Below, piece by piece: positions 1 to 36,733 of a stretch of 36,733 bases of DNA. Source of the DNA: a virus. Taxonomy: Duplodnaviria > Caudoviricetes. Where the stretch lies: IMG/VR virus record IMGVR_UViG_3300028585_000520, positions 1 through 36,733 of that record. One strand, written 5' to 3'. Each line of letters begins with the position of its first letter. The stretch's first letter is position 1. Made by a program: the position numbers and the translations under genes. The notes under the pieces were generated by a model. The model was not told the DNA's origin. It searched no databases and saw only the letters and a list, made by a program, of their open reading frames with translations.

Positions 1-1161
1 ATGAAAACTGGATTATTTACTACCCCGAAGCTTAAAACCTATGAGGATTTGAGCTCAACCTGGTATGTGTGGTTTCGCTTTAATGGCAAGCTGGTAAAAA
101 AAACGGGGGATATCAACCGTATTCAAAATTTTTCAAAGAGATCTGCTGCAGGTAACTTTCTTGCAGTTGAATTACATTCTCAATTAAAAAGGGGGTGGAA
201 TCCTCATGTGCCTGATGAAACTTTTAATGAAGGTCAGGATATGACTTTGTACCAGGCATTAGATTATTCAATGGGGAAAAAGAAATCCTCACTGGCTCCC
301 AAAACTTATTTAGACTATAGTGGTACCGTTAGATTTTGCCAAGCTGCAATAATTAAATTAAAGCTCACTAACCTATCAATTGCCGATACAAAGATGGTAC
401 ACATCAAAACTATATTAGAATGCGTTAAAGCATCCCGGGCATGGTCTAATAAAGCATACAATAAGCATCTTGGATATTTACAAGCAATCCTAACCGAATT
501 AATTGAATGGCAAATCATCCCGTTTAATCCAGCTCACAAGATTAAGACATTAAAAGTTCCTAAAACAACAGCTAATAGGCCACCTACACAAGAAGAGGCG
601 CTTATAATAAAATCACACCTCGAACAGCATCATCCGGAATATCTCGCGTTCCTTTCGGTACTTTTTCATACAGGCATTAGGCCTTGGGAGATTACGCAAT
701 TAAAAGCTAACATGATAACTAAGGCGGTGTACAATGATGAAATCGAAAGGAATTTTGTACTACCTCCTGAAATCACTAAAACTGATAAGGAACGCGTAGT
801 GCTTATCAATGACGATTTATGGTACTATCTGAAACCTATACTTGGTAATAATTGCCACCCAAACCATTATATTTTTGCTCGACATAAAGAGGGCAAGGAT
901 TTTACTCCTGGCCACGTCCTGATGAGCAGAAGGCGCGCAACCGACAAATGGAAGAGGGTGGTTAAGGATGAACTTAACATCGATGTGAACCAATATGCAT
1001 ATAAACACTTTGGCGCTGATATGAAGATATTGGCAGGGGTATCGCTGGAGGCATTAAAAGAGCTGTATGGGCATGCATCTACGGTAACGACTGAAGTATA
1101 TGCCCGGGCGGTTAAAAGGGTCTACAGGCAGGAATTAATGAGCAAGTCACCGGCTCTATAA
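1..1161 (+). CDS. int: Tyrosine recombinase / phage integrase
   Basis: TGIRPWEI (catalytic R), TKTDKER (K), YAYKH (variant of HxxR), LYGHASTVTTEVY (H...Y nucleophile). Confidence 0.95.
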   Translation: MKTGLFTTPKLKTYEDLSSTWYVWFRFNGKLVKKTGDINRIQNFSKRSAAGNFLAVELHSQLKRGWNPHVPDETFNEGQDMTLYQALDYSMGKKKSSLAPKTYLDYSGTVRFCQAAIIKLKLTNLSIADTKMVHIKTILECVKASRAWSNKAYNKHLGYLQAILTELIEWQIIPFNPAHKIKTLKVPKTTANRPPTQEEALIIKSHLEQHHPEYLAFLSVLFHTGIRPWEITQLKANMITKAVYNDEIERNFVLPPEITKTDKERVVLINDDLWYYLKPILGNNCHPNHYIFARHKEGKDFTPGHVLMSRRRATDKWKRVVKDELNIDVNQYAYKHFGADMKILAGVSLEALKELYGHASTVTTEVYARAVKRVYRQELMSKSPAL

Positions 1162-1356
1162 TGCATCTGCCTTAGCTTTGATATATTTTACGAGATCGTC
1201 CAGATTAGCAGCGGTAAAATTACGCCCCGGCAATGCAAGTATCTTTTTACGAAATTGTCCGTAAGGGATATCCATGACCTCAGCAGCTTTTACAGCAGTC
1301 ATTCCGAAAGTATCCATTACCGATTTAATCTGTGTGGTTATTTCGTTAGCATCCAT
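1156..1356 (-). CDS. Small helix-turn-helix DNA-binding protein (66 aa)
   Basis: Cro/Xre-like pattern GMTAVKAAEVMDIPYGQFRKK; stop codon abuts the integrase stop (ctataa 1156-1161). Confidence 0.65.
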   Translation of the reverse strand: MDANEITTQIKSVMDTFGMTAVKAAEVMDIPYGQFRKKILALPGRNFTAANLDDLVKYIKAKADAL

Positions 1357-1484
1357 ACGATAAATAGTATTAATAAGGTGGCGGCAATAATATGCTCAAT
1401 TGAAATATTAAATTCAATATCAAATTCGACATCATACTCCCAGTCTTTAAATTTTTTCCAAAGTTTCATCATATACCTAATCAT
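1338..1484 (-). CDS. 48-aa membrane peptide with acidic amphipathic beta segment and C-terminal TM helix
   Basis: MIRYMMKLWKKFKDWEYDVEFDIEFNISIEHIIAATLLILFIVWMLTK; ATG at 1484 in an A-rich context; overlaps the start of the HTH gene. Confidence 0.65.
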   Translation of the reverse strand: MIRYMMKLWKKFKDWEYDVEFDIEFNISIEHIIAATLLILFIVWMLTK

Positions 1485-1497
1485 TTTTATATAATTT

Positions 1498-1539
1498 TGT
1501 GAAGTGAATGGAGGGGGATTAACACCCCCTCGCTTCACA
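1498..1539. other. GC-rich intergenic stem-loop between the two peptide ORFs
   Basis: GAGGGGG(1511-17)/CCCCCTC(1525-31) perfect stem, extended by TGTGAAG(1498-1504)/CTTCACA(1533-39). Confidence 0.8.
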
Positions 1540-1542
1540 CTT

Positions 1543-1647
1543 CTAAGCCCAAAGGCTTAACAACTCTTTAAGGCTGGCAGATATTCTTAGTAGGAATTTC
1601 CAGCCTTTTTTTGTTGACTTAAAGTGTAGTTTCACTTTAAAATTCAT
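1543..1647 (-). CDS. 34-aa basic peptide (not in ORF track)
   Basis: Hand translation MNFKVKLHFKSTKKGWKFLLRISASLKELLSLWA*; ATG at 1647 preceded by ACAAA, downstream of a candidate promoter. Confidence 0.55.
   Translation of the reverse strand: MNFKVKLHFKSTKKGWKFLLRISASLKELLSLWA
1570..1612 (+). terminator. Candidate + strand intrinsic terminator antisense to the peptide cassette
   Basis: AAGGCTGG(1570-77)/CCAGCCTT(1600-07) stem running into a T7 tract. Confidence 0.45.
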
Positions 1648-1709
1648 TTTGTAATGAATTAAATTAAACATGAAGTAAAGAACTCCGTAACTGTCTCTCA
1701 ATTACAATG

Positions 1710-1740
1710 TAAAAATACGGAACATTTTTGTTCCATGCAA
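1710..1740 (-). promoter_or_regulatory. Candidate Bacteroidota-type promoter with palindromic operator in the spacer
   Basis: Minus strand TTG-N20-TATTTTTA (one mismatch to TAnnTTTG); GGAACA-N4-TGTTCC at 1719-1734. Confidence 0.55.
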
Positions 1741-1812
1741 GTTTTAAGATAGTTTTTTTTACAACTTTTACAATTATTTTCCAATACTGTTTTGATGTGA
1801 GGTTATTAATCG

Positions 1813-1848
1813 AAAAATCCGGCTACATTCAAGTGCAACCGGGTTTCT
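1813..1848 (-). terminator. Intrinsic terminator of the head/lysis operon
   Basis: Minus strand CCGGTTGCA...TGTAGCCGG stem (two G-U pairs) followed by ATTTTT, about 30 nt after the last lysis gene. Confidence 0.7.
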
Positions 1849-1875
1849 AATTGTGGCGAATTCGCCTTAATTAAA

Positions 1876-2511
1876 TTATCTCGCTATAAAAGCACCCCCC
1901 GCAATACCCGCAGCAAACCAAATCCACCATTTTTTATACCACGGTGCCGGGATATCTATTTCGGCAGCGGTAATACCGGTAACTTTTACATATGGGTTTG
2001 TATTTGTAATATCAGTGGTTAGCGATTCTTTGCCTAAAAACCATTTTCGCTTAGTTCCTGTTATTATAGTTGTTGTGTTGGGTATGCTCAGACTATCCAC
2101 TGTAAAGCCGTTTTGATTGCTTTGGTAAGTAAAGCTATACCATTTGTCTTTTAGTCGGCCTGAGCGTTCAAATATGCACGGAATGGTATCATGGTATATA
2201 ATCGGTATACCCGGCAATGTGGTTACAGTGTTATATTTAGCAATGCTTTTCAACTGTAAAAATTCCTTTGACAGTTCAAATAGTTCACGATCCTTTTTAA
2301 GCAAAACATTTTTTAATTGAGCATTGTCAAGCTGCAGGGTTTGCTTACTGGCCGTAACGGTGCCCAGCTTATTTTTGTAATGCTTTACCGTATCGGTTAA
2401 TGCCTGCATGTTCGCGACATCTTTGTCGTGAGCAAAACTACATGTTCCAACTGAAAACAATAATGCAGCCGCCAGGACTGCAATTATTATATGAAGGATT
2501 CTATTTCTCAT
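1876..2511 (-). CDS. Putative spanin-like lysis accessory protein
   Basis: N-terminal signal/TM, coiled-coil, C-terminal PWYKKWWIWFAAGIAGG TM; directly after the endolysin. Confidence 0.55.
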   Translation of the reverse strand: MRNRILHIIIAVLAAALLFSVGTCSFAHDKDVANMQALTDTVKHYKNKLGTVTASKQTLQLDNAQLKNVLLKKDRELFELSKEFLQLKSIAKYNTVTTLPGIPIIYHDTIPCIFERSGRLKDKWYSFTYQSNQNGFTVDSLSIPNTTTIITGTKRKWFLGKESLTTDITNTNPYVKVTGITAAEIDIPAPWYKKWWIWFAAGIAGGAFIAR

Positions 2512-3062
2512 TATGCTTCGTTTTGGCTTATAATGCCGGTTGCACTTAAGTAAGTTCTCTTCACACTGGTAGGTTTACCAATTGAGTAATCAGGTCTGCG
2601 CGCATGCGTTAGCCTTGATTTAAGTATTCTAACTACACTGAACTGGTTAGCCTGATTGCCCCCAGCAACGTGGTATGAGGTGGTATCCTCACCCACATAT
2701 AACCCTACATGGCCACCGCCCGGCCTATCGAATACCAATACATCACCAAACTCAGGTGTTTCAATAGGTGAGCCGAACTTCAGGAATGATTTTGCCCTTA
2801 GACGGTCATAACCCGTAAAGGCAACTTTCTTACCAGCACGTAAGGCCAGCGCCACCATTGCAACCGCACACCATGCAATTTCATCGCTGGTGTAAATCTT
2901 TTCAACACCAGCTTCTTTTGCCAAAGCCATAATCTCTTTGTTAGACTTTTTGCCCGGCTTCTCGGTTGTGTCGAGCTTGCCAAGCTTGATAGCTTCAGCC
3001 ATCATTCTAGGCGGGTTTTTTATATCACCCAGCCAATCGTATTGTGCAGATATCTTTGTCAT
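2511..3062 (-). CDS. Endolysin, NlpC/P60-CHAP-like cysteine peptidase (TIGR02594-like)
   Basis: DEIAWCAV (Cys), GGGHVGLYVG (His), AGGNQ; likely start ATG 3062 right after the holin stop. Confidence 0.85.
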   Translation of the reverse strand: MTKISAQYDWLGDIKNPPRMMAEAIKLGKLDTTEKPGKKSNKEIMALAKEAGVEKIYTSDEIAWCAVAMVALALRAGKKVAFTGYDRLRAKSFLKFGSPIETPEFGDVLVFDRPGGGHVGLYVGEDTTSYHVAGGNQANQFSVVRILKSRLTHARRPDYSIGKPTSVKRTYLSATGIISQNEA

Positions 3063-3063
3063 A

Positions 3064-3600
3064 CTATTCTGTTTTATCAAGGTTATTATCAAATAAGTCT
3101 TTCAGGTTGCCGTTTTTCTCGAAGTTGTACAGCCGTTCCATTATAAATGCAGGTGGGAACTTCTTTTCGTGAATGATGTAAAGGTTTTTTAAGCTTTTGG
3201 ATACTGGCCATAACATTGTCGTGGTTTGTACTACAATTTTAAAACTCTCGCTAATTACCGTTGCCCCCGCGGCCGATCGTAACAACTCAAGCATAATATA
3301 CATTAGCATTACACCCGAAAACATTTTGATATTACCTAACATAAACGCTTTCCAACTAAAGGTTCCGGCCTTTGCATGGTACCATAGTCCTACACCCATG
3401 TTGATTATTAAAGCTAAAATTACACCACCGATAAAGGTTTGGTTAGACACGAACCACAGCCTCAAAGCTTCGAGTAATGCCACTATAGGGCCGAACGTAG
3501 CAATTAGTTTACCGAGGTATGCGAGCTTATCCCAAAATGTTGGTTTGTTTGTAGTGAGCAGCATGAGCCACACGTACACTTTTTGTAGAAATAACATCAT
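3064..3600 (-). CDS. Holin-like membrane protein
   Basis: 3-4 hydrophobic segments, charged C-tail, immediately upstream of the endolysin. Confidence 0.7.
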   Translation of the reverse strand: MMLFLQKVYVWLMLLTTNKPTFWDKLAYLGKLIATFGPIVALLEALRLWFVSNQTFIGGVILALIINMGVGLWYHAKAGTFSWKAFMLGNIKMFSGVMLMYIMLELLRSAAGATVISESFKIVVQTTTMLWPVSKSLKNLYIIHEKKFPPAFIMERLYNFEKNGNLKDLFDNNLDKTE

Positions 3601-3604
3601 CAAG

Positions 3605-4024
3605 TTAGTTTTTAAATAGTTTAAATCGAAGCTTCCATACGTAGAACCAAAACAGCACGTAGCCTATCTCAACAAAGAACACCGCCCAAAATGATGGCTC
3701 ATAAAATAGGGTTAGCAATATTGCAGGTATTCCCGGTAAAATGCCGACTACGGTATACAATATCTCCCAGCCATTAAACTCTTCACCGTTTTTATAATAT
3801 TGAAAGAAGTTTATAACCGTTGGCACAAACACGCAAGCTGTAAAGCCAAGCCCGATGGCCATCCAAATCGACCATGGCGCATATTCATATTCCTTAGCGC
3901 ATGTTGTCAGGTATGCGATACCAATACAGCAAATGATTGCTATTAGTACATTGCTATAGCCGTTCTCTTTTTTGAAGCGTTCTATGAATAAATTCAGTTT
4001 TTCTTTTAGTTTACTCAGTTTCAT
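3605..4024 (-). CDS. Hypothetical four-TM membrane protein
   Basis: Four hydrophobic stretches in 139 aa; in operon before the holin. Confidence 0.7.
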   Translation of the reverse strand: MKLSKLKEKLNLFIERFKKENGYSNVLIAIICCIGIAYLTTCAKEYEYAPWSIWMAIGLGFTACVFVPTVINFFQYYKNGEEFNGWEILYTVVGILPGIPAILLTLFYEPSFWAVFFVEIGYVLFWFYVWKLRFKLFKN

Positions 4025-4223
4025 AATTATTTGGTTTTAGTGTTTCGTTTACAACATCCTGAAGATCTCTATACTCAGGATGCGCTGTTTTAAATTGCTC
4101 CATTGTTCCGTAGTACCTGGCATCATCGCCGGATAGGTAATAATTATCACCCGTTTCAACTTCCGCAACTATCGCCTTTATACCAGGGCGATAAATAATT
4201 AATGTTTTTGTGGCTTTAGGCAT
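4011..4223 (-). CDS. Hypothetical protein (possible fibre/adhesin accessory)
   Basis: 70-aa ORF tightly packed after the LRR-like gene. Confidence 0.55.
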   Translation of the reverse strand: MPKATKTLIIYRPGIKAIVAEVETGDNYYLSGDDARYYGTMEQFKTAHPEYRDLQDVVNETLKPNNYETE

Positions 4224-4225
4224 GG

Positions 4226-5668
4226 TTAGTTTGTTAGTACGGTTACTCCTTTAGATTGCAATAGTGCGACAGCTCCGGAACTGGCTGCTGTACGTGGGGC
4301 ATTAGCGCCCCTTAGATCAAGGACTTTATATACAGACCAGTTAGCTGCGCTCAGGTCAGTTAGCAACTGATCGACTTCAGTACTGGATAGCCCGGTAATT
4401 TGAGGTGTAAACCAAAAACCATAAACATTGACCCATACAGCTGAGCTATATCTACAGTTTAGATTACCGCTCAACTCTATAAACCTTTTACCGCTTATAT
4501 CTGCTATATCCCCATAAATGGTATTATTACCGCCAATGCTGATACTTTCGGGAAGCTTTGGAAAATCATTTAAATCACCGGTTACGGTGTTGTTGCCTCG
4601 AATGTCAAACTGCTGTATATTTCTATTGATATCAGCGATGTTTCCAGTCAAAGTGTTATTACCCCATAACTGTAGATAAAGGATAGTATGAGGAATATTA
4701 GCGATGTTGCCGCCTATAGCGTTATTGCCCTTAATTTGAAACGAATTTGCGGGGAAGCTTATAGCTCCTATGTCGCCACCTAAAGTATTATAGCCCTCAC
4801 AAACAAAGTAGGTAGCTGTAGCAGGGATATCGCTGATTTGACCTGTAATTTCATTTGATCCACTTATATAAAATGCTCTAAGCATTCTATTAAAGTCGGC
4901 CACGTTACCCGTTACAGCGTTTGGTCCACTTATTTGCAGGTTCGTAATGTTTGGTATGTCAGATATATCTCCTGTAATCAGTGATGTATTAGCATCAAGA
5001 TTAAGATTAAGATCAGTGATTGAATCCGGCACGTTAGCCAATGTATCAATGATACCAAACGGTAGAAATTTTAACTCGACAGACTTCACATGATTTGGAA
5101 TATCTGAAAATACTATCGGTTCAATATTGGTGTTATTTTGCAAAACAACAGTGTGCACTGTTGATGGCAAATCCTTGATATTACCGGTTAATGTATTTTC
5201 TCTATAAATTGCGAATACCTTTAAACTTGGCGGTAAATCTAGCAGCCTCCCTGTAAGGTTACCGTATACATAAAACATCGTTGCTGAATTGCGTGGCAAA
5301 TGAACAACATCGCCATGCACATTAAAATCGGGCGTGCTTGTACCGGATTCAGGAAAAGCTTTCAGTTTAAGATACTCTGCAGTATCCATGGATATTACAC
5401 CATTGCCTTGAGTATTTATTGTAAAGTTTTTGGCTAAATTCAAATTTCCCGATATCCTTATGTTTCCTGTATAAGGTTCAGCGAAATCTTTATTTAAAAC
5501 AACTGCATGAGATTCTACAGGTGCGTATCCCAAGTAAGTAAAACCGTCGTCAAACTTAAAACTATAATGACCCAAGCCATACACAGCACCGGAAAATCTC
5601 CTAATATTTTCAGCCTGTAAAATAACTGGCGCTTGTCGTACCCTATGTGCTGCAATAATTCCACTCAT
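4226..5668 (-). CDS. Leucine-rich-repeat-like solenoid protein, probable tail adhesin
   Basis: About 13 repeats of roughly 22 aa, consensus TG[DN]IxD[IL]PxxxxxFxIxGxNT[LIV]; follows the tail fibre gene. Confidence 0.7.
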   Translation of the reverse strand: MSGIIAAHRVRQAPVILQAENIRRFSGAVYGLGHYSFKFDDGFTYLGYAPVESHAVVLNKDFAEPYTGNIRISGNLNLAKNFTINTQGNGVISMDTAEYLKLKAFPESGTSTPDFNVHGDVVHLPRNSATMFYVYGNLTGRLLDLPPSLKVFAIYRENTLTGNIKDLPSTVHTVVLQNNTNIEPIVFSDIPNHVKSVELKFLPFGIIDTLANVPDSITDLNLNLDANTSLITGDISDIPNITNLQISGPNAVTGNVADFNRMLRAFYISGSNEITGQISDIPATATYFVCEGYNTLGGDIGAISFPANSFQIKGNNAIGGNIANIPHTILYLQLWGNNTLTGNIADINRNIQQFDIRGNNTVTGDLNDFPKLPESISIGGNNTIYGDIADISGKRFIELSGNLNCRYSSAVWVNVYGFWFTPQITGLSSTEVDQLLTDLSAANWSVYKVLDLRGANAPRTAASSGAVALLQSKGVTVLTN

Positions 5669-5669
5669 A

Positions 5670-7172
5670 CTATACTAATGCTAAGCGTCCATAAAGTGTA
5701 ACATCTATTTCAGTTCGGTATTTTAAACCGAAAACACCATATCTTTCTGCAATGGTTGGCAGCTCACTGGCCGGATAGTTTAAGTTAAGGCCGGGAGCAG
5801 CTACAAAAGTTGCAGGGCCATTGCCAACTACATCACCCTCGAAAAGCGTATCCCGTAGCGCTACTGGTACTTTTATCTGAAAAGCTGTTGCTATATCAAA
5901 GGATAACCAATGTTCGCCATCGGCCCTGGATAAAGTGTACACACCATCTTCATATCCAAGTGTGTTTATTGTAATCACTTTTACAGTTGTGTGAACAGTA
6001 GATTTAAGTTTCGCTTGTACCCACTCCGTTGTAGGTATCACTTTACTATTTTCATAGTAACCAGGTGTATTCGTTTTACCCTTTGCCATAAATATGGCAT
6101 TCCCATCAAAGGAGAACGCATTAGCGCTGCCTCCTAAATAGAATGTGCCATCATTGTAAAATAAAGAATGACCATTTAAAGCTATTGCAGCATTGCTGCC
6201 ATACCCGCCATTTAGAAAGACCTGTAAATTATTACCTGAATACATCATGCCTGCTAATCCTCCGCCACCGGCTTTGTGAAAAAGTACCGGCAAACCATTA
6301 AGCATGTTTATAGGTGATGTAGTGGCCTCACTGTTTTTAGCTAAGACATCATTTAATCCAGGGATGTAAGGTTCACTTGCTTCATTTAGTACCTGAAAGT
6401 CAGTATCTACACTCTTCAGGTTGCCTACACCATATCTACCAGCTAAACCCACAAACAAATAAGTTTCAACTTCGCCGTTGATTGTGCCTTTCAATATAGT
6501 ATAGCCATCATCTTGAGGCTGTATAGCGATAGCAGGGTTCCGGGAATTAAGCCATTGGTTAACTGTAGTATCAATATTGCCGAAATTGATAGTTAACGTT
6601 TTAGGATCATTTTGAATGTCGTCTAACATCACCGGATTTGTTGCTATAAATAATAAATCATCTATTGATAATTTCTTTTGGCCGGCACCATATACACCTT
6701 TGCCTTTATTTATGACTTTGAAAACGTAAGTGTTATTTAACAACACTCCTTTTGCATTTACTGTGTAAGTCTTAGCATTAATCCACACACTTTGCTGCTC
6801 ATTTACTGAATAGGTTTGGATGGAATTATTTATTGTGTTTACAATATCCAACGCAGATAAATTCTCACTGATGACATTTATGTAGATAACAATATCTATA
6901 TTATCCTGGGCCATAACAATGTTAGAGCCGCCCAGCGTTGTGCGATTATATATAACTGAAAGCAATGCAGCTTGCAATGCAGCAGCAGATCCGTAGCTGT
7001 CACCGTTAACAGTGAAATTGGTATATGAGGTTAAATCTACAAGCACATCTTTACGTTCATAGTTATTAAAAACAATGACTTTATCGCGACGAACCGTAGA
7101 TATATAATTTTTTAAATATTCGACCCCGTTCAAAGTAAATCGAGTAGTACTTATATCTTGAAATACGTTCAT
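5670..7172 (-). CDS. Putative tail fibre / receptor-binding structural protein
   Basis: 500 aa, beta/Gly/Asn-rich, IPTTEWV fibre-type motif, position between adaptor and lysis genes. Confidence 0.6.
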   Translation of the reverse strand: MNVFQDISTTRFTLNGVEYLKNYISTVRRDKVIVFNNYERKDVLVDLTSYTNFTVNGDSYGSAAALQAALLSVIYNRTTLGGSNIVMAQDNIDIVIYINVISENLSALDIVNTINNSIQTYSVNEQQSVWINAKTYTVNAKGVLLNNTYVFKVINKGKGVYGAGQKKLSIDDLLFIATNPVMLDDIQNDPKTLTINFGNIDTTVNQWLNSRNPAIAIQPQDDGYTILKGTINGEVETYLFVGLAGRYGVGNLKSVDTDFQVLNEASEPYIPGLNDVLAKNSEATTSPINMLNGLPVLFHKAGGGGLAGMMYSGNNLQVFLNGGYGSNAAIALNGHSLFYNDGTFYLGGSANAFSFDGNAIFMAKGKTNTPGYYENSKVIPTTEWVQAKLKSTVHTTVKVITINTLGYEDGVYTLSRADGEHWLSFDIATAFQIKVPVALRDTLFEGDVVGNGPATFVAAPGLNLNYPASELPTIAERYGVFGLKYRTEIDVTLYGRLALV

Positions 7173-7173
7173 T

Positions 7174-7674
7174 TTATCCTATTTTGGTAAACTTAAAACC
7201 AGTTGATGTGGCAGCCTTATTGCAGTAATTAAAATCCGGGTGCTTTGTACGTGTTAAATAGTTGCTTACATTATTCCATATCTGGCTGGCCGCTTCTCGG
7301 TTAAGATTGTAGATGGTTTTTTTGGTAGCAGCTTCAACTGGCCGGCTATTATCGTTAAGTTTTTCCACAACAGAGAATGGCGTATCTATTACTGATGAGA
7401 ACATCATGTATCTAGCATAGGCATAGTAACAAATAACCATTTTAAGGCCATAGCATTGATAATTTTCGCTATCATAAACATATGTAACACCTTCAAGTAA
7501 ATCAGTGTAGCCATCAGTGTTATTCAGCAACTTATTGTACAACCTTTCACCTAACAAGGGAGCGATATCCAACATTTGAGCATCTAATATTTGCTCGTTA
7601 AGCTTCTCATCATGTGGTGTTTTAGATATCTGCTTATATTTTGCTATATCAGACCGGGTTATCAGTGGTGTCAT
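7174..7674 (-). CDS. Putative head-tail adaptor
   Basis: 166 aa directly after the portal; LDAQMLDIAPLLGERLY and YYAYARY patterns typical of Bacteroidota phage connectors. Confidence 0.6.
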   Translation of the reverse strand: MTPLITRSDIAKYKQISKTPHDEKLNEQILDAQMLDIAPLLGERLYNKLLNNTDGYTDLLEGVTYVYDSENYQCYGLKMVICYYAYARYMMFSSVIDTPFSVVEKLNDNSRPVEAATKKTIYNLNREAASQIWNNVSNYLTRTKHPDFNYCNKAATSTGFKFTKIG

Positions 7675-8800
7675 CTTCGATTAATTTTAAGGGTTGAACA
7701 GATACGCTTGCAAATCCTACTGACTTCGACAGCAAATGATTTACAGTTGCCGTAAGCAGGTTGCGTTCCTTGGTGGTGTTTTCCCAATAGGTTTTTTTCA
7801 TTTCCCGGATAGCCTCACCTGAATTACCAAACAGTGATGAATCATTCGTTTTCATTAATCCGGATGGCAGATTGTTGAATGCAACCAAAATATTTTCTCG
7901 CACGCTGCTTTCGGTGTAATTGAACAGTTTATCATCCATTTTACTTTCAATCTGCTTAATCAAGATAGCATCCTCCAGCTTTTCACCTGCAAAATCCATC
8001 TCAAGGCATAGAACACCTCCAGTGTTTTGAGCGCCTAAACTGTCTTTAATAGCTTTCTGAAAATTTGCACGCTCATTTTCGGCATCTGTCAAATCTTTAC
8101 CTTCTAAACCTGATCCTACTAATGGCCGCGTAACAACTAAAGTATTTCCAAAGAAGCCCTTACGTAAAATGCGATTTTTGTATATCGCAGCCTGGGCCTC
8201 ACTATCGCAATCATCAGTTACAGAATCAATTCTTGACAGTGGATAAATGAGTTTAGTATCCTGGTTGATAAATAATACCTGGCCTTTGTATTTTTCCCAT
8301 CCGCCAGCCTTTTCAACTTGTGCATCAATTACTTTTTTGCGTGGATTGTAGACGTCAAGGAATTGCAAGTCGGCTTTCTTAGGTTTAGTCCAGTCTTTGC
8401 TAATTATAATTTTACCAGCATAATCCTTACTGTCTTTTTTACCTACACGGCACCAGTCATAAGGCAATACGGACATATCTACTATTTGATGTAGCGCATT
8501 CCAATTAACGTGAATGAAAACCCCGCGTTGCTTAACAATATCATCTGCAACATCATCTGCAAAGTCGATAAGCTTTAATGCCTTACTCTTATTTACCATT
8601 ATGCCATCAGCTTCAGTTCCGTACCCTTTACCGAGTAGGTACTGAACCATGATACTGGCTGCTGATTTTGCAGTTACGCTATTATTAATAAGCCTATCCA
8701 TTCGCTCTGGATAGGCATTATCAGTATCGTTACCGTAAACATCAACAGACTTATTCCAAGGTGTGACCCTTTTATAAATCTCTATCAGCAGGGTTCTCAT
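7649..8800 (-). CDS. Portal protein
   Basis: YGNDTDNAYP start, LGAQNTGG, ILVAFNNLPSGLM; size and context. Confidence 0.75.
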   Translation of the reverse strand: MRTLLIEIYKRVTPWNKSVDVYGNDTDNAYPERMDRLINNSVTAKSAASIMVQYLLGKGYGTEADGIMVNKSKALKLIDFADDVADDIVKQRGVFIHVNWNALHQIVDMSVLPYDWCRVGKKDSKDYAGKIIISKDWTKPKKADLQFLDVYNPRKKVIDAQVEKAGGWEKYKGQVLFINQDTKLIYPLSRIDSVTDDCDSEAQAAIYKNRILRKGFFGNTLVVTRPLVGSGLEGKDLTDAENERANFQKAIKDSLGAQNTGGVLCLEMDFAGEKLEDAILIKQIESKMDDKLFNYTESSVRENILVAFNNLPSGLMKTNDSSLFGNSGEAIREMKKTYWENTTKERNLLTATVNHLLSKSVGFASVSVQPLKLIEDDTTDNPV

Positions 8801-8801
8801 G

Positions 8802-9467
8802 TTATTCTGGTTTTTCTACAATGGAGATAGTACCGTTTTCTTCGTACTCATTTTTGTCAATAAGAACAGTATCGCCAGCCTTAATACCAGCTTCAGCAAG
8901 CTCAGGATTGGTAGATAAGTTTTCATCAGTTATAACCGTTTCAATGGTCTCAACACCGTCAACGTCTATGTTTTCAATGTTGTACTTTTCCAATGCAACA
9001 ATGGCTTTATCCAATGCGCTTTCTTTAGCCTTTCGGGTTGCATGATGTGTTTTTTCAGTAAGAGCATCAAGCTCTGCCTGCGCATCATTTACAGCTTCCT
9101 GTAACTTTTCTTCCTCGGATGCATTATCGTCTGGGATAGCTTCAAAAAAGCGTTTTCCATCAGGTTGTGATAGCAGCTTCTTAGCGTATTCCTTAGTGAT
9201 ATTTCCATTATTTACCAGGACCTGTGAGCCAAACTCTAATGGCATATTCTCATATTTTAAATGCAGAACATATCCAGATTTATTTTCGTGTTTCATAAAA
9301 TGAAGTTTGTACTTATTTAGATAAGCGTTTAAACATTTGCTACAGCTGGGGTTCACTGTCTCGTTGAAGATCGAAGTGTATTCTTTTAGGAACAATTCGA
9401 GATATCGAATGCCATCACTGTTCACCCCTGATGTGATGGCATTGATATCCATTGCTTTGAAATCCAT
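8802..9467 (-). CDS. Hypothetical structural-region protein with CxxC and acidic C-terminus
   Basis: NPSCSKCL motif; between tail tube and portal. Confidence 0.7.
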   Translation of the reverse strand: MDFKAMDINAITSGVNSDGIRYLELFLKEYTSIFNETVNPSCSKCLNAYLNKYKLHFMKHENKSGYVLHLKYENMPLEFGSQVLVNNGNITKEYAKKLLSQPDGKRFFEAIPDDNASEEEKLQEAVNDAQAELDALTEKTHHATRKAKESALDKAIVALEKYNIENIDVDGVETIETVITDENLSTNPELAEAGIKAGDTVLIDKNEYEENGTISIVEKPE

Positions 9468-10075
9468 TACGCCTGAGCAAATTTATTATCAAAAGCTGTT
9501 TTACTTGCAGCATATGTGCCGGCCTCAGCTCCACCATCTAGGAACGTTTTCGGCATGGTAGCCTCTTCATAGCCATCAGTGGATGACAACTCGAACATTA
9601 TCATGTTGTCATTTTCCTTAGAGCTATTCGTCATTGTCGATAGTTCCAATCCGGATGAATATCCAAGAACCTCAAAAGCATCTTTGCTACCGGCACCTTT
9701 CCAAACCTGTTCAACCACTACCACATATTTGCCGCCTTTACTTAGGTTATCGGCTTGTGCTTTATTTACTAAGCTTGGATTGAAGATAACGCCACTGAAT
9801 GTGTGCTTAAACTTATCAGGTGCATTTTCTTTTTTAACCAGTTCCCATGCTTTACCGTTTGACTGCTTTACGCCGGTTAGCTTGTAGGCCTCTGCCCCAG
9901 CTTTCAACTGTATGTTTTGAACTAATAATCTATTTGCAGGTGCTAGTGTTGTTGTCGTTACATCAATATCATCTTTGTTAATAAGAATGACATTTTGCTC
10001 AATACCTCCGACTGGAGCATTGTCGCAATCAAAGAGTATATCATTTGTTAATTTTCCTGTGCAATCTACTGCCAT
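9467..10075 (-). CDS. Putative major tail tube protein
   Basis: 202-aa beta-rich protein after the capsid (DCDNAPVGGIE, FEVLGYSSGLE). Confidence 0.55.
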   Translation of the reverse strand: MAVDCTGKLTNDILFDCDNAPVGGIEQNVILINKDDIDVTTTTLAPANRLLVQNIQLKAGAEAYKLTGVKQSNGKAWELVKKENAPDKFKHTFSGVIFNPSLVNKAQADNLSKGGKYVVVVEQVWKGAGSKDAFEVLGYSSGLELSTMTNSSKENDNMIMFELSSTDGYEEATMPKTFLDGGAEAGTYAASKTAFDNKFAQA

Positions 10076-10111
10076 GGCTCTATAATTTTATGAGTTAAAA
10101 CAAGTAACGGC

Positions 10112-11161
10112 TTAATAAGCCGCTACTGTCATATATGATTCAAGGTGTTTCGCATCAATAGTATAAGCTGCATCCATGAAGTTGGTTTTTAGCGTTCTAT
10201 CGTAAAATACATCCAACTTAGACAAGTCCTCAACGCTAAGTGTACCTAATGGAATATTGGCCTTAGTTGTATATATCGCCCTGTGTGGTAAGTTCCATTT
10301 AGTGCCGTTGTTTTGGTATGCTTTGATATATCTATCCCAATCGTAACGTACTTTTATTTCGACACCATCAAATAGAATTTTTGGCCTGCCATTTTCGACA
10401 ACCTCCATATATCCTGAACCAAGATTCTTACCTCTTAGGTAAGCGCTGTAGTTGTCAGCAATAGATCTTGTAACCAAAATAAAGTCCTCACCTGATGTAA
10501 TCAGACGTTCATCTGCAATCGCTTTAATTTCGCTTAGTATCCTGTAAGCGCCATCCTCGTCAAGCGCTTGGCCTGCATATGTTGCACCTGCATTTTCCTC
10601 GATGGTTACACGTTTAACAGCTGCATCACCATAGATTTGTTTAAACAATCCATTGAAAGAATTGAAATAACCTAAGTCAGTTCCTGGTGTGAAATTACCA
10701 GCTGGTGCAACAGCTGCGTTCTTATCGTTAAACCATACCTTTCTGTGGATGTTATCAATCATTGCTCTCTCAACAGCAGCTATGATTACACCGAACTCCT
10801 CAGAACCTACACGGTCATAAAAGTCAGGATTGATGTTTTTAGACTTTTTAAAGATTTTTAACAATGCCGGCATATCAGTCGAACAGTGTTTAAGTCTAAA
10901 ATCTTCTAGCACTGGAGTCCAGAACTTTTCAGAAAATGAAAACCCTTCTGCTTCATTAGGTGTACACCCAACTGATTCTTTACCAAGTAGACCTATTAGG
11001 CCAGCGAAAACAATCTGTTTGGTTACATCAATACCAGTCTCAATGTCGTGGAATTCGTTAAGGTCACTTTCATTAAATACCCTTTCGAAAATCACATCGC
11101 TTACCGCACTAACTTCTTCAGGATTTAAAGTAAGATCCTCTGCATTTATCAATTTTGCCAT
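10112..11161 (-). CDS. Major capsid protein
   Basis: 349 aa directly after the protease/scaffold; size and position. Confidence 0.8.
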   Translation of the reverse strand: MAKLINAEDLTLNPEEVSAVSDVIFERVFNESDLNEFHDIETGIDVTKQIVFAGLIGLLGKESVGCTPNEAEGFSFSEKFWTPVLEDFRLKHCSTDMPALLKIFKKSKNINPDFYDRVGSEEFGVIIAAVERAMIDNIHRKVWFNDKNAAVAPAGNFTPGTDLGYFNSFNGLFKQIYGDAAVKRVTIEENAGATYAGQALDEDGAYRILSEIKAIADERLITSGEDFILVTRSIADNYSAYLRGKNLGSGYMEVVENGRPKILFDGVEIKVRYDWDRYIKAYQNNGTKWNLPHRAIYTTKANIPLGTLSVEDLSKLDVFYDRTLKTNFMDAAYTIDAKHLESYMTVAAY

Positions 11162-12207
11162 TAGTCTCTATTTTTAGATTTTAAATAATCTTTAATACCA
11201 GATGTCCTATCGGTAGAACCTGGAGTTTTTTTGCCGTCTTTTTTTCCATCAACTACAAACTTTGATGTTACGCTTTTCTTAAGTGCTAACACTTCACTTT
11301 TGATTGTAGCTAATTGAGTTTCGTGTGCTGAGTTCTGTGCTTCCAATTCAGCAGCAAGCCTTTCGTTTTCTGCTTTTAATGTTGCAACTTCATCATCTGC
11401 ACCTTCTTCAACCTCGACAATTTCAGTAAGTGAACCAGCAGTAAACTTATAGACACTGCCATCAGGCAACGTATAATCACCTTCAGCGGGCTTACCGTCA
11501 ACATTCCCTTTAGCACCAACTTCAACAGTAGCGTCATCAGCTAAATCCGGGAAGTCAATCTCAACACCTGTTGCATCCTGTACAAGTTTTGCCTTAGCGC
11601 CTTTAAATTTGCTAAGCACTTTATTGAAAAGACTTTCCATAAAGTTTTTGTCATTCTCTGTCATATCATTTAATTTTGGTTTGAAATGCGTTTTCGCTAC
11701 AGCCTTTACGGGTTCGGCCGTTGTAAATCCTAAGCTTGCCAAGTTCTCACTTGTAAGCCAAGTTTCATTTTTTAGAAGCGGGAGTATTGCTTCTTCCGTT
11801 ACATTTAAGGCCTTTATATAGAAGTTTGTCATCTTCTTTTCGATAGCCCGTAACTGATCTGCAAATTCTGCTAATTCGTCGGCGGTACCCATTGAGCCCC
11901 CCCACGGTAAGTGTATCATGAACGGTGTATTTTCACGCACAATTCTTTTAGTGCCTGCCATGAAAATAACGGTTGCTATACTGGCTACAATGCCGCTGCC
12001 AATAGTAGTAACCGGCTTTCCTAATGATACCAGATAGTGGTAGATATCGAAGCCTACATCTACTAATCCACCCTCACTATTGATGTGTACATCAAACGAT
12101 TCTGCTAACGGTTGTTTCTTAACCTGACCTACGATATCGATAAGTTCAACGCCCGTTACGTCGTCGAACGTTCCAATTGGTCCTGATATATAAATGTTCC
12201 CTATCAT
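11161..12207 (-). CDS. ClpP-family prohead protease with C-terminal scaffold-like coiled coil
   Basis: HINSEGG, VASIATVIFMAG (Ser), FMIHLPW (His), ETWLT; GDYTLPDG and coiled-coil tail. Confidence 0.9.
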   Translation of the reverse strand: MIGNIYISGPIGTFDDVTGVELIDIVGQVKKQPLAESFDVHINSEGGLVDVGFDIYHYLVSLGKPVTTIGSGIVASIATVIFMAGTKRIVRENTPFMIHLPWGGSMGTADELAEFADQLRAIEKKMTNFYIKALNVTEEAILPLLKNETWLTSENLASLGFTTAEPVKAVAKTHFKPKLNDMTENDKNFMESLFNKVLSKFKGAKAKLVQDATGVEIDFPDLADDATVEVGAKGNVDGKPAEGDYTLPDGSVYKFTAGSLTEIVEVEEGADDEVATLKAENERLAAELEAQNSAHETQLATIKSEVLALKKSVTSKFVVDGKKDGKKTPGSTDRTSGIKDYLKSKNRD

Positions 12208-12211
12208 GTTG

Positions 12212-12265
12212 TAAAATTAGATAGGCAAAAAGTATGTTTTGCGACATCATTATGTCGTATATTTG
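12212..12265. promoter_or_regulatory. Divergent promoters sharing a palindromic site
   Basis: Minus TAATTTTA (12212-19) 4 nt before the protease ATG; plus TATATTTG (12258-65) 4 nt before ATG 12270; CGACAT-N4-ATGTCG at 12242-57. Confidence 0.6.
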
Positions 12266-12269
12266 TGGT

Positions 12270-12548
12270 ATGGGATTACTAATACTATTCTTAATTTGCT
12301 GTACTGCAATCGGCTTTGCTGTTATAAAAACAGTACGCTTCTTTTTTCCTAAAAAGATAGCCACGCAAAAGCCCGTTGTAGTTAATCCATATATCGGACA
12401 TCAGATGGCCAAAGTGATTAATGAAAAATGGTATGACGATTATATTAGTTGGATGCAAAAGAATGACCCTGAAGGTGTGCCAGTAGATAAGATAAAAGCT
12501 CAAGAAGATATCAGTGCTGAAACAAAATATAGAAACCTTTTCAAATAA
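12270..12548 (+). CDS. Membrane-anchored moron protein (92 aa)
   Basis: N-terminal TM MGLLILFLICCTAIGFAVI; own -7 box and terminator; opposite strand to the late genes. Confidence 0.65.
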   Translation: MGLLILFLICCTAIGFAVIKTVRFFFPKKIATQKPVVVNPYIGHQMAKVINEKWYDDYISWMQKNDPEGVPVDKIKAQEDISAETKYRNLFK

Positions 12549-12578
12549 AAAAGCCAGTATAGTTACTGGCTTTTTTTT
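12547..12578. terminator. Bidirectional intrinsic terminator
   Basis: AAAAAAGCCAGTA-TAGT-TACTGGCTTTTTTTT between convergent genes. Confidence 0.9.
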
Positions 12579-12798
12579 ATGATTCCATATAAGCAACTAT
12601 TCGTTGCATTTGTCTTTTACTTATCCGATAGTTTGCAGCTACCATGTTAATAGCTTCAGAAGGCTTGTATCTCGTACATTCCTGGAGGTAAAATTCGTAA
12701 TAGACTTTCCAATCTAAAAGTTTTATTGACACTATTCCGATATTCAATAATTTGATAATAACATCCTCAGTATCCAGGATAATTTCGTATTTGGTCAT
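12577..12798 (-). CDS. Small HTH protein, candidate Mor/C-like late transcription regulator
   Basis: C-terminal HTH pattern AINMVAANYRISKRQMQRIV. Confidence 0.55.
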   Translation of the reverse strand: MTKYEIILDTEDVIIKLLNIGIVSIKLLDWKVYYEFYLQECTRYKPSEAINMVAANYRISKRQMQRIVAYMES

Positions 12799-13038
12799 TT
12801 ACCATTTGTGTATAGGGCAAATATCGTTAGAGCGTATTTTTGCAGATAGAGGGCATCCGCATTTTTTACAATAAGCTCCCTGCACTTCAGTTAAAGTGTC
12901 TCGTACAAAAGTAAGTATTTTACCTTGTTTAGCAAAAGGGCAACCCGAACAAATTGCAGCTCGAGTTTGTGCCAGTTCCTCAACTACCTCGCTTTTGTCA
13001 AGGTAGTTTTTCCATCCGGTTAAGATCTCTTTTATCAT
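12799..13038 (-). CDS. Cys-rich putative zinc-binding protein
   Basis: RAAICSGCP...CKKCGCPLSAKIRS...CPIHKW. Confidence 0.7.
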   Translation of the reverse strand: MIKEILTGWKNYLDKSEVVEELAQTRAAICSGCPFAKQGKILTFVRDTLTEVQGAYCKKCGCPLSAKIRSNDICPIHKW

Positions 13039-16000
13039 TAGTAGATTGATGATTCTTTTACAATAACACTCTTATTTGCCTGTACTGCGATGGCTTCGAC
13101 TGTTACAACCGGAGCCGGTAGTGATGCGTTAGCTGCCGCCATCTTAGCTGCAAGTTCATCAATGTTAAGTCCAGGCTGTGAAACTTCACGCGAAACGATA
13201 CCACCAGTTGCAAAATAGTTGCTGGCTGATGGGCCATCACTTGGGTAAGCATTATTAAATGCCATGAAGTGTGCAGCTGCATTACGATTCATTATACCGA
13301 TTAGCTCACCCTGCTCAGCTTCAAAGCGGGTGCCATCAGTGCCAGTAAATACAGTGCCGCCGTTGAAGTGCCTATTACCACCCACCGCTTGTAAACCGCC
13401 TTTCTCGAATTTTGCACCTACAGTCTTAGCGGCTTGAATTGCCCCGGTGGCAATAATGATACCTCCCTGTATTCTCGCATTCAACGCCAATGGAAGGGCA
13501 CCGGCGGCTGCGTATGATGAAGCTAAAGCAAAAGCTTTATTAGCATTCTGAACAGTTGTGTTGACTATATCAGCAATTGCTACAGCTTTACCCAATGCGC
13601 TTTCCTGATTAAATAACCCTTTAAGCCCTGCAATTAATTCTGCTCTATTCTGATACTTAAAATCATTAACCGACTCAGTAAGCTTTTTATCAAGTGATAC
13701 ATACTTTTGATTGATAAGGTTAACATCTGCACCTGTTTTCTCGGCATCTGCAACCTCCTGCTGGCGCTTCAGCTCGTTTTGCTGGCGCTCGAGTTCGACC
13801 TGAGTCAAAAAGTTTTCTTCATTCGCTACTTTTTGATTTTCAAGATCCATTGCTTTACGGTTATTTTCTGCATCCCTTCGCTGCTGGTCGAGTTCATCTT
13901 GAGCCGCTTGGTTCTCAATCCTGATGCGTGATAATTCAGCATCATACTGTTGTTGCGTTAATTTACCATTTTCAAGTTGCACCAAAGCACGATCACTTTC
14001 CGCTTCTGCAATAGTGGCAAGGCGCGCTTTCTCTTGCTTAACCATTTCATCATTTAAAAACTTGTTATTATCAAGCTTTTTTTGATTGTTGGCCAGTATA
14101 GCTTCAAACTCTCTATCTGCATTTTCTAATACAGCATTAGCCTGAGCATCTAATAATGTTTGGTGAGCGTCATTGAAAGCAATCTGTAACTTTAGCTTAT
14201 CGTTACTGGTTTTCTTACTGGCGTCATATTCAGCCTGGGCAATCTTTATCGACTGGTCATAAACCTCATTTGCCATTTTAATTTCTTCATCGACTGCTTT
14301 TGCTTTATCTCCCTGAGACTGTTGAAAAAGAGTAAGCTGTAAGCGCAAGCTTTCTGCATATGAATTAAGTGCCTCTTGTCTTTTGCGCTGGCGTTCCTGC
14401 TCTGCCTTTTCAGCATCAGCACGAGCTTTCTCGCTGGCTTTTATTGCATCCTGTTTTGCTTTTTCAGCATCTTCCTGAATTTTATTACTCTTGTTTATAT
14501 TTTTCTCTAGGTTCGCATAATACTCATTGTCAAGTTCAATTTCTTTCTTTTGGTTCTCTGACAAAACTTTAAACATATCATCCACATCACCCGTCCTATC
14601 TTCAACTAACTCTTTAAAAGCAGTAGCGCGGGCCTGTAGATGTGCTTCTTCATCGGCGGTAAGGTCAGCATTACTATTTTTCTGCAAGTCAGATATCTCT
14701 TTAAGCATATTAAATTCCTGGTCATTCAATTCAGCTTTAATTCTAATATCCTCAAGGGCATTTTTGTACGCTTGGTCAGCATTTTTCTTACGGGCTTCAT
14801 AGTCCTGTTTTTCTTTTTGCGCCGCTTTATCGAGCAGTGCAAGGCGCTCTTCTTCAGTTTTGGTTCTATCCTTAGCCTGGATGTTTAACCTGTTTATTTC
14901 GGCACGGTTACGGGCTGTAGCAATTTCTTGTAATGCCATAGCATCTTCGAGATCCTGTTGTGCTTTCTTCAATTTAACAGCAGCATCATAAGCTTCATCC
15001 ATATCACCAGTTAACGTTGACCATACATCGCCCAGAGACTTAGCACCTGATACTAATGCAATAATGGCATTTAGCACAACTTTAAAAGCTGCACCCACAC
15101 CTGCTAACACCTGCTCGACTTTATCAACTATGGGGGTAAAGTTTTTAAAAGCAGCAATGATTAATACAATGGCTGCAATGATTAATCCAATCCCTAGAGC
15201 AGCCATAACAACACCTAAAACACCTAGTGCACCTGATAATATAGTTGTACCGCCCGCAGCGGCAACGGCAGTGCCGGCACTCGCTGTTTGTGCACTCGCT
15301 AATGCTACGGTCTCACCTGTTAATAAAGCCGTTTCAGTAGCTGCTACACCCTCAACAACATTAAGCGTTTCAGTACTTGCAGTTAATGCTATTGTAGATT
15401 CAGTGGCAGCGGCTTCGGCCACGGTTAATGTCTCGGTTGCGACTGCCTGTGACTCTACCGCAATAGTTCCCACCTGGTTGCTTACGGCAGCGGCATCTTG
15501 TGCAGATGTAAATAATCCAAGCTTTTCAATACTTTCACTCCACTTAGCTTTCAAATTGTCTAATACCGGGGTAAACGAACCTATAACGCTAATTACTTTA
15601 TCGCTATCGTTCTTCAATGCGCCTAACGTTCCACTGAATACCCCGGTATCCTTTAAGGCTTCTTTGATGCCTTCAGAATAAGAGCCTATGCCAATTTTTT
15701 GCTTTTCATAGGCGGATACGTTCTCTTTAATAAATGCATTGTTTTGGTCTATCTTGTTATTTATCGCGGTAAGATTCTTAGAATAGTTGGCATCGTTAAC
15801 ATTCAAATCTTTCCTTAGTGCCAGTAGCTGCTTGTTGTTACTTCGGTATTCACCCTCACTTTGGTTAAGCTTATCAACCGCACCGCTAATTGCCAGCTGT
15901 TGATTTTGAAGCTTGCCGCCTTCAGAAACCTGAGCAGATATAGCAGCAGTCTGTGCATTATATACTGAGGTCAGATTTTTTATTTCAGCCTGGTTGCGCA

Positions 16001-16148
16001 CAAATTGAGCTGAACCCTCCTCACCGGATTTTTTTAGTTCGGCCTGTTCAGCTCTTAGCGCTATCAGAGCAGTCTTAGATTCGGTTGCTTTTTTAATTAA
16101 ATCCTGTACATCAAGATCTAGTTTTGCTATGTCGATTTTTTCAGCCAT
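13038..16148 (-). CDS. Tape measure protein
   Basis: 1036 aa, long coiled coils, Ala/Thr repeats, central hydrophobic segment (LGIGLIIAAIVLII), C-terminal EAEQGE/FATGG. Confidence 0.9.
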   Translation of the reverse strand: MAEKIDIAKLDLDVQDLIKKATESKTALIALRAEQAELKKSGEEGSAQFVRNQAEIKNLTSVYNAQTAAISAQVSEGGKLQNQQLAISGAVDKLNQSEGEYRSNNKQLLALRKDLNVNDANYSKNLTAINNKIDQNNAFIKENVSAYEKQKIGIGSYSEGIKEALKDTGVFSGTLGALKNDSDKVISVIGSFTPVLDNLKAKWSESIEKLGLFTSAQDAAAVSNQVGTIAVESQAVATETLTVAEAAATESTIALTASTETLNVVEGVAATETALLTGETVALASAQTASAGTAVAAAGGTTILSGALGVLGVVMAALGIGLIIAAIVLIIAAFKNFTPIVDKVEQVLAGVGAAFKVVLNAIIALVSGAKSLGDVWSTLTGDMDEAYDAAVKLKKAQQDLEDAMALQEIATARNRAEINRLNIQAKDRTKTEEERLALLDKAAQKEKQDYEARKKNADQAYKNALEDIRIKAELNDQEFNMLKEISDLQKNSNADLTADEEAHLQARATAFKELVEDRTGDVDDMFKVLSENQKKEIELDNEYYANLEKNINKSNKIQEDAEKAKQDAIKASEKARADAEKAEQERQRKRQEALNSYAESLRLQLTLFQQSQGDKAKAVDEEIKMANEVYDQSIKIAQAEYDASKKTSNDKLKLQIAFNDAHQTLLDAQANAVLENADREFEAILANNQKKLDNNKFLNDEMVKQEKARLATIAEAESDRALVQLENGKLTQQQYDAELSRIRIENQAAQDELDQQRRDAENNRKAMDLENQKVANEENFLTQVELERQQNELKRQQEVADAEKTGADVNLINQKYVSLDKKLTESVNDFKYQNRAELIAGLKGLFNQESALGKAVAIADIVNTTVQNANKAFALASSYAAAGALPLALNARIQGGIIIATGAIQAAKTVGAKFEKGGLQAVGGNRHFNGGTVFTGTDGTRFEAEQGELIGIMNRNAAAHFMAFNNAYPSDGPSASNYFATGGIVSREVSQPGLNIDELAAKMAAANASLPAPVVTVEAIAVQANKSVIVKESSIY

Positions 16149-16150
16149 GA

Positions 16151-18385
16151 TTATATTTTAAAGCTAATTGTATTAGATGTTACACCGTTGGACTCATCAA
16201 TAATCCTGAAGTAATAGAAAGCCCGGCCCGGTACACCAAATCGTATTGGTGAACTGCTAGATGCACCGTCACTAACCCATGTTTTACCATCGTTAGAATA
16301 TTGTGCGGTTACATTTGAAAAATCATATGATGCTTGAAAGTGCAATGTGACGTTATTGTAAAAGCTTTCATAATTCGTTATCTCAATAGTATAAAATGTG
16401 CTGGCAGGTTCGGTAAGCTTCACTCGAACCAATTCGCATTTCGTAACCTTACCCGGCACGAAGTTTTCAATTTTATTTACCAGGTAATAGTTAGATAGCT
16501 GCTCAATGTAATACAGTTTTCTAAAATCGAAATTCACAACATCGGTATCTTGCAGCCATATTTCAGCCCGGATGATTGTAGCATTATCAAGTATCCGCTG
16601 CAATGGTGCGTAATAATTCTGCACTACATCCTGAAAAGAAAGATTTGTATATGATTCTCGGTAATACTCAGAAGCCGAACCGGAAGTGTTTAAGCCTTCA
16701 GATTTTAAACGAATATCTTTACCAACGCCTATAGTGCGAATGAAATAATACCGTTTATCAAGTTGCTTGTATTTTACAGGATCATCGTTAGGGCCAGGGC
16801 TATCTACCGCTTCTTTTTCCCAAAGCTTATAGACATTCGTTTGCTCATTTAGATAAGTCACCTTTTGCTTTTCAGGTGCATATATCTTTGATTTAATAAC
16901 ATCGCGGGTATCCTGAAGGTTGACATTCTTGACAGCTAAGAACCCGTCATGGTGTGTGGCTTCTTTATCATTGTAGTTGTAGCGTAACCAATTCCGCTGG
17001 GCATAAGTTCCGTACACATAATTTTCGGATATCTTTCTGCTAAATTTCTTTGTCCAGTCGAGAACTTCCGCATTTTCTAATTGCTCAGACAGGGTCAAAA
17101 ACTCATAAGCATTAGAGTATTTATCCTTGAATATAGTCAAGCCGAAACGGTGTACCACCTCATTGATAAAATCCTTTACAGCGAAATCACTAAAAGCAGA
17201 AGTAAAATCGATAACGTTAGGGTCAATCCGATAAAGCTTAACCTCAAGATTATTATTTGAAGATTTTAGCAGGTTAAAACCACGTGTAGGATCTTGGTAT
17301 AAAACCAATATTGAAATGTAATCGCCAGCCTCTAATTGAAATAGGTTCGATGTGACATTGATGTCGCTGCCATGCATTATGTTTTCGGCAGCATTTCCTA
17401 AAACTAGATTGCCATCTTTATCATAAGCTGGCTTTCTTTTAGCATCTATAGCCTCAAGGCCTTCAGCATTTTTAGCAATTAATAATCTTGATGGAACTTG
17501 CTCTGAATTAGTATTCCCACCTCTATATCCGTAAATCTTTCCCTTTATTTCTATACGGTAAGTGCCGGAATTACCTACTTGCATACTAATATTTTCGTAG
17601 ACACCTTTCAGTTCATTTACATTTGTAGAGTTAAATTTAGCGCTGTAGTTACCGTTAGTTTTCTCACTAATAAATGTATAGTCAGTACTTCCAAACACCT
17701 GGTGATCGTTCTCTCCAGTAATGGTAATACCTTTAGGAAAAGTCATCCATAACTCATTGAAATCACGGCTTTCAAATACGCTACCACTATACGCAGCATT
17801 GTAAGCCTTCATAATTTTATTCCATAACCATGCAACATTAACCGATGGTACCAGGTAATCAATGTTCACCAATGGTACCATGTTTTCGGGTGTGGTATTG
17901 GTTTGGCCGGTGTTGCCATTGTAATCGGCTAGAATGTATTTATAAGGCAAATCAATTGCCCATGTACTTTTGATTGTATTAATGTCTTTTTTATGCTCAA
18001 GCTCTGTAAGTTTTAAAGGTTCATCAGCAAGCGTTTTGTTTTCGATTGACTTGTACAAATCAGTGATGCCGTCGATAATTGCTACCTCATAAAATTCGCC
18101 TTCATCCGTAATCATACCCCAGCCTTTGAAGATAAAGCATTCACCATTTTCGCCATATACTGTTACCTCATTTTTTTGGTAGGGTACTAAAGATGTATTA
18201 CCGGGCATTGTCATGAAGTTCATGATGCGCATATTAGTAGCTGTCTTGGGGATTTTAAAAGAGTTGGTGTAATTAGCGTTCCGGTTGTTGATACTATTAA
18301 TGTCATTAACAGCTTTGGTCTGAGCAATGACAGTACTAGCAGTTATATCGGCCAGCTGATCGTTAATGATAAGTCTTAGGCTCAT
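16151..18385 (-). CDS. Tail tip / baseplate hub-like protein
   Basis: YTNSFKIPKTATN N-terminal motif of Bacteroidota siphovirus tail proteins; adjacent to the TMP. Confidence 0.7.
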   Translation of the reverse strand: MSLRLIINDQLADITASTVIAQTKAVNDINSINNRNANYTNSFKIPKTATNMRIMNFMTMPGNTSLVPYQKNEVTVYGENGECFIFKGWGMITDEGEFYEVAIIDGITDLYKSIENKTLADEPLKLTELEHKKDINTIKSTWAIDLPYKYILADYNGNTGQTNTTPENMVPLVNIDYLVPSVNVAWLWNKIMKAYNAAYSGSVFESRDFNELWMTFPKGITITGENDHQVFGSTDYTFISEKTNGNYSAKFNSTNVNELKGVYENISMQVGNSGTYRIEIKGKIYGYRGGNTNSEQVPSRLLIAKNAEGLEAIDAKRKPAYDKDGNLVLGNAAENIMHGSDINVTSNLFQLEAGDYISILVLYQDPTRGFNLLKSSNNNLEVKLYRIDPNVIDFTSAFSDFAVKDFINEVVHRFGLTIFKDKYSNAYEFLTLSEQLENAEVLDWTKKFSRKISENYVYGTYAQRNWLRYNYNDKEATHHDGFLAVKNVNLQDTRDVIKSKIYAPEKQKVTYLNEQTNVYKLWEKEAVDSPGPNDDPVKYKQLDKRYYFIRTIGVGKDIRLKSEGLNTSGSASEYYRESYTNLSFQDVVQNYYAPLQRILDNATIIRAEIWLQDTDVVNFDFRKLYYIEQLSNYYLVNKIENFVPGKVTKCELVRVKLTEPASTFYTIEITNYESFYNNVTLHFQASYDFSNVTAQYSNDGKTWVSDGASSSSPIRFGVPGRAFYYFRIIDESNGVTSNTISFKI

Positions 18386-19515
18386 AATGTCTGTGTGTAT
18401 CGTTGTGGCAATTCAAAATCAAATGCCATGTTGTTAAGTTTCTGCTTATAGTTCTTTATGCGCGATGATGTTGTTTTAAGACTTACCTCAATCCAATCTC
18501 GATAACTATTCCTTGCGAATGGCTGGCCTGTGAATAAATAAATTTTAGGGCTGTCAATAATACCTTCAACAATTTTGCTCTCTGCTTCAGTGAGTGCTTC
18601 AGTTATAACTTTAATAACGTCCTGACTTTCTTTTCCTATTTGAATTGAACGCCCAAAGCTGTTCTCAAAGTTTTCATTGTCATTGTACAATTCACCTAAT
18701 TGCTTTGTAGTTCTATCGATAGCAGCAGTATTTTCAAATAGCCAATAATTGTAAGCACCATACTTATTTAACCATTTGATATAAACCCCACATCGATATG
18801 CTACTTTCTCAACTGATAAATAAAAGCGTTTGTCCGAATGAGGGTCAATCTCTAATTGGTTAACTCCCTCAATTAATGGCAATACATCTTCAATCGTTTC
18901 ATCGGTACGACCATCTGAAAAGAACAAGCGTGTTATAGTGCCAGGCGTATAGAACTCCTGAGACAATAAATTTGTCTTATTTAAAATATTAACACCCTCT
19001 TCAATATGATTATACAATCCAAAATCAAACGGGTAGCCCTGCCAGTATTTTAAATAAGCATGGTTATTTGTTTGCTTCGATAACGGGGTAAGCAAAAGCA
19101 TATCATTTATTGATAGTTCAGAATGCTCTCGAAGCTGCTCGACACCTGCAATCCAGCGCAAGCTATACTCTCCATTGTCGGTAGTGTTATCACTCCTTAC
19201 GGCTTGTATTTTAACAACAAGATTCAGAAATACACCATCGGTAAAATCGTAGACAAATGAGTTTGCACTCGTGCTTTGTATTTGAGTTTGCAGATTATCT
19301 TCAAAATTTCGGGTGTTAATTATCGATGCGATGTAAGGCTTAAAGTTGAAATAGAAAATACCATCTGGACCCGGATATAAACGGACTGAAACATCTTCAG
19401 TCATGGTCACGATGCAATAAGCAGCTACACCTTGTGATAGCCTGAACCTGATAACATCGTTATTGAATGCCATCCTAAGTTTGTCCTCTTTAATATCCTG
19501 TATAAATTGTATCAT
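18382..19515 (-). CDS. Tail protein (distal tail-like)
   Basis: YIKWLNKYGAYNYWLF and IIDSPKIY motifs; tail context. Confidence 0.6.
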   Translation of the reverse strand: MIQFIQDIKEDKLRMAFNNDVIRFRLSQGVAAYCIVTMTEDVSVRLYPGPDGIFYFNFKPYIASIINTRNFEDNLQTQIQSTSANSFVYDFTDGVFLNLVVKIQAVRSDNTTDNGEYSLRWIAGVEQLREHSELSINDMLLLTPLSKQTNNHAYLKYWQGYPFDFGLYNHIEEGVNILNKTNLLSQEFYTPGTITRLFFSDGRTDETIEDVLPLIEGVNQLEIDPHSDKRFYLSVEKVAYRCGVYIKWLNKYGAYNYWLFENTAAIDRTTKQLGELYNDNENFENSFGRSIQIGKESQDVIKVITEALTEAESKIVEGIIDSPKIYLFTGQPFARNSYRDWIEVSLKTTSSRIKNYKQKLNNMAFDFELPQRYTQTL

Positions 19516-19976
19516 GCTGCTTGTAAAACGTTAATCAAATCATTAGTGAAGTTCACCACATATATATCGCTAATCCTGTCTAAAATCTTTTGTATGCGTT
19601 CCGGTGTTACTACCTGGTTAATGAGGTCGACACCACCATGCTCTTGACGCTTCCAACCTTCGCGGCCAATTTTACGAGCTATAAGGAAAGCTAAGCTGCT
19701 GATTGATATCTTACCCTCAATTCGCGATGCAATGCCCTTATCCTTTATCCACTGTTCTATAGCTTCGCTTGGCGGCTGCTTACCGGGTGCACGGCCTGTT
19801 TCAAGCTGCTGGGTATATTCGTAACCTTTAATGCTCGCTTTATTCTCGCTTACTACAACCTCAAGGCCATCAGCCCATTTACCGCTGGAGCGCATACCCA
19901 ATTCATCATACTTTGCGATTAGCTCCAGCTTCAATACTTCAAACTCTTCTGTAAGGATATCTGTAACTTCTGACAT
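19512..19976 (-). CDS. Putative neck/tail completion protein
   Basis: LETGRAPGKQPP...AFLIARKIGREG motif. Confidence 0.55.
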   Translation of the reverse strand: MSEVTDILTEEFEVLKLELIAKYDELGMRSSGKWADGLEVVVSENKASIKGYEYTQQLETGRAPGKQPPSEAIEQWIKDKGIASRIEGKISISSLAFLIARKIGREGWKRQEHGGVDLINQVVTPERIQKILDRISDIYVVNFTNDLINVLQAA

Positions 19977-20416
19977 TAGGCAGGTACTTTAATACGATAG
20001 CTACACAACAGACCATCCATGTTAGCATCAAGTGCGTCGGTAACATCTATGTTATCCCACTGGGATACTTCAGCCTCAAGGCAGGCAAGTGTATTGCCTA
20101 TCTGCCTAAACGTGGTAAGTAACGGTTCAATATTCGTCGTGAACTTGCTTGTAGTTTCGTCCCCACGTTCTTGAAAATACTGCTGGTCGTAATCGGAATG
20201 CTTAACGAGAAAGAATTTGCCCTCATACGTTGCCGATACAATTGCAGTTCCGCTTGTGTTATAATTGGATTTGCGATTAGTGAATTCGTGCAACATGTAA
20301 ATTTGGGTAGGTTCGATAGAACCATCGAGCAGGTTGAGTGCAGCTTTGCGGCCATAGTGATATGTTAGGTTTTTATCGGTTGCGATGTCTTGGAGAATGC
20401 GTACTATATCTTTCAT
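19976..20416 (-). CDS. Putative tail terminator-like protein
   Basis: 146 aa, position among tail genes only. Confidence 0.4.
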   Translation of the reverse strand: MKDIVRILQDIATDKNLTYHYGRKAALNLLDGSIEPTQIYMLHEFTNRKSNYNTSGTAIVSATYEGKFFLVKHSDYDQQYFQERGDETTSKFTTNIEPLLTTFRQIGNTLACLEAEVSQWDNIDVTDALDANMDGLLCSYRIKVPA

Positions 20417-20420
20417 ATGA

Positions 20421-20960
20421 TTATTTTGTCTTTAGTTTTTGATATTCACTTTCGACTTCATTTTGTATCTTAAGTTGTGCAAGCAGGTTTATTATTTCGC
20501 CGTAGGGCTTACGGCCTAAATCGAATGGGTATTGGCCAAACTGTTTACCGAGTTGTGCTAATGGCAATGTATCGTTATACGGCTTCAACCTATCAGCACC
20601 GGCCATATCCCATAAATGGGCATCAGTTGATTTACCTGCTAAAAGCTTACCTTCAGTCTCCATTGCACTTTGGAATGCTCGTAATAGATATTTCTTAGCA
20701 GCATAGAACTCGGTAATTTTTGCTTTCCAAAACTTCTTAGCTTCTACATCAAAGCATATTTCAAATATTTCAGCTACTGTTTCCCAGCTTTCAATCTTAT
20801 TTAGCAGGCGAATGCAATACTTTACGTTTGCCCACGGCATTGAACCCACGTTCATTTGTTTACCAGCAAAAGCATTAACCGGCTTCAGGCTGCTAAGTAT
20901 AATATCATACTGGCCAGCATCAAGTGATTGAGTATATTGTTTTATGTTCAGATTTTTCAT
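20421..20960 (-). CDS. Hypothetical, possible tail assembly chaperone
   Basis: 179-aa helical protein coupled to terL; position only. Confidence 0.4.
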   Translation of the reverse strand: MKNLNIKQYTQSLDAGQYDIILSSLKPVNAFAGKQMNVGSMPWANVKYCIRLLNKIESWETVAEIFEICFDVEAKKFWKAKITEFYAAKKYLLRAFQSAMETEGKLLAGKSTDAHLWDMAGADRLKPYNDTLPLAQLGKQFGQYPFDLGRKPYGEIINLLAQLKIQNEVESEYQKLKTK

Positions 20961-22309
20961 CCTACTCTTACACGGGTGTTATATGTTTTTCTAAGAGCAA
21001 ACCAGTAGCGCATCATGATACTATCCCATTCATCGGGTGAACGGCCTATAAGCTCTTTAATACGGTCTTTCGGCACAATACCTTGCTTGCCATCCTTATC
21101 AATATCTTTCATTTTAACCTGCTCCATCTCTTCGGTGGTAACTTCTTTGACAGTATCATCCTTGGAGAGCTCACCTGTTTTTCGTTCCCTTATCATTTCA
21201 GCCATTTTGATACTGCACTGGCTCTTAAGGTTATCGAAGTTGGGCTTTATCGTAACACCACCCTCAATCATTTCAAGTGGTGAGCTGTTATTTACAAAGC
21301 CTTTACATTTTAGGAAGTCGACAACACCACCACCAACGCCATCTTCATCGGCAACAACATTACTAAGAGCAATTGCATATTCTTTCTGTAACTCTTTAGC
21401 GGTCGATACTACTACATCAAGTCCACTTTTAGCAATGGCCATTCGATGAATACACAACCAGCCATGCCAGATACGGAATACCGTTTTATCTTTACCCTTA
21501 CGTGCAACGTCAATAGTCATATACTTGACACCTTCAGGCTTGAGATGACTTGGATTGAAATAATCATCAATGCTATCAGTGTCAATTAGGGTAGAGGGAT
21601 CATCATCAAACTCCCAGTTACCATATAAAAGCCTTTCTTTCTGATTTGCATCAAGGCTTCTAATCAGGCTTTCCAAATATCCTTTATCAAGGCGCTTGTT
21701 ATCCTGTGGGAGTGCCTGTATGAAAGCTTTCCAATGCTCCAGCTTGTTATCTTTCTTCTTTTTGTAATACTCAGTGTATAGATAATTTTTAGCTGGATTA
21801 CAGGTTTGTAATAGCTTGCCAGTAAGTCCATATTCTTGATTACGCCATCGGCCAATGGATGCAGCAAGGTTATTTTTTGCGGCGCTGTTGAATTCTCCAG
21901 CTTCCTCAATCCATCCCCTGGTCATCTGCATAGAACCGAAACGGTAATACAGAGGGTCAGACGGCAAATATTTTGCATCAATCAAATATACCCGGCTACC
22001 ATTGTGAAACTCAAAGTAGTTATCCTGGCCGTTGTAAGTGTAATACTTGCCACTTAGGCCCCAGATGTCAAACACTTCATGTATAGATGGGATTGTAAAC
22101 TTCCTTATGTCGTTTAGCTTCCTTCGGGCAATGAAATAATGTGTGCCCGGGTAAATCAATGCATCAGCTAATATCAAAGAACATCCGAGAAAACTCTTTC
22201 CTGACCCTTTAGAGCCACCATAAACAATATCAGTAGTATTTTTATCAATCCAGTGCTTAGCTGCCTCCAGCTGCTTTCTGTTGCCGTGTACATTAAGTTG
22301 AAGGTTCAT
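20957..22309 (-). CDS. terL: Terminase large subunit
   Basis: YGGSKGSGKS Walker A, WIEEAGE Walker B, TCNP, IDVARKGKD and GRSPDEWDS nuclease motifs. Confidence 0.95.
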   Translation of the reverse strand: MNLQLNVHGNRKQLEAAKHWIDKNTTDIVYGGSKGSGKSFLGCSLILADALIYPGTHYFIARRKLNDIRKFTIPSIHEVFDIWGLSGKYYTYNGQDNYFEFHNGSRVYLIDAKYLPSDPLYYRFGSMQMTRGWIEEAGEFNSAAKNNLAASIGRWRNQEYGLTGKLLQTCNPAKNYLYTEYYKKKKDNKLEHWKAFIQALPQDNKRLDKGYLESLIRSLDANQKERLLYGNWEFDDDPSTLIDTDSIDDYFNPSHLKPEGVKYMTIDVARKGKDKTVFRIWHGWLCIHRMAIAKSGLDVVVSTAKELQKEYAIALSNVVADEDGVGGGVVDFLKCKGFVNNSSPLEMIEGGVTIKPNFDNLKSQCSIKMAEMIRERKTGELSKDDTVKEVTTEEMEQVKMKDIDKDGKQGIVPKDRIKELIGRSPDEWDSIMMRYWFALRKTYNTRVRVG

Positions 22310-22808
22310 CTGGTTTGTCTACTATTTGCATACCTGTAATCGGAACGGCTGGTAAATCCTTACCATTGGTGGTGTGGTCGAATTCCTGCTTATCGCGCCA
22401 TACGTCCGATTTTCTATTCTTTAGCCAAAAGATAGCTGCTGTGGTATCGGGCGGGTGCGCCTCTTCAACGGTAACCACCTTGACATCTTCAGTTGAGCCT
22501 TCACCATTCTTAGTGGTGCGCACCTTAAATGCTTTTTGGGTTTTAGCTTTAAACCCTATGGCTTTTTGATAGAGTGATGAAGCCACATTCATATCAGCTT
22601 CCATCTTACCCTTTTTTATGGACTCTGAAAATTCAGGTTCGTTCAACTTCCAAAGGTTTATTGTAGATTCTGCTACATCAAAAAAATCAGCTATCTGCTT
22701 GTCAGTAGCACCCAATATTGCAAGCTTCAAAACCTGAACATTGTATTCAGGTAGATATTTGGTAGGCCTGCCAACCTTTTTTGTTTCTTCCAGTTTTTTC
22801 TTAGCCAT
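22293..22808 (-). CDS. terS: Terminase small subunit
   Basis: GRPTKY, HTH (TDKQIADFFDVAESTINLW), PPDTTAAIFWLKNR. Confidence 0.9.
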   Translation of the reverse strand: MAKKKLEETKKVGRPTKYLPEYNVQVLKLAILGATDKQIADFFDVAESTINLWKLNEPEFSESIKKGKMEADMNVASSLYQKAIGFKAKTQKAFKVRTTKNGEGSTEDVKVVTVEEAHPPDTTAAIFWLKNRKSDVWRDKQEFDHTTNGKDLPAVPITGMQIVDKPDEPST

Positions 22809-22813
22809 GTGTT

Positions 22814-23020
22814 TTATTTATCATCAATGATACCTTCAGCTAAGTCGATAACATCTTCCAATGTCTCAATCCTTGCTTTCAGTTCGACGTAATCTTGTTT
22901 CTGTACAGATGAAGCCGCATTGGAATTAATAAGCCCTTCTATGTCCTTAAGCTTATCCTTAGCACGCTTTACTTTATTTTTTAATACGTTTATTAGTGAC
23001 ATAAATTTGGTATTGCTCAT
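22814..23020 (-). CDS. Small coiled-coil hypothetical protein
   Basis: 68 aa, heptad pattern; TAATTTTG box at 23041-48 upstream. Confidence 0.65.
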   Translation of the reverse strand: MSNTKFMSLINVLKNKVKRAKDKLKDIEGLINSNAASSVQKQDYVELKARIETLEDVIDLAEGIIDDK

Positions 23021-23054
23021 GATGCTGTATTTTATTACAGCAAAATTAAATTGA

Positions 23055-23663
23055 TTAAATCTGAACGTCTTTCTTTGGATATGGTTTTGACATTGATTTT
23101 AACTTTTGCGCCATACTCTTGTGCATGGGGTATACATACTTAATCTTTGCCTTACCAATTATTACTTCTGCATCCGGGTCCAGGTTCTCTTTAACCCAAT
23201 CAATCCCGGATTTACCATATTTCTTATTGATGCTCCTGCGATGGGTAAGCTTACCGTTTAACATGATGCCGCGCTCATTGGCATACTCCCCAATGTATAG
23301 GAAGTTCGTAGCCTGGTATATCGTGCCGATGTGTTCCTGATTGCGATCGGCATAGCTTACTACAACCTTAACAGCCGGCGCATCTTTTTTAAGTTGCCTT
23401 AATGCCATGGCCAACACCTGTGATGTCGTTTGTTGCTTACCATTGAGAGCCATTCTAACCAGTTCGATTACCTGTCCCTGAACCAATCCAAATTCTTTTG
23501 CGATTGATGGGTTAGCCCCATTGGAGAACAAAGCTACCCCACACCATTCATCAGCGTCATTGAATACAGAATAACCCAAACGTATTTGCGGCACAGACTT
23601 CGAATAGTGGAAGTAGTGGCACGCATGCCTGATGGCTTTACCGGATGCTTTCTCTAATCTCAT
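23055..23663 (-). CDS. mom: Mom-family adenine-modifying (methylcarbamoylation) GNAT-like protein
   Basis: FHYSKSVP, ELVRMAL, VVSYADRNQEHIGTIYQATNF motifs characteristic of the Mu Mom family. Confidence 0.85.
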   Translation of the reverse strand: MRLEKASGKAIRHACHYFHYSKSVPQIRLGYSVFNDADEWCGVALFSNGANPSIAKEFGLVQGQVIELVRMALNGKQQTTSQVLAMALRQLKKDAPAVKVVVSYADRNQEHIGTIYQATNFLYIGEYANERGIMLNGKLTHRRSINKKYGKSGIDWVKENLDPDAEVIIGKAKIKYVYPMHKSMAQKLKSMSKPYPKKDVQI

Positions 23664-24244
23664 ATTTCGCCTTGGCTTACGCTGTACATCACAGATGTTA
23701 ATTTGCTGTCATTTTGCAAGAGCCCTTTAAACTTTATTTCGAAATAATCCATTTGGCGGGTATCGGCAAAGGTTAGCTTAAGGGTAGGGGGTGCATCTTT
23801 TTTAGGTGCTGTCAAATCCGTTGGCTCACTGGGAATAGTCGTATCGAAAATGCTCACCTCAAAATCTTTAAAACCGAAGTCACTCATGATGTTGAGGTCA
23901 ATGTTAAATTCAAGTAGCTTTTGCTCATCCCATTCACCGCGGTGAAGATTATCCTTAATCATCCTTTCATCCATTACATGCTGAGGGATGTCCTCTTCAA
24001 CAAAGCAATGGATGTACGGCTGGTCATTTGCTTTTGCTGCCTTAAGCCTTTGTGTTCCGGCATAGCAGTAGTACACCCCACCCATCAAATTGACAAGCGG
24101 TGGCCGTTGCAATAGGAAATTAGGATCTTGCTTTATATCCTGTATCAGTTTCTGGAATTCCGAATCAGTTATTGTCCGGGGGTTTCGCTCCAATGTTTGT
24201 ATATCGGAGGTTTTTAGTTCGATTAGTTGCACTTTAGTTTCCAT
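23660..24244 (-). CDS. ParB/Srx N-terminal domain protein
   Basis: NPRTI...RPPLV...AGTQRLKAA...IKDN; overlaps the mom start (ATGA). Confidence 0.85.
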   Translation of the reverse strand: METKVQLIELKTSDIQTLERNPRTITDSEFQKLIQDIKQDPNFLLQRPPLVNLMGGVYYCYAGTQRLKAAKANDQPYIHCFVEEDIPQHVMDERMIKDNLHRGEWDEQKLLEFNIDLNIMSDFGFKDFEVSIFDTTIPSEPTDLTAPKKDAPPTLKLTFADTRQMDYFEIKFKGLLQNDSKLTSVMYSVSQGEI

Positions 24245-24671
24245 ATCCAACAATCATTAAGGCAGCATCGCGCTGTTCCTGGTTAGTACGTGTAGGTATA
24301 GATATCATTCGGGCAAGTTCCTCATGTGAAATTTTGCCATCTTTAGCTTTCCAAATTTTCTTAAGCGGTTTAACTTCTTGAAAGGGGATTGAAAGATGCT
24401 GGCACATTTCGACAATCTTACGACCGGTCTCATGGTTGCGCCCAGCTGCATTACCAATGTTGGCATTAATAGCAGCGGTACCGGTAACTTTCTTATTCCA
24501 GTTATGTTTAATTAACCATGCAGCCTCAATACGGACCAGAGCAATTTTCTCCCTGTGTTTTGACAGGAAGTCGAAAAGTTGAAAGAATGATAATGTATGT
24601 AGGGAATAGCCTAAAGAATTCTTTACAGCCACTCCTGATTTTGTAACGTCTGGGTCAATGCCAATAAGCAT
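24234..24671 (-). CDS. RuvC-like Holliday junction resolvase
   Basis: IGIDPD, RIEA, EQRDAA RNase H-fold acidic motifs. Confidence 0.75.
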   Translation of the reverse strand: MLIGIDPDVTKSGVAVKNSLGYSLHTLSFFQLFDFLSKHREKIALVRIEAAWLIKHNWNKKVTGTAAINANIGNAAGRNHETGRKIVEMCQHLSIPFQEVKPLKKIWKAKDGKISHEELARMISIPTRTNQEQRDAALMIVGYGN

Positions 24672-24760
24672 ATGGAAAAAATATATTTCCCGGAAGGGTG
24701 AAATATCGCGCCGTGTGGCAGGGGTGAAGTATTACCAGCTAAGCTGCTGATTGTGTAGTA

Positions 24761-24804
24761 CAAATATAGGCAATTTTAGTGATATTTTATGATAGCTACC
24801 TGTC
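24761..24804 (-). promoter_or_regulatory. Candidate late promoter with upstream GACA-N6-TATC site
   Basis: TATATTTG at 24761-68 (minus); no TTG at the -33 position; motif at 24791-24804. Confidence 0.55.
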
Positions 24805-24880
24805 TGTAACAAAATTTATTTAGAAGATAATAATCTTATATGGCTTAGATTTTATTACTTTGCAAAAAAGATTTTTCACA

Positions 24881-25168
24881 ATGACATTTAATGAACAAAA
24901 GATTGAAGCGGGGAGTTTAACTCTTAGGGATATCCAAAATTTAGTCGATGGCAATACTAGCAAAGCAATGGCACTGGGTGTTGAGTTGTCTTGGTATGCT
25001 ACTGGGAGGCACGTCACTGGACGAATAAGAAAAAACGGTGTGATAATTTGGAGTGTAACAGCATCTACTATTAGCTTTCCCTTTAACCTTTGCAGGATGT
25101 ATGAATTGATAAATCAGCGATTAGATTTTTTAATTGCTGAGAGTGTATCTAAGGCTAATCATAAATAA
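24881..25168 (+). CDS. Hypothetical moron protein (95 aa)
   Basis: ATG 24881 after a TTACTTTG -7-like box; ends before a bidirectional terminator. Confidence 0.55.
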   Translation: MTFNEQKIEAGSLTLRDIQNLVDGNTSKAMALGVELSWYATGRHVTGRIRKNGVIIWSVTASTISFPFNLCRMYELINQRLDFLIAESVSKANHK

Positions 25169-25192
25169 CATTAATAGTTTGAACTCTGTAAT

Positions 25193-25222
25193 AAAAAAGG
25201 CCTACATACTGCAGGCCTTTTT
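25193..25222. terminator. Bidirectional intrinsic terminator
   Basis: AAAAAAGGCCTACA-TAC-TGCAGGCCTTTTT between convergent genes. Confidence 0.85.
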
Positions 25223-25223
25223 G

Positions 25224-25631
25224 TTATTCTTCAATCTTGGATTCTTTTTCCTCCGACAACTTTACAAAGTTAATTGATGGAAGTATTACGGGTTCGAATC
25301 CTGATTGTAATGTGACATTTGAAATGAAAGCCCTTAAATAGGGAAATCCTATAGCTGGTGCATTTATCTTAGGAAAAGCAGAAAGCTTGAAAGCTTCACT
25401 AATTACTTCATCCGTTTCAAAGTTAAATACTGCTTCTAAATTAAGATCAAATAATTTATCTTTTACTTCAATACTAAATGCTACTCCAAATGCTTTATCA
25501 TTATCATCATCTTCTTCAGCAAAATAATTTGCAGATTCAAGATTAAAATTGTTTTCCTCTCTCTTATTTTCTTCCTTTAAAAGAGCGAATGTCATATTTA
25601 CTATTTTCCAATCAGTTAATTGAATCTTCAT
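25224..25631 (-). CDS. SecB-like chaperone (CmdC-like)
   Basis: NAPAIGFPYLRAFISNVTLQSGFEPVILPSINF is the SecB-family signature. Confidence 0.9.
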   Translation of the reverse strand: MKIQLTDWKIVNMTFALLKEENKREENNFNLESANYFAEEDDDNDKAFGVAFSIEVKDKLFDLNLEAVFNFETDEVISEAFKLSAFPKINAPAIGFPYLRAFISNVTLQSGFEPVILPSINFVKLSEEKESKIEE

Positions 25632-25632
25632 T

Positions 25633-25860
25633 TTATGCTGCTATTGAATAATCACAGTAGTCTTTTCCTTCATCATATACTCCTGAATTTGATTTGGAAT
25701 TATAGAAAGATTTTACAACTGAGTCAAATTTTTGATTTTCTATTTCTATGTTTACTTCACAGAAATCATACTTATTGACCGTTATATTCAATAATTCCTC
25801 TGCCGAAATATTATCGAAATAATTGTCAATCCTCTTTTTTAATTCTTTTGTAAGTTTCAT
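25633..25860 (-). CDS. Putative antitoxin with chaperone-addiction-like C-terminal tail
   Basis: 75 aa between toxin and SecB-like gene; helical N-terminus, polar/aromatic tail ending YSIAA; ATGA overlap with the toxin. Confidence 0.7.
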   Translation of the reverse strand: MKLTKELKKRIDNYFDNISAEELLNITVNKYDFCEVNIEIENQKFDSVVKSFYNSKSNSGVYDEGKDYCDYSIAA

Positions 25861-26420
25861 ATAACACTTCCGTTTGTAATAATCTTAGTAGACTTTATAT
25901 TCTTAGCAGGGTCAAAAACCGTGCAAATTGTGCAATTATTAGTGCGCAAATTTAAACCTTTAATCTTCTCTTTTGTAAATTTTATATAAAAATTACCTTT
26001 TGCAACCTCTATATCTACTATATTTTCCCTCCTTGCAAAGTTCAAAAATTGACCATCTTGATATTTAACCGTCTTTCTTATTGACCCCATCTTTTTGATA
26101 TACCGATCTATAATATAATCAAAGACATCTAACCCATCCTCGGTAGTCAAGTCCAAAAAATTATCGTCATGCACTTCAATATGTGATAGAAGAACACAAT
26201 AATTCCGATACTTATTCCTTTTAAATTTATTATCCCATGCTCTTGAAATAGCCCATTTTACAGCCAAGTCCTCAAGCTTACTGCTAATACCCTTTATAAA
26301 GAAATAAACACCATCCCCTAACCATTCCTCATCACCAGTTGAAAGATCATATTTCGAACTCTGTATTGATTGCGCAGACTCAAGACTGGTACCGTGATAA
26401 CCTTCTAGATTAATAATCAT
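25857..26420 (-). CDS. ADP-ribosyltransferase-fold toxin (CmdT-like)
   Basis: N-terminal GYHGT plus WLGDGVYFF, and FLDL; first gene of the toxin-antitoxin-SecB triad. Confidence 0.8.
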   Translation of the reverse strand: MIINLEGYHGTSLESAQSIQSSKYDLSTGDEEWLGDGVYFFIKGISSKLEDLAVKWAISRAWDNKFKRNKYRNYCVLLSHIEVHDDNFLDLTTEDGLDVFDYIIDRYIKKMGSIRKTVKYQDGQFLNFARRENIVDIEVAKGNFYIKFTKEKIKGLNLRTNNCTICTVFDPAKNIKSTKIITNGSVI

Positions 26421-26443
26421 TAAATTTAACGATTAAGTTTCTC

Positions 26444-26451
26444 CAAATGTA
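26444..26451 (-). promoter_or_regulatory. -7 promoter box for the TAC operon
   Basis: TACATTTG on the minus strand, 23 nt upstream of the toxin ATG. Confidence 0.6.
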
Positions 26452-26532
26452 TTTAAAAATACTTAAATTTTAATAAATTTTAATTAAAATCGTTAATGGG
26501 TGTATTAGTCCGATTATCAGCAAGTTAATAGA

Positions 26533-26700
26533 TTATTCTAATTCTTTTTTTTCTGTTCCATCTTCATTAAACCCAAATGCTAACAGGCAATCCTTTACAG
26601 TAAGTTGGGATGGCTTCACATCAATTAAATATTTCTGTCCATTATTAAGCCTCGCTCTGGAGGTTCTTAAATAAGGTTTGCTTTGTTTTTTCTGTTCCAT
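26533..26700 (-). CDS. Hypothetical 55-aa protein (not in ORF track)
   Basis: Hand translation MEQKKQSKPYLRTSRARLNNGQKYLIDVKPSQLTVKDCLLAFGFNEDGTEKKELE*. Confidence 0.45.
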   Translation of the reverse strand: MEQKKQSKPYLRTSRARLNNGQKYLIDVKPSQLTVKDCLLAFGFNEDGTEKKELE

Positions 26701-26709
26701 AATCTATAG

Positions 26710-26792
26710 TATATTTGTTACGTCAATAATGTTTTTCATTGAGCATTGTTGGTATTTGTTAGCCTCTCCTGTGGTGGGAGAGGCATTTTTTT
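26710..26792 (+). ncRNA. Candidate ~70-nt small RNA (promoter box to terminator)
   Basis: TATATTTG 26710-17, then a GCCTCTCC/GGAGAGGC stem plus T7 ending at 26792; the U-tract is on + only. Confidence 0.4.
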
Positions 26793-27090
26793 ATTTAGCT
26801 TCGATTTGCTTCACCTCTAAATCTTCATTAAATTTAGAGTTAGCTAATGAACAGATATCTTTTGCCCAATCTTGATTGTCGAATAAAAGCATCATTGCTT
26901 TTTTAGGTTTGTGTTTAACAGTCGAAACAAATACACTTTCTACTCCTTTATTAGGAAACCAGAATAGTGCTCTTGATTTTTCAACTCCGATTTTATCAGG
27001 TATTAGGTCGGTTACTATCGTGTCTGGCGATACACATGCATATACGGATTTTTGAATTCCTTCCATGATTAAAAATTTTGTAGTGGGCAA
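26791..27090 (-). CDS. Hypothetical protein
   Basis: 99-aa ORF in the early operon; start uncertain. Confidence 0.55.
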   Translation of the reverse strand: MPTTKFLIMEGIQKSVYACVSPDTIVTDLIPDKIGVEKSRALFWFPNKGVESVFVSTVKHKPKKAMMLLFDNQDWAKDICSLANSKFNEDLEVKQIEAK

Positions 27091-27269
27091 TCTATGTGAA
27101 CTTTATCGTAAAGTTGTGGGGTATCCATTTTGTCGCAGAATTCAATTTCTTTATTGTGTTGCAGCGCACATTTAGCTAGTTCGCCTACAGATCCATTCCT
27201 GTAAACATTATTTTCGGCATGGTAGTAGGGACAACCTACACAATTATTAATCATTATCATTTTAGCCAT
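27069..27269 (-). CDS. Small Cys-rich hypothetical protein
   Basis: CVGCPYY...C...IDCPL pattern. Confidence 0.6.
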   Translation of the reverse strand: MAKMIMINNCVGCPYYHAENNVYRNGSVGELAKCALQHNKEIEFCDKMDTPQLYDKVHIDCPLQNF

Positions 27270-27279
27270 AATTCAGTTG

Positions 27280-28656
27280 TTAGGCTGCATGTTGTTCTTG
27301 CAGCAGGTTATCAAATTCTTTAAGTGGATGCTCTTCAGCTTTGCGTAATTGCTTTGTTACCTTACGGATTTGGTGCATGTTCTTTTCCACTAATGCAACT
27401 ATCCTATCATGATATTCAGTATTATTATTATTTAAACCCCGGGATTGATTTATCCTGAATTTATCAATATCGACCTCTACTGTCTCAGTGCGGATGCCAT
27501 TAATCTGAGCAGATAGAATTAAGCTATGGGCCTTACTATAGTATCGATTGGTATGCACACAATGCTTATGGGCATCAGCTTCTTCTTTGAATTCATCAAG
27601 ACTTTTCAGAACATAGATTTTTAAATCCTCATCGGTGAATAGCAAATCAAAGTAGGCTTCTTTATCCTGGACATACTTAAGCTTATCCTTTTCATATTTT
27701 TCTACACGATAGGCAGCATCCTTTAATCTTTGTTCCTCTCGTTGTATTGCACGTTCTGCTTCAATGCGGGCATCTATAATTCTTTTTCTTGCTACTAATT
27801 CATTGTGCTTTTTATGGATATCCTTACCGCAAATATTTTCTGCCTTTAGCGTATCGATATGGAAGTAGTCACATAATGCCAGGTAATCAAACCAGCTGGT
27901 AGCATCCTTTACAATAAATTTATTGCGCATGCATATCTTGATAGACTTCCAATACCTGTCAATCTTGTTGCCGCGGGTGTGGCGGTGCTCCAGAAGACTA
28001 TATTGTTTAGCTTTCAATAGGGTTTCTGTTTTAGGATCATTAAGCAATCCTTTGAACATATCATAAGGGGTTACACCGTGAAATTTGCCTTTAAAGCCAT
28101 TACGCCTATAGATTGGTAGAAACTTCATTTCCGGATAGGTGTGGATAGCATACAAGTTATATTCGTGCATAGTGCGCCTGTCTCGGATTTGTGCATCATA
28201 ACCAAAGTTGCCCGACCATCCATTGCGTAAGCAGGCCACCACTTCATCTTTTTCATTAGGCCTCAACCAATGTGTTACAACTTCTTTTATATACTCACGC
28301 GGTTCTTTCCCGACGGTGTAATACTTATAAATTTCAAAGAATCTATTAACCTGAAATTCCTCAACAACATCTATGATAGCAAAGAAAGTGTGCTCGGTAT
28401 GGTTAGTTTTCCTGGTGTTTTCAACTTTAAGCATGGTGAGACACTTGGGGCATTCAATTTCTATAAGCGATATTAATTCACACTCTTCATGCCATACATG
28501 GCCACAATCAAGGCAACCCGTACGCCCGCTCTTTAATCTGAAGGCTTTATGCGGTAGACAATCTTTAAAGGCCCAGCGGTGTTGTTTTGTTGTTAAATTC
28601 GGAAGTTTAGCTTGTAAACCTGCAATGCGCACTTGAATTTTGGTTCTTGGTCTCAT
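27280..28656 (-). CDS. PcfJ-like protein
   Basis: CLDCGH/CPKC zinc ribbon; C-terminal EEADAHKHCV...ETVEV...QSRGLNN; follows PcfK-like gene. Confidence 0.85.
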   Translation of the reverse strand: MRPRTKIQVRIAGLQAKLPNLTTKQHRWAFKDCLPHKAFRLKSGRTGCLDCGHVWHEECELISLIEIECPKCLTMLKVENTRKTNHTEHTFFAIIDVVEEFQVNRFFEIYKYYTVGKEPREYIKEVVTHWLRPNEKDEVVACLRNGWSGNFGYDAQIRDRRTMHEYNLYAIHTYPEMKFLPIYRRNGFKGKFHGVTPYDMFKGLLNDPKTETLLKAKQYSLLEHRHTRGNKIDRYWKSIKICMRNKFIVKDATSWFDYLALCDYFHIDTLKAENICGKDIHKKHNELVARKRIIDARIEAERAIQREEQRLKDAAYRVEKYEKDKLKYVQDKEAYFDLLFTDEDLKIYVLKSLDEFKEEADAHKHCVHTNRYYSKAHSLILSAQINGIRTETVEVDIDKFRINQSRGLNNNNTEYHDRIVALVEKNMHQIRKVTKQLRKAEEHPLKEFDNLLQEQHAA

Positions 28657-29165
28657 TACTCATCAAATAAAGATTGAACTTCAGTAACATCAGATTTTTT
28701 CTTTACCACCTTTTTAATGCTCTTTTCCTTTTGTTGGTTGACAGCATCATTGAAAGCTTTTTGCCTGGCCTGCTCATCAACCACTTCCAAATCTTCAGGT
28801 GTAAGTTCAACGGCACCGGCATATTCGTTAACGGCCTTTGTAATGGCTTCCTGCCTGGCTTTCTCTTTAGCCTGCTCTATTTCTTCAGGTGTGAGTTCAA
28901 CCGTTTGGTTAATTACAACTTTAGCATTAACAGGCTTGCCAACCTCAATTTTATCTTCATCATAGTAGTGCATGGCCATGCCGAATATTTCATCATCTGA
29001 GAAGCCATTGCATCCACTTTTTTGAACACTGTTGAGTATGTATGTGATGCAGCTGTCAATGTTTTTGCCTTCTTTTTGATAGGTTACAGCAAAGAGGGGA
29101 TCCTTTGCTGCAACATTGTCTAAATGGTCTTTAATAACCTTCTTGAAATTTTCAGTTGTTTTCAT
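28656..29165 (-). CDS. PcfK-like protein (family includes AcrIIA9)
   Basis: KNIDSCITYILNSVQKSGCNGFSDDEIFGMAMHYYDED signature. Confidence 0.85.
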   Translation of the reverse strand: MKTTENFKKVIKDHLDNVAAKDPLFAVTYQKEGKNIDSCITYILNSVQKSGCNGFSDDEIFGMAMHYYDEDKIEVGKPVNAKVVINQTVELTPEEIEQAKEKARQEAITKAVNEYAGAVELTPEDLEVVDEQARQKAFNDAVNQQKEKSIKKVVKKKSDVTEVQSLFDE

Positions 29166-30265
29166 TATGCTTTAGGTGTTTGGTTTTCATTAGGCCTCAT
29201 TGCAGCAACCAGGAAGCGCATACTGCCTTGAGTGATTAAACATGGTTTTGCTGCTAGTGACAACTCCATTGTAGTATCGCCATGGGTAAAATTTAGGATG
29301 CTGATAATTTGATTTGCAGGGAACCCGGTTATTAGTTCTTCACCTGAATAATCAATCTGAAGTGTTTCAACAGCATTGTATTGTTTGAAATCGTTGGCAT
29401 ATTCCAGAATAAGGCCATCTTCTTTAAAAGAAAACTTTACAATCGTTTGGTCTTTATCGGTAATGTTTGCAAGCCTTTTAAGTGGCGGTAGCAATGTATC
29501 TTTTTCAATTTTATAGGTTTTATCATTAACCATCTTATCAAAGAGCGATATATAATTTGGATATGGCGCACTTGGTTTTATTGCTGTTATTAACCTATTT
29601 TCTAAAGTAAAAAACACTTTATTGTCTATATAAGATATTGCCATAGTTTCTTCAATAGATACCGAATTAACCAGATAAGCAACGGTGCTTTTAGATAGTG
29701 GTATTTTTGCAGGTGCTGCGCCGATGGGTAGTACTTCTTCATAGAAAGCTTTTCCTGTTCCTCCGGCAATACGGGTTTCTTTTTCATCAATAGTTATTAG
29801 CACAGTAGAATCCCATGCTGTTAAATCATTGCCTAAGAAAACCAGAGCTTTTTTAAGGCCTTCAACCAGTTCCAATGAGTTTATAACTATAGCCTCAGCA
29901 GCATCTTCATGTTTGTTTTTAGGAAAGTCAATTGCATTTTCCAAAGGGATTTTGTATTTACCTCCAGCTGATATTAGTAAAACTTCCTTATCACTAAATT
30001 CAAATTCAACTGGACCATCAGGGAAACCTTTAAGCATATTAACCAATAGGGCATAGGGTATGCATGTGAAGTAATTGCCGAAGAACTCAACGGGCATTTG
30101 ATATTTGGAGCGCACCTCGAGGTTATCTGCTTCAAGGTATAATACACCCTCCTCAATGTTGAACAATACGCAATCTAATATTGGGACAATTGATTGTGAT
30201 TTAATCAAGTTGCCTACCAACTGAACTGCTTTTAAAATTTCTTTACTGTTTACTGTTAATTTCAT
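29165..30265 (-). CDS. dnaN: Phage-encoded DNA polymerase III beta sliding clamp homolog
   Basis: 366 aa; PILDCVLF, ADNLE, DFP, YPNY, and C-terminal KPCLI...AMR clamp pattern. Confidence 0.85.
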   Translation of the reverse strand: MKLTVNSKEILKAVQLVGNLIKSQSIVPILDCVLFNIEEGVLYLEADNLEVRSKYQMPVEFFGNYFTCIPYALLVNMLKGFPDGPVEFEFSDKEVLLISAGGKYKIPLENAIDFPKNKHEDAAEAIVINSLELVEGLKKALVFLGNDLTAWDSTVLITIDEKETRIAGGTGKAFYEEVLPIGAAPAKIPLSKSTVAYLVNSVSIEETMAISYIDNKVFFTLENRLITAIKPSAPYPNYISLFDKMVNDKTYKIEKDTLLPPLKRLANITDKDQTIVKFSFKEDGLILEYANDFKQYNAVETLQIDYSGEELITGFPANQIISILNFTHGDTTMELSLAAKPCLITQGSMRFLVAAMRPNENQTPKA

Positions 30266-30268
30266 AAT

Positions 30269-31111
30269 TTATAGATTTTCGATTAAAGATTTAAAGCTTT
30301 CAAAGTCTGGATGCTTTTTAATAAAGCTGCTTACTACGATGCTTTTGCAACGATTTTGAACAACAACCGGCTTAGAACCGTTTTTAAGTTTTTCGTGGAA
30401 TTGTTTAATTAGGTCGAGGTGATATTGTTTGTTGCCGGCTGTTTCTAATTCTGCCTGTAATTCAAGGTGGTATTTGTTTGACTGAATTTTAAAAAGGCGC
30501 TTCTTTACAGGGATGCTTATCGTTAGCAATGGTTCGAGCTCTTCATATAGCAGCCACGCATCAGAACTGTATCTGCTTGCTTTTACATCACTAAAAACAG
30601 TTTGCAAAAACCGAAGCCGAATATTTTGCTTTTGCTCTTCACTAGGCTCCATCGGCATTGCTAAGGCCTTCAATTTATCTTTGGCTAATTGGTATACACT
30701 ATCACCATGTTTGTATTTTAAATAGGCATCAAGCACTTTACCGGTGGTGTTATTACTAAGCTCTGGTAACATTTCAAAACCGTTTCCCTTGCTGTCTACT
30801 AACTCACGGGCTAATGCCATTTGAAAAGCAAGATAAATTTCACCCGGCGCCAGCTTATTAAATTTTGATGATGTTAGAAATAACAACCAGTCCTGGGCCA
30901 TGTCTTTATTTTTATCTCTAACCTGCAGCAATCGAAAAAGGTCATCGGTAAGTTTTGCTTTTGTGTCCAGGCTACTGGTTTTAATATTCGCCTGGGATAT
31001 TTCCATTTTCAAAATCTTCGGTAAGATCTCGTACGAGCTTTTCGGTATTGACACTTGCAGGCTTGTAACCGTTATTTGAATTTGATCCTGCGTTATTAAT
31101 TGGTTTTCCAT
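30269..31111 (-). CDS. Hypothetical replication accessory protein (possible helicase loader)
   Basis: Follows and overlaps the initiator; position only. Confidence 0.5.
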   Translation of the reverse strand: MENQLITQDQIQITVTSLQVSIPKSSYEILPKILKMEISQANIKTSSLDTKAKLTDDLFRLLQVRDKNKDMAQDWLLFLTSSKFNKLAPGEIYLAFQMALARELVDSKGNGFEMLPELSNNTTGKVLDAYLKYKHGDSVYQLAKDKLKALAMPMEPSEEQKQNIRLRFLQTVFSDVKASRYSSDAWLLYEELEPLLTISIPVKKRLFKIQSNKYHLELQAELETAGNKQYHLDLIKQFHEKLKNGSKPVVVQNRCKSIVVSSFIKKHPDFESFKSLIENL

Positions 31112-31739
31112 TTTTTTCAATATTTCGAGATTCCCATCCTGCTACCGCTTTTTTCCAATCTTTCATTTTATTTTTACCGACATACCAGTTTTTGCTTTCA
31201 TAAAAATTCCAGAACGAATCAGCACTTATTGTTAAATACTTTTTTTCTAAAATGTAACTGGCTACTTCAGAAAGAGAGGGCGGTGTAAACCGACTTACTA
31301 CCTTCTTTGTTAATTGTTCATTGTTAGTTGTTACTTGTTCTATTATACTATCAAATGATTTGTCAGGTGTCTCAGCAGTTGTATTATCAAGTGTTTCGGC
31401 ACTTGCTTTAATAAGTGCTTTATCAAGTGTCTTATCAGTTGCTTTGTCACTTTTTGCTAGGGCAATCACACGACTTTGAAACTGATTTTTACTGCTTGCT
31501 ACCTCTTTTACAAACCCGAAAGCAATTAGTGAGTCCAGTGCTTTTTTATAGGTAGAGTAGGAGCCTATGCCTAATGCATTCATACTTGCATCCGTTGGTA
31601 AGCCAAACTCTCTAGGTTGCCCCAAGCGGTTCCATAGGTCCACGATAAAGAGATATAATTCTGAATGGGCAGACTTGACTTCATTTTTCTTACCATACCG
31701 GAAATTGTACCAGGCTCTTGTGAGTTCATATCCATTCAT
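30981..31739 (-). CDS. Replication initiator (lambda O-like architecture)
   Basis: N-terminal winged-helix-like region, repetitive linker, C-terminal FTPPSLSEV...FWNFYESKNW...MKDWKKAV domain. Confidence 0.75.
   Translation of the reverse strand: MNGYELTRAWYNFRYGKKNEVKSAHSELYLFIVDLWNRLGQPREFGLPTDASMNALGIGSYSTYKKALDSLIAFGFVKEVASSKNQFQSRVIALAKSDKATDKTLDKALIKASAETLDNTTAETPDKSFDSIIEQVTTNNEQLTKKVVSRFTPPSLSEVASYILEKKYLTISADSFWNFYESKNWYVGKNKMKDWKKAVAGWESRNIEKNGKPINNAGSNSNNGYKPASVNTEKLVRDLTEDFENGNIPGEY
31307..31456. repeat. Iteron array and AT-rich heptamer array, probable origin of replication
   Basis: Five 7-bp TTGTT(A/C)N units at 31307-41; nine degenerate 12-bp units (e.g. TATCAAGTGTTT, TATCAAGTGTCT, TATCAGTTGCTT) at 31349-456. 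Confidence 0.7.
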
Positions 31740-31748
31740 GTTTCTTTG

Positions 31749-33470
31749 TTATTTTATGCCTAATGAATTCATTACCTTATCAATGAACTCGGTGGCCATC
31801 TCATCGGTTGAGCCTGTAATCGCATTCGATGTTCCAGCCTTCGATTTAATAAGTTCAAAATTCTGTTCATCAATTGTTTCATGACCTAAGAAGTATGTGC
31901 ATGTGATGTGGCCATTCTTCTTAGCATCAAATACCCTATCCTCACATTGAAAGCAATCGGCAGCGGTCCAAGGATATTCAACAAATCCAGTTTCATGCGC
32001 TGCACTAAAGTTGTGACCTACACCAGCGGCTTGAATATTACATATCATGAGATTGTAGTTATTGATAACATACTCATGGTCCAGGCCTTGGTGGTGTTCG
32101 AACTTTGTGCCGCATTTGGCACATGCTTGAAACTTGGTTTTTGCATCCTCTTTCTGGATATCGTTTTCACGACCGGTAATAGATAAGGCTTGCGGAAAAT
32201 GTTCCTTTAATTGGTCGACGATGGTATGCAGCACACAGAATATTACAATCTTTCCACCATTGTCAATGATGCTTTGGATGTACTCTTTAACCTCATTAAG
32301 CTTGCCTAATGCAGAAATCTTTTTCAAAGCCTGCATCTTAACCATTATTTCACCCCGTAGCTTACGGGCGATATCTTCATCAGTACAACCCTGCTCTTCC
32401 ATCCATCTGACAAAATCGTTTTTAGCTCTATTGTATTCATCCCTGGTTGTAATAGTGCATAAAATCGTTTGCCTTTGCTTAGGAGGTAAGTTTTCTAACA
32501 CCTCAGATCTTTCGCGCCTGAAGAAACACTTATTGTATAACTTCCAGTTCAATTCCTTTAGGTTGCTGGAACCGTTGCCACCCTCACAATACCGTTGTTT
32601 GAACACTTCAGCACCACCAAAATCATTAAGCCGTTTCATAATTGCCAACTGTGAAAACAGGTCAATTGGTTTATTTTTAATTGGCGTTCCTGAAAGCAGA
32701 ATAACCCATTGTTTACCGATGGCTATTTGTAGAGCAATCTTTGTCTGTTGTGTTGTAGCATCCTTAAACCTATGAGACTCATCGATTACAATTGATTTAA
32801 TCAACTTTACCCGGTCATTCATTACAATGTCCTTAGAGCTCTTTAATTTTCCTTTAGGGGGCATATAATCAACAAAAAACTTTTTAAGGCTTTGCGGATT
32901 AACAATGAATATATCAGCCATTCCCAATTCGTAAAGCCGGTGCCAATTATCTTTGATTTTATCATCAAGTATCATTGCTTTTTTACCGACCCACATACCC
33001 CATTCGTCCTGCCAGTTTAATTTCAAAGAAGACGGTGCAATTACTAAGCATGGGAATACATCTTCATTTTTGACCTCTTTAGCAATCATAAGCGTTACGA
33101 TTGTCTGCAGGGTTTTACCTAAGCGCTGCTCATCGCCATTTATAAATCTTTTGAGCTCTAATCCCCGGGCAACACCTTTAGCTTGGTACGGTCTTAACTC
33201 ACCTTTTTTTAGTTTATAATCGTAAGCTAAATCCGGTAAGGTTGGTATTTCTCCAATCACTTCAGGCGTCTGAGGCCCAACCCAAATAGCTTTACAATCA
33301 TCTTTTATTTGCTCCAGCTGTACACGGTATCGATAAGGAACAACCCACAAGAGTCTAATGTTGCAAAATCGCGAACCGTCAAGCTTTTTAATCTTATTTG
33401 TATTCCTGGTCCTAAACCTGTCATAGTTTATTTTAACATGAAATTCTGTAGGCTGTTCTATTATCTCCAT
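31749..33470 (-). CDS. SNF2-family helicase
   Basis: DEQRLGKT, DESH, LSGTP, GVGHNF, QCEDR motifs. Confidence 0.9.
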   Translation of the reverse strand: MEIIEQPTEFHVKINYDRFRTRNTNKIKKLDGSRFCNIRLLWVVPYRYRVQLEQIKDDCKAIWVGPQTPEVIGEIPTLPDLAYDYKLKKGELRPYQAKGVARGLELKRFINGDEQRLGKTLQTIVTLMIAKEVKNEDVFPCLVIAPSSLKLNWQDEWGMWVGKKAMILDDKIKDNWHRLYELGMADIFIVNPQSLKKFFVDYMPPKGKLKSSKDIVMNDRVKLIKSIVIDESHRFKDATTQQTKIALQIAIGKQWVILLSGTPIKNKPIDLFSQLAIMKRLNDFGGAEVFKQRYCEGGNGSSNLKELNWKLYNKCFFRRERSEVLENLPPKQRQTILCTITTRDEYNRAKNDFVRWMEEQGCTDEDIARKLRGEIMVKMQALKKISALGKLNEVKEYIQSIIDNGGKIVIFCVLHTIVDQLKEHFPQALSITGRENDIQKEDAKTKFQACAKCGTKFEHHQGLDHEYVINNYNLMICNIQAAGVGHNFSAAHETGFVEYPWTAADCFQCEDRVFDAKKNGHITCTYFLGHETIDEQNFELIKSKAGTSNAITGSTDEMATEFIDKVMNSLGIK

Positions 33471-33482
33471 AATTCAAATCAA

Positions 33483-34034
33483 TTAAATACCATCATCATC
33501 CGGATCTTCTTCTCCTTCAAACAATCCAACAATGCTATCATTCGTTTCAGCTTGTTTGCCCTGCATATATTCGAATACCTCACTTCGCGCATGGCTTACC
33601 GAGTTGGCCAGCTGAATTGCGAATGCATAATCGCTGTCGAACTTTATTAATGGAGTAGAGAACCCAACAGCTTCACCTTTCTCTAAATACTTGAGTCCGG
33701 ATAAAATCACAGCTTCACCATCTTTTCTCTTTCCCATTTCGAAGCTATCGACCCTGTATTTCAGGAATGGCTTTTTCTCGTCTTCATCATCAGATTTGAC
33801 CAAATGCAATTCAGGGTTTTCGATGGCATTTTTTACAAGCTGCTCATCGGTAATCTCTTCACACACGTGTGCGAAAAATGGAATAAGATTTCTAAATGCG
33901 AGCCTTAGATCATCGTGTACCACAGCATCGGATGACGTTGAATTAGTATTGACGGCATTATTGACATTTACATCATACTTGTATGACAAAAAGAAACCGC
34001 CTCGTAGTGTTGCTTGTTTTACGTTTACACTCAT
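33483..34034 (-). CDS. Hypothetical phage protein
   Basis: 183-aa ORF with acidic C-tail in the early operon. Confidence 0.7.
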   Translation of the reverse strand: MSVNVKQATLRGGFFLSYKYDVNVNNAVNTNSTSSDAVVHDDLRLAFRNLIPFFAHVCEEITDEQLVKNAIENPELHLVKSDDEDEKKPFLKYRVDSFEMGKRKDGEAVILSGLKYLEKGEAVGFSTPLIKFDSDYAFAIQLANSVSHARSEVFEYMQGKQAETNDSIVGLFEGEEDPDDDGI

Positions 34035-34038
34035 AGAT

Positions 34039-34308
34039 TTAATTATTTACTGATTTAATTGTTATTGCTACTATGTTGTTGTAATGCTGGCCAGCTTTAG
34101 AATATTTGCCCTCAAGAGTGGCTTCAATTTCAACCCGGTCATCTTCCTTTAATCCAGATAGCTTTTGGAGTACCTCTTTGCTCCTGAATTCGACAAAGCA
34201 TTTCTGCCTTTCAGGGAGTTTAAGAGTAACCAGCTTTTTATTGAAGCCATCCGGAGATAGCTTGTCTTTAATTTCATGGATAAATCCAGCGTATTTTGTA
34301 GTGTGCAT
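34039..34308 (-). CDS. Putative OB-fold ssDNA-binding protein (DUF3127-like)
   Basis: GFIHEI...GFNKK...VEF...DRVEIEATLEGK...YNNIVA pattern. Confidence 0.6.
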   Translation of the reverse strand: MHTTKYAGFIHEIKDKLSPDGFNKKLVTLKLPERQKCFVEFRSKEVLQKLSGLKEDDRVEIEATLEGKYSKAGQHYNNIVAITIKSVNN

Positions 34309-34322
34309 AGGACTATTGTTAA

Positions 34323-34763
34323 TTATAAAAATTGCTTGTAGTTTTCAATTTGGTGTTCAATCTCATTTAAGTGAACCATATCTCCAGGTTCAGGGATATA
34401 CAGGCCCAGTTCTTTGGAAGCGTGATTTCTAAACCGATCTATAGCAATTGTCATTTGCTTGGTATCTAAATCTTTTGTGCTTTTCCAATCAACTCGCATT
34501 TCGCCTGTCATTCTATTTACATACTCTGTTTCGAATAGATCCCGATTAATTTGCCGTTTGAAAATATGTTGCTTGACATATTCCGCAGTCTCACCCTGGT
34601 CTAAGGCATACCATGAAAATATGAGGTGCATATAATTGTTTTGGCTTAACGAGCGTCGTTCTCTCTTTTCAGTTAGTTCGAAAATCTTACCTTTCTTAAG
34701 GAAGTAATTGATACGCTCTACAGCTCGTTTCCTGTCCAGATCTATTTTACTATCGTATATCAT
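34323..34763 (-). CDS. NinB/Orf-like recombination protein
   Basis: RSLSQNNYMH and STKDLDTKQM motifs. Confidence 0.7.
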   Translation of the reverse strand: MIYDSKIDLDRKRAVERINYFLKKGKIFELTEKRERRSLSQNNYMHLIFSWYALDQGETAEYVKQHIFKRQINRDLFETEYVNRMTGEMRVDWKSTKDLDTKQMTIAIDRFRNHASKELGLYIPEPGDMVHLNEIEHQIENYKQFL

Positions 34764-35172
34764 TCTTTAGCTTTTTATAGTACTGTTCAGCCCACTTTTC
34801 AACCTTAATGCATGTTTTTTTTTGAAACATCCCCATGTGAGTGTACTTGTCCGGGATGTTTAGAAATTCTGCCAACTCTTCATAAAGTTCAGTTCGATCT
34901 TTAAACTTCTCCCTCCAAATCTTATCAAACCAGTGATGTGCCCGACCTTTATGATATCTCAATTTTTTATCTCCTAATCTCCCCAATGGCTCACCATCTT
35001 CATGAGTACCGACATAAGAGTCGCAATTTGGAAAATTGGCACATGCAATAATTGCCCTTGACCGATAGACACGCCTATAGATCTCGAATTCCGTTGTGAT
35101 GCGGGTTTCTGATTTACAGTAGGGACATATTTTTGCATTAAGTACATCTTGTTGGTAAGTGGTCAGTTCCAT
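34750..35172 (-). CDS. Zinc-finger protein (DUF3268-like)
   Basis: CPYC...C..CDSYVGTH...PLGRL...AHHWFDKIW...HMGMF. Confidence 0.75.
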   Translation of the reverse strand: MELTTYQQDVLNAKICPYCKSETRITTEFEIYRRVYRSRAIIACANFPNCDSYVGTHEDGEPLGRLGDKKLRYHKGRAHHWFDKIWREKFKDRTELYEELAEFLNIPDKYTHMGMFQKKTCIKVEKWAEQYYKKLKNDIR

Positions 35173-35678
35173 TATTTTTTTGGCCTTGGTTGCCTAATTT
35201 CTTTGACGGTTACAAAGGATTTACCATAACTAATATCAGGGAAAGGCAATACTTGGCCATCTTCATCAATCCACCCCAGCGGGCTTTCAGGGTCATTTTC
35301 ATCAAGCTTTGAGGTTTGAATAATGCCTTTTTGCAAACCCTCAAATGCTGCACTGTACCGTTTTTCTACATACTTTTTGTGCTTTTCGGCTTCGTCGAAT
35401 TCTTCAATACCCTTGTAACTATAGGTTTTACGACCAGCAGAAACACTTATGTCATGCCCTTGGTAACCTTTAGGGTATTTACTGGCTTCGTTACCGATCT
35501 CAGTTACCTTGTCAGTTTCAAAGCTTTTAATGATTTCGAGAGAGTCTTCCAAATCAGCGCGGTTCTTACGCAATTTTAAAAGCCCATCTAAATAACCAAG
35601 TTCACCTTCTTCTACTTGGTGGATAGTCTGCATCAATTCGTCTTGAATTTTGATGTGATATTCGCTGCTTGCTCCCAT
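35172..35678 (-). CDS. Hypothetical phage protein
   Basis: 168-aa ORF coupled to the SSAP gene. Confidence 0.7.
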   Translation of the reverse strand: MGASSEYHIKIQDELMQTIHQVEEGELGYLDGLLKLRKNRADLEDSLEIIKSFETDKVTEIGNEASKYPKGYQGHDISVSAGRKTYSYKGIEEFDEAEKHKKYVEKRYSAAFEGLQKGIIQTSKLDENDPESPLGWIDEDGQVLPFPDISYGKSFVTVKEIRQPRPKK

Positions 35679-35680
35679 AA

Positions 35681-36490
35681 TTATGATAATTTATTTTCAG
35701 TGATTAATTTGTTTTGAACTTCCTTAGATACCTTGTAGTGTTGTCGGATTTGGGCAATGGTTGTAATCTTTTTTTCTCTAATAGCTTTCTGTAGATTTAA
35801 CCAGTGGCGAGTGAAGTTTTTCTCCTTGTCCATTATGTTTAACCAAGGTAAATCCGCTGGTTGTTGTGAATTACTATTCGGTGCCGGCTGCTGCGGGCTT
35901 TGTTGACTCGGCTGTTGTGGCTGCTGGGGTTGTTGTGTTTGCTGCTGCTGCTGCTGCTTCTGCTGCTGGGGGTAAGTGTACCTTACCACACCATTCTGAT
36001 CTACACCAGTTAAAGAACTCACGTTACCTTCCGTATCAACATTCACTTGCCAAACCCATTCTTTTAATCTTAACTTCCAAGTGGCTTTACCTTGGTTGCC
36101 GTTGGGTGTAAATTCATCCTGATTAAGCTTTAACTGAATGATAGGGTAGTTGTATAGTTCACGGCCAATGCCCCAATTAAAACAGGCACGTTTGAAAGCA
36201 TCAGATGCAGCGCCCTTTGCTTTTTCAACATTCGAGTCTACTCCCACATCCCAGCGCCATATCCATTCATCCGCAATTTTAATTGCTACACCGCAATAAA
36301 GTCGGCCTTCAATTGTCTTGTAATCTTTCTGCCACTTATCGCCACAAATGGCATCTAAACGGTTCATGTCGACACGGGCATCTTTATATGTTACTATAGT
36401 GGCATAGCCCTGCGGATTGATTGATTGAATTCTAAAATCAACATCAGTGATTTTCAATGGTTCCCTTAACTTTTGTAGAATATTATCCAT
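35681..36490 (-). CDS. Rad52/Rad22 (Sak-like) single-strand annealing protein
   Basis: YKDARVDMNRLD and EKAKGAASDAFKRACFNWGIGRELY. Confidence 0.9.
   Translation of the reverse strand: MDNILQKLREPLKITDVDFRIQSINPQGYATIVTYKDARVDMNRLDAICGDKWQKDYKTIEGRLYCGVAIKIADEWIWRWDVGVDSNVEKAKGAASDAFKRACFNWGIGRELYNYPIIQLKLNQDEFTPNGNQGKATWKLRLKEWVWQVNVDTEGNVSSLTGVDQNGVVRYTYPQQQKQQQQQQTQQPQQPQQPSQQSPQQPAPNSNSQQPADLPWLNIMDKEKNFTRHWLNLQKAIREKKITTIAQIRQHYKVSKEVQNKLITENKLS
35860..35968 (-). repeat. CAG/CAA-rich low-complexity tract (Gln/Pro linker)
   Basis: (TGC)6 at 35940-57 on +; encodes QQQKQQQQQQTQQPQQPQQPSQQSPQQP. Confidence 0.85.
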
Positions 36491-36508
36491 GATGGTGTAT
36501 ATGAAAAA

Positions 36509-36733
36509 TTATATTTTGTATTTTTTTCTAAAATGATCCTTTAGTTGTGCAGCGTTCATTCCTGCCATTTTATCTGAGGCCCGGAGCCTTGGGGGCTTAG
36601 ACTTTTTAGCCCCCTGGTCTGCCGGGATCAGTTTTGTAGCTTTGCCTACAAACTGACTTACAAGCTCCCTCAAGCTGTTATTCTCTTCCTGTAGCAACTG
36701 CCAGTCGCTTTCAGGTATACTTATCATTTTCAT
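36509..36733 (-). CDS. Hypothetical protein
   Basis: 74-aa ORF at the window edge. Confidence 0.65.
   Translation of the reverse strand: MKMISIPESDWQLLQEENNSLRELVSQFVGKATKLIPADQGAKKSKPPRLRASDKMAGMNAAQLKDHFRKKYKI

Follow-up and report, generated by a model that had tools for sequence, protein, structure and literature searches.

Three small genes in a Bacteroidota-type provirus stand apart in base composition from everything around them, and the question they raise is what a prophage might gain by carrying them. A reading of the sequence alone suggested that they encode an anti-phage toxin-antitoxin-chaperone system resembling CmdTAC of Escherichia coli. The window analyzed here (the whole stretch of DNA, 36,733 nucleotides) is an entire IMG/VR provirus record with an estimated completeness of 93%. 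We suggest herein that the cassette is a prophage-borne CmdTAC operon, likely defending the lysogen by abortive infection, with a probability of roughly 0.78. That it is a new member of the CmdTAC family, in the clade of the E. coli O112ab:H26 system, is nearly certain. Its mechanism is presumably the known one, not a new one, and the family has already been described as widespread.

The cassette and its prophage setting

All three genes lie on the minus strand: the toxin gene T (25857..26420, 187 aa, with the motifs GYHGT and WLGDGVYFF), the antitoxin gene A (25633..25860, 75 aa) and the chaperone gene C (25224..25631, 135 aa). The ORF positions give a 4-nt overlap between T and A and a 1-nt gap between A and C, so the tight coupling noticed earlier holds. 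The cassette is also AT-richer, as claimed: its GC content of 30.7% is below that of all 663 equal-length segments elsewhere in the stretch (39.2 ± 1.8%, minimum 33.9%).

A promoter and a terminator of its own were likewise recovered, both as predictions. A Bacteroidota-type -7 box, TACATTTG, is located at 26444..26451 (minus strand), 31 nt before the T start; its TAnnTTTG pattern is what we take to be the Bacteroidota -7 box. This motif is frequent, with 43 matches in the 36,733-nt stretch when both strands are counted. Of 47 related loci, 31 contain it in the 110-nt upstream region on the sense strand and 4 on the antisense strand, which lifts the promoter call above chance. Upstream of the cassette's -7 box, an exact -33 TTTG box was not seen. 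On the 3' side of C, a bidirectional intrinsic-terminator-like hairpin with A/U tracts is predicted at 25193..25222 (both strands), with 13 pairs, a U-tract and -17.6 kcal/mol on the cassette strand; it is absent from the list of a generic terminator scan. A 102-aa ORF at 24860-25168 (plus strand) converges on the cassette, with the terminator in common, and had no family or phage match in Pfam, NCBIfam, PADLOC or phage-family searches. This ORF is possibly a second accessory gene and is left out of the toxin-antitoxin-chaperone system. A second TAnnTTTG box at 24768 (minus strand), upstream of the resolvase gene and downstream of the cassette's terminator, is a candidate late-operon promoter.

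The gene complement of the provirus includes an integrase, a portal, a Clp-type head protease and a putative capsid gene (10112-11161), together with terminase, Mom, a resolvase, PcfJ/PcfK, a clamp and a helicase. The cassette indeed stands between the early and late modules, with the PcfJ/PcfK/clamp/helicase genes on one side and the resolvase/Mom/terminase genes on the other. The Mom-family DNA-modification gene (23055-23663, minus strand; PF25680, E 7.5e-40) lies just upstream of the terminase genes and likely has an anti-restriction function. A Bacteroidota host, as proposed, fits because the nearest relatives of the terminase are from Cellulophaga phage phi10:1 (50%) and Flavobacterium phage 11b (40%), and because none of the 36 provirus genes has a Shine-Dalgarno (SD)-like motif while 23 of the 36 have an A at position -3. 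Ribosomes of Bacteroidota are described as ignoring SD sites (PMC7797042).

The claim that the cassette is a moron inserted into this prophage stood in part. The low GC content, the cassette's own signals and its patchy distribution all support the label, but no empty allele came to light: a scan with PcfJ found no close relative of the prophage lacking the cassette, and T, A or C lay within 7 kb of the resolvase in 0 of 80 resolvase loci; in the nearest of these, L166 (72% identity of the resolvase), the upstream genes are different ones. Insertion is thus inferred, not seen as an empty site.

Toxin, antitoxin and chaperone

A reference for comparison came from a viral scan, which returned a locus (L100) whose second gene encodes 121 aa ending in AA; Mets et al. 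used a '120AA121' CmdA construct (bioRxiv 10.1101/2024.02.24.581848). The DNA of this locus is annotated in two E. coli genomes as WP_097333619.1, WP_053886482.1 and WP_053886483.1. All three accessions equal those in the methods of Mets et al., so L100 is the tested CmdTAC of E. coli O112ab:H26.

T had no match in Pfam, NCBIfam or PADLOC, and a PDB sequence search returned nothing significant; it was matched by PHROG 14664, a family of unknown function, and its profile search returned 1,592 clusters at E <=1e-3. An AF2 model built from 98 sequences reached a pLDDT of 93. With this model, the best Foldseek matches were PARP catalytic domains (E 4e-4), and VIA-align returned ART/RES-fold proteins at Z 7-9 (top Z 8.8, rmsd 4.2, 134 aligned). 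The latter scores are middling, yet the top rows are nearly all of the ART/RES fold. A solved CmdT structure appeared in neither fold list, which does not exclude one. T is accordingly predicted to fold as an H-Y-type ADP-ribosyltransferase (ART-H), in agreement with the ART fold earlier proposed for 25857-26420.

Conservation points to the same family. Y39, which aligns with Y41 of O112ab:H26 CmdT, is invariant (98/98 and 132/132 homologues), and H9 is kept in 97 of 98. At least 90% conservation across 132 more distant T sequences is seen for H9, G10, T11, W33, G35, G37, Y39, W56, D90 and N162. Position 152 of T is a Lys where 96 of 98 kin have Arg. The triad of CmdT is given as HY-[E,D,Q] in PMC11618068. 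The classical third column, which may not hold the residue meant by that source, is occupied in T by I165, not by E, D or Q, and this was counted against the CmdTAC reading. Since the tested, active O112ab:H26 CmdT has a Val in this column, the missing E/D/Q is common to T and an active mRNA ART. Q fills the column in 16 of 30 aligned toxin rows. In a midpoint-rooted tree of 30 hand-picked rows, a 97/94 split places T together with the tested CmdT on a side of 14 rows marked by N-C-[TR]-[IV], and the other 16 rows are those with Q. T is 31% identical to the tested CmdT (WP_097333619.1) over residues 7-187 (E 2e-23) and shares with it the H, Y, LDL and N-C-[TR]-[IV] motifs. T did not match the PADLOC PD-T4-9_A toxin models, and this too was counted against the reading. 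Those models were matched weakly by 44 of 98 close kin (best E 8.8e-6), and they under-cover the CmdT family, because the tested O112ab:H26 toxin itself scores only E 0.007.

The SecB signature seen earlier in the 135-aa protein is borne out by a match of C to Pfam PF02556 (SecB) that passes the curated cut-off (E 1.8e-9). C also matches PADLOC PD-T4-9_C (E 1.8e-34) and is 34% identical to the tested O112ab:H26 CmdC (E 6e-22). Judged from these alignments, T and C are direct homologues of the O112ab:H26 CmdT and CmdC, in line with the original CmdTAC-like assignment. C was also tried as a housekeeping SecB and rejected, scoring 41 bits where the NCBIfam SecB equivalog cut-off is 143, and 27 where it is 102.8.

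The antitoxin, like T, had no match in Pfam, NCBIfam or PADLOC. Its AF2 model has helices at 5-17 and 20-29, the remainder being coil with falling pLDDT; the tail contains aromatic residues at 45, 52, 53, 62, 68 and 71, and the sequence ends in SIAA. The second gene after T was collected from 57 loci, and 42 were kept for alignment; near-duplicates, frameshifted rows, the four loci lacking a chaperone gene and a number of distant rows were left out. An Ala-Ala end is found in 37 of the 42 curated and 42 of the 57 uncurated genes, and the aligned antitoxins share an N-terminal MKL...ID.YF..I..EEL pattern. The profile of A matched a profile of CmdA plus 15 kin over 34 N-terminal columns (probability 78.6, E 1.7e-5), and its comparison with the single tested CmdA sequence was not significant (E 0.2). 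CmdA is described as having a helix pair, an unstructured tail and a C-terminal Ala-Ala degron (PMC11618068; bioRxiv 10.1101/2024.02.24.581848). By sequence and model, A is CmdA-like, with Ala-Ala as a putative ClpXP degron, so the earlier view that the antitoxin could not be assigned no longer holds. Nor is it notably short: 75 aa is an ordinary length, the PADLOC PD-T4-9_B model being 77 positions long. This model was matched by 0 of the 42 antitoxins, which was counted against the CmdTAC reading. The authors of PMC11618068 and PMC9519451 regard the antitoxin as too variable for calling CmdTAC. The rule given in PMC9519451 is that a second ORF lies downstream together with a third gene that is SecB-like, and the cassette has ORF A after T and the SecB-like C third.

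Relatives and distribution

With a threshold of at least 36% toxin identity to T, 48 close loci (L001-L048) were collected, mostly from Bacteroidota. The T-A-C order, with a SecB-like gene no more than 1.2 kb downstream, is present in 41 of them; three are broken by contig ends, and four have no adjacent chaperone gene and were counted against the CmdTAC reading. These four consist of T and a short antitoxin, in Capnocytophaga (L021:5953-6752, L028:5992-6794 and L029:5992-6794) and a Prevotellaceae MAG (L042:694-1415), and their antitoxins end in VIA, LAS or QIA. The genomes of L021, L028 and L042, which may be incomplete, contain neither a PD-T4-9_C match nor a Pfam SecB match that exceeds the cut-off, and that of L029 has one chaperone match elsewhere. 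Such pairs may be chaperone-independent or decaying CmdTA pairs.

Flanking genes (138 proteins, 39 of 48 loci) differ between loci, and the majority have housekeeping functions. Most Bacteroidota copies checked adjoin housekeeping genes, not prophages or evident defence islands, and this was again counted against the reading. In L001 and L031, packaging genes follow the cassette immediately, much as the resolvase-terminase block follows it in this prophage. Matches were obtained in 5 of 401 sampled Bacteroidota genomes, the only strong one being in the centre genome. The low GC content and the many unrelated neighbourhoods are consistent with a mobile accessory cassette. Bacteroidota-type cassettes with 40-59% toxin identity also occur under other phylum labels (L022, Psychrobacter; L003/L004, Acidobacteriota MAGs; L043, Fibrobacter), reflecting transfer or mis-binning. 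In a Kaistella MAG, a Macro-domain gene, possibly an ADP-ribose hydrolase, is convergent with and directly after the T-A-C cassette (L006:7340-8326, minus strand).

Other arrangements were seen farther afield. T-A-C cassettes of enterobacterial prophages (L083, L090, L103-L114, L119), one of them inserted in a baseplate gene cluster (L083), have antitoxins of about 80 aa with aromatic ends, such as SFAF or SLVF, not Ala-Ala, and a different degron or protease is possible there. In Chloroflexota, mostly Dehalococcoidia (L057-L081), distant Q-type toxin relatives are followed by a gene of ~330-350 aa without a Pfam family and an IrrE/Peptidase_M78 gene of ~255 aa. Two of these loci have a gene of ~830 aa instead; the product of the one that was scanned, L068, is a DEAD helicase carrying an MrfA Zn-binding domain. 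The Chloroflexota loci seem to be separate, non-TAC systems in which the same ART is used. Cyanobacterial toxin kin (L054, L055, L061) are followed by one gene of ~135 aa, beginning with an antitoxin-like helix pair, and have no adjacent secB.

Mechanism, rival readings and known systems

The steps of the mechanism are drawn from two E. coli CmdTACs (PMC11618068; bioRxiv 10.1101/2024.02.24.581848). The SecB-like tetramer of C would bind the antitoxin tail, and the antitoxin helices would fold, hold and block the toxin. When another phage invades, one of its nascent proteins (of capsid or tail type) would outcompete that tail, and host ClpXP would then break down the antitoxin, starting at Ala-Ala. 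Once released, the toxin would modify single-stranded mRNA with ADP-ribose and bring translation to a halt. By analogy, mRNA is probably the toxin target and an anti-phage role is equally probable, and a phage structural protein is rather likely to be the trigger. Both systems of Mets et al. are prophage-borne (bioRxiv 10.1101/2024.02.24.581848), and the puzzle of self-triggering on induction is therefore not peculiar to this prophage. The sequence-only reading treated a lack of toxicity of the toxin alone as refuting, which is the wrong test: ECOR22 CmdT alone is reported to be non-toxic and to need CmdA to fold, the toxic combination being T plus A without C (PMC11618068).

At 31% identity, the substrate specificity of CmdT need not carry over to T, and the same system with the same anti-phage role might act on another RNA dinucleotide, structured RNA, single-stranded DNA or protein, or deplete NAD+. 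The NAD+-degrading or protein-targeting RES toxins NatT, MbcT and ParT match the model at Z 7.3-8.1, level with PARP and DT matches, and the host's disregard of SD sites (PMC7797042), mirrored in the 36 provirus genes, points the same way. Another substrate is nonetheless unlikely, as two divergent tested CmdTs are both reported to modify mRNA (bioRxiv 10.1101/2024.02.24.581848; PMC11618068), and T shares its motifs and clade with one of them. A Bacteroidota variant, lacking an acidic third residue and acting in an SD-blind host through another translation block, is a tentative reading to which we give a modest chance; the block might be elongation stalling or work through a different RNA motif (the A-rich start context, for instance), and the members in Capnocytophaga and the Prevotellaceae MAG would have shed the SecB sensor and be triggered without a chaperone.

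Housekeeping neighbours of many relatives, and the rarity of any match (5 of 401 sampled genomes), could suggest instead a selfish addiction or stress module that stabilizes the prophage or insertion site and has no real anti-phage trigger; an unstable antitoxin would presumably give post-segregational killing. This is improbable, given that both tested CmdTACs, MqsRAC and HigBAC are reported to defend against phage (PMC11618068; bioRxiv 10.1101/2024.02.24.581848; PMC9519451) and that 41 of 48 loci have retained the chaperone, although a plain toxin-antitoxin pair could presumably give addiction alone. K152 might be taken as a sign of an inactive or silent passenger, a reading that hardly deserves credence when the three frames are intact and coupled and H9, Y39, D90, N162, the Ala-Ala end and the predicted promoter box and terminator are all present. 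The CmdTAC operon with a defensive role thus remains the preferred reading.

A literature search found no study of CmdTAC in Bacteroidota; the taxonomy in Extended Data Fig. 1 of PMC11618068 may list such homologues. With this cassette, a defence family already characterised reaches into Bacteroidota prophages. The clade escapes the toxin and antitoxin models of PADLOC 2.0, and among the proteins missed is the antitoxin of one tested member. The cassette's main value is as a test case for SD-independent translation arrest by mRNA ADP-ribosylation. Vassallo et al. left undecided whether CmdT blocks translation via SD modification or during elongation (PMC11618068), and SD-blind hosts such as Flavobacterium johnsoniae would separate these two. 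It is also a pointer to chaperone-less T-A pairs.

Among known systems, HigBAC and MqsRAC resemble the cassette in having a SecB-like chaperone third and an antitoxin with an aromatic disordered tail; they differ in that their toxins are RNases, not ARTs, and their antitoxins derive from canonical antitoxins, whereas A has no such domain. The ECOR22 CmdTAC (PD-T4-9) is alike by description in architecture, ART-H fold, and CmdA build and degron, and C matches PD-T4-9_C as above. In this comparison by description, it differs in that T lies outside the PD-T4-9_A models and has no E, D or Q in the classical column where HY-[E,D,Q] is described. To our knowledge, T4 does not infect this prophage's host. 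T4 Gp23 is reported as the ECOR22 trigger (PMC11618068). ECOR22 CmdT (RCP66309-11) was sought indirectly: PDLC04068 matched 0 of 400 Gammaproteobacteria genomes at E 1e-5, with one further genome unscored, and a second viral scan for this type returned mostly loci already collected. The O112ab:H26 CmdTAC agrees with the cassette in gene order, coupling, prophage location, a hydrophobic third triad column (Val there, Ile here), and an antitoxin that is helical in its N-terminal part and ends in Ala-Ala. It differs in its antitoxin of 121 aa with a tail of ~85 aa (75 aa and about 40-45 aa here), in its site beside the integrase rather than at the early/late boundary, and in its host, the phylum here not using SD sites.
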